Source: an uncultured Clostridia bacterium
GTDB taxonomy: Bacteria > Bacillota > Clostridia > Oscillospirales > CAG-272
DNA length: 64,000 bases
Reading direction: 5' to 3'
Assembly: GCA_947625805.1 (NCBI GenBank)
Contig: CANQPT010000003.1
Span: 8,247-72,246, forward strand
The translations under genes and the position numbers were made by a program. Under the pieces are notes generated by a model that saw only the letters and a list, made by a program, of their open reading frames with translations, was not told where the DNA came from and did not search any database. This document shows, one piece after another, positions 1-64,000 of this stretch. Position 1 is the stretch's first letter. Each line of letters starts with the position of its first letter.

Positions 1-2
1 CC

Positions 3-506
3 GCTTTGCGCAACAACAATACCCGTATGTTCCGCATGCTCGGCCCGGACACCGGATATGACTCGATCGACGACGTGGGCATCGCCCGCCCGCTTTCGGC
101 GCTGCTTGATGCTATGGATCAGGAGAACGACCTGCCCAAAACCATTCTGTATTCGCTCAATCCCAAGGACAATTATGTGCTGGCGACCATGCTGGGCAAT
201 TTCCAACGGGATATTCCCGGCAAACTGCAGTTGGGCAGCGGCTGGTGGTTTAACGATCAGCGGGACGGCATGGAGGAGCAGATGTGCGCCCTTGCCAACC
301 TCGGTCTGCTCAGCCGCTTTGTGGGTATGCTGACTGACTCGCGTTCCTTTTTGTCCTATACCCGCCACGACTATTTCCGCCGGATCTTGTGCAATCTGAT
401 CGGCTCTTGGGTGGAAGCGGGCGAATATCCCGCAAATCTTGACCGCCTCGGCAAGATCGTGCAGGATATCTGCTATCACAATGCCGTGAATTATTTTGAT
501 TTCTGA
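3..506 (+). CDS. uxaC: Glucuronate isomerase, C-terminal part (runs off left edge)
   Basis: Motifs [19 protein letters not shown] and [23 protein letters not shown] are characteristic of UxaC; the frame is open to the window edge. Confidence 0.95.
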
Positions 507-512
507 CCCTAT

Positions 513-535
513 CCGCACGCACAGCGTGCGGTTTT
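513..535 (+). terminator. Intrinsic terminator after uxaC
   Basis: CCGCACGC-aca-GCGTGCGG stem followed by TTTT, 7 nt after the stop codon. Confidence 0.65.
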
Positions 536-600
536 CTCTTAAAAAGAGAAACGTTCTCTCGCAAAGAGAGGTTTACAAATCGGTCAAATATTGTTATACT
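534..600 (+). promoter_or_regulatory. SigmaA promoter of the XRE gene with two upstream 17-bp dyads
   Basis: TTTACA (572-577), 17 nt, TGtTATACT (-10 at 595-600); dyads TTCTCT-N5-AGAGAR at 534-550 and 554-570. Confidence 0.65.
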
Positions 601-643
601 TATAAAGTAAGGAGGCGCTAGGCCATTATACAAAGGAGCAGAG

Positions 644-1846
644 ATGAAACTCAATTTGTCAACCAACCTGCGCAGGCTTCGCACGGCCAAGGGTCTGACG
701 CAGGAAAATCTTGCCGTGCTGCTGGGCGTGACGCACAAGGCCGTCTCGCGCTGGGAGACCGGAGCCGCCTATCCCGATATCGAACTGCTGCCTACGCTCG
801 CTGAGCACTTTGGCGTATGCATCGAGGAATTGCTCGGTACGACCAATGCCGAGCGGGAGCGGGCGAGTGAAGAATACTATGCGCGCCTGCGCCGCATTCC
901 CAAAGAGGAAACCGATGCGGCGATCGGGCTTTTGCGGGAAATGCATCGGGAATTTCCACGGGACACCAACGTGATTTTGCTGCTTTGCGATTCGATCAGC
1001 GATCAGGTGATCGAGGAGGGAAAAACCGAACTTCTCGACCAACTGCGCCGATATACCGGCGAGATCATCGCGCTGAACGGCAGGGACGACAGCGACGCCC
1101 AATGGGCCATCCAGATGCTGATCGACGCGGAAGATGAGGAACACGTGCAGCCCTTGCTGGAAACGTATACCGCGACTTTCGGACGCTCCCGCGAACTGGT
1201 TTTGGAATACCGCTATCTGGTGCGGCATGAGTGGGAAAGACACGCTCTCGAGCACCAGAAGAATCTTTTGCACGCCGTTCGCATGGCTTACTACCGCCTT
1301 GGAAAAAACGACCCGCGAAATGAGGATGCACACGACTGTTTATGGACCGTTCAAAAGGAACTTGCCCTCATTGATCTTTTGACCGATCATGCCGATCCCA
1401 CCGTGCCCGATTTGTGGTTTGAGCCGCGCTTTCACGCCATGATCGGTTTCTCCTGTTATCTTGCCGCAACAGGAGAAAAGGAAAGGGCTCTCTCAACCCT
1501 TGAGGCGGCAGTCGATCTGTACGAAGCGTTTTGGGCGCTCCCCGACGGCACGCGGCTCACCTATCGCTGTTACCGGCTGGATCAGTTGGGGGGCACGGTC
1601 GAGCATACGGTTTACATCCGGTATGACGCCGGGCAGGACGGACAGGAGAGGACGTTTGAGTCGCGGCGGGTCGTGCACGATCTGGGGTACGGTGAGTCGA
1701 TCGATCCGGAAAGAGATCATGAGCCGTTGATCGCCCGACAGGGCTGGGCATGGTTTGATGCCATCCGCGGCGAAAAACGCTATCAGGACTGTGTCGGGCG
1801 CATGAAAAAATTGATTATTGATGCCCCCGACGCAGGACAACGATGA
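644..1846 (+). CDS. XRE-family HTH regulator with long helical (TPR-like) C-terminal region
   Basis: N-terminal LRRLRTAKGLTQENLAVLLGVTHKAVSRWETG is a Cro/C1 HTH; AAGGAG RBS; about 330 further, mostly helical-looking residues. Confidence 0.85.
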   Translation: MKLNLSTNLRRLRTAKGLTQENLAVLLGVTHKAVSRWETGAAYPDIELLPTLAEHFGVCIEELLGTTNAERERASEEYYARLRRIPKEETDAAIGLLREMHREFPRDTNVILLLCDSISDQVIEEGKTELLDQLRRYTGEIIALNGRDDSDAQWAIQMLIDAEDEEHVQPLLETYTATFGRSRELVLEYRYLVRHEWERHALEHQKNLLHAVRMAYYRLGKNDPRNEDAHDCLWTVQKELALIDLLTDHADPTVPDLWFEPRFHAMIGFSCYLAATGEKERALSTLEAAVDLYEAFWALPDGTRLTYRCYRLDQLGGTVEHTVYIRYDAGQDGQERTFESRRVVHDLGYGESIDPERDHEPLIARQGWAWFDAIRGEKRYQDCVGRMKKLIIDAPDAGQR

Positions 1847-1959
1847 TGAAATGACGGTATGTGCAAACCAGCTTTCCCCTCGAGAGAAAGACGGGTACGG
1901 TGCACGCCGTTTGTCTGCGTACGAATAAAAAGCATACCGAGCACTCCTCGCTCCGTATG

Positions 1960-1994
1960 AAAAAAGGGAGGACACCCTTCGGGCGTTCTCCCTT
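1960..1994. terminator. Hairpin terminator between convergent XRE gene and uidA
   Basis: AAGGGAG-GACACCC-ttcg-GGCGTT-CTCCCTT with an A6 run on the left (U tract for the minus strand). Confidence 0.55.
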
Positions 1995-2006
1995 GAAATT
2001 TTTGCT

Positions 2007-3686
2007 TTAGTCGAGTTTCCCGTACAGTTCTTTGAGCGCGTAGTAGGCGAGTTTGGGCTGACGGTGCTCGTTCACAATGCCCTTGTTGTTAAAACTGCGC
2101 GCACGGTTGAGCTCGTTTTCCGAGCGGATGTCGCAGTACTGCCACGGGTAGGTACCCACGATGCCCGGCTCGGCGATGCACAGTTCGGTAACGCCTTTGA
2201 GTAAAGACGCCTGGTATTCCTCAGTCCACTTGTTGCCGTCAAAGCTGGTATATCCGTAAAGCCCTGCGGCGCCGTACTCGGAAAGAATGATCGGCTTGTC
2301 CGGCACGCCCGCCTCGGTCAGGCGGGTGCGAAGCCAAGGGATGAATTTCTTCCAGCCGTTCACGTCCTCGCCATACCAGCCGATATACTTGTTGACCGAC
2401 ACCACGTCAACCAGATCGAGGCAAATATCCCATTCGATCACGTTGCTTGCGAAGGTGATCAGACGGTTGCCGCCGTGCGCGCGCATATAATCCGCCAAGA
2501 GAATGCTGAACGCACGTCCCTCGTTGGTATTGGTAGCGCACTCGTTGGTCAGCCCCCAAATGACGATCGACGGGTGGTTGTAGTAGTGCTCGGCGCTCTC
2601 CTTGTGCATGGTCAGACTGCGCTGTATGACCACCTCGTCGGCCATGCGGTCTGCGGGATAGCCCCACAGCGGGATTTCGCTCCAGAAGATCAGACCTTCC
2701 TCGTCTAACAGATCGAGAAATACGCGGGAGTTGGGGTAATGCGAGCCGCGAATGGCGTTGCAGTGCATTCCCTTGATGACGTCCACGTCCCGCTTGCCTA
2801 ACTGCGGCGGTACGGCAAAACCCCAGTCCGGGTGTTCCTCGTGTCGGTTGACGCCCTTGATGAAGATCGGGCGGCCGTTGAGGTGAATTTCCTGTCCCAC
2901 GACCTCGATCTTACGGAAACCGATCCGATCGTAGAGATCATCGCAGCAGGTATACACGCCCACCGAATAGAGGTTGCCTTTGTAAATATCCCATAAACGG
3001 ATATGTTCCACTGCGATCGGACCAAGCACGACGGTTGTAGGCTTATCGGGAGTTACGGTGACCTCGGCCTTTGCTGCATCCTTGCCGTCAAAGGTAAAGG
3101 TGAGCGGTACGCTCTTTTGCTCGAATGCGCAAAGGGTGACCGTCGCGGTGAGTTGTGCATAGGTCCGGTCCTCCGAGAGGGTGTAGTCGTAGTGGCAGAG
3201 GTCGATATAGACCGCAGGCAGGGTCGACAGCTCGACGTCGCGGATAATCCCGCCGTAGTGATACCAGTCCACATAGGGCAGGGGAATGGTCTGCGAATTG
3301 CTGGATGCGTCTACATATACCGTGATGCGGTGTGCGCCCTCGGGTGCGGTGTGGGCAAAGCGGAAAGCGGAAAATCCGCCGTAATGATCGCCTAACAACT
3401 CGCCGTCAAAATACACCTTGGCATAGCCTGATACCGCGCCGAATTCCAGCAGCAGATTTCCGCCCGCGGTGAAAATGTCCTTTTGATACCAGCAGATGCC
3501 GAAATGATGGAAGAGATCCGGCTCGTTGTTCCAGACCGACGGCACGATGACCGTGCGCGCCTCTTCCGGCAGGGATTTGTTCCATTCCTGCGCCTCGCCC
3601 ACCCCGTCAAAATCGGGCATCAGTTTCCAAGCGCCGTTCAGCGAGGTGACCGTGCGCTTTACGTGTTGCGCAAATAATCTTGTCAA
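2007..3686 (-). CDS. uidA: Beta-glucuronidase, GH2
   Basis: GH2 motifs GVNRHE, RGSHYP, acid/base TNE, nucleophile LSEYGA and GUS-type NNKG motif; adjacent to uxaC; upstream TTGACA-17-TAAACT promoter and AAAGGA RBS before a TTG start. Confidence 0.88.
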   Translation of the reverse strand: MTRLFAQHVKRTVTSLNGAWKLMPDFDGVGEAQEWNKSLPEEARTVIVPSVWNNEPDLFHHFGICWYQKDIFTAGGNLLLEFGAVSGYAKVYFDGELLGDHYGGFSAFRFAHTAPEGAHRITVYVDASSNSQTIPLPYVDWYHYGGIIRDVELSTLPAVYIDLCHYDYTLSEDRTYAQLTATVTLCAFEQKSVPLTFTFDGKDAAKAEVTVTPDKPTTVVLGPIAVEHIRLWDIYKGNLYSVGVYTCCDDLYDRIGFRKIEVVGQEIHLNGRPIFIKGVNRHEEHPDWGFAVPPQLGKRDVDVIKGMHCNAIRGSHYPNSRVFLDLLDEEGLIFWSEIPLWGYPADRMADEVVIQRSLTMHKESAEHYYNHPSIVIWGLTNECATNTNEGRAFSILLADYMRAHGGNRLITFASNVIEWDICLDLVDVVSVNKYIGWYGEDVNGWKKFIPWLRTRLTEAGVPDKPIILSEYGAAGLYGYTSFDGNKWTEEYQASLLKGVTELCIAEPGIVGTYPWQYCDIRSENELNRARSFNNKGIVNEHRQPKLAYYALKELYGKLD

Positions 3687-3831
3687 TGCTTTTGGGTCCT
3701 TTCATGATTCATGGATTCTGTGTGCAGTTTACCATAGCTCGGGCGCTTTGTCAATGTTTTTCACGGTATTTCCGAGATTGATTTTTCCTGCCGCTTGTGA
3801 TATACTGTGTAGGAAACGGAGGAAGTACAAA

Positions 3832-5724
3832 ATGGCGGAATTTTTACCGGTTACCCGCAAGGAAACAGAAGAACGCGGCTGGGACGCGCCTGATTTTGTG
3901 TATGTGTCGGGGGACGCGTATGTTGACCATCCGAGTTTTGGCCCGGCGCTGATCTGCCGGGTGCTGGAGGACGCGGGCTATCGGGTCGCCATGCTCGCCC
4001 AACCCGATTTTCGCTCCTGTGACGACTTCCGCCGGTTTGGAAAGCCAAAACTCGGCTTTTTGGTGTCGGCGGGCAATATCGACTCAATGGTCGCCCACTA
4101 TACCGTTTCCAAGAAAAAACGCAATTTTGACTATTATTCTCCCGGCGGCAAGCCGGGTCTGCGCCCCGATCGCGCGGTCATTGTCTACTGCAATCGCATT
4201 CGCGAGGCCTACGGTGATATCCCGATCATCATCGACGGACTGGAGGCGTCTTTGCGCCGGTTTGCCCATTATGATTATTGGGAGGATCGCATTCGCCGCA
4301 GTGTGCTGGTCGACTCGCGTGCCGACCTGCTGACCTACGGCATGGGGGAGAACATCCTGCTTCGGCTGGCCCAACTGCTCTCCCGGGGCATTCCTGTGCG
4401 CAAGATCCGCGACGTGCGCGGCACGGTCTATCTTGCCCCTGCCGACCAAAAGGTGCATTACGAGGTCGCGGCGGAATTTGACTTTAACAAACTCAAGTGC
4501 GACAAAGCGGAATACGCGCGTGCCTTCGGCATTCAATATAAAAATCAGGACGCGGTGAACGGCCGCGCGATCATCGAGTGGTACGACGGCAAAAAACTGG
4601 TGCAGAATCCGCCCATGCCGCCTCTCGAGCGGGAAGAACTCGACCGGGTGTACGCCCTGCCGTTTGCGCGCACCTATCACCCGTCTTATGAGAAGGACGG
4701 CGGTATTCCCGGTATTGAGGAAGTTCGCTTTTCCATCACCCACAACCGCGGCTGCTTCGGCGGGTGTAATTTCTGTGCGCTTGCCTTTCATCAAGGGCGC
4801 AGCGTGCGCTCCCGCAGCATCGAGAGCGTGGTGCGCGAGGCCGAGAAGATCGCGGCCCTTCCCGGCTTTAAGGGATATATTCACGACGTGGGCGGCCCGA
4901 CGGCCAACTTCCGCTATCCTTCCTGCCAAAAGCAACTAACCGACGGAGTGTGCGCCTCCCGCAAATGCCTTGCGCCGAAACCCTGCAAAAATTTAGCGGT
5001 CGACCACAGCGAGTATGCCGAACTGCTCCGCCGCATTCAGGCGGTGAAAGGAGTCAAAAAGGTATTTATCCGCTCGGGCATCCGCTTTGACTATCTTATG
5101 TATGACCCCGATCGCTCCTTTTTTGAAAAGCTGGTGCGCGATCATGTGAGCGGTCAGCTCAAGGTCGCCCCCGAGCATATTTCACCCTCCGTACTGCGCC
5201 ATATGGGCAAACCGGACGTGGAGGTCTACAACGCCTTCCGCGACGAATTTTTCCGGATCACGGCGGCTTGCGGCCTCGAGCAGTACCTTGTGCCGTACCT
5301 CATGTCCAGCCATCCCGGCTCGACTCTCAAGGACGCGCTCGATCTCGCGCTTTATCTCAAAAAGACCGGACTCAATCCCGAGCAGGTGCAGGATTTTTAT
5401 CCGACCCCGGGAACCGCGTCCACGGTTATGTATTATACCGGGATCGACCCGCTCACGGGCAAAAAGGTATTCACCGAAACCGACTATCACCAAAAGCAGT
5501 TACAGCGTGCACTTTTGCAGTTTTCCCGCCCGCAGATGGCGCCTCTTGTGCGGGAGGCGCTGTGCCGGCTGGGCAGGGAAGATCTGATCGGAAACGGAAA
5601 GCAATGTCTTGTGCGTCCGGCGCGGAACGGCGCTCCCGACCGCGGGCGCTATGGAAAACAAAACAAACCGCATACAGGCGGGAAGAATGTGCGCAAATCG
5701 AGCCGGAAGCGGAAGGTAAAATAA
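3832..5724 (+). CDS. ygiQ: YgiQ-family radical SAM protein
   Basis: GDAYVDHPSFG N-terminus, CxxxCxxC motif (CFGGCNFC), QVQDFYPTP; start moved to ATG 3832 after a GGAGG RBS. Confidence 0.92.
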   Translation: MAEFLPVTRKETEERGWDAPDFVYVSGDAYVDHPSFGPALICRVLEDAGYRVAMLAQPDFRSCDDFRRFGKPKLGFLVSAGNIDSMVAHYTVSKKKRNFDYYSPGGKPGLRPDRAVIVYCNRIREAYGDIPIIIDGLEASLRRFAHYDYWEDRIRRSVLVDSRADLLTYGMGENILLRLAQLLSRGIPVRKIRDVRGTVYLAPADQKVHYEVAAEFDFNKLKCDKAEYARAFGIQYKNQDAVNGRAIIEWYDGKKLVQNPPMPPLEREELDRVYALPFARTYHPSYEKDGGIPGIEEVRFSITHNRGCFGGCNFCALAFHQGRSVRSRSIESVVREAEKIAALPGFKGYIHDVGGPTANFRYPSCQKQLTDGVCASRKCLAPKPCKNLAVDHSEYAELLRRIQAVKGVKKVFIRSGIRFDYLMYDPDRSFFEKLVRDHVSGQLKVAPEHISPSVLRHMGKPDVEVYNAFRDEFFRITAACGLEQYLVPYLMSSHPGSTLKDALDLALYLKKTGLNPEQVQDFYPTPGTASTVMYYTGIDPLTGKKVFTETDYHQKQLQRALLQFSRPQMAPLVREALCRLGREDLIGNGKQCLVRPARNGAPDRGRYGKQNKPHTGGKNVRKSSRKRKVK

Positions 5725-5747
5725 GCCCTCTCCCGAGGGGAGAGGGC
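5725..5747. repeat. GC-rich palindrome between convergent genes (terminator or REP-like)
   Basis: GCCCTCTCCC-gag-GGGAGAGGGC, perfect 10-bp stem, no clear U tract. Confidence 0.5.
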
Positions 5748-5766
5748 GGCTGTGTGACGTATGTTT

Positions 5767-6357
5767 TTATCTGCGGACTTCTTTCATGGTGAGCGCTTCT
5801 TTGTTTAAGAATTTCATTACCTTGAGCGCCTTTTGGGTCGCGTCAAAGAATACGACGCTCTTTTTCCCGTCCTGCTCGAACAGCGCAAAGTAGATGTCCG
5901 GCTCGGACAGGGTGGAGCAATACTCGTAGCGATTGACGATGTCAGCCGCATCGGCCAGTTCTTTTTTGTCGCTGTGATAGGGGGCGATAACGCTCATGGT
6001 GCTGACGCGCACTTTGAGGATCTCCTCTTTCTTTTTCTTACCGCCCAAAAACTTGTCGAAGATCATGTCGCCGCCGAGAATACTGTATCGGAATTCGGTC
6101 AGGATCATGGGCGTGGTCAGGTATGCAAGGAACCACGTTCCCGTTGCCAACAGGATCGCGCCTAAAAAGACGAATACGCCGCCGATCCGAAAGATCAGCA
6201 GAAGCATTCCGATGACCCACGCGGCAAGGATCAGAATTCGTGCGATCTTGAGCAGTTTATATTTGCCCTCCGCCTTTTTTTCGACCGTCATTTCCGCGAA
6301 GTTGCCGGACTCGTGCTGACCCCGGGACACATAAAGGTCAAGATTTTTCTTTGCCAT
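5767..6357 (-). CDS. Conserved membrane protein (DUF6106-like; two TM helices plus soluble domain)
   Basis: AGGAG RBS; two hydrophobic segments then EFRYSI...FD and VVFFDAT; family assignment is from memory only. Confidence 0.6.
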   Translation of the reverse strand: MAKKNLDLYVSRGQHESGNFAEMTVEKKAEGKYKLLKIARILILAAWVIGMLLLIFRIGGVFVFLGAILLATGTWFLAYLTTPMILTEFRYSILGGDMIFDKFLGGKKKKEEILKVRVSTMSVIAPYHSDKKELADAADIVNRYEYCSTLSEPDIYFALFEQDGKKSVVFFDATQKALKVMKFLNKEALTMKEVRR

Positions 6358-6507
6358 AATGTTTTCTCCTTAAAAACAATCAAAATATACCGTCAAACGG
6401 CTCAAAAAGCGTTTGTTCAGTTTACCAACCCCTATTATACTATATATTGCACAAAATAGCAACGATTTTTTTTGACAGAATGCCGAATGATTTTTTGTAA
6501 CAAATTC

Positions 6508-6536
6508 TTGCATTACAGGGAAAAGTATGCTATAAT
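6508..6536 (+). promoter_or_regulatory. Extended -10 sigmaA promoter of hup
   Basis: TTGCAT, 17 nt, TGcTATAAT. Confidence 0.7.
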
Positions 6537-6596
6537 GGACGGGTAATTCGAGAAACTGTAAGGAATTACGGTAAAAAGTTATGGAGGTATATTGAG

Positions 6597-6872
6597 ATGA
6601 ACAAGACCGAATTGGTAGCTGCTGTTGCAGAAAAAGCAGGTCTGACCAAGAAGGACGCTGAAGCGGCTGTTGCAGCGTTTACCGCATCTGTTGAGTCCGC
6701 TCTGAAGGCAGGCGAAAAGGTACAGTTGGTTGGCTTCGGTACTTTTGAAGTACGAGAGAGAAGCGCAAGACAGGGCCGCAACCCGCAGACCGGCAAGTCT
6801 GTCACCATTCCCGCGTCTAAAGTTCCTGCGTTCAAAGCAGGCAAGGCATTCAAGGACGCAATCGCAAAATAA
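6597..6872 (+). CDS. hup: DNA-binding protein HU
   Basis: MNKTELV...[25 protein letters not shown]...VPAFKAGK, canonical HU. Confidence 0.98.
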
Positions 6873-6883
6873 GTACACTATAA

Positions 6884-6915
6884 AAAAGAAGTCTGTCGCG
6901 TGACGGACTTCTTTT
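6884..6915 (+). terminator. Intrinsic terminator after hup
   Basis: AAAAGAAGTCTGTC-gcgt-GACGGACTTCTTTT. Confidence 0.75.
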
Positions 6916-6927
6916 CCCTTTTGAACC

Positions 6928-9132
6928 ATGAGATTTCTAAGGTACCGGCATCTGATGCAGTGCTCGCTTGCATTTTTGATCTCTCTCGGCATATTCGCAC
7001 ATACCCGCCTGAGTGTCGCGCTGACGGCTGCGGCAGTGTGTGCGGTCGGTCTTGCAGTGAGCATAGTCATATGGTTTTTTCGGCACACTGCGGCGACAGC
7101 CCAGGCGTGTTTTCTTTTTCTATGCTCCCTTGTCGGTGCGCTGCTTGCGTATTTTGTTTTCTTCCGCTATCCTGCCGGGATCTATGCCGAGGCAGGGCAG
7201 ACCCGCGAGGTCAGTCTTACGGTGGAAGATACGCTGTCTGAATCGGTCTATGCCTCGGAGTATCGGGTGCGCGTGGACGGCACGCAGGATATTCCGGCTT
7301 TTCGCGCAATCCTGCGGTGTGACTACGCCGCGGGGTACAGCCGGGGTGATCGGGTGACCGGAAATGTGACCTTTGAAGAATTTGAGCGGGATATCAACGG
7401 CTACCCGGAGCGGGATTATCAACTTTCACAGGGTGTGTTGACCGCTTTGCGCGCGAAAGAGGGGGACCTCGGCACGGCAGGAAGAAAGGAATCTTTCAGG
7501 TTTGCTTTTGCAAATGCAAGAGACGCCCTCTGTGACCGGCTGGATCGCCTGCTCTCCCCAAAGGCTGCCGGACTTGCCCGCTGTCTTTTGCTGGGTGACC
7601 GCAGTGAGTTGTCCGCCGCCGTCAGACGGGATTTCAGACGGCTGGGTCTTTCCCATATGCTGGCAATGTCCGGTCTGCACCTGACCGTGCTGTTCGGTGC
7701 ATTGTATATGCTCATGCGCATGCTTGCCCTGCATCGCTCGGTCGCAAACGGTATTTTGGGCGTATGTCTTGTTGCGTTTATGATGTTGACCGCATTTCCC
7801 GCTTCCCTTACCCGCGCCGGCTGCAGTATGATCCTTATTATTCTGTGTTACTATATCAAAAAGCGTCCGGATCCTGCGACCGTGCTTTGCTTTGCGGTTG
7901 CGCTTATCTGTCTTTTCGATCCCTACTCGGCCTTTGATACCGGTCTGCAATTATCCTTTGCCGCCACCCTCGGGATTGTGACGGTGGTACCTCTTGCGGA
8001 TAAAGCCCTGTCCGAGCGGGAGTTGCCGCGCGGGGTGAGCAAAGTACTGCTTGCCCTGTTTACCGGTGTGACGGCTCTGACCTTTACACTGCCGATCAGC
8101 GCGTATACTTACGGCGTCTTTTCCTTTGCCGGAGTGCTTTCCACGCTGCTGTTCACCTTGCCTTTCAGCGCCATGCTCTGTCTTTTTCCGCTGACGCTTT
8201 TGTTCGGGCAGATCCCGGCGGTAGGCGATCTGCTTGTCTTTGCGTCCGACCGCCTGACAGAATATACCGTCGGATTTGCAGACTGGTGTGCCGATTGCTG
8301 CGACCTTACGGTTTCGCTTTACTATCCCTTTGCCCTGTGGGCGGTGTTTGGCTTTTGCGTCGTATTTGCGCTGTTTGTGATCATAGCCCCGAGAAAACCG
8401 CTTGTCTGGCTCGCACCCCTGCTTATCTTCAGTCTTGTGCTGTCCTGCGGGGTCGGCGTTTACGGGGCACGCACCCAAGACCGTTTTCAGGCGGTGGTGT
8501 GTACGATCGATCAGAACGATTGTATCGGCGTCCGCTCGGGCGCATCGGTGGGAATTCTCGATATCACAAACGCATCTTCCGCTCCGTCCGCGCGCATTCG
8601 ATATCTTAGCCGGACCGAGTTGTATGCAACCGAATACGAATACTATATCCTTGTAAACTACTATAAGAAGAGCGCTTGGTTCCTTTCATCGCTTTTACAA
8701 AACGAGAAAATTGCGTGCGTCTATTTACCGGCTGACGCGGCAAAAGAAAATTCGGATGCGCTTGAGCGGATGGTTTCCGGGTACGGCGCGCAGGCGGTCT
8801 TTTATCGTTATGGAGAAACCTTTATCGCGGGCGGGGTAGAATATCGGATCGCTCAGCCATCCTATCTTGACCGTTCCAAACGCCCGATCCACAAGATCAC
8901 CGCTTGCGCGGGCGGCAAAACTCTGTGCTATCTGGGCGCTGCGTATTTTGAAACCGGGCAGACCGCGCCCCAAGCCGATGTGCTGATTGCCGGAGGGTAC
9001 GGACCGCTATACAAGCAGGAGTTTGCCTGTGAGAGGCCGATATTTGTCTGCAATCTGGCCGAGGAGTTTTGCCAGGGGGAAAATTACACGGTATATCGGG
9101 ACCGGACCTCTGTTATACTAAATAATGATTGA
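6928..9132 (+). CDS. comEC: ComEC/Rec2 competence DNA-uptake channel
   Basis: LLLGDRSEL, SHMLAMSGLHL, GLQLSFAAT motifs; multiple TM helices; C-terminal beta-lactamase-like region is degenerate. Confidence 0.9.
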   Translation: MRFLRYRHLMQCSLAFLISLGIFAHTRLSVALTAAAVCAVGLAVSIVIWFFRHTAATAQACFLFLCSLVGALLAYFVFFRYPAGIYAEAGQTREVSLTVEDTLSESVYASEYRVRVDGTQDIPAFRAILRCDYAAGYSRGDRVTGNVTFEEFERDINGYPERDYQLSQGVLTALRAKEGDLGTAGRKESFRFAFANARDALCDRLDRLLSPKAAGLARCLLLGDRSELSAAVRRDFRRLGLSHMLAMSGLHLTVLFGALYMLMRMLALHRSVANGILGVCLVAFMMLTAFPASLTRAGCSMILIILCYYIKKRPDPATVLCFAVALICLFDPYSAFDTGLQLSFAATLGIVTVVPLADKALSERELPRGVSKVLLALFTGVTALTFTLPISAYTYGVFSFAGVLSTLLFTLPFSAMLCLFPLTLLFGQIPAVGDLLVFASDRLTEYTVGFADWCADCCDLTVSLYYPFALWAVFGFCVVFALFVIIAPRKPLVWLAPLLIFSLVLSCGVGVYGARTQDRFQAVVCTIDQNDCIGVRSGASVGILDITNASSAPSARIRYLSRTELYATEYEYYILVNYYKKSAWFLSSLLQNEKIACVYLPADAAKENSDALERMVSGYGAQAVFYRYGETFIAGGVEYRIAQPSYLDRSKRPIHKITACAGGKTLCYLGAAYFETGQTAPQADVLIAGGYGPLYKQEFACERPIFVCNLAEEFCQGENYTVYRDRTSVILNND

Positions 9133-9168
9133 AAAAAAGAGAATTGTCATGTATAATAGGGATAAGGG

Positions 9169-10449
9169 GTGAGCATGATGCAAGATATTGTCATAAAAGA
9201 AGGTTTAACGCTTCACTATATTGAAACCGACAAATTCAAAACCAATTATTTTTCAGTGCAGTTCTCTCTGCCCATCACGCGGCAGAACGCACCGCTCAGC
9301 GCTCTGCTTCCAAAGGTGCTCATGCGCGGCAGCGAAAAATACCCTACGCTGACCGCCATCAACCGTCGCTTAGACGATCTGTATGCATCGGATATCTACG
9401 GCAGAGTGTACGGACGTGGAGAAACGCAGTTTTTCGGTATTTCGGCCGGTATGCTGCGGGATCGCTTTGCGCCGGACGGCACCCGGATCACCGACAGTGT
9501 GCTGGAGATGGCGGCCGAGTTGCTGTTTGTCCCTTGTCTTGAGAGGGGCGCGTTCCGGGGAGAGTATGTGGAAAGTGAGAAAAAGCAGATCTTAGGGTAT
9601 ATCGCGGCACAGAAGAACAACAAACGCCGCTATGCCGTCAAACGCTGTGAGGAGTTGATGTGCGAAGGGGAAGCATACGGAATTCCCACCTACGGTTACC
9701 CCGAGGACGTGGAGGCGGTCACCCCGGCGCAGTTATATGATTTTTACCGTACCGTACTGCAGCAGGCGCGCTGCGAGTTGTTTTTTATAGGCGAGGCCGA
9801 CCCGACCGCTCTTGCCGCCCGGCTGAGAACTCTGTTTGCCCCGCTGGGCGTTGCCGCCCCCGCGCCTTTTGCCTGTGAGGTCATTCGTGCGGCAGGCGAG
9901 GTGCGTGAGATTCGTGAAACCGCGCCCGCCGAGCAGTCTGTGCTTGCGCTCGGTTTTCGCACGGGATGCGTGCTCTCGGACGGTGAGTGGCATGTGTTCT
10001 CGGTCTTTTCCGGACTGTTCGGCGCTTTTCCCACCAGCAAGTTGTTTGTCAACGTCAGAGAAAAACTCTCCCTGTGTTATACCTGTGCCAGCATGGCAGA
10101 ACCGCACAAGGGGGTCATGCTGGTGTACAGCGGCCTGAGTGCGGCCAATAAGGAAAAAGCGCAGACGGAGATTTTAGCCCAACTTAAGGCCATACAGGAG
10201 GGGCAGATCACCGACGAGGAGTTGCAGATCGCCAAAAACGGCGTGATCAACGGTTATCGGGCGCTGGACGACGCTCCCTCTTCCTTGGAGGGCTGGTATA
10301 CCGGCAGGGCGATGGCGGGGATCCGCAGTACGCCCGAGGAATGCATTGAGATGGCGAAACAGGTCACCAAGGACGACGTCGTGCGCGTTGCGCGCGCCGT
10401 CAGTCTGGATACCATCTATTTCTTAGAGGCAGAGGAGGAAGAGGCATGA
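9169..10449 (+). CDS. ymfF: M16 peptidase-like subunit without HxxEH (YmfF-like)
   Basis: TDKFKTN, SKLFVNVREKLSLCY; paired with a downstream HxxEH protein; start may be 9175. Confidence 0.85.
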   Translation: MSMMQDIVIKEGLTLHYIETDKFKTNYFSVQFSLPITRQNAPLSALLPKVLMRGSEKYPTLTAINRRLDDLYASDIYGRVYGRGETQFFGISAGMLRDRFAPDGTRITDSVLEMAAELLFVPCLERGAFRGEYVESEKKQILGYIAAQKNNKRRYAVKRCEELMCEGEAYGIPTYGYPEDVEAVTPAQLYDFYRTVLQQARCELFFIGEADPTALAARLRTLFAPLGVAAPAPFACEVIRAAGEVREIRETAPAEQSVLALGFRTGCVLSDGEWHVFSVFSGLFGAFPTSKLFVNVREKLSLCYTCASMAEPHKGVMLVYSGLSAANKEKAQTEILAQLKAIQEGQITDEELQIAKNGVINGYRALDDAPSSLEGWYTGRAMAGIRSTPEECIEMAKQVTKDDVVRVARAVSLDTIYFLEAEEEEA

Positions 10450-11732
10450 GCCGTTTTGAAAAAAGAGAAAACCCGCAGCTTGAGGAATCCTATCTGCATC
10501 TGACCCACGAGAGCGGGTTGGAGATTTATGTCATTCCCAAGCGTCTTTCCACCTATTTTGCCTCGGTCACCGTCAAATACGGATCGATCGACAGCCGGTT
10601 TCGACTGGACGGTCAGGAGATGGCCGTCCCGGACGGGATCGCACATTTCTTGGAGCATAAAATGTTTGAAAGCGAGGACGGCACAGACGCCTTCGCGCGC
10701 TACGGCGCTGTGGGGGCGGATGCAAATGCGTTCACTTCCTTTACCCGTACCTCTTATATTTTTTCCTGTACCGACCGGTTTTACGATTCGCTGGAGATTT
10801 TGCTCGAGATGGTCAGCCATCCGCACTTCACACAGGAGAACGTGGCAAAAGAGCAGGGCATCATCGGTGAGGAGATCGGAATGATGAACGACAATCCCGG
10901 CTGGGTGATTCTGTTTGATCTGCTGGGCGCCCTTTACCGCGATCACAGCGTGCGTATTCCCATCGCCGGAAGCGTGCAGTCTATTTCCGGAATCACCCCG
11001 GAGATCTTACACACCTGCTACGACGCCTTTTACCGGCCGTCCAATATGATTTTGGCCGTCAGCGGAGATATCGACCCCGAACGGGTGGAGGCTCTCGTCG
11101 ACAAGTATTTTCCGGCGGTACCGCCCAAGCAAGTCGATCGTATTTACGCACAAGAGCAGCCCGGTGTGGTGAGCAAGCGGGTAGAGGCGGTCATGGACGT
11201 CGCCCGTCCGATCTTTATGATCGGCTGCAAGGATACCGACATTTCGCCCGACCCGATCGAGCGCGCCCGAAAAAGCGCCCGACTTACGATTTTGCTGGAC
11301 GCCATGTTCGGCCCCTCCAGCCCGATTTACAGTGAACTGTACGAGCAGGGACTGATCACCGGCACGCTTTCCCATGAATACGAGCACACCGCCGCTTTTT
11401 CCTTCGCACAGATATCCGGTCAGAGCGCGCAGGCCGAACAGGCCATCGACAAGATCATGGCTTATATTGACAAGACCGTGCAAGACGGACTTGATCCCGA
11501 ATTGTTCGAGCGTGCAAAACGGGTGAGCTGTGCACAGAATATCCGCTCCTTTGATTCCACCGAGGAGATTGTCGGGCTGTTTACGGGCGCAGCTTTAGAA
11601 GATATCGAGCCATTCCGGCTGGTGGATGCGTTCTCTGCGGTCACAAAAGAAGAATGTGATGCGCTTGCCGCTGGTCTGTTCGCGCCCGGATCCCGTGCGA
11701 TTTCCTTAGTCAAACCCGGAGAGGAGGAATGA
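10446..11732 (+). CDS. ymfH: M16 zinc peptidase (YmfH-like)
   Basis: PDGIAHFLEHKMF (HxxEH), NAFTSF, KEQGIIGEEI. Confidence 0.9.
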   Translation: MSRFEKRENPQLEESYLHLTHESGLEIYVIPKRLSTYFASVTVKYGSIDSRFRLDGQEMAVPDGIAHFLEHKMFESEDGTDAFARYGAVGADANAFTSFTRTSYIFSCTDRFYDSLEILLEMVSHPHFTQENVAKEQGIIGEEIGMMNDNPGWVILFDLLGALYRDHSVRIPIAGSVQSISGITPEILHTCYDAFYRPSNMILAVSGDIDPERVEALVDKYFPAVPPKQVDRIYAQEQPGVVSKRVEAVMDVARPIFMIGCKDTDISPDPIERARKSARLTILLDAMFGPSSPIYSELYEQGLITGTLSHEYEHTAAFSFAQISGQSAQAEQAIDKIMAYIDKTVQDGLDPELFERAKRVSCAQNIRSFDSTEEIVGLFTGAALEDIEPFRLVDAFSAVTKEECDALAAGLFAPGSRAISLVKPGEEE

Positions 11733-12649
11733 CCGTGCATACCATATCGTTTCCGAACATCGGCATTGAAAACCTGCAAATCGACCGTGTGGCCTTTCGC
11801 ATATTCGGGCGGGAGATCTACTGGTACGGATTGCTGATCGTCTTTTCCATCGTGCTTGCATTCCTGTATGTGCAGTGGCGGGCACGTGCCGAGGGGATCA
11901 AAAGCGACGACATCTATGATCTTGCCATCTGGGTGGTCTTGGCCGGGATTGTCGGCGCAAGAGCCTATTATGTGTTGACCTCGCTCGACAAATATGACAA
12001 TATCCTGGATGCCTTCAAGATCTGGGAGGGCGGACTTGGCTTTTACGGGTGTGTGATCGGCGGCACGATCGCCGTGGTGCTCTTCGCCCGTTTCAAAAAG
12101 CTGAAGTTTTCCGTGCTTGCCGATATGATCGCGCCTACCCTTTTGCTGGCGCAGGCCATCGGCAGATGGGGAAATTTCTTTAACGCCGAGGCTTTCGGCT
12201 CGGTCACCCAGTGGGATTTCTTCGGACATATCAGCGATATTTCGGGCAGTGTTCATCTTCCTTGGATCATGTACATAGGCGGCACTCCCGTTCAACCGAC
12301 CTTTTTGTATGAGTGTGTGTGGGATCTCTGCGGCTTTGCACTTTTATCCGTGTTCTATCGCAAGAAAAAATTCAACGGACAGATTGCGCTTTCTTATCTT
12401 GTCTGGTACGGCTTTGCCCGGATGCTGATCGAGGGCTTCCGCACAGACAGTCTGTACGTCGGCCCGATCCGCATCTCCCAACTGGTGGGAGCGCTCAGCG
12501 CGGTGGGCGGAATGATTTTGATGATTCTCCTTTTCCGCCGTGCGAAAGCCGGTAAAACCGCAGTCCCCTTTGCCCGGCCCGAACAAGCGGAAGAACAAGC
12601 GGAAGAGGCAGACCAAGAACAGGAGGAACCAAATGGCAAAACTGATTGA
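11729..12649 (+). CDS. lgt: Prolipoprotein diacylglyceryl transferase
   Basis: [38 protein letters not shown]. Confidence 0.96.
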
Positions 12650-13511
12650 CGGAAAGGCGATCGCGGCCGAGATTCGCTGTGAGATCGCGGCAGACGTACA
12701 GGCGCTGTGTGCGCGGGGCGTACAGCCGGGTTTGGCGGTGATTCTGGTGGGGGACGACCCTGCCTCCGCGGTATACGTACGCAATAAAAAGAAGGCCTGT
12801 GAGCAGACCGGTATCCGCTCGGAGTCTTACGAGCTGCCTGCCGACACGACCGAGGAGCAGTTGCTTGCGCTCATCCGCAAACTCAACGCGGATCCTGCCA
12901 TCCACGGGATTCTGGTGCAGCTGCCGCTGCCGTCACATCTGGACCAAAAGACGGTCATTCATACCATTTCTCCGGAAAAGGACGTGGACGCCTTTCACCC
13001 GGTCAACGTGGGCAAAATCATGATCGGTGATTATGATTTCCTGCCATGTACGCCCGCAGGCGTGATGGCTCTGCTCGAGCGGAGCGGCATCGACTGCACG
13101 GGCAAGGAGTGCGTGGTGGTCGGCCGCAGTAATATCGTCGGCAAACCGCAGGCTATGCTGTTACTGCACGCCAACGGCACGGTCACAGTCTGCCATTCGC
13201 ACACAAAAAATCTGGCTGAGGTCACCCGACGTGCGGATATTTTGGTGGTGGCCGTCGGTCGTGCGGACTTTGTCGGCGCGGACATGGTCAAACCGGGCGC
13301 CGTGGTCGTCGACGTGGGTATGAATCGCCGTGCGGACGGCAAACTGACAGGCGACGTGGATTTTGCGGCAGTTGAGCCGATCGCATCGTACATTACCCCC
13401 GTTCCGGGCGGCGTAGGCCCCATGACTATTACCATGCTCTTGAAAAATACCGTAAAAAGTGCGGAAAAATCTGCCGAAACCCTTGACAGACAGTCCTCAA
13501 GAGTGATATAA
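12633..13511 (+). CDS. folD: Bifunctional methylene-THF dehydrogenase/cyclohydrolase
   Basis: MAKLIDGK start after GGAGG; [41 protein letters not shown]. Confidence 0.97.
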
Positions 13512-13512
13512 T
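13483..13512 (+). promoter_or_regulatory. SigmaA promoter of the rplU-prp-rpmA operon
   Basis: TTGACA, 18 nt, TGaTATAAT, overlapping the end of folD. Confidence 0.75.
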
Positions 13513-13516
13513 AATA

Positions 13517-13595
13517 TGCCGCATAATGTTTGGTTATAAAAGCATTGCTTGCCAGACTTAGCGAGTCTTGTGCCAAAGGCACATAAGAAAGAGAG
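13517..13595 (+). ncRNA. Probable L21 ribosomal leader (cis-regulatory RNA)
   Basis: Located between promoter and rplU; CCGCATA and GCGAGTC elements as I recall from Firmicute L21 leaders; hairpin TGTGCC-aaa-GGCACA (13569-13583). Confidence 0.6.
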
Positions 13596-13604
13596 GTGCT
13601 TTTC

Positions 13605-13916
13605 GTGTTTGCAGTAATCGAAACCGGCGGAAAGCAGTACAAGGTGAACGAAGGCGATATTATTTTCGTCGAAAAACTGGGCGCCGACGAGGGGTCTACG
13701 GTGACCTTTGACAAGGTGCTTGCCGTATCTACCGGCTCGGAGTTCAAGACCGGCGCTCCCTACCTTGAGGGTGCGACCGTTACGGCCAATGTGGTCAAGA
13801 ACGGTAAGGGCAAAAAGATCTATGTCATAACCTACAAGCCCAAGAAGAACGAGAAGAGAAAACTGGGTCACAGACAGCCCTACACGAAGGTTCAGATCAG
13901 CGCGATCAACGCATAA
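13605..13916 (+). CDS. rplU: 50S ribosomal protein L21
   Basis: [13 protein letters not shown]...GHRQPYT; GTG start after GAGGTG. Confidence 0.98.
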
Positions 13917-13921
13917 GAACC

Positions 13922-14272
13922 GTGACTAAATTTACCTTTTTCAAGCGTAACGGCGTATATTTCGGTTTTGAAGAAACCGGCCACGCGGGATTTGCCGCAG
14001 GCGGCGATGATATCCTGTGTTCCGCTTTCTCCGCAATGACCATGCTGATCGTCAATGCGATCGAGGTTACCTATGCCTCTTCGGTCGATTATCAGATCGA
14101 CGATCAGACGGCAACCATTCGGGTGATCGCAAACGGGGCGCTGGCCGAGCATGAAAGTGACGAGCGCAAGCGCTTTGCGGTTTCAGGATTGATCGAGGCG
14201 TATTTCATTCAGTTAAACGATATGCTGGAGGAATACTACGATTATATGGACGTTACAGAGAAACAAGCGTAA
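13922..14272 (+). CDS. prp: Ribosomal-processing cysteine protease Prp (YsxB)
   Basis: GHAG...DILCSAFS His/Cys dyad; lies between rplU and rpmA. Confidence 0.92.
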   Translation: MTKFTFFKRNGVYFGFEETGHAGFAAGGDDILCSAFSAMTMLIVNAIEVTYASSVDYQIDDQTATIRVIANGALAEHESDERKRFAVSGLIEAYFIQLNDMLEEYYDYMDVTEKQA

Positions 14273-14293
14273 ATGACGAATGGAGGAAGTAAG

Positions 14294-14572
14294 ATGTTAA
14301 GAATCAGCCTGCAATTTTTTGCACATAAAAAGGGAGTCGGCTCGACCAAGAACGGTCGTGACAGCGAGTCCAAGCGCTTAGGCACCAAGAAGGCAGACGG
14401 TCAGTCTGTGGTTGCCGGTAATATTATCGTAAGACAGCGCGGTACCCACATCCATCCCGGTAAGAACGTCGGGATCGGCTCGGACGATACGCTGTACGCT
14501 TTGATCGACGGCAAGGTCAAGTTTGAACATATTTCCCGCGACAGAAGATGCGTCAGTGTCTATGCCGACTGA
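14294..14572 (+). CDS. rpmA: 50S ribosomal protein L27 with Prp-cleaved N-terminal extension
   Basis: [24 protein letters not shown]; GGAGG RBS. Confidence 0.98.
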
Positions 14573-14598
14573 CCTTTGTACAAACATAAAATAATGGC

Positions 14599-14630
14599 AA
14601 ACGGCACAAGTTACTCTTGCGCCGTTTTTT
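14599..14630 (+). terminator. Terminator after rpmA
   Basis: AAACGGCACAAG-ttact-CTTGCGCCGTTTTTT. Confidence 0.7.
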
Positions 14631-14646
14631 CATCGGGAGAAAGAAA

Positions 14647-15663
14647 ATGAAACTGATCACCTTTACCGTGCCGTGCTATCATTCTGCGGAATATATGGAC
14701 AAGTGCATTGAATCCCTGCTCACGGCGGGGGAAGATGCGGAGATTCTGATCGTAGATGACGGATCTTTCAAGGACGACACTGCCGCTATCGCCGACCGTT
14801 ATGCGGCCATGTACCCCACCGTCTGCCGCGCCATTCACAAGGAGAACGGCGGACACGGTGATGCTGTGCAGACCGGAATTGCGAATGCGACCGGGCTTTA
14901 TTTCAAGGTGGTGGACAGTGACGACTGGCTGGACCCGGAGGCCCTGCAAAAGGTACTTACGGTCATTCGTACCCAGATCGAACGGCACAATCTTCCGGAT
15001 CTTCTCATCACCAATTACGTTTATGAGCGGGTCTATGAGGACAAGCGGCACTCTAATTCCTTTAAGCGCATTCTGCCGGAGGGACGTGTCTTCACATGGA
15101 ACGAAACCAACCGGTTCAATCAGTCCCACTATCTCACCATGCACACGCTGACCTATCGCACGGAGGTGCTCAAAGAGTCGGGCATTATCTTTCCCAAACA
15201 CACTTTCTATGTGGATAATATTTACGCCTATGTTCCGCTCACCTTTGTGGAAAAGTTGTACTACGTCAACTGTGAACTTTACCACTATTTCATCGGCAGA
15301 GAGGATCAGTCGGTGAATGAGGCGAATATGATCAAGCGCCTCGATCAGCAACTTCGGGTGACCAGACTGCTGATCGACGCAAAGAAGCCGCAGGAAGCGC
15401 GTCACGCGGGACAGAAGAAGTATATCATGCACTATCTTTTGTCCATGATGATGGTATCTTCTATCTTCTGTATGCTTTCAGGACCGCAGGGAAAAGAGGA
15501 TAAAGACGAGCTTTGGGCGTATCTCAAGAAAGTCGATCCGGCTACCTATAAGGTCTTGCGGCGCAAGGCACTGGGCATTGCGCTCAATTTCAAGAGCCGC
15601 TTTGGATGCGAGTTTGACATTCTCGTTTACAGGGTCTTGCAGAAGATCTATAAGTTTAACTGA
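14647..15663 (+). CDS. GT2 glycosyltransferase
   Basis: ITFTVPCY, ILIVDDGS, ENGGHG, VVDSDDW (DxD). Confidence 0.92.
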   Translation: MKLITFTVPCYHSAEYMDKCIESLLTAGEDAEILIVDDGSFKDDTAAIADRYAAMYPTVCRAIHKENGGHGDAVQTGIANATGLYFKVVDSDDWLDPEALQKVLTVIRTQIERHNLPDLLITNYVYERVYEDKRHSNSFKRILPEGRVFTWNETNRFNQSHYLTMHTLTYRTEVLKESGIIFPKHTFYVDNIYAYVPLTFVEKLYYVNCELYHYFIGREDQSVNEANMIKRLDQQLRVTRLLIDAKKPQEARHAGQKKYIMHYLLSMMMVSSIFCMLSGPQGKEDKDELWAYLKKVDPATYKVLRRKALGIALNFKSRFGCEFDILVYRVLQKIYKFN

Positions 15664-15710
15664 AATGATACGGGCGGGCAAATGGTTTGATTTGCCCGCC
15701 CGTATCATTT
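15663..15710. terminator. Bidirectional terminator, perfect 20-bp stem
   Basis: AAATGATACGGGCGGGCAAA-8nt-TTTGCCCGCCCGTATCATTT between convergent genes. Confidence 0.8.
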
Positions 15711-15734
15711 GTTGAAAAAAGCTGTCAGAGCGGT

Positions 15735-16919
15735 TTATTTGATTTTCCTTGCCTCGATATAATAACGCTTGTCGTGGGCGAGTCCCATGGAAAAGGTCTT
15801 ACGAGGCAGCGCGCCGTCCGCGAGAATGGCAGGGAAGAGCTGATCCTTTTGCATACCGTCAAATAAGAAGGCGACCGCCCCCTGCTCCGCAAGGCGACGT
15901 GCGGTATCTTCTCCGTGGACATAGTCGATGCGCACATGGTCACGCCCTTTCAGATACTCGTCCAAAAAACACTGAAGCGTGCCCACAGGCAACGTGCTTT
16001 GCGGTGCAACCTGCAAAACTTCGCTCGTATCGCCGTGCAGGACGGCAATCTTCTGACCCGTCGGGTCGGGCGCAAAAAACGCACGCGCTTGCCGCATGAG
16101 GTCGGCATAGTCCGCGCCGTACAGCACCCGGTAGATCGGCTCAAAGTCGAGCGCGTCCGCGTGAATGTTGACCACCTCTACCAGTGCATAGCGATTGAGC
16201 GGAGTAGGATTTTGCTCGCGGCAGGCTTTCGCCGCGGCCAGCGAATGGTTGCCGTCCCCGATGGCAAACCAAAGGGGATTTTCACAGTCCGCAAAGAGCG
16301 CGGACAGCGCGTCCGTAATCGCCTCCGGCGCAGGGACGATATATCCTGCGGCGTGTCCGCCGTCCTGCATTAGATCAAAGTCATAGACCTTGCGCATTGT
16401 ATTGCGCCGGGCGGCAAGCGGCTCGATGACGGTTCCTATCGGATCGTCGATCAGCAAAAGTATGTGCGGCAACTCGAGCGGTGCGTCGCGGCGAATGGCC
16501 ACCCGGGGCGGAATGCGCTCAAGGACCGTGCCCTCGGTCGCCCGCACGGGCGTTCGCGCGCCCGGTCGGTAATCGTAAGCGTCGAGGTCGATCGCTCCGA
16601 CCAACCCCGGCAGTACCCGTCCGTCCCGCTGGGTGCGCTCGGTGTAAAGAAACGTGTTTTTGTATTCCTCAAACACGCCTTTCTCAAGATAGGCGTACAT
16701 GGTCGCATTGATCTTCCTGATCCGCTCGTCCGGTCGGTCATCGAGGAATGCCTCGGGCAGGATCAGCCGGTAGGCGGAAGGAGCCTCGCCGACCGTACGC
16801 TCAACCGAACGCCAGTAGTCCGGCTCGGAGGTGTACTGGTCGCAGGCGACCACTGCCCAGCGCTCAAAATCGGTCTTGGGCAGGAGAATATCTGCGGGGA
16901 CAAAGTGGATTTGCTTCAT
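15735..16919 (-). CDS. DUF1015-family protein
   Basis: ADILLP...WAVVACDQYTSEP, RATEGT, IGDGNHS, LPRKTFSMG. Confidence 0.85.
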   Translation of the reverse strand: MKQIHFVPADILLPKTDFERWAVVACDQYTSEPDYWRSVERTVGEAPSAYRLILPEAFLDDRPDERIRKINATMYAYLEKGVFEEYKNTFLYTERTQRDGRVLPGLVGAIDLDAYDYRPGARTPVRATEGTVLERIPPRVAIRRDAPLELPHILLLIDDPIGTVIEPLAARRNTMRKVYDFDLMQDGGHAAGYIVPAPEAITDALSALFADCENPLWFAIGDGNHSLAAAKACREQNPTPLNRYALVEVVNIHADALDFEPIYRVLYGADYADLMRQARAFFAPDPTGQKIAVLHGDTSEVLQVAPQSTLPVGTLQCFLDEYLKGRDHVRIDYVHGEDTARRLAEQGAVAFLFDGMQKDQLFPAILADGALPRKTFSMGLAHDKRYYIEARKIK

Positions 16920-18892
16920 GTTTTTTCACGTTCCTTTCGCGGCGGACGGGAACCATCCGGGCGTTCTTCCGCCTCTGTGATATATCTGCTGGCCTGTGTG
17001 GAGAACAGATTGCAGTAGATCCCGTTCCTGCGCATTAGCTCGCTGTGATTGCCGGTTTCCACAAGTTCGCCGTTTTGCAAGACCAGAATCTTGCTTGCGA
17101 CGGTTGCACTGGACAGACGGTGTGACACGAAAAACGTGGTCTTGTCTTTGCGCAAACGGTCAAACTGGTTGAAAATCTCCTGCTCTGCGATGGCGTCGAG
17201 CGACGCGGTAGGCTCGTCTAAGATCAGCACGTCCGAATCCGAGTAGAAGGCCCGCGCGATGGCTAACTTCTGCCATTGACCGATCGACGGCTCGATCCCG
17301 GTCTGCTCGAATACCCGCATGAGCGGGGTGTCATAGCCCGCCGGTAAGGCCCGGATAAACGCATCTGCGGCACTTGCCCGGGCGGCCGACTGAATCTGCG
17401 TTGGATCTACAGGCTTGGTGATCTCGCCGAATGCAATGTTTTCGGTCACGGTAAAAGCGTATTTGCCGAAGTCCTGAAAGATGGCGCCGAACATGGCGTA
17501 TAACCCGTCGGTGTCGTATTCCCGGATGTCCGCTCCGTCCAGCAGGATCACGCCCTCGGTCGGATCGTACAGACGGGTGAGCAGTTTGAGCAGGGTGGTC
17601 TTGCCCGCGCCGTTCAGACCCACCAGTACCACGGTTTCGCCGGGATCTATGACAAAATTGATGTCTTTCAGCACGTCGCGCTCCGTTCCCGGATATCGGA
17701 AGGACACGTGCCGGAACTCGATGGTGTGGGCACAGTGGCGTGCGACCTGCCGCGGCTTTTCAAGGGTGGGCACGATCCTGCGCTTTTCGTTCATAAAGAC
17801 GATCATGTTGTCGATGAACAGAGTACCCTCGTAGATGCCGGAGGTCGTGCTGACCAGCGAGGCGACGCAGGAGGCGATCGAGGTCAGTGCGCCGGTATAA
17901 AGGGAGTAGTCGCCGATCTGCCCGTTCTGGGCCGCGACCGTGTATGCGATAAAGAAGAAGAGCGCACAGTTGACGCCGGTCGTGACCAGCGTGATCAGAA
18001 TGTTCCAGATCCCCTCGCCCGCAATCAACTTGCGGATGCCGGCGAAATAATGGGCAAACACCTTATTGTAATTGAAGATAAAGGTGTCGGACAGTCCGAA
18101 CAGGCGCAGTTCTTTGACGTTGTCCTTGTTGACCAGCATATCCGAATAGTAGGACATTTGCCTGCGGTCCTTGGAGCGACGGCGCATATAGCGGAAATTC
18201 TTTTTGCGGTAGGAAAAGGTGATGATCGCACTGGGCAGGGACAGCAGAATGACCACGAGCGGCGCAAACCACGCTACCGCTGAGAGGATCAGGATAAAAC
18301 TGACCGCCGAAATCACCGTACTCACGATGTTGAAGGTCGACTGAATGACCTGAATCGGCCGCGAGCCTGCCTCCCGGTTGGCGTTTTCAAACTTCTCGTA
18401 AAACTCGGGCATATCAAAGGAGGCAACGTCGATCTCCTTTGCCTTATTCATGATCTTGCATTTGACGTGATTGGTCACGATCTCGCCGGAGGTGCGGGTG
18501 ATAATATTGCTGACCGTATTGATCAGACTGACCAAGAACATATACCCGAACTGTAAGAGCATTGCGGGCAGCAGCAGGGAAACGATCCGCGCAAAATCGC
18601 TCGTTCCCTCACCGAGCAACGCGGCGACGCGGTTGAGAAGATTGGCGGAAATGTAAGCGGAAAGCACCGGTGAGATGCCGTTGAATACCGCCATGAAGAT
18701 CATCAGCAAGAGCAGTGATTTTTTCGCTTCCCATACGAGTTTTACAATATAATTCAATCGGAAGAAGAACCCGTGCAGCAGGCGTTTCAGATAGCCGGGC
18801 ACTTCGCCCATCGACTTGGGCAGCGGTTCTTTCATTTTTTCGTTTTGTTCATGCGGAGGAGGTCCTCCGAATCCATGTCCGCCGGGTCCCAT
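16916..18892 (-). CDS. ABC exporter, fused permease/ATPase
   Basis: Six TM segments; Walker A GLNGAGKTT, signature variant PSIGQWQK, Walker B LILDEP, H-loop VSHR. Confidence 0.92.
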   Translation of the reverse strand: MGPGGHGFGGPPPHEQNEKMKEPLPKSMGEVPGYLKRLLHGFFFRLNYIVKLVWEAKKSLLLLMIFMAVFNGISPVLSAYISANLLNRVAALLGEGTSDFARIVSLLLPAMLLQFGYMFLVSLINTVSNIITRTSGEIVTNHVKCKIMNKAKEIDVASFDMPEFYEKFENANREAGSRPIQVIQSTFNIVSTVISAVSFILILSAVAWFAPLVVILLSLPSAIITFSYRKKNFRYMRRRSKDRRQMSYYSDMLVNKDNVKELRLFGLSDTFIFNYNKVFAHYFAGIRKLIAGEGIWNILITLVTTGVNCALFFFIAYTVAAQNGQIGDYSLYTGALTSIASCVASLVSTTSGIYEGTLFIDNMIVFMNEKRRIVPTLEKPRQVARHCAHTIEFRHVSFRYPGTERDVLKDINFVIDPGETVVLVGLNGAGKTTLLKLLTRLYDPTEGVILLDGADIREYDTDGLYAMFGAIFQDFGKYAFTVTENIAFGEITKPVDPTQIQSAARASAADAFIRALPAGYDTPLMRVFEQTGIEPSIGQWQKLAIARAFYSDSDVLILDEPTASLDAIAEQEIFNQFDRLRKDKTTFFVSHRLSSATVASKILVLQNGELVETGNHSELMRRNGIYCNLFSTQASRYITEAEERPDGSRPPRKEREKT

Positions 18893-19183
18893 TGTTACCT
18901 CTCAAATAGTTTGATTTCTAACAAATTATATCACGCCCGGGATTTTTTTGCAATAGTTACAGCGGTCGATCTAACTATTAATAAAATATGTTACGAAAGC
19001 AAAATATAAATTGCAAAAACAACAAACAGCAACAAAGAAAATCCTCTTGTGCAGTATATGTGTATGGTTCAAGGTTTTGCGTTGTTTTTTGAAAAAGCGT
19101 CCGGTCAATTATTCCATTTTTCAGAATAATGTGGTATAATATAATATATTATACTTTTACTTTGTACTCAGGAGAAAACATAG

Positions 19184-20389
19184 ATGAAATATCTGGTAGT
19201 ATTATGTGACGGAATGGCGGACGAGCCGATCGAGGCCTTAGGCGGGCGCACACCCATGGAGGCGGCGTACAAGCCGATCGCGGACAGCCTTGCCGCAAGT
19301 GCCCTGATCGGTACGGTTTCCAATGTGCCCGGGGGAATGGTGCCCGAGAGCGACACGGCAAACCTTGCGGTGCTTTCCTACGACCCGGAGATCTATTCCA
19401 AGGGCCGTTCGCCCTTAGAAGCCGTGAGCATGGGACTTGCTATGACAGACACCCAGACCGCCTACCGTGCGAATATCGTCACCCTTTCTGAGAGAGAGGA
19501 ACACTACGAAGATCGCGTTATGCTCGATCATTCGGCGGACGAGATCACCACCCCCGAGGCGGATGCGTTGATCCGTGCGATCGAGGCGCATTTCGGCACG
19601 GACGCCCGGCATTTTTACACAGGCGTCAGTTACCGGCACTGTCTGCTTTGGGAAAATGCTCCGGACGGGCGTGAATTTATGCGTCCGCATGACATTCTCG
19701 GTCGGAAAATCGCGGAGTATCTGCCGGACGAGCCCTTTCTTTCCCTCATGCGGGAAAGTTTTGAGGTCTTAAACAATCACCCGGTGAATCAGGCCCGCCG
19801 TGCGCGCGGCCTGCGTCCGGCAAATTCCCTCTGGCTCTGGAGTCCGGGGAAAAAGCCCGCTCTGCCGGCTTTCCGCGACAAGTGGGGTCTGGACGCGGCG
19901 GTCATTTCGGCGGTGGATCTGATCAAGGGCATCGGAATCTGCGCGGGTATGGAGTCGATCGACGTGGAGGGTGCGACCGGCAATGTACACACCAATTATA
20001 CCGGCAAGGCTCAGGCGGCCATCGCCGCGTTCGAGCGCGGCAAGGAGTTTGTCTATATCCATATCGAAGCACCCGACGAATGCGGCCACCGCGCCGAGAT
20101 CGACAACAAAGTGCGCTCGATCGAACTGATCGATGAGAAAATCACCGGCCCTTGCGTGGAATATCTGAGAAAAACGGGAGAGCCTTTCCGCGTCATGATC
20201 CTGCCCGATCATCCGACCCCCATTCGCACCCGTACCCACTCGATCGATCCGGTCCCGTTTCTGATTTACGATTCGGCCCACCCTCGCGACGGTGTGACCA
20301 CATTTACCGAGCAGAGTGCGCGGGATAAAGCGTTTTATCTTTCGCGTGGCGAAAAACTGCTTGACTATATGATTGGAGGCAAACGATGA
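19184..20389 (+). CDS. apgM: Cofactor-independent phosphoglycerate mutase (ApgM type)
   Basis: DGMADEP, PESDTANL, GRSPLEA, APDECGH, PDHPTP, THSIDPVPF. Confidence 0.92.
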   Translation: MKYLVVLCDGMADEPIEALGGRTPMEAAYKPIADSLAASALIGTVSNVPGGMVPESDTANLAVLSYDPEIYSKGRSPLEAVSMGLAMTDTQTAYRANIVTLSEREEHYEDRVMLDHSADEITTPEADALIRAIEAHFGTDARHFYTGVSYRHCLLWENAPDGREFMRPHDILGRKIAEYLPDEPFLSLMRESFEVLNNHPVNQARRARGLRPANSLWLWSPGKKPALPAFRDKWGLDAAVISAVDLIKGIGICAGMESIDVEGATGNVHTNYTGKAQAAIAAFERGKEFVYIHIEAPDECGHRAEIDNKVRSIELIDEKITGPCVEYLRKTGEPFRVMILPDHPTPIRTRTHSIDPVPFLIYDSAHPRDGVTTFTEQSARDKAFYLSRGEKLLDYMIGGKR

Positions 20390-21009
20390 AACGCGGCGAT
20401 GCAGTCGTTTCGGCAATATTTGAATGGGCGGAGATGTTCGCCGTGGCTATTTGCGCGGTCATTTTAGTGCTGACACTGTTGGTGCGTCATTCTCCCGTGA
20501 CCGGGCATTCCATGTACCCGACACTGGTGGGAGCGCCCGCATCTTCCGCTCCCGATCCCCTTGCCGCCGAGCCGGGCAAGCAGGACGTATTGCTGGTCAG
20601 CAATCTTTTGTACCGTCCGCAATCGGGCGATATTGTGGTGACCCAGTCGGACTATAAAATGGACGAGCCGCTGGTCAAGCGGGTGATTGCCGTCGCAGGC
20701 GACAGCGTACGCATTGATTTTGACTCATGGGGCGTCTATGTGAACGGGCGGATGCTGACCGAGGACTATGTCAACCGCTTGGAAGGCTCCATGTATTCGG
20801 CCGATTTTTACGAGGTGGTTTCCCAGTGCGAGCGCTCCGAGGACGGCGGATATATCATTCCGGAGGGATATCTTTTCTGCATGGGCGACAACCGCAATAT
20901 GTCGATGGACAGCCGCTCGGAGGCAGTGGGACTGATCGATGCGCGATACGTGATCGGTAAGGTGTTCTTCCGCATCTATCCCTTTGACCGCATAGGAGCG
21001 GTGAAATAA
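20386..21009 (+). CDS. lepB: Signal peptidase I
   Basis: GHSMYPT (Ser), LVKRVIA (Lys), MGDNRNMSMDSR. Confidence 0.95.
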   Translation: MKRGDAVVSAIFEWAEMFAVAICAVILVLTLLVRHSPVTGHSMYPTLVGAPASSAPDPLAAEPGKQDVLLVSNLLYRPQSGDIVVTQSDYKMDEPLVKRVIAVAGDSVRIDFDSWGVYVNGRMLTEDYVNRLEGSMYSADFYEVVSQCERSEDGGYIIPEGYLFCMGDNRNMSMDSRSEAVGLIDARYVIGKVFFRIYPFDRIGAVK

Positions 21010-21869
21010 TGCCTTCTCAGCTGATCCAATGGTTTCCGGGTCATATGGCCAAAACCCGCCGTATGATCGGTGAGCGGCTGAAAGACGTAGACGCGATATT
21101 GGAACTGCTGGACGCACGTATTCCCGAAAGTTCGCGCAACCCGGAGATACGCGCAATCGTAGGGGACAAGCCCATGCTGACCCTGTTCACCAAGAGCGCA
21201 CTGTCCGACCCCGCAGTCAACGAGGCATGGAAGCGCGCTTTTGCGGCCGAAGGGCAGAGCAGTTTGTTCATCGACTGCATTACCGGGCAAAATCTCAACA
21301 AAATTGTTCCCGCCCTGCGAGAGCTGTGCGCCGACAAGGTGGCGCGTTACGAGCAAAAAGGAATGCAGGGCAGGGCCCTGCGGGTCATGGTGGTGGGCAT
21401 TCCGAACGTGGGTAAAAGTTCGCTGATCAACCGCCTGTGCGGCGCGAAAAAGGCCAAGGTGGAGGATCGTCCGGGCGTGACCCTGACCGGACAGTGGGTC
21501 AAGGCGAACGGCTTGGAACTTCTCGATATGCCGGGTGTGCTGTGGCCCAAGTTCGAGGACCGTCGGGTGGGGGAAAACCTCGCTATGACCGGCGCGATCA
21601 AGGACACGATCATGGACACCGAGACTCTGGCGGCCGCTCTCGCAGGCAGACTGCGGGGTCTTTACCCCGAACTGCTGTGCGAGCGTTATAAACTAAGCGG
21701 GATCCCGGAGGACATGGAAAACTGGGAGTTGCTTGAGGCGATCGGACGCAAGCGTGGATTTCTCGTTTCCGGCGGTCAAGTGAACTACGAGCGAAGCGCC
21801 GCCGCACTGCTCGACGATTTCCGGTCGGCGCGGATCGGAAAGATATCACTGGAGAGACCGTTTTGCTAA
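21009..21869 (+). CDS. rbgA: Ribosome biogenesis GTPase A
   Basis: IQWFPGHMAK, DARIP, GIPNVGKSS, DRPGVT, DMPG. Confidence 0.97.
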   Translation: MPSQLIQWFPGHMAKTRRMIGERLKDVDAILELLDARIPESSRNPEIRAIVGDKPMLTLFTKSALSDPAVNEAWKRAFAAEGQSSLFIDCITGQNLNKIVPALRELCADKVARYEQKGMQGRALRVMVVGIPNVGKSSLINRLCGAKKAKVEDRPGVTLTGQWVKANGLELLDMPGVLWPKFEDRRVGENLAMTGAIKDTIMDTETLAAALAGRLRGLYPELLCERYKLSGIPEDMENWELLEAIGRKRGFLVSGGQVNYERSAAALLDDFRSARIGKISLERPFC

Positions 21870-22462
21870 ACTGGGAATTGGAAGATGAATATTATGCGCA
21901 GGGGTACAAGATCATCTGCGGCACGGACGAGGCCGGACGAGGACCGCTGGCCGGACCCGTCTACGCGGCGGCGGTCATTCTGCCCTGCGGCCTTGAGGTT
22001 GAAGGGCTGAACGACTCTAAAAAAATATCCGAAAAAAAGCGGGAACGCTTATACGACGTCATCCGTGCGTACGCAGTCAGTTATGCGGTCGCGTCGGTCG
22101 GCCCCGCCGAGATCGACCGGATCAATATTCTGAGTGCGGCGCAGCTTGCCATGCGGCAGGCGGTAGCCGCCCTTGACCCGGCGCCTGATCTTACGCTGGT
22201 GGACGGAAATGTGGCCAGAGATTTTCCCATGCGCGCTTGCCCGATCGTCAAGGGGGACGCCAAAAGCCCGAATATTGCGGCGGCGTCTATCCTTGCCAAG
22301 GTCGAGCGGGACAGGTATTGCCTCGAGATGGACGCCCGCTATCCCGAATATCGGTTTGCCGTGCATAAGGGCTATCCGACCAAAGAACATATGGATCTGC
22401 TGCGCACGATCGGCCCTTGTCCTGAGCACCGCAAAACGTTTCTGAAATTTCTTGACAAATGA
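21863..22462 (+). CDS. rnhB: Ribonuclease HII
   Basis: GTDEAGRGPLAGPV, LNDSKK, IAAASILAKV, HKGYPT. Confidence 0.97.
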   Translation: MLNWELEDEYYAQGYKIICGTDEAGRGPLAGPVYAAAVILPCGLEVEGLNDSKKISEKKRERLYDVIRAYAVSYAVASVGPAEIDRINILSAAQLAMRQAVAALDPAPDLTLVDGNVARDFPMRACPIVKGDAKSPNIAAASILAKVERDRYCLEMDARYPEYRFAVHKGYPTKEHMDLLRTIGPCPEHRKTFLKFLDK

Positions 22463-22854
22463 CTTTCTTTCGTTCGACCAAGCAGACCGGCGACCTGGGG
22501 GAAAAGGAGGCGGCCAAGCTGCTCAAAAAGAGCGGCTGGCGCATTTGCGCACGCAACTACCGCACTCCGCACGGTGAGATAGACATTGTGGCACAAAACG
22601 CCGAATATATTATCTTTGTCGAAGTCAAGACCCGTAACCTGCGCGCCGACAGCCGCTACGGCAGACCCGCCGACGCGGTCGACCGTCGCAAGCGGGGATA
22701 TCTGCGGTACAGCGCGGCATATTATCTTCATGAGCACCCGTGCAGTAAAAAGCAGCGCATGGACATTATCGAGGTCTACAAAAGCGAGCAAAATGGCAAA
22801 TTTACCGTGGAAGAACTTCGGCATATCCCGGGTGCGTTTGGAGCAAGCGGATGA
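22459..22854 (+). CDS. YraN-family (UPF0102) putative endonuclease
   Basis: GDLGEKEA, RNYR, GEIDIVA, FVEVKTR; typical position after rnhB. Confidence 0.92.
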   Translation: MTFFRSTKQTGDLGEKEAAKLLKKSGWRICARNYRTPHGEIDIVAQNAEYIIFVEVKTRNLRADSRYGRPADAVDRRKRGYLRYSAAYYLHEHPCSKKQRMDIIEVYKSEQNGKFTVEELRHIPGAFGASG

Positions 22855-23693
22855 AATTATCGTATTTTGACCTGCATTGCGACACGCTCTACGAGCGTTG
22901 GCGTGCACCGTCTACCCCCAAGCATCTCGACCGTGCGGGCGATTTTGCCGCCCGACGGCAGATTTACGCGGTATGGAGCGAGCATTCACTTTCGGCGGAC
23001 GAGGCTTACCGGCAGTTTTTTGAGATTGTGAAAGCCGTGCCGCTGCCGCCCGACGGTATGCTTGCCGTAGAGGGCGGAGAATTGTTGGGAGAGGATCTGT
23101 CCCGCTTGGATGCACTGGCCGCATACGATCTTGCCTATCTGACACTTGTTTGGCGGGATGAATGCGCCATCGGCGGCGCATGGAATACCGATAAAGGGCT
23201 GACCCCGTTCGGCCGGAAAGCGGTCAGGCGTTTGGGCGAGTTGGGCATTCTTCCCGATCTGTCTCACGCATCGGACGCGACCTTTTACGATACTGTCGAG
23301 CTGACCGATACCTTTATCGTTACGCATTCCAATTCCCGCGCGATCTGCCCCCACGGACGCAACCTGACCGACGAGATGTTCGGCATCGTGCGGGATGCGC
23401 ACAGCCTTGTAGGGATCAATCTGTGTCCCGCTTTTCTGCGGGAGGACGGAAACGCCGGGATCGCTGACGTCATGGCGCATATTGAGCACTTTCTTGCGCT
23501 GGGCGGGGAACATACGCTTTGCTTTGGCTGCGATTTTGACGGCATCGGGCACACCCCGGCCGGCATCGGCGGACCCGCCGACCTGTATGCCGTCGCCGAG
23601 CAAATGGCAAAAGCGGGATACAGCGATACGCTGATCGGCAAAATTTTTTACGACAACGCAAATCAATACTTTCAAAAGGAAGATAAAATATGA
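22851..23693 (+). CDS. Membrane dipeptidase (M19)
   Basis: DLHCDT, VEGG, DLSHAS, THSN, GCDFDG. Confidence 0.88.
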   Translation: MKLSYFDLHCDTLYERWRAPSTPKHLDRAGDFAARRQIYAVWSEHSLSADEAYRQFFEIVKAVPLPPDGMLAVEGGELLGEDLSRLDALAAYDLAYLTLVWRDECAIGGAWNTDKGLTPFGRKAVRRLGELGILPDLSHASDATFYDTVELTDTFIVTHSNSRAICPHGRNLTDEMFGIVRDAHSLVGINLCPAFLREDGNAGIADVMAHIEHFLALGGEHTLCFGCDFDGIGHTPAGIGGPADLYAVAEQMAKAGYSDTLIGKIFYDNANQYFQKEDKI

Positions 23694-25165
23694 ATTATCA
23701 AAGCACAAGAGGCGGCGCAGAACGTGTGAGCGCGGCGCAGGCGATCAAACAGGGTTTGGCTTCCGACGGAGGTCTGTTTTTACCGGAGGAACTGCCGCAT
23801 TTTGCGGAGGGCGAGCTTGAAAAGATCGGGAAGATGGATTATCCCCATCGGGCGGCGCACATCTTAGCAAAATTTTTGACCGATTACACCGAGGCCGAAC
23901 TGCTGGCCGACTGCACCCAAGCGTACGGCGAGTCCCGTTTCCCGGGCGGCGCCGCGCCCATCGCAGATTATTCGGACAGCGTCAAGATCCTCGAGTTGTG
24001 GCACGGACCGACCTGCGCCTTCAAGGACATGGCCCTGCAAATCATGCCCCGATTGCTTTCCCGCGCACTGACCAAAACAGGAGAGCGGCGCACGGCATTG
24101 ATTTTGGTTGCCACCAGCGGTGACACCGGCAAAGCGGCGCTGGAGGGATACCGGGATATTCCGGGCGTGAAGATTCAGGTCTTTTATCCCGTCGACGGAG
24201 TGTCAAAGATTCAAAAGCGGCAGATGGCGACCCAGGAGGGAGCAAACGTGCAGGTGTGCGCCATTCGCGGCAATTTTGACCATGCGCAGAACGGCGTCAA
24301 GCGCCTGTTTGCCGACCGGGAACTGGCGGATGAATTGAACGGGGATAAGGTCTTTCTTTCCAGCGCCAATTCCATCAACTGGGGCAGACTTGCCCCCCAG
24401 ATTGTCTATTATGTTTCGGCCTACTGCGATATGGTATCGCAGGGTACTCTTGCCATGGGTGAGGCGCTCACAGTCTGCGTGCCTACCGGAAACTTCGGCA
24501 ATATTTTCGCCGCCTTCCTTGCAAAACAGATGGGTCTGCCGATCGGCCGACTGATCTGCGCGTCCAATCAGAACAATGTTTTGACCGATTTCTTGAAAAC
24601 CGGCGTATATGACAGGAACAGAGAGTTTTATACCACCATCAGCCCGTCCATGGACATTCTGATCTCCTCCAATTTAGAGCGCCTGCTCTATCTGCTCGGC
24701 GGCGCAGAGCAGACCGCGGGCTATATGGCCGCACTTACGGAGCAGGGAAAATATGAAATTTCTGCCCATCTGAAAGCCAGGATCGCAGAGCATTTTGTGG
24801 GCGGCTTCAGTACCGAGGAGCAGACCCGTGCGACCATCCACGAGGCGTTCGGGAACGGTTATCTGTGCGATACCCACACGGCGGTGGCACTGCACTGTGC
24901 GTTAAACGATCAAAAAGAAAACCCCGGTGAGAAGATCCTCGTAGTCTCCACTGCTTCTCCATATAAGTTTGCCGCCAGCGTGCTTTCCTCGATCTCGGAC
25001 AAAATTCCCGCCGATGAGTTTGACGCCATCGACGCTCTCGAGCGGACAAGCAATACCAAAGCGCCCGCACCCCTTGCGGCCCTGTGGAATAAGACCGTGC
25101 GCTTTGACGGAGTGATCGACGCACACGAAATGCGGGACGCGGTGCTCGATTTCGCCCGTTCATAA
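23690..25165 (+). CDS. thrC: Threonine synthase
   Basis: YQSTRG, ELWHGPTCAFKD (PLP Lys), ATSGDTG, SANSINWGR, VPTGNFGN, SPSMDIL. Confidence 0.97.
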   Translation: MNYQSTRGGAERVSAAQAIKQGLASDGGLFLPEELPHFAEGELEKIGKMDYPHRAAHILAKFLTDYTEAELLADCTQAYGESRFPGGAAPIADYSDSVKILELWHGPTCAFKDMALQIMPRLLSRALTKTGERRTALILVATSGDTGKAALEGYRDIPGVKIQVFYPVDGVSKIQKRQMATQEGANVQVCAIRGNFDHAQNGVKRLFADRELADELNGDKVFLSSANSINWGRLAPQIVYYVSAYCDMVSQGTLAMGEALTVCVPTGNFGNIFAAFLAKQMGLPIGRLICASNQNNVLTDFLKTGVYDRNREFYTTISPSMDILISSNLERLLYLLGGAEQTAGYMAALTEQGKYEISAHLKARIAEHFVGGFSTEEQTRATIHEAFGNGYLCDTHTAVALHCALNDQKENPGEKILVVSTASPYKFAASVLSSISDKIPADEFDAIDALERTSNTKAPAPLAALWNKTVRFDGVIDAHEMRDAVLDFARS

Positions 25166-25168
25166 GGC

Positions 25169-25876
25169 ATGGCCCTGTTTGTGCTGGCTGACCCGCATTT
25201 GTCCTTTGACACGGACAAGCCGATGGACGTTTTCGGTGACCGATGGCGGGATCATGCAAAGAAACTCAAGGCAGGCTTTGAGGCGGTGGTGACCGACCAG
25301 GATACGGTGGTTATCCCGGGGGATTTGTCATGGGGAATCAATCTTGCAGAGGCGCAGACCGATCTTTTGTTTCTTGCCTCGCTTCCCGGGCATAAAGTGC
25401 TTTCCCGCGGCAATCACGATTATTATTGGAATTCGCTCTCCAAAATGCGGGAGTTGTTTGCCGCCCACGGACACACCAACATCGAATTTTTGCAGAACAA
25501 CGCCATCCGTGCGCAGGGTGCGGTGCTGGTTGGCTCACGCGGTTGGTTTGCCGACCCGGCGGATATGCCCCGCGACGCAGACTATGCCAAGATTGCCGCA
25601 CGTGAGGCGTTGCGGTTGGAGATGAGCCTACAGGCCGGGCAGTCGGTCGCAGACGGGCAAGAGATGATCGCATTCTTTCATTTCCCGCCCGTGTTCGGCG
25701 ATTTCGTCTGTCAGGAAACGGTGGAACTATTAAAGCAATACGGCGTGCGGCGGGTCTATTACGGGCATATCCACGGCCTCTACCGCATTCCGCGGGTGCG
25801 CGTGTACGAGGGCATCGAGTTTCACATCATTTCGGCCGATTATCTGAATTTTGTCCCGGAACTGATCCGGGTGTAA
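25169..25876 (+). CDS. Calcineurin-like metallophosphoesterase
   Basis: ADPH, GDLSWG, GNHDY, FFHFPP, YGHIH. Confidence 0.9.
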   Translation: MALFVLADPHLSFDTDKPMDVFGDRWRDHAKKLKAGFEAVVTDQDTVVIPGDLSWGINLAEAQTDLLFLASLPGHKVLSRGNHDYYWNSLSKMRELFAAHGHTNIEFLQNNAIRAQGAVLVGSRGWFADPADMPRDADYAKIAAREALRLEMSLQAGQSVADGQEMIAFFHFPPVFGDFVCQETVELLKQYGVRRVYYGHIHGLYRIPRVRVYEGIEFHIISADYLNFVPELIRV

Positions 25877-25948
25877 CAAAGAAACGCTTGTGATAATCGC
25901 CATCGCGGATCTCCGGACAGATCTCGCGCTTGATGCGGTATACAGAAA

Positions 25949-26001
25949 AATCCCCACAGTGTGTGATCCCGAATCGTTTCGGAGATCTTTCTGTGGGGAT
26001 T
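25949..26001 (-). terminator. Long hairpin terminator for minus-strand genes
   Basis: AATCCCCACAG (25949-59) pairs with CTGTGGGGATT (25991-26001), inner stem GATC-CCGAA/TTCGG-A-GATC; A run on the left is the U tract on the minus strand. Confidence 0.7.
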
Positions 26002-26309
26002 AAAGTTTTGTAGCTTTTTTATAACATTTTTATTTATTCTTATTTTTTTCAGCAATACTGAGTTGTGAAAAGATAACACTAAACAAACTAGGTATTACGG
26101 CATATCCTGCATTTACTTCTCCTTTATTTATCAGTACGTAACCTGCACCAATAAAAGTTAATATACAAAATACAAATGATAATATTCTGAATATTTTCTT
26201 TTTTTGCATAAAATTTCACCTCTTACAAATTGCTGTTTGTTTTCCAATCTTATTATACTACAAAGTTGATAATATTGAAAGTATCTATTATAATCAAACA
26301 GGGGGATTA
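25995..26309. mobile_element. AT-rich single-gene insertion flanked by 8-bp direct repeats (GGGGATTA)
   Basis: GGGGATTA at 25995-26002 and 26302-26309; hand-counted 60-nt lines inside are 18-30% GC versus GC-rich flanks; contains promoter, RBS and ORF; no recombinase. Confidence 0.6.
26030..26209 (-). CDS. 59-aa two-TM membrane protein (not in ORF track)
   Basis: Hand translation MQKKKIFRILSFVFCILTFIGAGYVLINKGEVNAGYAVIPSLFSVIFSQLSIAEKNKNK*; GAGGTG RBS 7 nt upstream; TTCAAT-16-TATAAT promoter at 26252-26279. Confidence 0.8.
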   Translation of the reverse strand: MQKKKIFRILSFVFCILTFIGAGYVLINKGEVNAGYAVIPSLFSVIFSQLSIAEKNKNK

Positions 26310-27023
26310 TCGTAAATTGTGATTGACCAACCACAGCACTGCGTAGATGATCGGCTGGTGCAGCAGGTAGAAGATCAGACTGTGCCGTCCGACAAAGGCA
26401 AGCGGCGAAAAGGTCGCAGTCATCACCCGGAAATCCGACAGGTGCGCCTCGATTGCCCGATAAAGAAAATATCCGCACAAGAATAAGAACAACCACGGAA
26501 ACAGCGGGAAGTAGTCGCCGGAGGAAAAATCGGCAAACGGAAATCCGAGATAGGCGGTCAGATAATTGCAATAGAGCCGATTCGGTCCAAGGCCGACGCT
26601 CGTGATATACGCGCATACCTCATAGAGCACAAAGCACACAGGAATCATAGGAACGGGCGGTAGTTTTTCAAACAGGCGGGAGAGCGGAATCAGAATGAGC
26701 ATACAGCTTCCCAGCAGGGTGAGAATGCCGAAGATCACAGCCGTGGCGGGGGAGGCGATCAGAGTGACGACGGTGACCAGCGCGCCTGCGCCGAACACGG
26801 TCAGCGCCCGCCGCAGCCGATGGGAGCCAAGCGACCAGCAAAAGCCGGACAGAAGAATAAAGCCGCAGCAGATACATCTCTGCCATATCCTGCCGGGAAG
26901 AGCGCGATACCACGGCGCCGTAAAATCAAACAAATACACCATGTCCCAAAGCGTATGGTAAGCGATCATATTCAGCACCAGTATGCCGCGCATACTGTCA
27001 AGCAGTCCGAAGCGTTTTTTCAT
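26307..27023 (-). CDS. DUF1624/HGSNAT-like membrane acyltransferase
   Basis: RFGLLDSMRG, YHTLWD, FILLSG, GVIFGILTLLG-like TM, DYFPLFPW, GRHSLIFYLLHQP; start set at MKKRFG. Confidence 0.85.
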   Translation of the reverse strand: MKKRFGLLDSMRGILVLNMIAYHTLWDMVYLFDFTAPWYRALPGRIWQRCICCGFILLSGFCWSLGSHRLRRALTVFGAGALVTVVTLIASPATAVIFGILTLLGSCMLILIPLSRLFEKLPPVPMIPVCFVLYEVCAYITSVGLGPNRLYCNYLTAYLGFPFADFSSGDYFPLFPWLFLFLCGYFLYRAIEAHLSDFRVMTATFSPLAFVGRHSLIFYLLHQPIIYAVLWLVNHNLR

Positions 27024-27235
27024 CTTGTCTTTTACGTCCTTGTGTATTTTATTTATTATACACGATACACTCCGGATGTGCAAGACAAAAAGAAAGGCCG
27101 GCAAATTTTTCGGGTCTGTTCCGCACGGCAGGCAATCCATCTCCCGCCGCCATACATAAGGTTTTGTATAAGGACAGGCGGCGAAAATTTTGCTTGGGCA
27201 TTGAGTTTTCACACAAAACATGGTAAAATATATAT

Positions 27236-27904
27236 ATGAATATCAAGACCTTGGACGCAGAGCAATATATCGACAATCCGTACGGTCTGATTATCCCTTT
27301 TTCGGTGATCGGTAAGGTCGAGGGCGAGTTTGACTATACGGTTTTTGACAGTTGCCTGCCGCTGTTAGACGGCCGGCTTGGCGCACGCATCGACGACTAT
27401 CTGACCGACGGGTTTTACGATCGTGTGCGTGCGGCTCTGAGCGATACCGTGCGTGCGCTCGGCTTTGAGCCGGATGGGGAACTCACCCGGTCCTATCTTT
27501 TGCAATACCGCACAGAGCGCGCCTGCGGCGAGGTCTTTGCCGATACCGTGCGCATCGACCGGCCGGAGGACTACGTCGACCGGACCGGATCGGATTTTGA
27601 GAACGGTGCGTTCCCGGTTTTTGCGACCCTGCGGGACGGGCAGATCCTGTCGGTCTGCGGGGTCAACGGGCTTTTGGAGGACGGAGTTGCCGAGATCGCG
27701 GTGCATACCGTACCCGAGTTGCGCCGCCGGGGTCATGCCCGTTCGGCTGTCTGTGCCATGACCGCTTTTCTTGCCGATCGCGGCTATACGACCGCCTATC
27801 AGTGCGAGCCGGACAATTCCGCGTCGATCGCGCTTGCCGGGGCTTGCGGCCTTGCGCTGTACAGCCGTGATTATCACTTTGTATGCTACGGGAGGGATGA
27901 CTGA
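27236..27904 (+). CDS. GNAT-family acetyltransferase with extra N-terminal region
   Basis: C-terminal EIAVHTVPELRRRGHA acetyl-CoA motif and NSASIALA...CG. Confidence 0.8.
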   Translation: MNIKTLDAEQYIDNPYGLIIPFSVIGKVEGEFDYTVFDSCLPLLDGRLGARIDDYLTDGFYDRVRAALSDTVRALGFEPDGELTRSYLLQYRTERACGEVFADTVRIDRPEDYVDRTGSDFENGAFPVFATLRDGQILSVCGVNGLLEDGVAEIAVHTVPELRRRGHARSAVCAMTAFLADRGYTTAYQCEPDNSASIALAGACGLALYSRDYHFVCYGRDD

Positions 27905-29631
27905 TGGCGCTGGATGCCGGGATGGTGGCATGCCTTTGCCGCGAGTTACACGATATCCTTTCCGGCGGAAAGGTCGATAAGGTTTATCAGCCATCTAAGG
28001 ACGAGGTGGTGCTGACCGTGCGGGTGGGCGCGCGTACCGAGCGCCTGCTCTTATCCTGCGCGCCGGGCAGTGCGCGCGGATGTTTAACCGATCAAAAATA
28101 CGAAAATCCGGCAGTACCGCCCATGTTCTGTATGCTGCTGCGTAAGCATCTTTCGGGCGCGAAGTTATGCTCTGTAAGCCAGCCGGGCTTTGAGCGGGTG
28201 ATGATTTTCGCTTTTGATACCCGGGACGAGTTGGGTTTTGCCTGCGAAAAGTATCTGGTGCTCGAACTTGTCGGAAAATTCAGCAATCTGATCTTTCTGA
28301 ATGAACACAAAAAGATAATCAGCGCAGTGCGCACGGTGGATTTTTCCGATTCCGACCGGCGTCAGATACTGCCGGGTATCGCATACGAACTGCCGCCCGC
28401 GCAGGACAAGCGGAATCCGCTTACCGAGAGCGAGCAGGATTTTCGTGAAAAACTTTCGGGCGCTGTCGGCGCTGCCGACCGGTATCTTGTGGCAAGTTAC
28501 CTCGGTCTTTCGCCGCTGGTCGCCCGTGAGATCGTATACAGCGCCGAGCGCGAAACCGGCCGTCCTGTGAGCGAATGTGACCCCGACAGGCTGTGGTTTT
28601 ATTTTCACACGGTTACCGAACGCATTCGTACGGGCGATTATCTTCCCACCCTGATCTCCGACCGGGAGGGCGGGGCAGTGGAATATTCTTTTATGCCTAT
28701 CAAGCAGTACGGCGTCGGCTTGGTAGAAGAGCACCCTGAGCGTGCGAGTGAACTGCTTGAGCGATTTTTCCGGAATCGCGCCGACCGCGACCGGATGCGG
28801 GGGCGTTCGGCAGATATCCTGCGCTTGCTTACCAACGCGCAGTCCCGGCTTGAGCGCAAGATCGCCCTGCAGACCGAGGAACTTGCCGACTGTGCACAAA
28901 TGGAAACCTATCGTCTGTACGGGGATCTTTTGACCGCAAATCTGTACGCGCTGCATCGTGGCAAGACCATCGTGAGCCTGCCCAACTATTACGATCCCGA
29001 CTGCGCCCCGGTAGAAATCCCGCTGGACGGGCGTCTGAGCCCTGCCGCCAACGCGCAGAAATACTATAAAAAATACAACAAGTGCAAGCATGCCTTTCGG
29101 GTGTTAGAAGAGCAGATCAAGCGGGCACGGGAGGACATCGCCTATATCGACACGGTTTTCGACGCTCTCTGCCGTGCCGAGACGACCGTCGACCTTGATC
29201 AGATCAGAGAAGAACTATATCACGCGGGCTTTGCCTCCCGCATGAAGGATTACGAGAAGAAAAAGCAAAAACCGCCCGCTCCCCTCGAGTTCCGCACGAC
29301 CGGCGGGCTGCGGGTGCTCTGCGGGCGCAACAATACCCAAAACGATTATCTTACTACCAAACTGGCCGCCAAAAGCGACTATTGGTTTCACGTCAAGGAC
29401 GCGCCGGGCAGCCACGTCATCCTGTGCTGCGAGGGGAGGACTCCATCCGATGCAGACCTGACCGAGGCGGCCGAGATTGCCGCCGCCCACTCAAAATTAG
29501 CGGAGGGCAGCAATGTTCCGGTGGACTACACGCCCGTGCGCTATGTCAAAAAGCCCGTAGGCGCAAAGCCGGGCTATGTCATCTATCATACAAACCGGAC
29601 CGCATACGTGACTCCGGAAAAAAAGAATTAG
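27904..29631 (+). CDS. rqcH: NFACT-family ribosome quality control protein (RqcH/FbpA)
   Basis: MALDAG, GKVDKVYQP, PPMFCMLLRKHL, GRNNTQND, WFHVKDAPGSHV. Confidence 0.93.
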   Translation: MALDAGMVACLCRELHDILSGGKVDKVYQPSKDEVVLTVRVGARTERLLLSCAPGSARGCLTDQKYENPAVPPMFCMLLRKHLSGAKLCSVSQPGFERVMIFAFDTRDELGFACEKYLVLELVGKFSNLIFLNEHKKIISAVRTVDFSDSDRRQILPGIAYELPPAQDKRNPLTESEQDFREKLSGAVGAADRYLVASYLGLSPLVAREIVYSAERETGRPVSECDPDRLWFYFHTVTERIRTGDYLPTLISDREGGAVEYSFMPIKQYGVGLVEEHPERASELLERFFRNRADRDRMRGRSADILRLLTNAQSRLERKIALQTEELADCAQMETYRLYGDLLTANLYALHRGKTIVSLPNYYDPDCAPVEIPLDGRLSPAANAQKYYKKYNKCKHAFRVLEEQIKRAREDIAYIDTVFDALCRAETTVDLDQIREELYHAGFASRMKDYEKKKQKPPAPLEFRTTGGLRVLCGRNNTQNDYLTTKLAAKSDYWFHVKDAPGSHVILCCEGRTPSDADLTEAAEIAAAHSKLAEGSNVPVDYTPVRYVKKPVGAKPGYVIYHTNRTAYVTPEKKN

Positions 29632-29644
29632 AGAGGATCAAATC

Positions 29645-30736
29645 ATGAAATCCAAAATCATGTCGGCCCATCCGTCGGTCTATGCCGTTGGGGGCGAGTA
29701 CCAGATCTGCGTGCTGGTCGAGCGCGAGTGCACCATGTGGGTGCAGGTGGGAGAGCGGTGCTACTACGACCACTCAAACGGGATCCTGCGCTCGGGCAAA
29801 TTCTTACACATCGCTAAACTTCCCCAAGCGGCGCTGGACGCGGCAGGATGCTACACGGTCTTTCTGCGGGAAATCATCGAGCGCAAGCCGTATTACACCG
29901 ACTGCGGTGAGGTGCAGAGCGCCGAATACACTTTCCGGCCGATCGTGCAAAAGGACGAGTACCACATCATCAACTTAGCGGACGCTCACAGTCTGGTCGA
30001 TGCGCCGATTGCCAGCGGCAGTTATTTTGGAGACGATCTCGATCTGCTGATCTTAAACGGTGATATCCCCAACCACAGCGGCAATATTGAGTATTTCAAG
30101 GCCATTTACCGCATTTCCGGCGGAATCACCAAGGGACGGGTTCCCTGCATTTTCTCCCGCGGCAATCACGATATGCGCGGCATCTATGCCGAGCAGCTCG
30201 CCGACTACACGCCCACCGACGCGGGAAGATCCTATTTCACTTTTCGTCTTGGGCCGATCTGGGGCATCGTGCTGGACGCGGGCGAGGACAAGGCGGACAC
30301 CAATCCCGAATACGGCCACACGGTCTGCTGCGAGGCGTTTCGTGAGGAAGAGGGCGAGTTCTTAGACAAGGTGCTTGCAGCGGGCGAGTACCGTGACGCG
30401 CCCGTGCGTCTGATTATAAGCCATCATCCCTTTGCCCATCAGATTCATCCGCCCTTTGATATTGAGAAAGAGCGGTTTGCCGACTGGTCCAAGAAACTGG
30501 CGCAGATCCGGCCTGCCATTTGGCTGTCCGGGCATTTGCATGAATTATTCTTAGAAGCGCCCGGCGGCAAGCACGATACCTACGGCTTCCCTTGCCCGGT
30601 GGTTTGCTCTTCTTATCAGAACGAGGAGCATCAACAGCACACCAGCGGCGCCGTCATTCTGACCAAAGACAGGGTCACGGTACGCTATTCCACAGAAAAA
30701 GGCGAGGTCACGGGCGAGCAAAGTCTGCCGCTTTAA
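29645..30736 (+). CDS. Metallophosphoesterase with N-terminal beta-sandwich (purple acid phosphatase-like)
   Basis: ADAH, LNGD, RGNHD, LDAGED, SHHP, SGHLH. Confidence 0.85.
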   Translation: MKSKIMSAHPSVYAVGGEYQICVLVERECTMWVQVGERCYYDHSNGILRSGKFLHIAKLPQAALDAAGCYTVFLREIIERKPYYTDCGEVQSAEYTFRPIVQKDEYHIINLADAHSLVDAPIASGSYFGDDLDLLILNGDIPNHSGNIEYFKAIYRISGGITKGRVPCIFSRGNHDMRGIYAEQLADYTPTDAGRSYFTFRLGPIWGIVLDAGEDKADTNPEYGHTVCCEAFREEEGEFLDKVLAAGEYRDAPVRLIISHHPFAHQIHPPFDIEKERFADWSKKLAQIRPAIWLSGHLHELFLEAPGGKHDTYGFPCPVVCSSYQNEEHQQHTSGAVILTKDRVTVRYSTEKGEVTGEQSLPL

Positions 30737-30799
30737 GAAAATAGGGGGTTTCCCTACGATTTTAAGATCGCTGATGTTTTGAAATAACCGCACGGAAAA

Positions 30800-30827
30800 A
30801 GGACGGGCCGCTCTGAAGGCCCGTCCT
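30800..30827. terminator. Bidirectional terminator
   Basis: AGGACGGGCC-gctctgaa-GGCCCGTCCT between convergent genes. Confidence 0.7.
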
Positions 30828-30842
30828 GTTTCATGAAAACAA

Positions 30843-32123
30843 TTACTCCTCAAACTCCAGCACGGCGCAGAGCACGCTCGCGGCCTGTGCGCGGGTCAAT
30901 TGAGAGTTCGCGCTGATCGCACCCATGCCGGTGCCTGAGAGCAATCCGTGCTCGGCCAGCGCATAGATCGACTGTCCGGCCCAAGCCGGAATGGAGGCGT
31001 CATCGTGAAAGACCGCAACGCTTCCGCCGGTAGGAAGATCCAAGATCTTGTTCAGCATGACCGCCGCCTCGGCGCGGGTAATGGTCTGATTGGGATAAAA
31101 GAAGGTCCCTTCCTCATTTTTCACACCCTCGATATAGCCCAGTTTTTTGGCGGTGGCTACATAACTGATCAGGTGTGACGGAATCTCTTCATTATCCGTA
31201 AAGTCAGTTTTGGTCAGGGTAGCGTCCGGCTCGATCTTGCACACGTCCATCGCCATAGCGAGAAATTCCGCCCGCGATACCCGGTAGTCCGGCCCGAAGA
31301 TCATCTGCTTTCCGATGCTCTCCCCGGTCATAATGCCGTTCTCGGCCAGCGTGATGGCGGCATTGTGCGCCCAGTTATTCACCATATCGCAGTAGAATAC
31401 GCCCGAACTGTTCTTTTCCACCGTGATACTGACCTTGGAAATATCCGAATAGTTTCCAAACTCATCATACACCCGATAGGAAAAAGAATCCCTGCCGGTA
31501 TAGCCGGCGGTAGGGGTGTACTTGAAAGAGCCGCCGATCCGGTCCGTGACTGCCGCCGAGCCGTGCTTGGCAGGCTTGACAATCTCGTAATTCAGTCTGT
31601 CCTGATCTGCGTCCTCGGCCTGCAGTCTGCCGTAGTAGGTGACGTTTTCCTTGGTGCGTACGGTTAAGGCATTCTGTTCGGCAATGACGGGTGCGGCGTT
31701 CAGATACTCGGTCATGCGGATCTGACAGGTGAGATCGTACTCGTTTTTGCCGGTGTTCACCCGAATATCAAAATTGGTAGACGCCAGCACGTCGGTGCAC
31801 GGACGGAAGCAGAGCATTTCCAGTTGGTCGCGGCTGATGGTCTGATTTTCGTACACGCTTGCATCCCCCAGCCGCAGGGATCCGGATGCAGAATCAGGCA
31901 GGGTCATCACGGTTACGGAGGAGATTTTGTTCGCTCCCGTGACGTTTTTGAAGTCCTGTGCGGTAAAGGTGATATCGTTGTTGGCCATTCCGCTTTTGAT
32001 CAACTCAAGCTCGTTTTCGATGACTGCCATTCCGGGCGAGAGCAGCGCGTTTGCCACAGGGAACGTGCACAGCGCCGCCACAGCAAGCAGCGTGCAAATT
32101 CCCAAAGACAATTTCTTTTTCAT
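30843..32123 (-). CDS. Secreted S-layer homology (SLH) protein with Ig/cadherin-like domain
   Basis: Signal peptide after AAGGAGG RBS; Ig-like FKYTPTAGYTGRDSFSY; three SLH repeats (VSRAEF, ITRAEAA, LTRAQAA). Confidence 0.85.
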   Translation of the reverse strand: MKKKLSLGICTLLAVAALCTFPVANALLSPGMAVIENELELIKSGMANNDITFTAQDFKNVTGANKISSVTVMTLPDSASGSLRLGDASVYENQTISRDQLEMLCFRPCTDVLASTNFDIRVNTGKNEYDLTCQIRMTEYLNAAPVIAEQNALTVRTKENVTYYGRLQAEDADQDRLNYEIVKPAKHGSAAVTDRIGGSFKYTPTAGYTGRDSFSYRVYDEFGNYSDISKVSITVEKNSSGVFYCDMVNNWAHNAAITLAENGIMTGESIGKQMIFGPDYRVSRAEFLAMAMDVCKIEPDATLTKTDFTDNEEIPSHLISYVATAKKLGYIEGVKNEEGTFFYPNQTITRAEAAVMLNKILDLPTGGSVAVFHDDASIPAWAGQSIYALAEHGLLSGTGMGAISANSQLTRAQAASVLCAVLEFEE

Positions 32124-32218
32124 GTTTTTCCTCCTTAGTGTTGGTATCCTCATTTTTTCCTTTTGCACATAAGTTATACGCCCTTGAAAAGCAAAGGGAA
32201 AAATAGTATAATATACAT

Positions 32219-33115
32219 ATGGAACTTGCAATCGACAAAGAATATGAAGGATATCTTGTGCGGGAATATTTGCGCCGGGTACTGGGGCTTTCGCGTGCGT
32301 CCCTGACTGCGCTTAAGGGCAGGGAAGACGGCATTGTGTTAAACGGCGGACGTGTGAGCGTGCGCGCAGTGCTGCATGAGGGCGACCGGCTTGATCTGGG
32401 CATCGAGGATCGGTTTTGCGATGCGCATCCGCATCTTACACCCTGTCCTCTGCCGCTGGATATCTTGTATGAGGACGAGCATTTGATCTGCGTGAACAAA
32501 CCTGCGGATATGCCTACCCATCCGACCCATGGACATTACACGGACACCCTTGCAAACGCCCTTGCTTATGAGTTTCAAAACCGAGGCTTACCCTTTGTCT
32601 TTCGGGCGGTAAATCGCCTGGACCGGGACACCAGCGGGGCGGTGCTGATTGCAAAAGATCAGGTGAGCGCCGAATACCTTGGGGCGCAAATGCGGGATCG
32701 TACGATAGACAAACGCTATATCGCCGTCTGTCGCGGGCGCACCCCCGCGCACGGCCGGATCGAAAACCGCATCCGCCGCACGGGTCAGAGCGTCATTACC
32801 CGAGAAATTTGCCCGCCGGGCGAGCCGGGCGAGCACGCGGTGACCGAATATAAGACCTTGTTTCAAAACGACCGTATGAGCGTGGTGGAAGCCCGTCCGC
32901 TGACCGGACGCACCCACCAGCTGCGTGTACATTTTTCCGGTATCGGGCATCCGATTTTCGGAGATACTTTATACGGAGAAGCCTGTTTGCAGATTGCCCG
33001 CCAGGCTTTGCATGCGCATACCGTGACGTTCCGCACGCCGTTTTCCGGCGAGCAGATCACGGTGAGGGCGCCGCTACCCGAGGATATTACGACACTGATC
33101 GAGGAACTCAGATGA
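32219..33115 (+). CDS. RluA-family pseudouridine synthase
   Basis: N-terminal S4-like region, VNKPADM, NRLDRDTSG (catalytic Asp), TGRTHQLRVH. Confidence 0.95.
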   Translation: MELAIDKEYEGYLVREYLRRVLGLSRASLTALKGREDGIVLNGGRVSVRAVLHEGDRLDLGIEDRFCDAHPHLTPCPLPLDILYEDEHLICVNKPADMPTHPTHGHYTDTLANALAYEFQNRGLPFVFRAVNRLDRDTSGAVLIAKDQVSAEYLGAQMRDRTIDKRYIAVCRGRTPAHGRIENRIRRTGQSVITREICPPGEPGEHAVTEYKTLFQNDRMSVVEARPLTGRTHQLRVHFSGIGHPIFGDTLYGEACLQIARQALHAHTVTFRTPFSGEQITVRAPLPEDITTLIEELR

Positions 33116-34242
33116 ACGATACTTTCATTCCCAAAAAAGAACGTAAACTGCCGATCCCCTGTGCAGTGCTGTACGCAGTTGCGCTGACTGCGCTCATTCT
33201 TCATATTTTATTTTACCGTTTTCCCGCTTTTGCCGACCGGTTTAATCTCACGGTAGGCGCGTTTTTCCGCGCGGTCTTTGCACATATCACAGGTTTACTT
33301 CCCTTTTCGCTGGCGGAAGCGGTGCTTCTCTGTCTGCCTGTGGCTTTGGTGCTGTTGGTCGTTTTCTGCGTGCACACCTTAAATCACGATTCCGGAACCC
33401 GCAGTATGCGGCTGATCTGCACGCTGCTTGCGGTGCTTTGTGCGCTGTACAGTGCGTTCGTGTTCTTGTTTGCCTCAGCCTATCGGGGAAAGAGTCTGGA
33501 TCAAAAACTCTCGCTGGAAACGACGGAGGTCAGCGCCGGGCAGCTTGCGAGCACCGCGCGTTATTTTCTCGAACTTGCAAACGCAGAGGCCGATCAGGTC
33601 ACCTTTACCTTCGGCGGCGCTTCGGTGATGCCCTATTCCCTTGACCGTATGATCGATCTTCTCAACGACGCATATGCCAAGGTAAACGAATCCTGTGATT
33701 TCGTGCAAAAACTGCGTGCGCCGGTCAAGTACGTCGCCCTCAGCGGGCCTATGACCTATACCCATATCTCGGGCGTATACACCTATTACACGGGCGAGGC
33801 CAATATCAATATCAATTTTCCCGATTACACCCTGCCGTATACCGCCGCCCACGAAATGTCCCACCAGCGCGGAATCGCACCGGAAAACGAGGCGAACTTC
33901 ATGGCTTTTTTGGTCTGTGCGGCGTCCGATGATGCGTATATCCGGTACAGCGGGTATATGAATATGTACGAATATCTGCTGAATGCCCTGTACACTGCCG
34001 ATCGTACGCTCTATTATGAGCTATGGAATCAGACGGACATACGGCTGCAATGCGAGGAGATTTCCTATTCTGAGTTTTTCTCACGCTATTCGGAAAACGC
34101 GGTCGCAACTGCCTCGAACGCGGTCAACGACACCTATCTGAAGGTGCAGGGGCAGTCTGCCGGAACACGCAGTTACGGCATGGTGGTGGATCTGGCGGTG
34201 GCATACGCCGAAAGCCGGAACAAAAGCGAGGGCGGCACATAA
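33112..34242 (+). CDS. DUF3810-family membrane protein (HExxH)
   Basis: ISGVYTYYTGEANIN, AHEMSHQRG, ENEANF. Confidence 0.85.
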   Translation: MNDTFIPKKERKLPIPCAVLYAVALTALILHILFYRFPAFADRFNLTVGAFFRAVFAHITGLLPFSLAEAVLLCLPVALVLLVVFCVHTLNHDSGTRSMRLICTLLAVLCALYSAFVFLFASAYRGKSLDQKLSLETTEVSAGQLASTARYFLELANAEADQVTFTFGGASVMPYSLDRMIDLLNDAYAKVNESCDFVQKLRAPVKYVALSGPMTYTHISGVYTYYTGEANININFPDYTLPYTAAHEMSHQRGIAPENEANFMAFLVCAASDDAYIRYSGYMNMYEYLLNALYTADRTLYYELWNQTDIRLQCEEISYSEFFSRYSENAVATASNAVNDTYLKVQGQSAGTRSYGMVVDLAVAYAESRNKSEGGT

Positions 34243-34284
34243 AATAAAAGTAGCACCCGGGGGAGAACATTTGAAATCAAGTAT

Positions 34285-34313
34285 TTGACAAAGTATCCAA
34301 TCTGTGCTATAAT
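34285..34313 (+). promoter_or_regulatory. Consensus extended sigmaA promoter of murA
   Basis: TTGACA, 17 nt, TGcTATAAT. Confidence 0.8.
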
Positions 34314-34410
34314 ATAAATCCTGTGTTCTGTCAAAAACATGCAAACACGGTATTTCTTGTGAAAATTCTGCCTCCGGGCTTTTGCACGACCTTACGGAAG
34401 GTGCTTATTT

Positions 34411-35700
34411 ATGGAAAAGATTATCATCAACGGCGGCATCCCGCTTCGCGGTACTGTTGAGATCAGCGGTATGAAGAACGGCGCCCTGCCGATTTTGTTT
34501 GCCTCGATCCTTGTAAAAGGCAAATGTGTGATTGAGAATATCCCCGCGATTAACGATGTATATATTTCTCTGGATATTCTGCAGCAGATGGGTGTGTCGG
34601 TGCGCATGATCGACCGCACGACCGTCGAACTGGACGCGACTCACGCGGTGGGCGGTACTTCCCCTATCTCGCTGGTGCGTCAACTTCGCGCATCTTACTA
34701 TCTTCTGGGTGCCGAGCTCGGCCGCTTTGGAAAGGCGTACGTGGGCTATCCCGGCGGATGCGATTTCGGCGTGCGCCCGATCGACCAGCATATCAAAGGC
34801 TTTGAGGCGCTGGGTGCCAGCGTGACGCTGGAGGGCGGATACATCGAGGCGACCTCTGAGTTCGGACTCACCGGTGCCAGTGTCTTTTTTGACGAGGTGA
34901 CGGTGGGCGGCACCATGAATATCATACTTGCCGCGGTGACCGCACCCGGCACGACCGTGATCGAAAACGCGGCCCGCGAGCCGCATATCGTCGACCTGGC
35001 GAACTTTCTCAACACCTGCGGTGCGCGCGTGCGCGGTGCGGGTACCGATACCATCCGAATCCGCGGAGTGGACGCTTTGCATGGCTGTACTTACGCGATT
35101 ATTCCTGATATGATCGAGGCGGGTACCTACATGATGGCCGCCGCCGCTACCGGCGGCACGCTGCGAATCAACAATGTCATTCCAAAGCATCTGGAATCCA
35201 TCACCATGAAACTGCAGGAAATGGGCGTAGACATAGTGGAGGACGACGACTATGTGATCGTGTCGTCTTCCGGAAAGCTGCGCAAGGTAAACGTAAAAAC
35301 CCAGCCGTATCCCGGATTCCCCACAGATATGCAGCCTCAGATGGCGGTGCTCATGTGTCTGGCGTCGGGAGTGAGTTTTTTGAACGAAAGCGTGTGGGAC
35401 AATCGGTTTAAGTATGTAGAACAGTTGCATCGCATGGGCGCGTCCATCAAAATAGACGGTAAGACGGCCATCGTCGAGGGAGGCGTGCCGCTGACAGCGG
35501 CTCAGGTGAGCGCGGTAGATTTGCGTGCAGGAGCCGCGATGGTGATCGCAGGGCTGGCCATCGAAGGAAAGACCGAGATCGACGGTATCCACTGCATCGA
35601 GCGCGGATATGACGATATCGTCGGCAAACTGCGAGCAGTGGGTGCAGACGTCAAAAAGGTCGTTGTCCCGGACGGTATGCCTTTCGGCATGATGGCGTAG
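34411..35700 (+). CDS. murA: UDP-N-acetylglucosamine 1-carboxyvinyltransferase
   Basis: SGMKNGALP, LRASYY, PGGCDFGVRPIDQH, PDMIEAGT, PGFPTDMQ, DLRAGAA. Confidence 0.97.
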   Translation: MEKIIINGGIPLRGTVEISGMKNGALPILFASILVKGKCVIENIPAINDVYISLDILQQMGVSVRMIDRTTVELDATHAVGGTSPISLVRQLRASYYLLGAELGRFGKAYVGYPGGCDFGVRPIDQHIKGFEALGASVTLEGGYIEATSEFGLTGASVFFDEVTVGGTMNIILAAVTAPGTTVIENAAREPHIVDLANFLNTCGARVRGAGTDTIRIRGVDALHGCTYAIIPDMIEAGTYMMAAAATGGTLRINNVIPKHLESITMKLQEMGVDIVEDDDYVIVSSSGKLRKVNVKTQPYPGFPTDMQPQMAVLMCLASGVSFLNESVWDNRFKYVEQLHRMGASIKIDGKTAIVEGGVPLTAAQVSAVDLRAGAAMVIAGLAIEGKTEIDGIHCIERGYDDIVGKLRAVGADVKKVVVPDGMPFGMMA

Positions 35701-35748
35701 GCAATTTGGTCAGGGTACCAACGCGCCCCTGACTATATTGCTTTATGT

Positions 35749-35779
35749 AAAAGAGCGAGAGAGTTACTCCCGCTCTTTT
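35749..35779. terminator. Bidirectional terminator
   Basis: AAAAGAGCGAGA...TCCCGCTCTTTT imperfect stem between convergent genes. Confidence 0.6.
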
Positions 35780-35862
35780 GAATTTTTGCTTTTTATAATC
35801 CCGCCGTGCTTTCCGGTCCTCTGCGTTTTGCGTGGTTCTTCCGTCATTTTCTCCGTGACTTT

Positions 35863-36432
35863 TTAAGAGTTTCTATGCGAGAGGTATTCATCCCGCAGGA
35901 TCGAATAGTAACCGATGTCGCGGTACTGTCCTTTTATATACAACTCTTGGCGTCTGACACCCTCCGGGTGCATACCGAGTTTTTCCATCACCCGCGCCGA
36001 CGCGGTGTTTTCCACCATATAGCGGGCCTCGATGCGGTTGAGTCCCAACTCGCAAAAGCCAACCTGCAGAACGGCCTGCGCCGCCTCCGGCGCATACCCG
36101 TTGCCCCAGTGGGATCTACTCAAAACATATCCCAGTTCGGCGCTGTTGTTGGCCTCGTCGATGCGAGCAAAGCCGCAGGTGCCGATCATTTTCCCGCTTT
36201 TTTTCTCTACGATCGCCCAGTCATAAAAAAGTTGCTTTGCGTAGTATTTGATCACGGAGCGTATGAATTTGCGGGTCTGCTCTTTGCTCTCGTGCGCGCT
36301 CCAAAGCAAATATTTGCTCACAGCCCGGTCGCAGGAGTATTCGTACATATCGTCTGTGTCCCGCTCTTCGATGCGCCGCAAGATCAGGCGCCGTGTGGAG
36401 AGGGATGGCAAGTGCTTAAAATATTCTTTCAT
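35863..36432 (-). CDS. RimJ/RimL-type GNAT N-acetyltransferase
   Basis: TRRLILR, ELGYVL, WGNGYAPEA, NTASARVMEKLGM. Confidence 0.92.
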   Translation of the reverse strand: MKEYFKHLPSLSTRRLILRRIEERDTDDMYEYSCDRAVSKYLLWSAHESKEQTRKFIRSVIKYYAKQLFYDWAIVEKKSGKMIGTCGFARIDEANNSAELGYVLSRSHWGNGYAPEAAQAVLQVGFCELGLNRIEARYMVENTASARVMEKLGMHPEGVRRQELYIKGQYRDIGYYSILRDEYLSHRNS

Positions 36433-36521
36433 ACTGTTATTATACTACCGACGGGTAAAATGTGCAAGTGTGTTGATTCCTTCACATAATTGTGGTACAA
36501 TACTCATATAGTGAAACGGTG

Positions 36522-37064
36522 ATGTATTTGAGCCGTGTTCATTTTTCACAGATCGCACCCGCCGTGTGCGCGCTTGCAGTGGGGATTGCCGCCGGTATGG
36601 TGATTACCGATCGTGTCGGCCTTTTTTCGGGAGGAATGACCCCGCCCTCCGCGTGGCTTGCGGATTTTCCGAAGATTTTCTGGATTACACTGCTGCCGCA
36701 GGTTATACTGATCTTTCTCTCGGTGACCGTTTACGCAACGCCCGCCGCCCTTACCGCATTGCTTGTTGAGAGCGCTCAGGACACCTGTTATATCCTGTAT
36801 GCTTTGCGTCTGTTCAACAGCGAGAGTTTTGCGTCCGGCGCCGTCTGCGTGTTTTTTATCGGCACGCGTGCTTTTTTCACTTACGGCTATCTTTTGCTCG
36901 CCCTGCGCACCCTTTGCTATCGGGCCGGGGCACGCACCATGCCGTGTGACGTGGCGTCCGTGACAAGCGGAGTGTCCCGCAAATTCTTCCGTGATTATAC
37001 CGCGATCGCGGGGCTCCTTTGCTTGTTCGCATTCTTTGCGCATACCGTATTTTATTTTATCTGA
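36522..37064 (+). CDS. Multi-pass membrane protein (weakly SpoIIM-like)
   Basis: Several hydrophobic helices; upstream TTGATT-17-TGgTACAAT promoter; family assignment is weak. Confidence 0.55.
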   Translation: MYLSRVHFSQIAPAVCALAVGIAAGMVITDRVGLFSGGMTPPSAWLADFPKIFWITLLPQVILIFLSVTVYATPAALTALLVESAQDTCYILYALRLFNSESFASGAVCVFFIGTRAFFTYGYLLLALRTLCYRAGARTMPCDVASVTSGVSRKFFRDYTAIAGLLCLFAFFAHTVFYFI

Positions 37065-37077
37065 AGGAATTTCTATT

Positions 37078-38037
37078 ATGTCAGAAGAACAAAAGAAAAA
37101 GAAGTTTAATCTCTACCGCCTGCTCAACGAAGGAAACGACGACAAGGGCGTGGAAAAGGGAGAAGTGCGAAAACTCGACTTTGCATATTTCTTCAAACTG
37201 CTCGGCAGACGCTTTGGCGCGATCGTCAAACTCAATCTGCTCTGGCTTCTTGCAAATTTTCCCATCTTCTTTTTGCTGTTCGCGCTGAGCGGTTATGCCG
37301 GAAAGACTACGACTGCACCCGCAAGTGCCCTCTTTGCCAATCTTCACCCGCTCTTCTCATCCGGAAACGGCAATCCCGTGCTGGCGGCTCTGTACGGCGT
37401 GACCGGCATTCAGGGGACCATGTTCGTGAGCACCACCCTTACCTACGTGATGTATGGCTTGAGCGTGCTGACCCTGTTTACCTTTGGGCTCGCTACGGTG
37501 GGCGTGACCTATAATCTCCGCAATCTGATGCGGGGCGAGCCGCTTTTCCTGCTCTCGGATTTTTGGGACGCGGTGCGCAAAAATCTCCGACAGGGGATTA
37601 TTTACGGGATATTCGATCTGGCGGTGTTAGCGGCGCTGATCTTTGATATCCGCTATTACGGCGGTGCGATGCGTGCCGTCAGCATGGGGATTCTGATCCT
37701 CTATTTGCTCATGCGCTTCTATATTTATATTCTGATCCCGACCTTTGACCTGAGCCTGTTCAAGATTTTGAAGAACTCGCTGATTTTCTTGGTCCTGAAT
37801 ATCAAGCGCAATCTGGCGGCCTTTGCGGGCGTCGTCCTTGTGTTGTTTGCCAATTTTGCGCTGCTCAATATTTTTTATCCCCTGGGAATGCTCATGCCGC
37901 TGGCGCTCACCATCTCGCTGTGTATGTTCATTGGTGTCTACGCCGCATGGCCGTGCATCAAGGAGATTATGATCGACCCCTACGAGCAAGAGCAAACCGA
38001 AAAACCGGAGCCGCCGATCTTTCAGGATAGAGGCTGA
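37078..38037 (+). CDS. YesL/DUF624-like membrane protein
   Basis: KLNLLW, FTFGLATVG, FWDAVRKNLRQG, ILKNSLI. Confidence 0.75.
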   Translation: MSEEQKKKKFNLYRLLNEGNDDKGVEKGEVRKLDFAYFFKLLGRRFGAIVKLNLLWLLANFPIFFLLFALSGYAGKTTTAPASALFANLHPLFSSGNGNPVLAALYGVTGIQGTMFVSTTLTYVMYGLSVLTLFTFGLATVGVTYNLRNLMRGEPLFLLSDFWDAVRKNLRQGIIYGIFDLAVLAALIFDIRYYGGAMRAVSMGILILYLLMRFYIYILIPTFDLSLFKILKNSLIFLVLNIKRNLAAFAGVVLVLFANFALLNIFYPLGMLMPLALTISLCMFIGVYAAWPCIKEIMIDPYEQEQTEKPEPPIFQDRG

Positions 38038-38091
38038 ACGTCAGAAAAGATCCGATCTCGGATCTTTTTTTGTAAAAATTTCAAAAAACTG

Positions 38092-38145
38092 TTGACAAAT
38101 CCGGGATTGTTGAATATAATAACATATGAACAAATGATCATATGT
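38092..38145 (+). promoter_or_regulatory. Consensus promoter plus ArsR/SmtB operator of the metal-efflux operon
   Basis: TTGACA (38092), 17 nt, TATAAT (38115); inverted repeat ACATATGA-N8-TCATATGT at 38122-38145 over the start site. Confidence 0.85.
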
Positions 38146-38158
38146 AAAGGAGAAACAT

Positions 38159-38509
38159 ATGGAAAGCGAAGTATGTGATTTTTTATGCGTGCATGAGGAC
38201 ACGGTGGCACGCTTAAAACAGACTCTGCCGCCAGAAGAAGAGTTGATGGATCTTGCGGATCTGTTCAAAAACTTTGCGGATTCCACGCGGATCCGGATGC
38301 TGTATCTTCTTTCGGAGAGCGAGTTGTGCGTGTGCGATATTTCCAGGCTGTTAGGCATGAGCCAGTCGGCCATCTCGCACCAGCTGCGCATTCTCAAGCA
38401 GAGCAAACTGGTCAAGGCACGCAGGGACGGAAGAACGGTGTTTTATTCTCTTGCCGACGAGCACGTCGGCACAATTATCGGGAACGGAATGGAGCATGTG
38501 AAAGAATGA
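38159..38509 (+). CDS. cadC: ArsR/SmtB metal-sensing repressor (CadC-like)
   Basis: FKNFADSTRIRML, ELCVCD, SQSAISHQLRILK, YSLADEHV. Confidence 0.9.
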   Translation: MESEVCDFLCVHEDTVARLKQTLPPEEELMDLADLFKNFADSTRIRMLYLLSESELCVCDISRLLGMSQSAISHQLRILKQSKLVKARRDGRTVFYSLADEHVGTIIGNGMEHVKE

Positions 38510-38724
38510 AAAAGTCATATAAGTTAAAGGATTTGGATTGCGCAAACTGTGCCGGAAAAATGCAGGCGGCCATCGAAAAGATCGAGGGCGTCAAGGCCGT
38601 GTCGGTCAACTTTCTCATGCAGAAGATGACTCTGGAGGCGGATGACGCACGCTTTGAGGAGATTATGGAGCAAACGGTTCGCGCCTGCAAAAAGATCGAG
38701 CCGGATTGCGAGATCGTCCGATGA
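38506..38724 (+). CDS. Heavy-metal-associated (HMA) domain protein
   Basis: LDCANCA metal motif; ATGA overlaps with both neighbours. Confidence 0.9.
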   Translation: MKKSYKLKDLDCANCAGKMQAAIEKIEGVKAVSVNFLMQKMTLEADDARFEEIMEQTVRACKKIEPDCEIVR

Positions 38725-40574
38725 AACTGAACAAACGTCAGAAAAAGGAACTTGTGCGCATCGGCGCGGGGGTGGCCCTTTATCTTGCGGCGGTGATTGC
38801 CGGGCATACGCTTGCCTTGCCGCATCCGGTGAAGATCTTGCTTTTTGTGCCCGGGTACTTTGTGCTTGCCCTGCCGGTGCTCATCAAGGCCGCAAAAAAT
38901 ATTGCCCACGGCAATATGATGGATGAAAATTTCTTGATGAGCATTGCGTCGATCGGCGCGTTTATCCTCGGAGAGGGCTCTGAGGGTACGGCGGTCATGC
39001 TGTTCAACCGGGTGGGCGGATTTTTCGAGGATTATGCGGTGACAAGATCCCGCAAGGGCGTGACCGATCTGCTTTCGCTCTGCCCGGAATACGCGACGAT
39101 AGAGCGGGACGGTAAGTTAGAGCAGGTTTCGACCGATGAGATCCCGGTGGGCTCGACCGTGGTGGTCCTGCCGGGCGAGCGTGTTCCGCTGGACGGAGAG
39201 ATCGTCAGCGGTGAGACTGTGTTTGACACCTCGCCTCTGACCGGCGAAAGCATACCGCGTACCGCCCGTGTGGGTGATACTGCCGTGAGCGGGTATATCA
39301 ACTTAAAAGGCAAGATTGAAGTACGCACGCAAAAGGAATACGAGGATTCCACGGTGGCAAAGATCTTATCTTTGATCGAGGACGCCACCGAGAAAAAATC
39401 AAAGAGCGAGCACCTGATTACCCGCTTTGCCAGAATTTACACGCCGATCGTGGTAGCCCTTGCATTGGCACTTGCCCTGATCCCATCGCTTTTGCACGCT
39501 GCATTTCCCGCGCTCGTGCCGCAGGGGGTGGGCACATGGGTCTACCGTGCAATGCTGTTCTTGGTGGTTTCCTGTCCCTGTGCGCTGGTGGTCAGCGTTC
39601 CTCTCGGCTTTTTCGGAGGGATCGGAGGCGCCTCCCGGAAAGGCGTGCTGATCAAGGGGTCCAATTATTTAGAGTTGCTTGCCAAAGCAGATACCTTTGT
39701 TTTTGATAAGACCGGAACGCTCACGCGCGGCACCTTTACGGTGACCGAACTTGTGCCGCAAGGGGTGGACGGACAGCAACTGCTTGCGCTTGCGGCCTCG
39801 GCCGAGCGTTATTCCGCTCATCCGATCGCCGCCGCCATTGCCGCCTCGTACACGGGGGATTTGCGGGAAGCGCAGGTGGAGGAGGTCGCCGGCAAGGGTC
39901 TGCGCGCCCGCATCGACGGTGCGCAGGTGCTGGTGGGCAGCGCAGGTCTGTTAAAAGAGAACGGCGTGGCATTTGAAGCGCCCGCGTGCGAAAAGACGGT
40001 CGTGCATATAGCCCGCGACGGGGTGTACTGCGGCGCCATTCTGATCAGCGACACCCTCAAGCCGGACGCGGCCGACACGGTCGCGGCGCTTGCCCCTTAC
40101 GCTAAAACCGTCATGTTAAGCGGTGACGGCGAGGCGGTCGCCCATGCCGTGGCGCGGGAACTGGGCATAGCGGAAGTGCACGCCTCCCTTTTACCGCAGG
40201 ATAAGGCGGCTTATCTTGAGCAACTGAGCAAAGGGCACGTCTGTGCCTTTTGCGGGGACGGTATGAACGATGCGCCTTCGCTTGCCCTTGCCGACGTAGG
40301 CATCGCCATGGGCGGCGCAGGCTCGGGTGCGGCCATCGAGGCGGCGGACGTGGTGATTATGGACGACAAACCCTCCAAAATCGTGCTGGCCCGCAAATAC
40401 GCGAAAAAAACCGTGCGCATCTGTCGCGAGAATATTATTTTCTCTCTTGCGATCAAGTGCGGCGTCATGGTGTTCGGTGCTCTCGGCCTTGCCAGTATGT
40501 GGGCGGCGGTATTTGCCGACGTGGGCGTGCTGATCATCGCCATTGCCAATTCCATGCGCGCATCCCGCGTTTGA
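38721..40574 (+). CDS. cadA: Cd/Zn-type P1B ATPase
   Basis: MMDENFLM, LTGES, SCPCAL, DKTGTLT, SAHPIA, GDGMNDAP. Confidence 0.95.
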   Translation: MKLNKRQKKELVRIGAGVALYLAAVIAGHTLALPHPVKILLFVPGYFVLALPVLIKAAKNIAHGNMMDENFLMSIASIGAFILGEGSEGTAVMLFNRVGGFFEDYAVTRSRKGVTDLLSLCPEYATIERDGKLEQVSTDEIPVGSTVVVLPGERVPLDGEIVSGETVFDTSPLTGESIPRTARVGDTAVSGYINLKGKIEVRTQKEYEDSTVAKILSLIEDATEKKSKSEHLITRFARIYTPIVVALALALALIPSLLHAAFPALVPQGVGTWVYRAMLFLVVSCPCALVVSVPLGFFGGIGGASRKGVLIKGSNYLELLAKADTFVFDKTGTLTRGTFTVTELVPQGVDGQQLLALAASAERYSAHPIAAAIAASYTGDLREAQVEEVAGKGLRARIDGAQVLVGSAGLLKENGVAFEAPACEKTVVHIARDGVYCGAILISDTLKPDAADTVAALAPYAKTVMLSGDGEAVAHAVARELGIAEVHASLLPQDKAAYLEQLSKGHVCAFCGDGMNDAPSLALADVGIAMGGAGSGAAIEAADVVIMDDKPSKIVLARKYAKKTVRICRENIIFSLAIKCGVMVFGALGLASMWAAVFADVGVLIIAIANSMRASRV

Positions 40575-40671
40575 ATGATTTTGAAAAGAGCTTTGTACAA
40601 AGACCTTTGCCTTTGTACAAAGGCTCTCTTTTCCCTTGACAGGGTGAGTGAAATATTGTATGATAAAAGTG

Positions 40672-41163
40672 ATGAGTGAGAAAAACCAAGATCAAGACTA
40701 TATGCGCCGGGCGATCGCGCTTGCGAAAGAAGCCGCAGGGCTGGGCGAGGTTCCGGTGGGGGCGCTGATCGTCCGTGACGGACAGATTATTTCCGAGGCC
40801 TACAACCGGCGGGAAACCGGAAAAAACGCGCTCTATCATGCGGAAACGGCGGCCATCGACGCCGCCTGCCGTGCGCTGGACGGATGGCGGCTGCCCCGCT
40901 GTACTTTGTATGTGACCATGGAACCTTGCCCTATGTGTGCGGGTGCGATCGTGAACGCCCGCATCGAGCGGGTGGTCTTTGGCACACCCGATCTTCGGGC
41001 GGGTGCATTCGGCGGAGTGTTCGACTTAAATGACTATCCGCTCAACCACAAGCCGCAGATAGACGGCGGAGTCTGTGAGGAGGAGTGCAGGGCACTGCTG
41101 CAGGAGTTTTTCCGCGATCTGCGGCAGCGTCAGGCCGGAAAGAAGAGCGATGAGGCTCGATAA
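40672..41163 (+). CDS. tadA: tRNA adenosine(34) deaminase
   Basis: EVPVGA, HAE, LYVTMEPCPMCAGA; start set at ATG 40672. Confidence 0.93.
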   Translation: MSEKNQDQDYMRRAIALAKEAAGLGEVPVGALIVRDGQIISEAYNRRETGKNALYHAETAAIDAACRALDGWRLPRCTLYVTMEPCPMCAGAIVNARIERVVFGTPDLRAGAFGGVFDLNDYPLNHKPQIDGGVCEEECRALLQEFFRDLRQRQAGKKSDEAR

Positions 41164-41845
41164 ACTGCTCACCCATGCGGGGGTGGTCAGCCGCAGGGAG
41201 GCCGGCCGCGCCGTGCGCGCGGGCAGGGTCACCGTGGACGGTGTGTGCGTGCGCGCGGCGGACGTGCAGGTGGAGCCTGCCAAAAACAGCGTCTGCTTTG
41301 ACGGCGTGCCGGTGGAGTATCGGGAGCATCTGTACCTGATGCTCAACAAGCCCGCCGGATATATCAGCGCGACCGAGGACGGACGCGGTCCGGTAGTGCT
41401 GGAACTGCTGCCCCCTGCCTTGCAGGGGAGGGGACTTTTTCCATGCGGACGCTTAGACCGGGACACGGTGGGCTTAATGATTTTGACCGACGACGGGGAC
41501 GCCGCTCACCGCCGACTTTCTCCCAAGCATCATGCGGAGAAGGAATATGCCTTTGCGTGCGAGCGTCCGCTTGAGGGGCTCGATCGCTTGGAGCAGGGAA
41601 TAGAACTTGCGGACGGATACCGCACCCTGCCGTGTAAGATCCGGCAGACGGGTGAGCGCAGCGGAGTGATCACTCTGACAGAGGGAAAATACCATCAAAT
41701 CAAACGAATGTTTGCCGCCGTAGGCAATCATATCGTCTTTCTTGAGCGCATCCGATTTGCGGGCATCTCTCTTGATCCGGCGCTGGAGCGCGGGGAATGG
41801 AGAACGCTGACCGGGGAGGAGCAAGCGCTCTTTTGCAAAAAGTAA
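41150..41845 (+). CDS. RsuA-family pseudouridine synthase
   Basis: MRLDKLL S4 domain, MLNKPAGY, GRLDRDTVGL, EGKYHQIKRMF. Confidence 0.95.
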   Translation: MRLDKLLTHAGVVSRREAGRAVRAGRVTVDGVCVRAADVQVEPAKNSVCFDGVPVEYREHLYLMLNKPAGYISATEDGRGPVVLELLPPALQGRGLFPCGRLDRDTVGLMILTDDGDAAHRRLSPKHHAEKEYAFACERPLEGLDRLEQGIELADGYRTLPCKIRQTGERSGVITLTEGKYHQIKRMFAAVGNHIVFLERIRFAGISLDPALERGEWRTLTGEEQALFCKK

Positions 41846-42170
41846 GGGAAAAACGGATTATGACCGAGAAATGTACGGAACAGCCGAAAATATTTCTCGA
41901 ATATTTCTGAAGAATTTCTTAAAAATGAACATATGGATTCAAAAGCTGTAATAAAAGAAGAAAAGTGAAAAAATAATAAAAAAGTACTCTTTATTTCTCT
42001 CGAATACGCGATGTTTTCTCTCGTTTTCTGTTTATTTTATGCAAATCATACAAAAGACACTGCCGATTTTTGGGGAAATAATACCTTTCAATTCTCGCGT
42101 GAGTCTGTTATAATATATATCAGTATAATCCATAGATTTGGCACAGGCGTGTCAGGAGGAATGAATCAGA

Positions 42171-43301
42171 ATGGCAAGTTTATCATTCAAACACATTTAT
42201 AAGAAATACCCGGGCGGAGTCACTGCGGTTTCGGATTTCTGCCTTGAGGTCAAGGACAAAGAGTTTATCATCTTTGTCGGCCCTTCCGGATGCGGTAAGA
42301 CCACCACGTTGCGTATGATCGCAGGTCTGGAGGAGATTACCGAGGGTGAACTTTTCATCGGCGACCGTCTGGTCAACGATATCGCCCCCAAGGACAGAGA
42401 TATCGCAATGGTGTTCCAGAACTACGCTCTGTATCCGCATATGACCGTGTTTGATAACATGGCATTCGGACTCAAACTGCGCAAGGTGCCGAAGGAAGAG
42501 ATCAAGCGCCGCGTGGAAGAGGCTGCAAGAATCCTTGACATCACCCACCTGCTCGACCGCAGACCAAAGGCTTTGTCCGGCGGTCAGAAACAGAGAGTTG
42601 CGCTGGGACGTGCCATCGTGCGTGAGCCTAAGGTATTCTTACTCGACGAGCCGCTCTCCAACCTGGACGCAAAACTGCGTGCGGGAATGAGAGCCGAACT
42701 TACCAAAATCCACAAGAGATTGGGTACCACTTTCGTATACGTTACCCACGACCAGATCGAGGCTATGACCATGGCGTCCCGCATTGTGGTTATGAAGGAC
42801 GGTGTGATCCAGCAGGTAGATACACCGCAGAATCTGTATGATTACCCGGTGAATTCCTTTGTGGCAGGCTTTATCGGCACACCGCAGATGAACTTTGTCA
42901 ACTCGACTCTGACCAAGAAAGGAAACGATGTTTACGTCAACTTTTCCGGTCACTCGGTCAAACTGCCCGAGGAAAAGGCCAAAGCCCCCGAACTTGCTGA
43001 GTACATCGGCAAGGAAGTGATCATCGGCATCCGTCCTGAGTGTCTGCATGACGAGGATCGTTATCTTGAGCAGTTCCCGGATGCAGTCATCGAAGCAACG
43101 GTTGACGTGACCGAATTGATGGGCGCGGAGATTTACCTCTACCTGACCACCGGTACAGAGGAAGAGGACAATATCTCCAACCTGGTCGCACGTGTATCCG
43201 CTCGTTCTACTACCAAGGCGGGCGATACGGTCAAGATCGCCATGGATACCGGCCGTCTGCATATCTTTGACAAAGATACCGAGCAGTGCGTGATCCACTA
43301 A
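42171..43301 (+). CDS. msmX: Shared carbohydrate ABC ATPase (MsmX/UgpC-like)
   Basis: GPSGCGKTT, FQNYALYPHM, LSGGQ, LDEPLSNLD, YVTHDQ; no adjacent permease. Confidence 0.93.
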   Translation: MASLSFKHIYKKYPGGVTAVSDFCLEVKDKEFIIFVGPSGCGKTTTLRMIAGLEEITEGELFIGDRLVNDIAPKDRDIAMVFQNYALYPHMTVFDNMAFGLKLRKVPKEEIKRRVEEAARILDITHLLDRRPKALSGGQKQRVALGRAIVREPKVFLLDEPLSNLDAKLRAGMRAELTKIHKRLGTTFVYVTHDQIEAMTMASRIVVMKDGVIQQVDTPQNLYDYPVNSFVAGFIGTPQMNFVNSTLTKKGNDVYVNFSGHSVKLPEEKAKAPELAEYIGKEVIIGIRPECLHDEDRYLEQFPDAVIEATVDVTELMGAEIYLYLTTGTEEEDNISNLVARVSARSTTKAGDTVKIAMDTGRLHIFDKDTEQCVIH

Positions 43302-43317
43302 TGAACCAAAAACACAC

Positions 43318-43344
43318 AAAAGCACCTGCAATGCAGGTGCTTTT
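43318..43344. terminator. Bidirectional terminator
   Basis: AAAAGCACCTGC-aat-GCAGGTGCTTTT. Confidence 0.8.
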
Positions 43345-43354
43345 GTCATACCCA

Positions 43355-44155
43355 TTACCAAGGATATTTTTCGTTGTAAAACTCTGTTCCGACAAAGCCG
43401 ATCTGGCGGAAGTCGTTTGGATTGTGGCGAATGATGTAGTCAATGTAGGAGGCGACCATGCGGGCGGTCAACACGTATCCCGCGGCATTCAGATGGTCGT
43501 CTAAGTAGAATCGCTCCTTGAAAGGTGCGTCATAGACCGGCGCATAACGCTGAAAGTCCAGCACGTAGGTGTACGGGAAATGATCTGCCAGTGCGCGGAT
43601 CAATTCAGCGTGTGCCTCGGCTCTGGCCGCCCGCTCCGGATTCTCTTCCGAACGGGGTATGGTCATAAGGAAAAACCGCGCTTTGGGCTGGATCTTCTTG
43701 TATTTTTGGATGATGCGGGCATAGTAGCCGCAGAAAGTTTCCGCGTTTTTGTCCGGGTCGTCCTCACAGATATCGTCCGGGGTGCCGATCGGCTGATTTT
43801 GATTGAGGATATCATTGACCCCCAGGGCGATGATGTATGCCTGCGCCGCCTTGTCCGGGTCCCACAGGCCATTTGACGGCGCAAAGGAGGTGCAATACCC
43901 CTTTGCGGTCAGACCGCCGCAGGAAAAGTTATAGACGGTACACCCGGCTATGCGCGCCAGGTACTGTCCCCATGAATAGTCGTACAGATCGTGCCAGCCC
44001 CGCTCTCCGTTTATCTGTGAAACGAATTCGCCGGAGGACAGGCTGTCGCCCACGCAGGCAATGGTGCGCAGAATACCGCACAGTCCGCCGTCGGTTGCCG
44101 GTCGGTCCAGAGGTTGTTCCGCCGGATCGAGCGGGCAAAAAAGATTTAGATTCAT
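43355..44155 (-). CDS. SGNH/GDSL hydrolase
   Basis: VGDSL, CGG, LGVND, DDHL (DxH) blocks. Confidence 0.88.
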   Translation of the reverse strand: MNLNLFCPLDPAEQPLDRPATDGGLCGILRTIACVGDSLSSGEFVSQINGERGWHDLYDYSWGQYLARIAGCTVYNFSCGGLTAKGYCTSFAPSNGLWDPDKAAQAYIIALGVNDILNQNQPIGTPDDICEDDPDKNAETFCGYYARIIQKYKKIQPKARFFLMTIPRSEENPERAARAEAHAELIRALADHFPYTYVLDFQRYAPVYDAPFKERFYLDDHLNAAGYVLTARMVASYIDYIIRHNPNDFRQIGFVGTEFYNEKYPW

Positions 44156-44291
44156 GATCGCTCCTATATCGGGAAATGTTTGCTATTATTTTAGCATAAG
44201 AGAATGAAAAAGGCAAGATTTTATTGTTGTGTTGCGGCAGAATTTATGATACAATAGAGAAAACAAACACGTAATAAAGGAGGAACGAAGA

Positions 44292-46094
44292 ATGCGAAAG
44301 ATTGCTGCAATGCTGCTTATGTGTGCATTGATGCTTTGTTCCTGTGAGCAATATTTGTTAAAGGGATATCCGGAAGAGGAAACCCAGGAGACCGAGCCTA
44401 CCGAGGAGCAGGTCGGGCTCAAAAGTTATCGAAAATTCAACTATTATCAAAAAGTCGGCGGGATCGTGCTGCATTCCTACACGGGTAACGCTTCCGAGGT
44501 AGAGATCCCATCCGAGATCGACGGCTGCGTCGTGAGCGAAATTGCAGATGGGGCTTTTCGCGGCAAGGGGACCCTTGCCCGTGTCATCATTCCGGGCACG
44601 GTCCGGCGGATCGGCGCACAGGCCTTTCAGAGTTGTTCGGGCTTAAGCGACGTCCTTTTGTCGGAGGGTACCATGCAGATCGGAGAAGAGGCTTTTTCCG
44701 GCTGTACTTCACTTGTGACTCTATCCCTGCCTGCTACCCTTGTGCGGATCGGTGGGTCTGCCTTTTCCGGCTGCAGCGCACTTGCGTCCGTTTCGCTTGA
44801 GGCGGTCGGACAGGTGGGCGAGGGGGCTTTCGCCGATTGCACAGCCTTGACCGAGGCAGCACTCTCTAATGTGACCTCTCTGGGAGAGGGCGCATTCCGC
44901 GGCTGCACAGCGTTGGGAACGGTGACCTTGCCGGGTATGCTGGACACGGTTGGCGAACAGGCTTTCATGAACTGTACTGCGCTATGGAGTCTGACACTGT
45001 CGGAGGGGATCTCAGTGATCGGACGGGAGGCGTTTGCCTACTGTACGGCGCTTGAACAGGTCCAACTGCCTGCCTCGCTGACGGCGGCGGACGTGGCTGC
45101 GTTTCGCGGGTGTACCGCGCTTTCCGCCATTGCGCTTCCCGCCGGTATGAGCGAGGTGTCCGAGCGATGCTTCGAGGGGTGTACCGCCCTTGCAGACGTT
45201 GCGCTGCCCGGATCGGTAGGAACGATTGGCGCTTCCGCGTTCGGCGGGTGCACAGCGCTCGAAAAGGTGGTACTTCCGGGCGTTTCCGAGATCGGCGCCT
45301 CGGCCTTTACCGGATGCACCGCGTTGAGTGCGGTGGAGTTTTCCACTGCGCTGCAGAGTATCGATAAAAATGCGTTCAGCACATGTACCGCCCTGAGCCG
45401 GGTCACTCTGCCGGACGGCGTGCGCACACTGGGAGACGGCGTGTTCAAGGACTGCCCGGAGATTACCGAGATCGAGATACCCCCCGGGGTGACGGAGATA
45501 CCGGGATATGCTTTTTATCGGTGTGAAAAACTTGCCAAGGTGTCCATTCTCGGGGAGCAACTCACCATGATCGGTGCGAAAGCCTTTTCCGGCTGTACTG
45601 CGCTCAATCGCGTCGCCGTCCCGGAAACGGTACAGATCATCGGCCAGAATGCGTTTTCCGACTGTCCGTATCTATACGGTATCGGCGTTCCGGACAGCGC
45701 GATTACCATGGGGGACGATATTTTGTCGAACAGCGGCGAGATGATCGTCGGAATTCATGAAGACAAGCAAATGGTGGCAGACGTGGACGCGGGTGTGGAG
45801 GTGGATCTGGACGCCTATTCCCACCCGGAACTTGGGCACATGGTCTTCTTTTTCGATTATCGCACCAAGTATCATATGGTGGATCTGGATATGTGGAACG
45901 CTCTGTTTGCGGCTCTGCCCGAGGCTTGTCCCGCGTGCGGCAGTACCAAAATCCGCATTACCGGAAAAACGCTCTACCAGACTTTTTTTGAATTCAGCAA
46001 TTCGCCCGGGGCGGTGCAATCCAGTTGGATCTGCTATGATGAGCATTGCGGCGCGGGCTTTCAATATGAGCTATCCAAGGAGGACATACAATGA
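44292..46094 (+). CDS. BspA-like leucine-rich-repeat lipoprotein with C-terminal Cys-motif domain
   Basis: Lipobox LCSC; many repeats of the form IGxxAFxGCxxLxxVxLP; C-terminal CPAC...CYDEHC. Confidence 0.9.
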   Translation: MRKIAAMLLMCALMLCSCEQYLLKGYPEEETQETEPTEEQVGLKSYRKFNYYQKVGGIVLHSYTGNASEVEIPSEIDGCVVSEIADGAFRGKGTLARVIIPGTVRRIGAQAFQSCSGLSDVLLSEGTMQIGEEAFSGCTSLVTLSLPATLVRIGGSAFSGCSALASVSLEAVGQVGEGAFADCTALTEAALSNVTSLGEGAFRGCTALGTVTLPGMLDTVGEQAFMNCTALWSLTLSEGISVIGREAFAYCTALEQVQLPASLTAADVAAFRGCTALSAIALPAGMSEVSERCFEGCTALADVALPGSVGTIGASAFGGCTALEKVVLPGVSEIGASAFTGCTALSAVEFSTALQSIDKNAFSTCTALSRVTLPDGVRTLGDGVFKDCPEITEIEIPPGVTEIPGYAFYRCEKLAKVSILGEQLTMIGAKAFSGCTALNRVAVPETVQIIGQNAFSDCPYLYGIGVPDSAITMGDDILSNSGEMIVGIHEDKQMVADVDAGVEVDLDAYSHPELGHMVFFFDYRTKYHMVDLDMWNALFAALPEACPACGSTKIRITGKTLYQTFFEFSNSPGAVQSSWICYDEHCGAGFQYELSKEDIQ

Positions 46095-46906
46095 AAGTAG
46101 GCGTAATCGTAAAATATCCCAAGATCGAGGAAGAGTTTTCCTGGATGCGGGAAAACGGCATTGACAACTGTCAGATGTATATGATGCCGGAGTATCAGAC
46201 CGAAGAGAATATCCGGCGGGCGATCGATCTGCGGGAGCAATACGGGATTACCGTCACGTCCATCGTGGGAATGTGGACCGGAGCGCAGGAGTGGAATTTC
46301 TCGGCGGGCCCGATGACCCTTGGCCTGATACCCACCGCATACCGGGATCGCCGAATGCAGGAAATGCGCCGGTATTGCGATCTCGCCGTTGGTCTGGGCG
46401 TGTCGGACGTCAGTTCTCACATGGGATTTATTCCCGAGTATATGTACGATACCGTATACCGCGAATGGATCCCCGCCATGCGCGACCTGATGCACTACTA
46501 TGAGGCAAGGGACGTTTATCTTGACTTTGAAACAGGGCAGGAAACGCCGGTGACCATGCTCCGTGCCATCCGTGATATCGGCAGCGACCACGTCGGAGTG
46601 AACTTCGACTCGGGCAATCTGATCCTGTACGGCAAGGCAAACCCTGTGGACGCGCTGGACGTGATCGGCAGTTACGTGCGCGGCGTGCATGCCAAGGACG
46701 CGACCTATCCCACAGACCCGCTTTATCTCGGCGACGAGCAGGCGCTGGGAGAAGGCATGGTGGACTTCCCGCGGTTTGTGCGGCGCCTTTCCGAGATCGG
46801 TTACGGCGGCGCGATCACCATTGAGCGCGAATGCGCGGGCGACCGCGAGCGGGAGGATATCCTGCGGGGCAAGCAGTTATTAGATGGTATTCTTGCAGAA
46901 TTATAA
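46091..46906 (+). CDS. Sugar phosphate isomerase/epimerase (AP endonuclease 2 TIM barrel)
   Basis: HMGF, FETGQE, NFDSGNL, HAKD, IERE metal ligands; ATGA overlap with the LRR gene. Confidence 0.88.
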   Translation: MKVGVIVKYPKIEEEFSWMRENGIDNCQMYMMPEYQTEENIRRAIDLREQYGITVTSIVGMWTGAQEWNFSAGPMTLGLIPTAYRDRRMQEMRRYCDLAVGLGVSDVSSHMGFIPEYMYDTVYREWIPAMRDLMHYYEARDVYLDFETGQETPVTMLRAIRDIGSDHVGVNFDSGNLILYGKANPVDALDVIGSYVRGVHAKDATYPTDPLYLGDEQALGEGMVDFPRFVRRLSEIGYGGAITIERECAGDREREDILRGKQLLDGILAEL

Positions 46907-46911
46907 ACTTT

Positions 46912-46943
46912 TGAGGGTGCTCATTTGAACAAGAGCACCCTCA
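46912..46943. terminator. Bidirectional terminator
   Basis: TGAGGGTGCTC-10nt-GAGCACCCTCA. Confidence 0.65.
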
Positions 46944-46949
46944 TCTTTT

Positions 46950-48306
46950 CTATTCTTTTTCAAAAAGTCTCTCAAGGCGCCGGGCACAGAAAAAGAACGC
47001 CGGCACGAGAAAACAATCGGCCATTGCCCATGCGAGCGGAGAGGAGAAGCAGACCGCGAAAAAGCCGAATACCGGGACGAGCGCGATGCCGATAAACGAG
47101 CGGGCAACCAGTTCAAAAATACCGGCGAACATTGCGAACATACTGTAGCCCATTCCCTGAATGGTGGGGCGTACCGTGTTGACCAACGATAAAAATACGT
47201 AACTGCCGGTGCAGCACAAAAGATAGAGATAGGCCTGATCCGTAACCGCTGTGTTCTCTGCCTTGATAAACAGACCGAGGAGCGGTCGGCCGCAAAAGAT
47301 AAGCAGAACAAAGGCGGCAAGCGAATAGAAGAGCGAGATGACCACGGCGCTTTTGAGGCCGCTTTTAATACGGTCGATCCTGCAGGCGCCCATATTCTGG
47401 CCGGCAAAGGTTGCCATAGTGCTGCCCAATGCGTTGAAAACACAGGCAAACATATTGACGATCCGGTCGCCTGCCGCCATACTGGCAACGGCGGTCGAGC
47501 CGAGAAGATTGACGGCCGTTTGCAGAATAACGCTTCCGATCGCTGTGACCGAGAACTGCAATCCCATGGGCAGTCCGGCCTTGAGCAGGGCGGTAATATA
47601 CCCCGGTACAGGTTTCCACTCCGCATCGTGCGGGTGCAGAATGTCGAATTTGCGTATGATATGGACAAGACAAAGTACCACCGAAAAAGACGAACTGATC
47701 ACGGTTGCCCATGCCGGTCCCTCCACGTCCATATGCAGTGCGCAGATGGACAGGATGTTCAGAAAGACGTTGAGCGCACCCGAGATCAGAAGAAAGATCA
47801 CCGGCGTGCGGCTGTCGCCCAGTGCGCGGATCGCGCCCGAGAGAAGATTGTAAAGAAAAGTGATCGGTATTCCGAGGAAGATAACGAAAAGGTAGTTGTA
47901 GGTGCGGGCAAAAATGTCCTCCGGAGTGTGCATCAGGATCAGAATATCCCGGCAGAAGATACAGACGAGTGCCGTGACGACCGCCGAGAGAACTGCACAC
48001 AGCCAAAGACAGCCCGCGAAAAACCGCCGCATAGCGGGATAGTCTTTTGCGCCGAAACGCTGTGCGATGGGAATGGCAAAGCCGCTTGCCGCCCCGTTGA
48101 AAAATCCGATGATCAAAAAGGTGATCGAGCCCGGTACTGCCGATGGCGGCCAGAGCGTCTACCCCCAGAAAACGGCCTGCGGCCACCGTGTCGGCCATGC
48201 TGTACAGTTGTTGAAAGATAATGCCGAACAAAATCGGAAGTCCGAAGGTGATCAGATGGGAGAGGGGCGAGCCATCTGTCATATCGCGGATTGCTTTGCT
48301 GCGCAT
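46950..48306 (-). pseudogene. MATE efflux transporter interrupted by a +1 frameshift
   Basis: N-terminus DMTDGSPL...QQLYSMADT...ALAAIGST continues as SITFLIIGFFNG only if one C is removed from the CCC at 48130-48132; rest of the MATE is in ORF 46950..48116. Confidence 0.85.
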
Positions 48307-48515
48307 GGGTTACTCCATATGGATCGGAAAACTTTGTGGTATTGTATCACACGAGGAGCAAAAAGTCTATATCTTTTCCGAAAATTTATAAAAATTTTTG
48401 ACTTTGAATTGCAATATCAAATTGATCGGTAATAAGATCAAAAATTTTTCCTTTCGCAAAGAAGCGACCGACAAGAGAATTTTGCCTTGAAGGGCAAATT
48501 TCTTGCAAAAAGATA

Positions 48516-48544
48516 TTGCAAAAAAAACAAAAAAATGGTACAAT
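48516..48544 (+). promoter_or_regulatory. Extended -10 promoter of the oad operon
   Basis: TTGCAA, 17 nt, TGgTACAAT. Confidence 0.7.
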
Positions 48545-48614
48545 AAATTGATTTTGGATTTTTTGCCGTCAAGCAAAAATCCGACCAAACAATCACAATC
48601 ATCAGGAGGAAGAT

Positions 48615-48932
48615 ATGATTGATTTTTTCTTAAAGGAGCTTGCTGATTATCCGGGCATCAATAACCTGACCGTGATCCTCATGGGTTTAGGCGTGGTGTT
48701 TGCGGGTCTGATCGGGCTGGTGCTTGTGTGCACGGTCATGGGCGCGATCTGCAAGGCGCTGATTAAGGAAACTCCCGCTCCCGCGTCTGTTTCCGCAAGC
48801 GCGCCTGCGGCGGCCGGCTCCGCCGAAATCCCCGACAGGGGCAGTTTTATCGCGGCGGTTTCCGCTGCGATCGCAGAAGCGTCCGGCACGGACGCGGCGG
48901 GTATCCGCATTGTCAAAATCGAAAAGAAATAA
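48615..48932 (+). CDS. oadG: Decarboxylase gamma subunit (OadG family)
   Basis: MGLGVVFAGL single TM, Pro/Ala linker, IAAVSAAIA...RIVKI. Confidence 0.85.
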   Translation: MIDFFLKELADYPGINNLTVILMGLGVVFAGLIGLVLVCTVMGAICKALIKETPAPASVSASAPAAAGSAEIPDRGSFIAAVSAAIAEASGTDAAGIRIVKIEKK

Positions 48933-48949
48933 TTACGAGGTGAATAATC

Positions 48950-49288
48950 ATGAAAAAGTATCTTGTGAACGTGAACGGAACCGAATACGCGATTACCGTT
49001 GAAGAGATGGCGGAGAGCGCTCCCGCCCCCAAGGCGGCGGCCCCCGCAGCGGCGCCCGCACCGACAGCGCCCGCAGGCGGTGAGAAGGTCAACGCTCCGA
49101 TGCCCGGCACTATCTTAGCGGTCAACGTACAGAACGGTCAGGCAGTCAAGGGAGGCGACGTGCTGATGATTCTTGAGGCCATGAAGATGGAAAATGAGAT
49201 CCTCGCTCCCTGTGACGGTACGGTCACCGTTTCGGTCGCTAAAGGCGCTGCGGTCGAGACCGGCGCTCTGCTCTGCACAATAGCATAA
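48950..49288 (+). CDS. Biotin carboxyl carrier subunit
   Basis: VNVNGTEY, Pro/Ala linker, [15 protein letters not shown]. Confidence 0.95.
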
Positions 49289-49298
49289 GGAGCGTTCC

Positions 49299-50489
49299 AT
49301 GGAAGCAATAAAGAATTTCATCGCTCAGATGGGATTTTCTATGTTTTCGCAGGGCGATAACTGGAAAAATCTCATTATGATTGCGATCGCATGCGTACTT
49401 TTGTACCTCGCGATTGTCAAAAAGTTTGAGCCGCTGCTGCTGCTGCCCATCGCGTTCGGTATGCTGCTCACCAACCTGCCGGGCGCCGAGATGTACCATG
49501 CAGATCTGTGGAACAATTTCTTAAACCCCGAGCATGTGGATTATCACAGTTACGGCGCCATTCTGCGGGACGGGGGACTGCTCGACGTACTGTACATCGG
49601 CGTCAAGGCCGGCGTTTACCCCTGCCTGATCTTCTTCGGCGTGGGTGCGATGACCGACTTCGGTCCGCTGATCGCAAATCCCAAGAGCCTGTTGCTGGGT
49701 GCGGCGGCTCAGCTTGGTATTTTCGTGACCTTTATTGCGGCCGCTGCCATGGGCTTTTCTCCCGCACAGGCATCGTCGATCGGTATTATCGGCGGTGCGG
49801 ACGGCCCGACTGCTATCTTCGTCACCACCCGTCTTGCTCCTGAACTGCTCGGCCCGATTGCGGTGGCGGCATACTCCTACATGGCGCTCGTTCCGGTCAT
49901 TCAACCGCCGATCATGAAACTGCTTACCACCAAGAAAGAGCGTCAGATCGTCATGAAGCCGTTGCGCGAGGTTTCCAAGACCGAGAAGATCATCTTCCCG
50001 ATCGTGGTTACTATCTTCGTGGCTCTGCTCGTGCCCTCCGCCGCACCGCTGATTGGCTGCCTGATGTTAGGTAACCTGTTCAATGTGTCCGGCGTGACAG
50101 AACGTTTGTCCAAGACGGTGCAGAATGAACTGTGTAATATCGTTACGATTTTCTTAGGCATATCGGTCGGCGCGACCGCAACAGCCGGAAACTTCCTGTC
50201 GCTGCAGACTATCAAGATCATCGTCATGGGCGTGGTTGCGTTCGGTCTGGGTACGGCAGGCGGCGTGCTGCTCGCCAAGTTCATGAATCTGTTCTTGAAG
50301 AACAAGATCAACCCGCTGATCGGCTCGGCCGGCGTTTCCGCCGTCCCGATGGCGGCGCGTGTTTCCCAGACGGTCGGACAGAAGGAAAATCCCAAGAATT
50401 TCCTGCTCATGCACGCAATGGGTCCGAACGTCGCGGGCGTCATCGGCTCTGCCATCGCGGCAGGCGTGCTGTTGGCACTGTTCTCTTGA
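49299..50489 (+). CDS. oadB: Na+-translocating decarboxylase beta subunit
   Basis: [53 protein letters not shown]. Confidence 0.96.
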
Positions 50490-50503
50490 TTTGGAGGTAA
50501 CCT

Positions 50504-51925
50504 ATGGCAAACAAACTGTATATTACAGATACTATTCTTCGCGACGCACATCAGTCCCAGGCTGCGACGCGTATGCGCATTGGGGATATGCTTCCCGCCC
50601 TGGAAAAACTCGACAAGGTCGGTTATTGGTCGCTTGAGTGCTGGGGAGGGGCAACCTTCGATTCCTGTTTGCGCTTTTTGAACGAGGATCCGTGGGAGCG
50701 CCTGCGCACTCTGCGCAAGGCCTTGCCCAACACCCGTCTGCAAATGCTCTTCCGCGGACAGAACATTTTGGGTTACAAGCACTATGCTGACGACGTGGTT
50801 GAGGCGTTCTGCAAAAAATCCATCGAGAACGGCATTGACGTCATTCGTATTTTCGATGCGCTCAACGATCCCCGCAACTTAGAGAGCGCGATCAAGTATA
50901 CCAAGAAATACGGCGGCATCTGCGAGGCTGCGATCTCGTACACCACCAGCCCGGTGCACAACGAGGACTACTTTGTGGATCTGGCCAAGACGCTGGTGGA
51001 GATGGGGGCGGACACCATCTGCATCAAGGACATGGCAAACCTGCTGTTGCCCTATGCTGCCCATTCATTGGTCAAAAAACTCAAAGCGGCGGTTCCGGTA
51101 CCGATCCACCTGCACACCCACAACACCAGCGGTACGGGTGATATGACCAACCTGCTGGCGGCACAGGCCGGTGTGGACATTGTCGATTGCGCGCTCTCTC
51201 CGCTTGCAAACGGAACCTCCCAGCCTGCCACTGAAAGTTTGGTCGCCACTCTGCGCGGCACAGAGCGCGACACGGGACTTGACCTGCAGCTGCTCTCCGA
51301 GATTGCCTCTCACTTCCGGGAGGTCGCGAACCGTCTGAAGCGCGACGGCATTCTCGATCCAAAAGTGCTGAGTGTGGATACCAACACCCTGCTCTATCAG
51401 GTGCCGGGCGGTATGCTTTCCAATCTGCTCAGCCAGCTCAAGCAGGCAAACGCGGAGGATCGCTTCTACGAGGTGCTGGCGGAAGTGCCGCGGGTCAGAG
51501 AGGACTACGGCTATCCGCCGCTGGTCACCCCGACCTCCCAGATCGTGGGAAGTCAGGCGGTTCTGAATGTGCTGGCCGGTGAGCGCTACAAGATGTTCAC
51601 CAAAGAGTCCAAGGGCATGCTGCGCGGCGAATACGGCCGTCTGCCCGGCCCGGTCAACGAGGAGATCCGCAAGAAGGCCATCGGCGATCAGCAACCGATC
51701 GAGTGCCGTCCTGCCGATCTGATTGCTCCCGAACTTGACAAGTACCGCGAGGAATGCAAGCAGTGGGCACGCTGTGAGGAAGATGTGCTCTCCTATGCGC
51801 TCTTCCCGCAGGTCGCGCAGAAGTTCTTTGAGAACCGCGACAACCCGCAGCCGAAAGAGCAACCGAAACCGGCCGCTGACCCGAACGCAGTACGCAAGTT
51901 GTACGTGGACGACGCCGCAAGATAA
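50504..51925 (+). CDS. oadA: Oxaloacetate decarboxylase alpha subunit (carboxyltransferase, no biotin domain)
   Basis: LRDAHQS, ECWGGATFD, IKDMA, HTH, QVPGGM, PPLVTPTSQ. Confidence 0.93.
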   Translation: MANKLYITDTILRDAHQSQAATRMRIGDMLPALEKLDKVGYWSLECWGGATFDSCLRFLNEDPWERLRTLRKALPNTRLQMLFRGQNILGYKHYADDVVEAFCKKSIENGIDVIRIFDALNDPRNLESAIKYTKKYGGICEAAISYTTSPVHNEDYFVDLAKTLVEMGADTICIKDMANLLLPYAAHSLVKKLKAAVPVPIHLHTHNTSGTGDMTNLLAAQAGVDIVDCALSPLANGTSQPATESLVATLRGTERDTGLDLQLLSEIASHFREVANRLKRDGILDPKVLSVDTNTLLYQVPGGMLSNLLSQLKQANAEDRFYEVLAEVPRVREDYGYPPLVTPTSQIVGSQAVLNVLAGERYKMFTKESKGMLRGEYGRLPGPVNEEIRKKAIGDQQPIECRPADLIAPELDKYREECKQWARCEEDVLSYALFPQVAQKFFENRDNPQPKEQPKPAADPNAVRKLYVDDAAR

Positions 51926-51940
51926 TGAATTGAATTTAGT

Positions 51941-51990
51941 TTAGGGGGCTTTTTGTAAAAAGCCCCCTAAGACCCCCAAAAACTTTGAAA
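51941..51990. repeat. Perfect 30-bp palindrome with C/A-rich tail (REP-like)
   Basis: TTAGGGGGCTTTTT-gt-AAAAAGCCCCCTAA followed by GACCCCCAAAAACTTTGAAA. Confidence 0.55.
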
Positions 51991-51991
51991 G

Positions 51992-52030
51992 AAAACCCTC
52001 GGGAGTGCGTTTGCACTCCCGAGGGTTTTT
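51992..52030 (+). terminator. Terminator of the oad operon (17-bp perfect stem)
   Basis: AAAACCCTCGGGAGTGC-gttt-GCACTCCCGAGGGTTTTT. Confidence 0.75.
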
Positions 52031-52093
52031 ACCATTTCCTGAGCACATGAGGTGCGAACTTCAGTCGGTTGCAAACCGGATCGAGCATAAGAC

Positions 52094-52129
52094 AAAAAAG
52101 CGCCCGAATGCAGATCGCATCCGGGCGCT
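52094..52129 (-). terminator. Terminator of the PPIase gene
   Basis: Minus strand AGCGCCCGGATGC-gatct-GCATTCGGGCGCT followed by a T run. Confidence 0.75.
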
Positions 52130-52138
52130 GTGTGACTG

Positions 52139-53791
52139 TTAGCCAAGTGAGATCGGATGGATCTTTTTGATCATCTGATCGTCCTCGGTAACGGCATATT
52201 TTGCTTTGAGAGCCTCAAAGGTTTCGTCGTAGTCTGCGGAACGAAGAGAACTTTCCGCCTCTGCCTCCCATGCGGCTGTGCCGTCACCCACAAAGTACAT
52301 GACGTGATATCCGTAGTCGGTGTCGATTACGTCGGTATCGCCGGGCTTTCTTGCCTCATCGTAGATCCAGTCTTCAAATTCTTCTACCATTGTGCCCTTT
52401 CGGACGTTTTCGTACAGACCGCCCTCTTCAGCAGAGCCTTCGTCCATGGTATTCTCTTTTACCAGAGCGGCGAAAGCATCTTCTGTAGCATCCCCTGCAA
52501 GGAAGGAGTCCAGCAGATCGTCTGCCTTTGCCTTGGCCTCGTCGTCCGGCAGACCGTGCGCGCTGTCGTAGGAATCCACGGTAATCAGAAGATGACGCAC
52601 GTTCTTGGTCGTGTAGTCGTGGCGGTACATGGGTTTGAGCAGGTAGTATACGGTATAGGTTTCTTCTTCCTCGTCGGTAATGACGGAAGTATCTCCTGCT
52701 TTTCGCAGATAGTTGCCGTCCTCGTCTTGTTCAAATGCCCACTTGCCGAAATCGTTGTCGGTGGTGTAGGCGGATTCTTCGGTCAGAGTTTCTTCAAGCG
52801 CTTCTTTGAGTTCGGTTTCGGTCATGGTTGCGGTATCGTCCGCATCGTCCGCATCTTCCGCGTCGTCTGCATCCTCTTGATCTTCGGCATCGTCCGCGAC
52901 AATCTCATTGTGTGCGCGGTAATAGTCCTCGACCGCACTGTCGAAAGCCTCCTCGCTGGTAGCGGCGTTCAGAATGGCATTGGCCTCTGCTTTTGCCTGC
53001 TCATTCGCCTCGGCGATGGCGTCCTCGTCTGCGTCATCTTGGTATTCTGCTTTGATTTGCAGGGATTTGTAATCGCAGAAATAATAATTCTCCGGATTGT
53101 CTTCACACTCTGCGGCAATCTGCTCGTCGGTATATTCCGGCTCGTCGTAGAGCACGGTGTATACCTTGTTTGCAAGGGTCTGTATCTCGAGGCAGGAGCG
53201 TACGTCTGCCTCGGTCACATATTTGCCGTAGTAGTTTTCAATATATTCTTCCAGTGAAACTTTTTCGCCGTCTGCGGCTTGCTGTAACTCTTCCATGGAA
53301 TGACCGATTTCTGCCTGATCGTCCTCGTCCAGCGTGATACCGCGGGTGTTTGCTTCCTCGCACAGCACGAGCAGTTCTTTCGTGCTCTCAAAGGAAGCGT
53401 TTGCAAAGTAGTCAAACCATGAGGTGCCCTCTGCGTATTCCTGCTCGGTCAGCGGCTTGGATAAATCCAATCCTAACATACTGATGGACGAACTGTACCG
53501 ATTGACAAAATTGAGAAGATTGTAATTGAAGAAGTAGGACATCTGTCCGCCGTTGATGCTGTAATTCGTAGACGCGGACGGAGTCACATCGTGTAAACGC
53601 TTGCTGCCGATCATGTCCTTGAAAAACGCGGTATAGGCCAGCGAGAAGAGGATCGCAACGACCAGAACGACGGCGATCACAATCGAAAGATTATGATACA
53701 GTCTTTCTCTGGCTGCCTTTTTGGCTGCGGCCAATTTTTTTGCTTTTCTTTCGTCAGCGCGCTCGGCTCTGACGCGATTGCCTTTTCCCAT
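52139..53791 (-). CDS. Membrane-anchored parvulin-type (PpiC) foldase, PrsA/SurA-like
   Basis: Basic N-terminus plus TM helix; C-terminal VRHLLI...GGLY...MVEEFEDW...YGYHVMY; very acidic. Confidence 0.85.
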   Translation of the reverse strand: MGKGNRVRAERADERKAKKLAAAKKAARERLYHNLSIVIAVVLVVAILFSLAYTAFFKDMIGSKRLHDVTPSASTNYSINGGQMSYFFNYNLLNFVNRYSSSISMLGLDLSKPLTEQEYAEGTSWFDYFANASFESTKELLVLCEEANTRGITLDEDDQAEIGHSMEELQQAADGEKVSLEEYIENYYGKYVTEADVRSCLEIQTLANKVYTVLYDEPEYTDEQIAAECEDNPENYYFCDYKSLQIKAEYQDDADEDAIAEANEQAKAEANAILNAATSEEAFDSAVEDYYRAHNEIVADDAEDQEDADDAEDADDADDTATMTETELKEALEETLTEESAYTTDNDFGKWAFEQDEDGNYLRKAGDTSVITDEEEETYTVYYLLKPMYRHDYTTKNVRHLLITVDSYDSAHGLPDDEAKAKADDLLDSFLAGDATEDAFAALVKENTMDEGSAEEGGLYENVRKGTMVEEFEDWIYDEARKPGDTDVIDTDYGYHVMYFVGDGTAAWEAEAESSLRSADYDETFEALKAKYAVTEDDQMIKKIHPISLG

Positions 53792-53908
53792 AGTGGTTGG
53801 TTCCTTTCGTATGATGTGATTGCTTTCTCAAAGTGATGAGAAAGCATTACATATTAAGAATTATACAACATATGCGCCCAAATTGCAAGTTTTTTGGCAA
53901 AAAATGCG

Positions 53909-55072
53909 TTAGGAATCTATCCGGACCAGGCGGCGGATCCCGTCGGAAAGGGCCTGCGCCGTTCGGTCGATCTCCTCTTTCGTGTTGTGCGCACACAGGC
54001 TGATACGCAGAGAACAGTCCGCCTCCTGCGTGCTTGCGCCGAAAGCTGTCAGCACACGGTTGTCCGCTTTACCGTGAGAGGAGCAGGCGGAGCCTGCCGA
54101 AACGTAAATCCCCTGCGCGGACAAATGGTTGAGCATGGTTTCGCTTTTGATGTGGGGCAGGGTGATATTGACAATATGCGGCGCCCACTCTTTCACGGGA
54201 CGTTTGACCTGAATTTCGGGGGAAAGAACTTTTATAAGATGGTCCCGCAGTGTGCGCATGGTGCGCACGTCCTCCGCAAGGGTTGCAAAACCCGCCTCGC
54301 ACGCCGCGCCGAAACCCGCGATCCCCACCGTGTTCTCAGTGCCTGAGCGAAGTCCGCTTTCCTGCCCGCCGCCGTAAATGACCGGCGCGATATTTTTTGC
54401 TTTGAGGATCTGCGGCGCAATATACAGTCCGCCGATTCCCTTGGGGCCGTGGATCTTGTGAGCGCTGACCGTCGCAAGGTCTGCGCACATACGCTGTGGG
54501 TTGAAGGGAATTTTCAAAAATGCCTGTACCGCGTCGGTGTGGGTGATGAGCGCGGGATTTTTGGCTTTGGCCGCGCGGAAAAGCCCTCCTACGTCATAGA
54601 CCGCTCCGGTTTCATTGTTGACCGTCATGATCGAGAGAAGAAGCGTGCGCTCGTTTACCGCCTGCAACAGGTTGTCCGGGTCGATCACGCCCCCGCGGGT
54701 GGGAATGCGGATCACCTCGAAACCCTCGGCCTCAAGGGCCTGTACGGTCTTCTCAATCGCCGGATGTTCACTGTCCGAGAGCACGATTCTGCTGCCGCGG
54801 AATTTTTCTTTTGCGTGCGCTACGCCCGTGAGGGCAAGATTATCCGCCTCGGTGCCGGAGGCGCAAAACACAAGCGCCGCGCCCCGCTCCTGCACTCCCA
54901 GCGCTCGCATCACCTGAGCGCGTGCCTGCCGGACGATCTGCTCGGCGGCACACCCTGCCGCATGCATGGAGGAAGGGTTGCCGTGGACGCGGTGCATGAC
55001 CGTTTCCATGGCGGTGATCGCCTGAGGACAGAGAGCCGTGGTAGCGCTGTTGTCTAAATAGATTTCCTGCAT
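53909..55072 (-). CDS. Cysteine desulfurase (NifS/IscS group)
   Basis: YLDNSATT, GNPSS, SGTEADN, SAHKIHGPKG, RSGTEN, SAGSACSS. Confidence 0.95.
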   Translation of the reverse strand: MQEIYLDNSATTALCPQAITAMETVMHRVHGNPSSMHAAGCAAEQIVRQARAQVMRALGVQERGAALVFCASGTEADNLALTGVAHAKEKFRGSRIVLSDSEHPAIEKTVQALEAEGFEVIRIPTRGGVIDPDNLLQAVNERTLLLSIMTVNNETGAVYDVGGLFRAAKAKNPALITHTDAVQAFLKIPFNPQRMCADLATVSAHKIHGPKGIGGLYIAPQILKAKNIAPVIYGGGQESGLRSGTENTVGIAGFGAACEAGFATLAEDVRTMRTLRDHLIKVLSPEIQVKRPVKEWAPHIVNITLPHIKSETMLNHLSAQGIYVSAGSACSSHGKADNRVLTAFGASTQEADCSLRISLCAHNTKEEIDRTAQALSDGIRRLVRIDS

Positions 55073-55074
55073 TG

Positions 55075-55605
55075 TCAGTTTTTGAAGGAGAAATGCTCGA
55101 GCATCTGTTCCACATCAGGCAGATACTTTTCGTACTGTTGCTCCTCGGCCGTGTAGGTGAACAGATAGAGCGCCCCGCTTCGGATACACACGGTTTGCGC
55201 GTACTGCACTTTGACGTCCAGACCCAGCGGATAGCCCGCGTATACATAGCGGTGGGCGGCATGACCGTCCAGCGTGGTCGCCTCGTCGGAAAGAAGTTCC
55301 CACTCGTCAAAGACCGTACCGAAATCCTCTTTGAAAGATTCCCAATACTCCTCGGGGGTGCCGATATCGTCGGGCAGGCGCAGGGCGGTCATGGAGACGT
55401 TGACCAAAACCGAGTCGCTGTACTTGGCGGTAATCACTCCGGTAGAGGTTTCCGGTGTCCATTTGTCCGGCACAAACAGGTTGTAGTCCACATATTCGTT
55501 CGAGATGCGTTGCATTCCCTGAGGCTCGTCCGAGTTTTCGCCGGAGCAGGCGGTCAGGGACAGGGCGATAAGGAGCGCGAGAATGGAAAGAATTGTTTTT
55601 TTCAT
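55075..55605 (-). CDS. Lipoprotein, PsbP/DcrB-like fold
   Basis: MKK signal and lipobox LTAC; FVPDKW, TLDGHAAHRYVY, YLFTYTA; upstream TTGACA-17-TATAAT. Confidence 0.75.
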   Translation of the reverse strand: MKKTILSILALLIALSLTACSGENSDEPQGMQRISNEYVDYNLFVPDKWTPETSTGVITAKYSDSVLVNVSMTALRLPDDIGTPEEYWESFKEDFGTVFDEWELLSDEATTLDGHAAHRYVYAGYPLGLDVKVQYAQTVCIRSGALYLFTYTAEEQQYEKYLPDVEQMLEHFSFKN

Positions 55606-55771
55606 TCGTATACCTACCTTACAATATGAAATTATACAACACCCGTCCCCGTCTGTCAAGGGAAACGGAACTATGAACAGGGCCGGATTTTACATTCTCC
55701 CTTGATTTTATGCTGTTTTTGTGATACAATCATTATGGGAAAGTGTGGAAATCTATATGCGGAGGTGCAGC

Positions 55772-56737
55772 GTGAAAAAACGGATTCTTGTGATCGGCGG
55801 CGTTTATTTAGAGAACGAAATCCAGATAAACGGGATTCCCATGGCCGGACAGACGGCACGGGCCGGCGAATACAGCGAGAGCATCGGCGGCAGAGGTGCC
55901 GAGGCGGCTCTCGCGGCGGGTAAACTGGCCGGGAACGCGATTCTGTTAGGCAGGGTCGGCAGCGATCCAAACGGCAGGCGGATGCGTGAATTTATCAGTA
56001 AAAACGGCGTGGATATCCGCTTTTTGAGCGAGATCCGGGGAGAAAAGACTGCGGTCTGCACCCGTCTGTGTGAGCAGAGCAGTGCCCGCGAGATCTTGTT
56101 TCCCGGAGCGGGACGCGCTTTGTCCATGAAGGATGCAGAGCGTGCCTTTTCCTGCTCTCCTGAGGCGGTATATCTGAATCTTGACGTACCCTATGAGGTG
56201 GTAATCGCCTCGGCGCGTTTTGCGAAAGCAAAAAAGATCCCCGCATTCCTGTCTCTTTCCCCCGTGCGGCGGGATTTCCCTTTTGATTTGTTGGAGGGGA
56301 TCGATACGCTTTTCCTTTCTGAGGAGGAGGTCTTTCAGTATATCGGCGTCCGCGCGGCTTCTCCCGAGGGGTGCATGAAGGCCACGGTGGAGATGCAGCA
56401 CAGGACCGGCGCTCGCTGTGTGATCATCAAACGGGGAGAAAAAGGCGTTTATATCAGTCAGGGGAAATATTATAAGATTATTCCCGCATATGCCATCCAA
56501 CCGGAGGACGCCGCTTTTGCGGACGCGGCCTTTGACGTGGCGTATATCACCCATTATTTACAGCACGGCGAATATGAGGCCGCCTGCGGATATGCAAACA
56601 TCGTCGGCACACTGACCGCCTCTCGCGAGGGGAAATTGGCGTCCGTACCGGATGCGGCGGAGGTGGATCGGTTCGCGCGTGTCAACTGTCCGGACCTTTT
56701 GCGGGGTGAAGAAGATGACGGAGGAGATTGGCTGTGA
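55772..56737 (+). CDS. PfkB/ribokinase homolog with degenerate catalytic motifs
   Basis: GGRGA, GRVGSDPNG, VIIKRGEKG follow ribokinase layout; GAGD motif replaced by FADA; GTG start after GGAGGTG. Confidence 0.82.
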   Translation: MKKRILVIGGVYLENEIQINGIPMAGQTARAGEYSESIGGRGAEAALAAGKLAGNAILLGRVGSDPNGRRMREFISKNGVDIRFLSEIRGEKTAVCTRLCEQSSAREILFPGAGRALSMKDAERAFSCSPEAVYLNLDVPYEVVIASARFAKAKKIPAFLSLSPVRRDFPFDLLEGIDTLFLSEEEVFQYIGVRAASPEGCMKATVEMQHRTGARCVIIKRGEKGVYISQGKYYKIIPAYAIQPEDAAFADAAFDVAYITHYLQHGEYEAACGYANIVGTLTASREGKLASVPDAAEVDRFARVNCPDLLRGEEDDGGDWL

Positions 56738-57699
56738 GCAAAGAGACCACAGGACGGTATCTGTCCCACGACGGACAGTCGCAGATCTATTATCGCATTC
56801 TTTATCCGGACGGCACTCCCCGGGCGGTGGTACAGATCTGCCACGGTATGACCGAGTTTTTTGACCGATATATTCCGTTCGCGCGGTATCTTACCGAGAA
56901 GGGGGTGATCGTCTGCGGAAACGACCATCTGGGGCACGGAAAGAGCGGCCCGGAGGGCGTCCGCGGTTATTTCGCAGAGCAGGGAGGCCCCGACCATTTG
57001 TGCGCGGATGTAGATGCGCTCAACCGGATGGTCCGCGGCAAGTATCCCAATCTTCCGTATATCCTGCTGGGACACAGTATGGGTTCGTTTATTGCACGAA
57101 GATATATGGTGCGCTGCCGCGATCATATCGACGGCGTGATCTTAAGCGGCACCTCCGGCGGCGGCAGCGTCGAGCGGATGGGCCTGTGGCTTGCTTCCGT
57201 GCTTGGGCGCATACGGGGCGGCCGCGCGATCAGTCCGCTGGTTGCAAACATGGTAAACGGCAGTTTTACCAAACGATTCCGCGGACAGGGCAAGTATGCA
57301 TGGCTGACCCGGGACGCAGATATCCGGCGGCAGTATGAGGCTGACCCCAACTGTACCTTTCCCTTTACGCTGGGCGGATACCGGGATATGTTTTCCATGC
57401 TGTGCGAGGTCAATTCCGACGATTGGTTTCGCTCGGTGGCGCAGGACCTGCCTATTCTGCTGATCTCCGGAGAAAACGATCCGGTGGGCGCATACGGCGC
57501 GGGCGTGCGCCGGGTGTACGAGCGCCTGCGCGGGCAGGAGATTTGCGAACTGTCTCTCAAACTCTATCCCGAGGCGCGCCACGAGGTGTTAAATGAGATC
57601 AACCGGGAAGAAGTATACGCAGATATACTTGCGTTTGTGGACGCGACGGCGGAGGGCGTGATCGCCCTGCGTACGGGAGGAATACCATGCGGGTTTTAG
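56728..57699 (+). CDS. Alpha/beta hydrolase (lysophospholipase-like)
   Basis: CHGMTE, DHLGHG, GHSMGS nucleophile, GENDPV, RHEVLNE. Confidence 0.93.
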   Translation: MAVSKETTGRYLSHDGQSQIYYRILYPDGTPRAVVQICHGMTEFFDRYIPFARYLTEKGVIVCGNDHLGHGKSGPEGVRGYFAEQGGPDHLCADVDALNRMVRGKYPNLPYILLGHSMGSFIARRYMVRCRDHIDGVILSGTSGGGSVERMGLWLASVLGRIRGGRAISPLVANMVNGSFTKRFRGQGKYAWLTRDADIRRQYEADPNCTFPFTLGGYRDMFSMLCEVNSDDWFRSVAQDLPILLISGENDPVGAYGAGVRRVYERLRGQEICELSLKLYPEARHEVLNEINREEVYADILAFVDATAEGVIALRTGGIPCGF

Positions 57700-58106
57700 G
57701 CGTGGATTTCGGGGACAAACGCACCGGCCTTGCGGTCAGCGATCCTGCCGGCTTTCTTGCAAACGGTCTTTGCACGGTTACGGCGGACGGCAAACGCGCC
57801 CTTGCCGCCAAGATCGCCGGGATTGCAAAAGAGCGCGGGTGCGGGCGTATTGTGCTGGGCTGTCCGCTCAACCTGGACGGTACGGTCGGACCGCGGGCAC
57901 AGCGCGCAAAAGAGTTCGGCCGGCTGCTCTCCGAGGCAAGCGGTCTTGCGGTCGTACTTTTTGACGAGCGCTGCACCACCACCGAAGCGCATGAGTTCCT
58001 CGATCACACGGGTACACGCGGCAAACGCCGGAAAGGAGTGGTCGATACTCTCGCCGCACAGATTATCTTGCAGGATTATCTCGATTCGGGTGCTGCAAAG
58101 CAGTAG
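57687..58106 (+). CDS. ruvX: YqgF/RuvX-family nuclease
   Basis: LGVDFGDKRTG, DERCTT, VDTLAAQIILQ. Confidence 0.95.
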   Translation: MRVLGVDFGDKRTGLAVSDPAGFLANGLCTVTADGKRALAAKIAGIAKERGCGRIVLGCPLNLDGTVGPRAQRAKEFGRLLSEASGLAVVLFDERCTTTEAHEFLDHTGTRGKRRKGVVDTLAAQIILQDYLDSGAAKQ

Positions 58107-58126
58107 TTTTGGCATATTTTTCTAAT

Positions 58127-58201
58127 TCTTAAAATTTCTTAACAAATCTTAACAATTTCTTAAGACAGCTTGTTGAATTCCGTCATATAATATGTTATAA
58201 T
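58127..58201 (+). promoter_or_regulatory. galT promoter region with four phased TCTTAA repeats
   Basis: TCTTAA at 58127, 58137, 58147, 58158; TTGAAT-17-TGtTATAAT (58173-58201); second TATAAT at 58186. Confidence 0.7.
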
Positions 58202-58245
58202 ACTATAAAACAGCGTTACAGATTGATGCAGGCAAGGAGTTAGAA

Positions 58246-59238
58246 ATGGCGGAATTACGGTGGAATCCCATGGCAAAAGACTGGGTCATGGTTATCTCAA
58301 ACAGGGCGAAACGCCCCAATATGCCCAAGGACTACTGTCCCTTTTGTCCCGGCTCCGGTAAGGTTCCGGAACAGTACACGGTATTAAAATACGACAACGA
58401 TTTTCCCGCGCTGTCAATGACCCCGGCACAGCCGGACACACCCATGACCGCAGGGGCAAAGGGATTATACGACGTTGCTCCCGCTTACGGCAAGTGTGAG
58501 GTCATTCTCTTTTCCCCCGAGCACGAGGGGACCCTCTACGGCCTGTCGGCCGAGCATATGACCAAGGTGGTTGACCTTTGGTGCGAGCGGTTTGCCGAAC
58601 TTTCCTCTGACCCCGAGGTCAAATACGTCTTTATTTTCGAGAATCGCGGCGAGGAAGTGGGCGTGACCCAGCCGCACCCCCACGGGCAGATTTACGCCTA
58701 TCCGTTCTTACCCAAGAAGATCGCCCTCGAGGCGGAGAATGCAAAGGAATATTACGAGCAGAACGGAAGGTGCCTGTTCTGTGATATGAACCGGGAGGAG
58801 ATCGCCTTCGGTGAGCGGGTAATCTATGAGAACGAGGACTTTATCGCCTATATTCCGTTCTTTTCCGAGTATGCCTACGGCATCATGATCAGCGCCAAGC
58901 GGCATAAGAACAATTTGAGTGATTTTACCGTACGCGAGCGTGTCAATTTGGGCGACATCATTCAAAAAATCACGGGTATGTACGACAACCTGTTTGACAC
59001 AAGATTTCCGTATATGCTCTGTATGCACAACGCACCGGTAAACGGTGAGGATGTGCGTGACAGTTATCATTTTCACATCGAAATGCTGACCCCCATGCGT
59101 GCTGCCACCGTGCAGCAGTTCCGTGCGTCCAGCGAGTCGGGCGCGTGGGCCGGTTGTAACCCCTCATCCCCCGAGCAGAACGCGGCTCAGATGCGGGAGG
59201 CAATGGGGCGTTTTATGGCAGGTAAGGAGAACAAATAA
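58246..59238 (+). CDS. galT: Galactose-1-phosphate uridylyltransferase (HIT-like type I)
   Basis: ELRWNP, RAKRP, CPFCPG, NDFPAL, FENRG, HPHGQ. Confidence 0.93.
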
Positions 59239-60221
59239 TGAATATACTCGTCACAGGCGGCGCGGGCTATATCGGATCCCACGCGGTCGCAGCACTGTGT
59301 GAGAGAGGGCATCAGGCGGTCGTGGTAGACAATCTGGTCAAGGGCCATCGGGCGGCGGTAGGAGATGCAAAATTATACGTGGGCAGCATCGGCGACGAGC
59401 AGTTCATGGACCGGGTATTTGCCGAGAACAAGATCGACGGCGTGATGCATTTTGCGGCTTTTTCCTTGGTGGGAGAAAGCATGAGCCAGCCCTACGAATA
59501 CTATAATAACAACGTGTGTGAGAGTATGCACCTCTTTCACAGTATGGTGAAAAACGGCGTCAATCATATCGTTTTTTCTTCCACTGCCGCGACTTTTGGG
59601 GAACCGCTCGAGATCCCGATCTCGGAAAAGACGCCCCAAAACCCGATCAACACCTATGGCGAAACCAAGCTGGCAATGGAAAAGATGCTCAAGTGGTTTG
59701 GCGCGGCTTACGGGCTTAACAGCATCTGCCTGCGGTATTTTAATGTGGCAGGCGCTCATCCGTCGGGAAAGATCGGCGAAGATCACCGCCCCGAGACCCA
59801 TCTGATCCCCATTGTTCTGCAGGCGGCGGCCGGGAGACGGGAGTCGATCAGCATTTTCGGTGACGATTACCCGACTGCGGACGGCTCTTGCGTGCGGGAC
59901 TATATCCATGTGACAGATCTTGCCGACGCACATATTTTAGCACTTGAATACATGATGCGAAAGAATTGCTCGGATGCGTTCAATCTGGGAAGCGGCGGCG
60001 GATATTCCAATTTGCAGATCCTTGAAACTGCAAAACGGGTAACAGGGCGGCCGATCCCGTCAAAAATTGAGGCCCGTCGGCCGGGCGATCCGCCGGTGCT
60101 GATCGCATCCAGCGACAAAGCCGAGCGTCTGTTGGGTTGGAAACGCAAATATGGGATCGAGGAGATTATCTCGACCGCATGGAAATGGCACGAAAGCCAT
60201 CCGAACGGCTACGGAGATTGA
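59238..60221 (+). CDS. galE: UDP-glucose 4-epimerase
   Basis: [40 protein letters not shown]. Confidence 0.97.
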
Positions 60222-60235
60222 AACCCCGACCGCTT

Positions 60236-60403
60236 GCTTTCCCCCTCGGGGGAAGGTGGATCGGGAGCGGTTTTTGCGGCCGGGACGGATGAGAGGGTGC
60301 GGGTAAGATTTTCTTTGCCGGGGCGTTCTTGATGCACTTTGCCCTCTTCCGAAGTCCGACCCTTATCAATCGCCTGCGGCGACAGCTTCCCCCGGGGGAA
60401 GCC
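60236..60403. repeat. Inverted doublet of REP-like palindromic units
   Basis: Left TTCCCCC-tc-GGGGGAA-GGTGG...GACGGATGAGAGGG; right unit in reverse TTCCCCCGGGGGAA-GCTGTCGCC-gca-GGCGATTGATAAGGG. Confidence 0.65.
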
Positions 60404-60437
60404 TTTCTTGTATTTCAACGCATATTTGGAGGCGGCA

Positions 60438-61874
60438 ATGAGTGTAATAAACGGTTATTATCCCGAAGATGTATTCCGCTATTTTGAGGAGATCTGTGCC
60501 ATTCCGCACGGATCAGGAAACGAAAAGGCGATCGCCGATTATATCGAGCGCACTGCGCGTCAAGCGGGATTGTCGGTCTACCGCGATTCCTACAACAACG
60601 TATTGGTCAGCAAGTGCGCCAAGGCCGGCTTTGAGGATTTTCCCGCCGTGCTTTTGCAGGGGCATACCGATATGGTCTGCGAGAAAGATCCGGACAGTAC
60701 CCACGATTTTGAGCGCGATCCGCTCAAACTGCGGCTTCAGGATGGTTTTGTCAGTGCTGTCGGCACTACTTTGGGGGCGGACGACGGGATCGCGGTTGCC
60801 ATGATGTTGGCAGTTCTGACCGATCCCACCCTGGAGCACGGACCGGTTGAGTGCCTGTTTACCGTGGATGAGGAGCGGGGCATGACCGGAGCGCAGAACT
60901 TTGACTATTCCCGCATTTCCGCCCGCCGGGTGATCAACCTTGATTCGGAAGCAGAAGGGGAGTGCGTGATCAGTTGTGCCGGCGGTGCGGATTTCACCTA
61001 CCGCTTTGCAAACACCTATGCACACAATGTTCATCCTACCGCCAAGATCACCATCGGCGGCCTTGCGGGCGGGCATTCGGGAGCGGATATTCACTTGGGT
61101 CTGCACAATGCAAATGCGTGTATGGCGCGGTTTTTGTGGGAAGAATATCAAAACAAACCGTTTCAGTTGATCTCCATCGACGGCGGCGCACGGCACAATG
61201 TGATTACCTCCGAGTGCACGGCGCTGATCAGCTGCGATCACATCGACCGACTAAAGCAGCACGCCGCGGACTTTGAGCGCGAACTGCGCGCCCACTGCCG
61301 ACCGGCAGACGCGGGCGTACGGGTGCGCGTGGACCGCAAGGGCGTGCGGGAACAAGCGCTCAGTTTCCGGCAGAGCGCACGGATCCTGTCGGCCGTTTTG
61401 CTTGCTCCCGCAGGGGTTTTGTGTCAGGCAGAGGACGGTATGCCGCTCGCCTCCTCCAATCTGGGAGTGGTGCGCACGGATGAGGATTGCGTGCGCCTCG
61501 AATACTTCTTCCGCTTCAACGTCGAATGTTACCATCGGGAATATGCCGAAAAATACCGTATTCTTGCGGATCTGCTCGGGTGTGAACTGATCACGGGCGG
61601 CTATAACGCCTGCTGGGAAAAGAAGGAACACTCCGCTCTTGCACGCATCTATCAGGACGCCTTCCGCAAGTTGTACGGGGGCAGGGAAGCACGCCTCTGC
61701 TCTATGCACGCGGGCGTGGAATGCGGTATGATCCGGCAGGGCTTGGGTCCGGAGGCGGATCTCATTTCCATCGGACCGGATCTTTTTGATATCCACACTC
61801 CCCGTGAGCGCGGCGATCTGCTCTCCATCGGGCGCACCTACGGACTGCTGCTCAAACTGATTGCAGCCCGGTAA
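60438..61874 (+). CDS. pepD: Aminoacyl-histidine dipeptidase (M20)
   Basis: IPHGSGNE, QGHTDMV, LGADDG, DEE, NLDSE, HAGVECG, IHTP; ATG after GGAGG. Confidence 0.93.
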   Translation: MSVINGYYPEDVFRYFEEICAIPHGSGNEKAIADYIERTARQAGLSVYRDSYNNVLVSKCAKAGFEDFPAVLLQGHTDMVCEKDPDSTHDFERDPLKLRLQDGFVSAVGTTLGADDGIAVAMMLAVLTDPTLEHGPVECLFTVDEERGMTGAQNFDYSRISARRVINLDSEAEGECVISCAGGADFTYRFANTYAHNVHPTAKITIGGLAGGHSGADIHLGLHNANACMARFLWEEYQNKPFQLISIDGGARHNVITSECTALISCDHIDRLKQHAADFERELRAHCRPADAGVRVRVDRKGVREQALSFRQSARILSAVLLAPAGVLCQAEDGMPLASSNLGVVRTDEDCVRLEYFFRFNVECYHREYAEKYRILADLLGCELITGGYNACWEKKEHSALARIYQDAFRKLYGGREARLCSMHAGVECGMIRQGLGPEADLISIGPDLFDIHTPRERGDLLSIGRTYGLLLKLIAAR

Positions 61875-61893
61875 GCCTCCCTGTTTTTTCAAA

Positions 61894-61952
61894 TTAAGAA
61901 ATTTTAAGAAATATGATAGGCGAATTTTAAGATTTCAGCAGTAGACTATAAT
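61894..61952 (+). promoter_or_regulatory. Promoter of the GT2/two-component operon with TTAAGA repeats
   Basis: TTAAGA at 61894, 61904, 61927; TATAAT at 61947-61952; no consensus -35. Confidence 0.6.
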
Positions 61953-62000
61953 CAGTCGATTTGTGCGTCGCACGAAACCTGAATCGACACCAAAGGTACC

Positions 62001-63272
62001 ATGAATACGATTATTGTCTTTAACTTTATACTGTTTATCGTGTTTACCCTGTGTTTTGCCTATCAGTTCTTTTATATGGCGGTGGCGCTTTTGTGCCGTC
62101 CGAGGCGGTATCAGGCAAAAAACAATCACAAATTTGCGGTAATCATTTCCGCGCGCAACGAGCAGGCGGTCATTGGTCAACTGCTCGACAGCATCAATCG
62201 GCAGAAATATCCGAGAGAGTTGGTGGACGTATTTGTGGTCGCGGACAACTGCACCGACAAAACCGCCGAAGTCGCGGCGGCAAGGGGCGCGTATGTGTTC
62301 AGCCGCAACGATACCCGCAGGATCGGAAAAGGCTATGCGCTCAATTATATTTTCCGTATCATCTATTCCCGCTTTGACGACCGAAAGTACGAGGGATATT
62401 TTGTCTTTGACGCGGACAATATTTTAGATGAAAATTACATTGCGAGCATGAACGCGGTCTTTGACCGTGGCTATCGCATTATTACCAGTTACCGCAATTC
62501 CAAGAATTACGGGGACAACTGGCTGTCCGCCGCGTCCTCTCTGTGGTTTTTGCGGGAGGCACGGTATCTCAATAACGCACGCATGATCTTGGGCACCAGC
62601 TGTGCCATCTCGGGAACGGGCTTTTTGATCAGCGACGAGATTATCCGCCGTTCCGGCGGCTGGTGTCACGACCTGCTGACCGAGGACATTGAATTTACCG
62701 TGGACAATATTATTCGCGGGGAAACCATCGGATACTGCAACGACGCGATCCTGTACGACGAACAGCCGGTCACCATGCAGCAGTCCGCAAGACAGCGTAT
62801 GCGCTGGGCAAAGGGCTTTTATCAGGTGTTCGCAAATTACGGCGGCAAACTCTTTCTTTCCATTTTCAAAAAGAGAAAATTTGCCTGCTTTGACATGATG
62901 ATGACCATCGCACCCGCGATGCTCTGTACATTGACTCTATTTCTTGTGGACGCGGCCGCGTTTATTTACGCTGCGGCGGTGGGCGATCCCATGCTGTATG
63001 ATCTTCTCGTCGTACTCTTGCAGGCGGCGCTTGGTTTTTACGCATTGTTCTTCTTGATCGGTACGGTCACGGTCATTTCCGAGTGGCCGCAAATCCACTG
63101 TCCCGCCTACAAGAAAATCCTGTATCTATTCACTTTTCCGGTGTTTATGTTTACCTATGTTCCCATTTCCATTTACGCCCTGTTTGCCAAGGTCGAGTGG
63201 AAACCGATCGTGCATAAACCCATGGCCAATAATTCGTCTGTTCCCGTTGTAACCGGTATGCCTGAGAGGTAA
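62001..63272 (+). CDS. Membrane-bound GT2 glycosyltransferase
   Basis: N-terminal TM, SARNE, ADNC, FDADN, TEDIEF, RQRMRW (QxxRW), C-terminal TMs. Confidence 0.92.
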   Translation: MNTIIVFNFILFIVFTLCFAYQFFYMAVALLCRPRRYQAKNNHKFAVIISARNEQAVIGQLLDSINRQKYPRELVDVFVVADNCTDKTAEVAAARGAYVFSRNDTRRIGKGYALNYIFRIIYSRFDDRKYEGYFVFDADNILDENYIASMNAVFDRGYRIITSYRNSKNYGDNWLSAASSLWFLREARYLNNARMILGTSCAISGTGFLISDEIIRRSGGWCHDLLTEDIEFTVDNIIRGETIGYCNDAILYDEQPVTMQQSARQRMRWAKGFYQVFANYGGKLFLSIFKKRKFACFDMMMTIAPAMLCTLTLFLVDAAAFIYAAAVGDPMLYDLLVVLLQAALGFYALFFLIGTVTVISEWPQIHCPAYKKILYLFTFPVFMFTYVPISIYALFAKVEWKPIVHKPMANNSSVPVVTGMPER

Positions 63273-63276
63273 GCGC

Positions 63277-63966
63277 ATGAAACATAAAATCCTGGTCGTC
63301 GATGACAATCCCGATCTGCGCGAGGTCATTTCTATCTTTCTCACCGGAGAGGGATACGAGGTGGTCACCGCTTCGGATGGGGAGGAGGCGCTGGCGATTA
63401 TGGACGAAACCGTGGATCTGGTCATTCTCGATGTAATGATGCCCGGACTCTCCGGCTACAAGGTCTGTTCACAGATCCGCGAGCGAAGCATGGCACCCAT
63501 TTTGTTCTTAACCGCGAAAACGCAGGACTCAGACAAGGCGATGGGCTTTTCCTCGGGCGGGGACGACTATCTGTCCAAGCCTTTTTCCTATAATGAACTG
63601 CTGGCCCGTGTTAAGGCGCTGTTGCGCAGATATTATGTGTACAGCGGAAAGACCAAGGAGGCCAACAATTATATTTCGCTGCTGGACCTTCTCATCAACA
63701 CCGAATTCAATGAGGTCAAGCGGGGCGATACGGAACTTGCTTTGACCGATATTGAGTATCGCATTCTTTTGTTGCTGGCATCTCACAAACGGCGGATCTT
63801 TTCGGTACAGAATATCTACGAGAGCATTTGGGAAGAGCCTTATTATTATACTGCGAACAACACCGTAATGGTGCATATCCGGAAACTGCGCTCTAAACTC
63901 GAGGACAATCCGCAAAACCCAAAATATGTCAAGACCGTATGGGGAAAAGGATACCGTGTTGAATAA
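63277..63966 (+). CDS. OmpR-family response regulator
   Basis: LVVDD, LDVMMP, FLTAK, DDYLSKPF; winged helix VMVHIRKLRSKL...TVWGKGY. Confidence 0.97.
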   Translation: MKHKILVVDDNPDLREVISIFLTGEGYEVVTASDGEEALAIMDETVDLVILDVMMPGLSGYKVCSQIRERSMAPILFLTAKTQDSDKAMGFSSGGDDYLSKPFSYNELLARVKALLRRYYVYSGKTKEANNYISLLDLLINTEFNEVKRGDTELALTDIEYRILLLLASHKRRIFSVQNIYESIWEEPYYYTANNTVMVHIRKLRSKLEDNPQNPKYVKTVWGKGYRVE

Positions 63967-64000
63967 AAAACACATAGTACCAAAAAAAGAAAAACTGATC
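63959..64000 (+). CDS. Possible start of cognate sensor kinase (truncated by window edge)
   Basis: TTG at 63959 overlapping the regulator stop gives 14 open codons to the edge; identity inferred only from position. Confidence 0.3.
   Translation, partial: MNKKHIVPKKEKLI

Follow-up and report, generated by a model that had tools for sequence, protein, structure and literature searches.

Plasmids, phages, transposons and large islands are the vehicles to which horizontal gene transfer is commonly ascribed. The locus considered here raises the question of how a single small gene, carried on some 300 bp of AT-rich DNA, came to lie between the stop codon of a chromosomal gene and the terminator of that same gene, in a genome of much higher GC content. 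The answer depends on where the segment comes from, on whether its ends resemble those of any mobile element, and on how the same host has acquired comparable DNA at other sites. Throughout, the window denotes the whole stretch of DNA that was analysed, 64,000 nucleotides in length, and the positions given in Table 1 and in the text refer to it.

The inserted segment and its host site

Table 1. Coordinates of the cassette, its parts and the neighbouring host features in the window
Feature	Position	Strand	Description
Metallophosphoesterase gene (PF00149)	25169..25876	+	Convergent with the cassette side; final gene of the thrC-MPE block
Host intrinsic terminator	25944..26002	-	11-bp perfect stem AATCCCCACAG / CTGTGGGGATT (25949-25959 / 25991-26001), inner hairpin, then UUUUU (minus strand)
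Left GGGGATTA copy	25995..26002	.	Outer part of the terminator stem
Foreign insert	26003..26301	-	299 bp, ~23% GC (21-27%); sense order: promoter module, leader/RBS, ORF, 27-nt tail
3′ tail	26003..26029	-	27 nt past the stop; donor homology ends ~10 nt after the stop
ORF module	26020..26232	-	Starts 23 nt upstream of the ATG (-23) and ends 10 nt past the stop (+10); 91% DNA identity to donor loci
59-aa ORF, intact	26030..26209	-	Translation MQKKKIFRILSFVFCILTFIGAGYVLINKGEVNAGYAVIPSLFSVIFSQLSIAEKNKNK
RBS and leader	26217..26232	-	GAGGTG (26222-26217) after CAATTTGTAAG, a degenerate copy of the donor leader motif (A)AATAGTAATTTGTA
Promoter module	26236..26298	-	Putative -35 TTCAAT 26279-26274, 16-nt spacer, -10 TATAAT 26257-26252
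Outward-facing promoter-like site	26266..26294	+	TTGATA-17-TATAAT, 11/12 matches (consensus scan)
Right GGGGATTA copy	26302..26309	.	Includes the TAA stop of the PF07786 gene (26309-26307, minus strand)
PF07786 (DUF1624 / HGSNAT_cat) membrane acyltransferase-family gene	26307..27023	-	Family match

The host genome (G000; 1.87 Mb in 74 contigs, 93% complete) has a GC content of 53%. In the window, the octamer GGGGATTA occurs as an exact direct repeat at 25995-26002 and 26302-26309, and the GC content, taken over 100 bp, is 50-67% in the flanks and 21-37% between the two copies, the drop falling exactly at the copies. This confirms the first observation of an earlier note on this DNA, which had pointed to the repeat and to an abrupt compositional change between its copies. 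The cassette so delimited is among the lowest-GC 250-bp stretches of the host genome, in which 65 such stretches fall below 30% GC. The contents that the same note had listed, namely a TTCAAT-16-TATAAT promoter, a GAGGTG ribosome-binding site and a complete ORF of 59 codons, are all present, although the promoter pair was read by eye, and a consensus scan gave other promoter-like sites and not this pair. One of the sites that the scan did return, at 26266-26294, would in donor organisms drive a divergent, probably leaderless gene; in the host, this putative promoter faces the 3′ end of the PF07786 gene in antisense orientation, away from the 59-aa ORF.

The surroundings of the cassette are chromosomal and of housekeeping type, with thrC, the metallophosphoesterase gene, the PF07786 gene, a GNAT gene and an FbpA-like gene, and they are not those of a prophage. 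The product of the PF07786 gene has a C-terminus of normal length in comparison with its orthologues, and its stop codon is therefore native. Downstream of the cassette, the terminator folds with -29.1 kcal/mol (z = -5.0), and the insertion point is found 1 nt beyond the base of its perfect hairpin. When one copy of the repeat and the interior are removed, the PF07786 TAA abuts the terminator stem, and the reconstructed empty site reads ...AATTTACGATAATCCCCACAG...CTGTGGGGATTTTT, i.e., the stop codon joined to the whole terminator. The ancestral junction predicted at this site is ...CTGTGGGGATTATCGTAAATTG..., or, written as an allele, ...TTTCTGTGGGGATTATCGTAAATTGTG.... The earlier proposal that excision would place the DUF1624 stop directly against a complete terminator, with its 11-bp stem and U run, is borne out by this reconstruction. 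In the occupied state, the host terminator now probably ends transcription of the 59-aa gene as well as that of the PF07786 gene.

Whether the two octamers could match by accident was addressed by 400,000 random trials on the host genome, in which an exact 8-mer was sought near two boundaries set 299 bp apart. Such a match arises in 0.5% of cases within ±6 nt of the boundaries, in 0.09% at ±2 nt and in 1.2% at ±10 nt. A simulated chance of about 0.5% argues that the repeat is a non-random duplication of the target.

The locus itself shows none of the usual marks of a mobile element. In agreement with the earlier note, no recombinase or transposase gene is found within 3 kb of the cassette in the window, and no terminal inverted repeats join the ends at 26003 and 26301. 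The 27-nt tail holds neither an attC-like site nor a hairpin, and a search of the 1.87-Mb host genome for further copies of the cassette returned the locus itself as the sole match. The sole inverted pair near the ends (I13; 10 nt, 90%) brackets the promoter part only; this AT-rich DNA has 16 such weak pairs in all. A 37-nt look-alike of 26006-26042, with a GC-rich flank, comes from another organism; it is absent from the host genome, from 60 relatives, from JGI and from IMG/VR.

Donor lineage and gene arrays

The 59-aa protein has at least 277 homologues, with identities of 66-95%. Its AF2 model is a two-helix hairpin (helices 3-27 and 35-57) with a pLDDT of 94.8, and the protein is taken here as a predicted two-helix membrane hairpin. 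Searches against Pfam, NCBIfam and PHROGs gave nothing above the curated thresholds; the best matches, all below threshold, are MARVEL (16.5 bits against a cut-off of 32.8), DUF7525 (13.1 against 27) and TIGR01218 (15.3 against 35), and the PHROG matches are insignificant. Our best guess is that it acts as a small accessory or protective factor associated with the cell envelope. The protein can also be compared with the toxins of type I toxin-antitoxin systems, whose genes are overlapped by that of an antisense RNA: it is small and hydrophobic but has two helices, and the sole promoter-like site on the opposite strand (26266-26294) faces away from its ORF. No RNA run containing the cassette sequence was found.

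The distribution of the gene is informative as to its home. In species-representative genomes, 124 homologue loci were collected, nearly all of which have 21-29% GC both in the gene and in its 2-kb flanks. Because the GC content of the gene matches that of its flanks in these donor-type genomes, the gene is at home there. The closest loci are found in 'Lapin' (rabbit) MAGs labelled Bacilli: the stretch 26020-26232 has 91% DNA identity to loci of rabbit-gut Bacilli MAGs of 22% GC (L025-L032, L042-L047), which come from the same study as the host, and these closest relatives reach high abundance in the rabbit caecal samples that contain the host. The family also appears as low-GC islets in other Clostridia of medium or high GC content, in one case directly after a same-strand stop codon. 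No homologue of the 59-aa gene was found in genomes of the same genus, and weak matches were found in 8 of 300 other genomes of the order. Taken with the AT-rich homologues, this pattern gives the direction of transfer, from AT-rich Bacilli-type bacteria to the host lineage.

The upstream part of the segment points to the same kind of source. The promoter module (26236-26298) has ~90% identity to contigs of other organisms that are covered at a depth of 20-250x, as against 2-9x for the host in the same runs. In those organisms, the module stands in front of various genes, and its other side adjoins a divergent gene beginning with ATGGCACAAAAAAAG. The junction between this divergent gene (MAQKKNNFNY...) and the promoter module is absent from all fetched loci and from IMG/VR, and the exact combination of promoter and ORF that the cassette has was recovered from no donor. 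Comparison of the sequences establishes the foreign origin of the cassette and its donor lineage.

A very different account would make the segment old, native intergenic DNA that is AT-rich by itself, holds an orphan gene and is flanked by a coincidental repeat, or else the product of a chimeric assembly joining host sequence to that of an AT-rich organism. AT-rich intergenic regions are indeed numerous in this genome, as the 65 stretches below 30% GC attest, but a native segment is hard to reconcile with 91% DNA identity to genomes of 22% GC when no same-genus homologue exists, or with a chance of ~0.5% for the repeat. A chimeric assembly is conceivable in that the donor organisms are present in the same samples, yet independent assemblers recovered the same junctions in 12 runs from four studies, with strain-level SNPs on both sides. 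We consider both versions of this account highly improbable and in effect refuted.

In donor genomes, the 59-aa gene is an ordinary chromosomal gene. It follows a wide variety of unrelated genes on the same strand, in many cases no more than ~110 nt from their stop codons, and homology between contexts breaks at -23 to -51 on the upstream side and at +5 to +19 on the downstream side. The gene occurs as a module of ~230-250 bp across many contexts. The motif (A)AATAGTAATTTGTA recurs just before the ribosome-binding site. In one donor genome (G041), AATAGTAATTTGTA has 13 exact copies, as against one for a control pattern; the copies are clustered on three contigs and precede many unrelated small accessory genes, sometimes lying just after them. 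Promoter and ORF modules of donors are joined at this motif in varying combinations. In our reading, the motif would serve as a common leader or regulatory element, the repetition of which would favour recombination between modules. An integron-like reading of the donor arrays was also considered and was rejected, as no tyrosine recombinase is found on the array contigs; the 11 PF00589 matches of G041 all lie off C11, C48 and C58.

Fixation at the window site and further acquisitions by the host

The junctions of the window cassette recur well beyond the assembly in which they were noticed. Three ENA contigs (L023, L024 and L041), which are independent assemblies from three other samples, contain one or both junctions at 99.9-100% identity, and, wherever they cover the species, Logan contigs from 12 runs of four rabbit-gut studies run across one junction or the other. 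The contig X4, which corresponds to 25984-26573, spans both junctions at ~98% identity. In this strain, the ORF differs by 2 SNPs in 180 nt, one of them synonymous and the other leading to S41G, and the non-coding part of the cassette (119 nt) differs by 4 SNPs and 3 one-base indels, which, small as these numbers are, is consistent with constraint on the ORF.

The earlier note had proposed a search of related genomes and MAGs for an empty allele, and none was found for the window site. No contig in the 12 Logan runs skips the segment, and look-ups of the neighbouring protein returned occupied contigs only. An exact-pattern scan of JGI metagenomes did not find the empty allele either, a result of little weight, since the rabbit-gut sequences recovered are nearly all from ENA or Logan. 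No near-identical cassette was found outside the rabbit-gut runs that hold the host species. The window insertion is fixed in the species. Same-genus relatives provide no orthologous empty site: G002 and G004 have the gene order thrC-MPE-rplS, with PF07786 orthologues in other contexts, and are not syntenic with the host at this place. Since the host species carries rplS elsewhere than beside thrC-MPE, the window site is also a synteny breakpoint, and its history may be more complex and include rearrangement. No empty allele was found and the homologues share no common boundary motif, a pairing under which the earlier note would have put the 8-bp match down to chance, yet the simulated 0.5% argues for a real duplication.

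The host genome was then scanned for the donor-type leader, defined as AATTTGTA followed by a ribosome-binding site and an ATG, in AT-rich DNA. There are exactly three matches, namely the window cassette, C21:9281 and C44:1509. The second belongs to a mini-cassette of 247 bp (G000 C21:9262-9508) that encodes a different two-helix protein, of 60 aa, and, from -25 to +10 around its ORF, matches donor arrays at 90-94% DNA identity, i.e., the same extent of donor homology as in the window cassette. The third is a gene of ~300 codons and ~33% GC, equipped with the donor leader and 78% identical to L065, a locus of a rabbit Bacilli MAG. The window, C21 and C44 units are all traced by their sequences to the same donor gene arrays.

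For the C21 cassette, the empty allele is in hand. Contigs of the runs X6, X8, X9 and X23 join L154:1762 to 2010, skipping exactly 247 bp with 0 shared letters at the junction, and a fifth run (X22) has the empty junction as a loose end, which brings the empty site to 5 samples; the occupied allele is seen in the MAG and in run X2 only. C21 is a true presence/absence polymorphism with an exact empty site. Run X8 combines an occupied window site with an empty C21 site, from which it follows that the window event is the older of the two. The C21 cassette has no target duplication and no flanking repeat, and the two cassettes have no common end motif or target motif, their repeats measuring 0 bp at C21 and 8 bp in the window. 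The earlier idea of a cassette family is upheld in a loose sense: the window, C21 and C44 units do come from the same donor arrays, but the window and C21 cassettes have no common boundary motif. The earlier suggestions of site-specific recombination and of a gene-capture route are not supported, given the C21 cassette without a repeat, the lack of a common end motif, the single copy of the window cassette and the ordinary nature of the donor gene.

These results bear directly on the possibility of a mobile but non-autonomous window cassette, either MITE-like or belonging to an undescribed integron-like system, which a transposase or recombinase would mobilise in trans via 8-bp staggered cuts, possibly with a preference for hairpin or terminator DNA. 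An exact 8-bp duplication is a classic transposase or integrase signature, and illegitimate insertions more often come with deletions or microhomology. The duplication in the window is unlikely by chance, and the insertion lies 1 nt outside a perfect hairpin base, but the C21 empty site has no duplication at all and the two cassettes have no end sequence in common. The donor gene does act as a module of ~230-250 bp in many contexts, with AATAGTAATTTGTA upstream, and the same motif stands before numerous accessory genes of unrelated kinds; this motif is lacking, however, at the outer ends of the window cassette, and the donor contigs with motif arrays carry no tyrosine recombinase. While islets of the family occur in several higher-GC Clostridia, once after a same-strand stop, no near-identical copy extends beyond the rabbit-gut runs of the host species, and in the host genome the cassette is single-copy, with neither terminal inverted repeats nor an attC-like structure. 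Mobilisation in trans is, on balance, rather unlikely.

The units can also be compared with the two element classes concerned. The attC site of an integron cassette is an imperfect inverted repeat of ~55-140 bp that lies 3′ of the ORF. Like integron cassettes, the present units are modules with a single small ORF, and the donors hold same-strand arrays with a short motif at the joints; unlike them, the units have no attC hairpin, no integrase stands beside the donor arrays, and the host cassettes have promoters, occupy unrelated chromosomal sites and have no common site at their outer ends. The window cassette resembles MITEs in its small size, in the lack of a transposase gene and in the flanking 8-bp direct repeat, and differs from them in having no terminal inverted repeats, in being single-copy, in carrying a conserved protein gene and in having ordinary chromosomal genes as its homologues in donors.

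Mode of insertion and its significance

The reading that we favour, with a probability of roughly 0.6, is the non-homologous insertion of short AT-rich DNA of Bacilli type, as a stand-alone gene unit that can be described as a chromosomal "moron". A segment of 299 bp was copied from bacteria of Bacilli type with 21-29% GC, abundant in the same rabbit caecal communities, and would have been inserted illegitimately, as a short fragment and with no element-encoded recombinase, into a Clostridia-type chromosome of 53% GC. The target would have been opened with an 8-bp stagger and then filled in, which would have duplicated GGGGATTA. This octamer comprises the PF07786 stop codon and the outer stem of the terminator, and its duplication would have kept both, so that a harmless insertion could persist. 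Because stop codon and stem overlap, an insertion without duplication would damage one of them, and selection would thus filter for the outcome with a duplication. The new gene would probably use the imported promoter and end at the host terminator, and it may receive read-through from the PF07786 gene as well. The break-and-fill step, the route of DNA uptake, and the expression and function of the new gene are those that we infer for this event.

What speaks for non-homologous capture, and against a site-specific or transposase system, is that the cassettes differ in their ends, their targets and the length of their repeats. No extended homology is seen between insert and target, and independent events differ in ends and sites, which is the pattern that characterises illegitimate insertion. 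A dedicated cassette-capture system is not supported, though it is conceivable. As to the joining reaction, Ku is absent from the 93%-complete host MAG, and the host has ComEC; DNA uptake is therefore plausible and classical NHEJ is not, and NHEJ was set aside as the joining route for want of Ku in the MAG. Several observations run counter to this best explanation: the insertion event is a reconstruction, the empty allele of the window site not having been found; the site is a synteny breakpoint too; an exact 8-bp duplication is more typical of a transposase or integrase, and the C21 cassette has none; no donor with the whole arrangement was recovered; and a host that has taken two or three units from donor arrays of one kind may have received them by a dedicated transfer mechanism.

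The closest mechanistic parallel is the double illegitimate recombination, or SPDIR, of Acinetobacter baylyi (Harms et al. 2016, as described in bioRxiv 10.1101/2023.11.22.568220), in which, as in the present case, heterologous DNA is integrated with no recombinase, with variable junctions and with no common end motif. The host inserts, at 247-299 bp, are 2.5-3 times longer than the patches described for SPDIR and hold a whole, functional-looking gene; they arose in nature rather than under laboratory selection, and are fixed or segregating in a gut population; and one of them has an exact 8-bp duplication, the other no microhomology. A direct version of this parallel would be natural transformation with degraded donor DNA, integrated at replication via microhomologies and with no staggered break. 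The presence of ComEC and the absence of Ku would suit such a process, even if ComEC alone is no proof of competence, and donor DNA would be plentiful, the donors being 10-60 times more abundant than the host in the same samples. SPDIR does integrate fully heterologous single strands at microhomologies, but its patches measure ~3-100 bp (both points from bioRxiv 10.1101/2023.11.22.568220), as against inserts of 247 and 299 bp. The C21 junctions, moreover, have zero shared letters, and SPDIR usually replaces sequence and leaves no 8-bp duplication. Integration of this type is an unlikely source of the cassette.

In its make-up, the cassette that non-homologous capture would have produced can be compared with phage morons, which are stand-alone transcription units between (pro)phage genes, of differing GC content and with a promoter and a terminator of their own (Cumby et al. 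2012, PMC3594210). Like a phage moron, it is a lone small gene between unrelated genes, differs from them in GC content, has a promoter-like site of its own and stands out as an addition once relatives are compared. Unlike a phage moron, it lies among chromosomal genes, has borrowed the terminator of its host and comes from a donor of another bacterial class, and one of the two host cassettes has an 8-bp target duplication.

A bolder possibility, which we put forward as speculation and think doubtful, is that AT-rich gut Bacilli keep a pool of small AATAGTAATTTGTA-led accessory modules that would be shuffled among promoters and operon tails, and exported to unrelated bacteria as units of 250-300 bp, by an undescribed mechanism rather than by random uptake, landing preferentially after stop codons or near hairpins, in which case the window cassette with its 8-bp duplication at a terminator arm, the C21 cassette and the G179 islet would be products of a recombinase-poor cassette system.

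Altogether, the locus is a probable instance of minimal, single-gene horizontal transfer by illegitimate insertion, and one with exceptionally full documentation: the donor lineage is known, one event has become fixed and another is still segregating. The two-TM family to which the 59-aa protein belongs is both very promiscuous and highly conserved and, together with the donor leader motif, is open to direct testing. As bare fragments of 250-300 bp, genes of ~60 codons with minimal regulatory DNA would have crossed the boundary between bacterial classes. The insertion would have been made harmless by the duplicated stop codon and terminator arm, and the locus provides a natural, datable example of how orphan genes for small membrane proteins may be seeded next to terminators and promoters.

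Genomic setting of the window cassette

The AT-rich cassette of the window was placed in its genomic context by comparing the synteny of window 25876-26307 with the corresponding regions of two same-genus relatives (G002, contig C37; G004, contig C202). In both relatives the gene order is thrC-metallophosphoesterase-rplS, which differs from that of the host genome (G000) and puts the window cassette at a synteny breakpoint. In the host, the metallophosphoesterase gene converges on the PF07786 gene in place of the rplS neighbourhood, while rplS itself is found on contig C28. The cassette shares its contig with a ComEC-family DNA-uptake channel gene, and a search of the host genome for a Ku gene gave no match. 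A repeat carrying GTCGCTTTGTTGTAATTTGTAAGAAGAACC is present in at least 13 copies in this genome (C6:46235, C13:17493 and 11 contig ends), most of them no more than ~300 bp from contig ends, and probably marks one end of a multi-copy element at which the assembly breaks.

The last codons of the 59-aa ORF and the cassette tail (37 nt, window 26006-26042) have a look-alike in another organism, on a low-depth contig seen in 7 of the 12 rabbit-gut sequencing runs. The look-alike differs at 3 positions and continues into GC-rich DNA (GGTACGAAACTTTGATGCCCCCTGAAGGAG). This contig was not recovered from any collection searched, and the match may be a coincidence between AT-rich sequences or the trace of a related insertion at another site.

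Coordinates of the features discussed (G000, host genome; G041, one donor genome; G179 and G180, other members of the same order; C, contigs; L, fetched loci)
Feature	Location	Strand
ComEC-family (PF03772) DNA-uptake channel gene	window ~7585-8382 = G000:C3:15831-16628	
Near-consensus promoter-like site, TTGATA-17-TATAAT	window 26266-26294	+
Diverged homologues of the 59-aa gene	G179:C186:136-297 (L156); G180:C68:5201-5326 (L158)	
Second AT-rich mini-cassette, 247 bp	G000:C21:9262-9508 = L154:1763-2009 (outside window)	
Leader motif (A)AATAGTAATTTGTA	donor loci L025-L032, L139-L148; G041 contigs C11, C48, C58 (L143-L146)	
Gene of ~300 codons, ~33% GC	G000:C44 ~1470-2415 (outside window)	

Donor leader motif and imported promoter-like site

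In the donors, the leader motif lies directly 5′ of the RBS in many unrelated small accessory genes and, in some cases, directly 3′ of genes. The motif-bearing genes form same-strand arrays that include many XRE regulators, and no integrase was found on the three G041 array contigs. One 1.7-Mb donor genome holds 13 exact copies, versus 1 for a control pattern. The motif is the point at which donor promoter modules and ORF modules recombined.

The window cassette also brought in an outward promoter-like site, directed antisense toward the 3′ end of the PF07786 gene. Its donor counterpart lies 5 nt upstream of the ATG of a divergent gene, which is probably leaderless.

Related islets, a second insertion and a probable third acquisition

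Homologues of the 59-aa gene form low-GC islets in the mid- to high-GC genomes G179 and G180, and the G179 islet, like the window cassette, begins where a same-strand gene ends, directly behind its stop codon.

Within the host genome, the C21 mini-cassette combines a 60-aa two-helix ORF with an RBS, the donor leader and a -10 box, and its identity to donor arrays is 90-94%. No repeat flanks it, and the insertion is segregating, with the exact empty allele of its site present in 5 samples from 3 studies. The AT-rich C44 gene, whose reading frame may be interrupted, sits between two host terminator-like hairpins, carries the donor-type leader AATTTGTTGCGAATGGAG and shares 78% DNA identity with locus L065 of a rabbit Bacilli MAG. 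This gene probably represents a third acquisition, with the same origin as both mini-cassettes in these donors.
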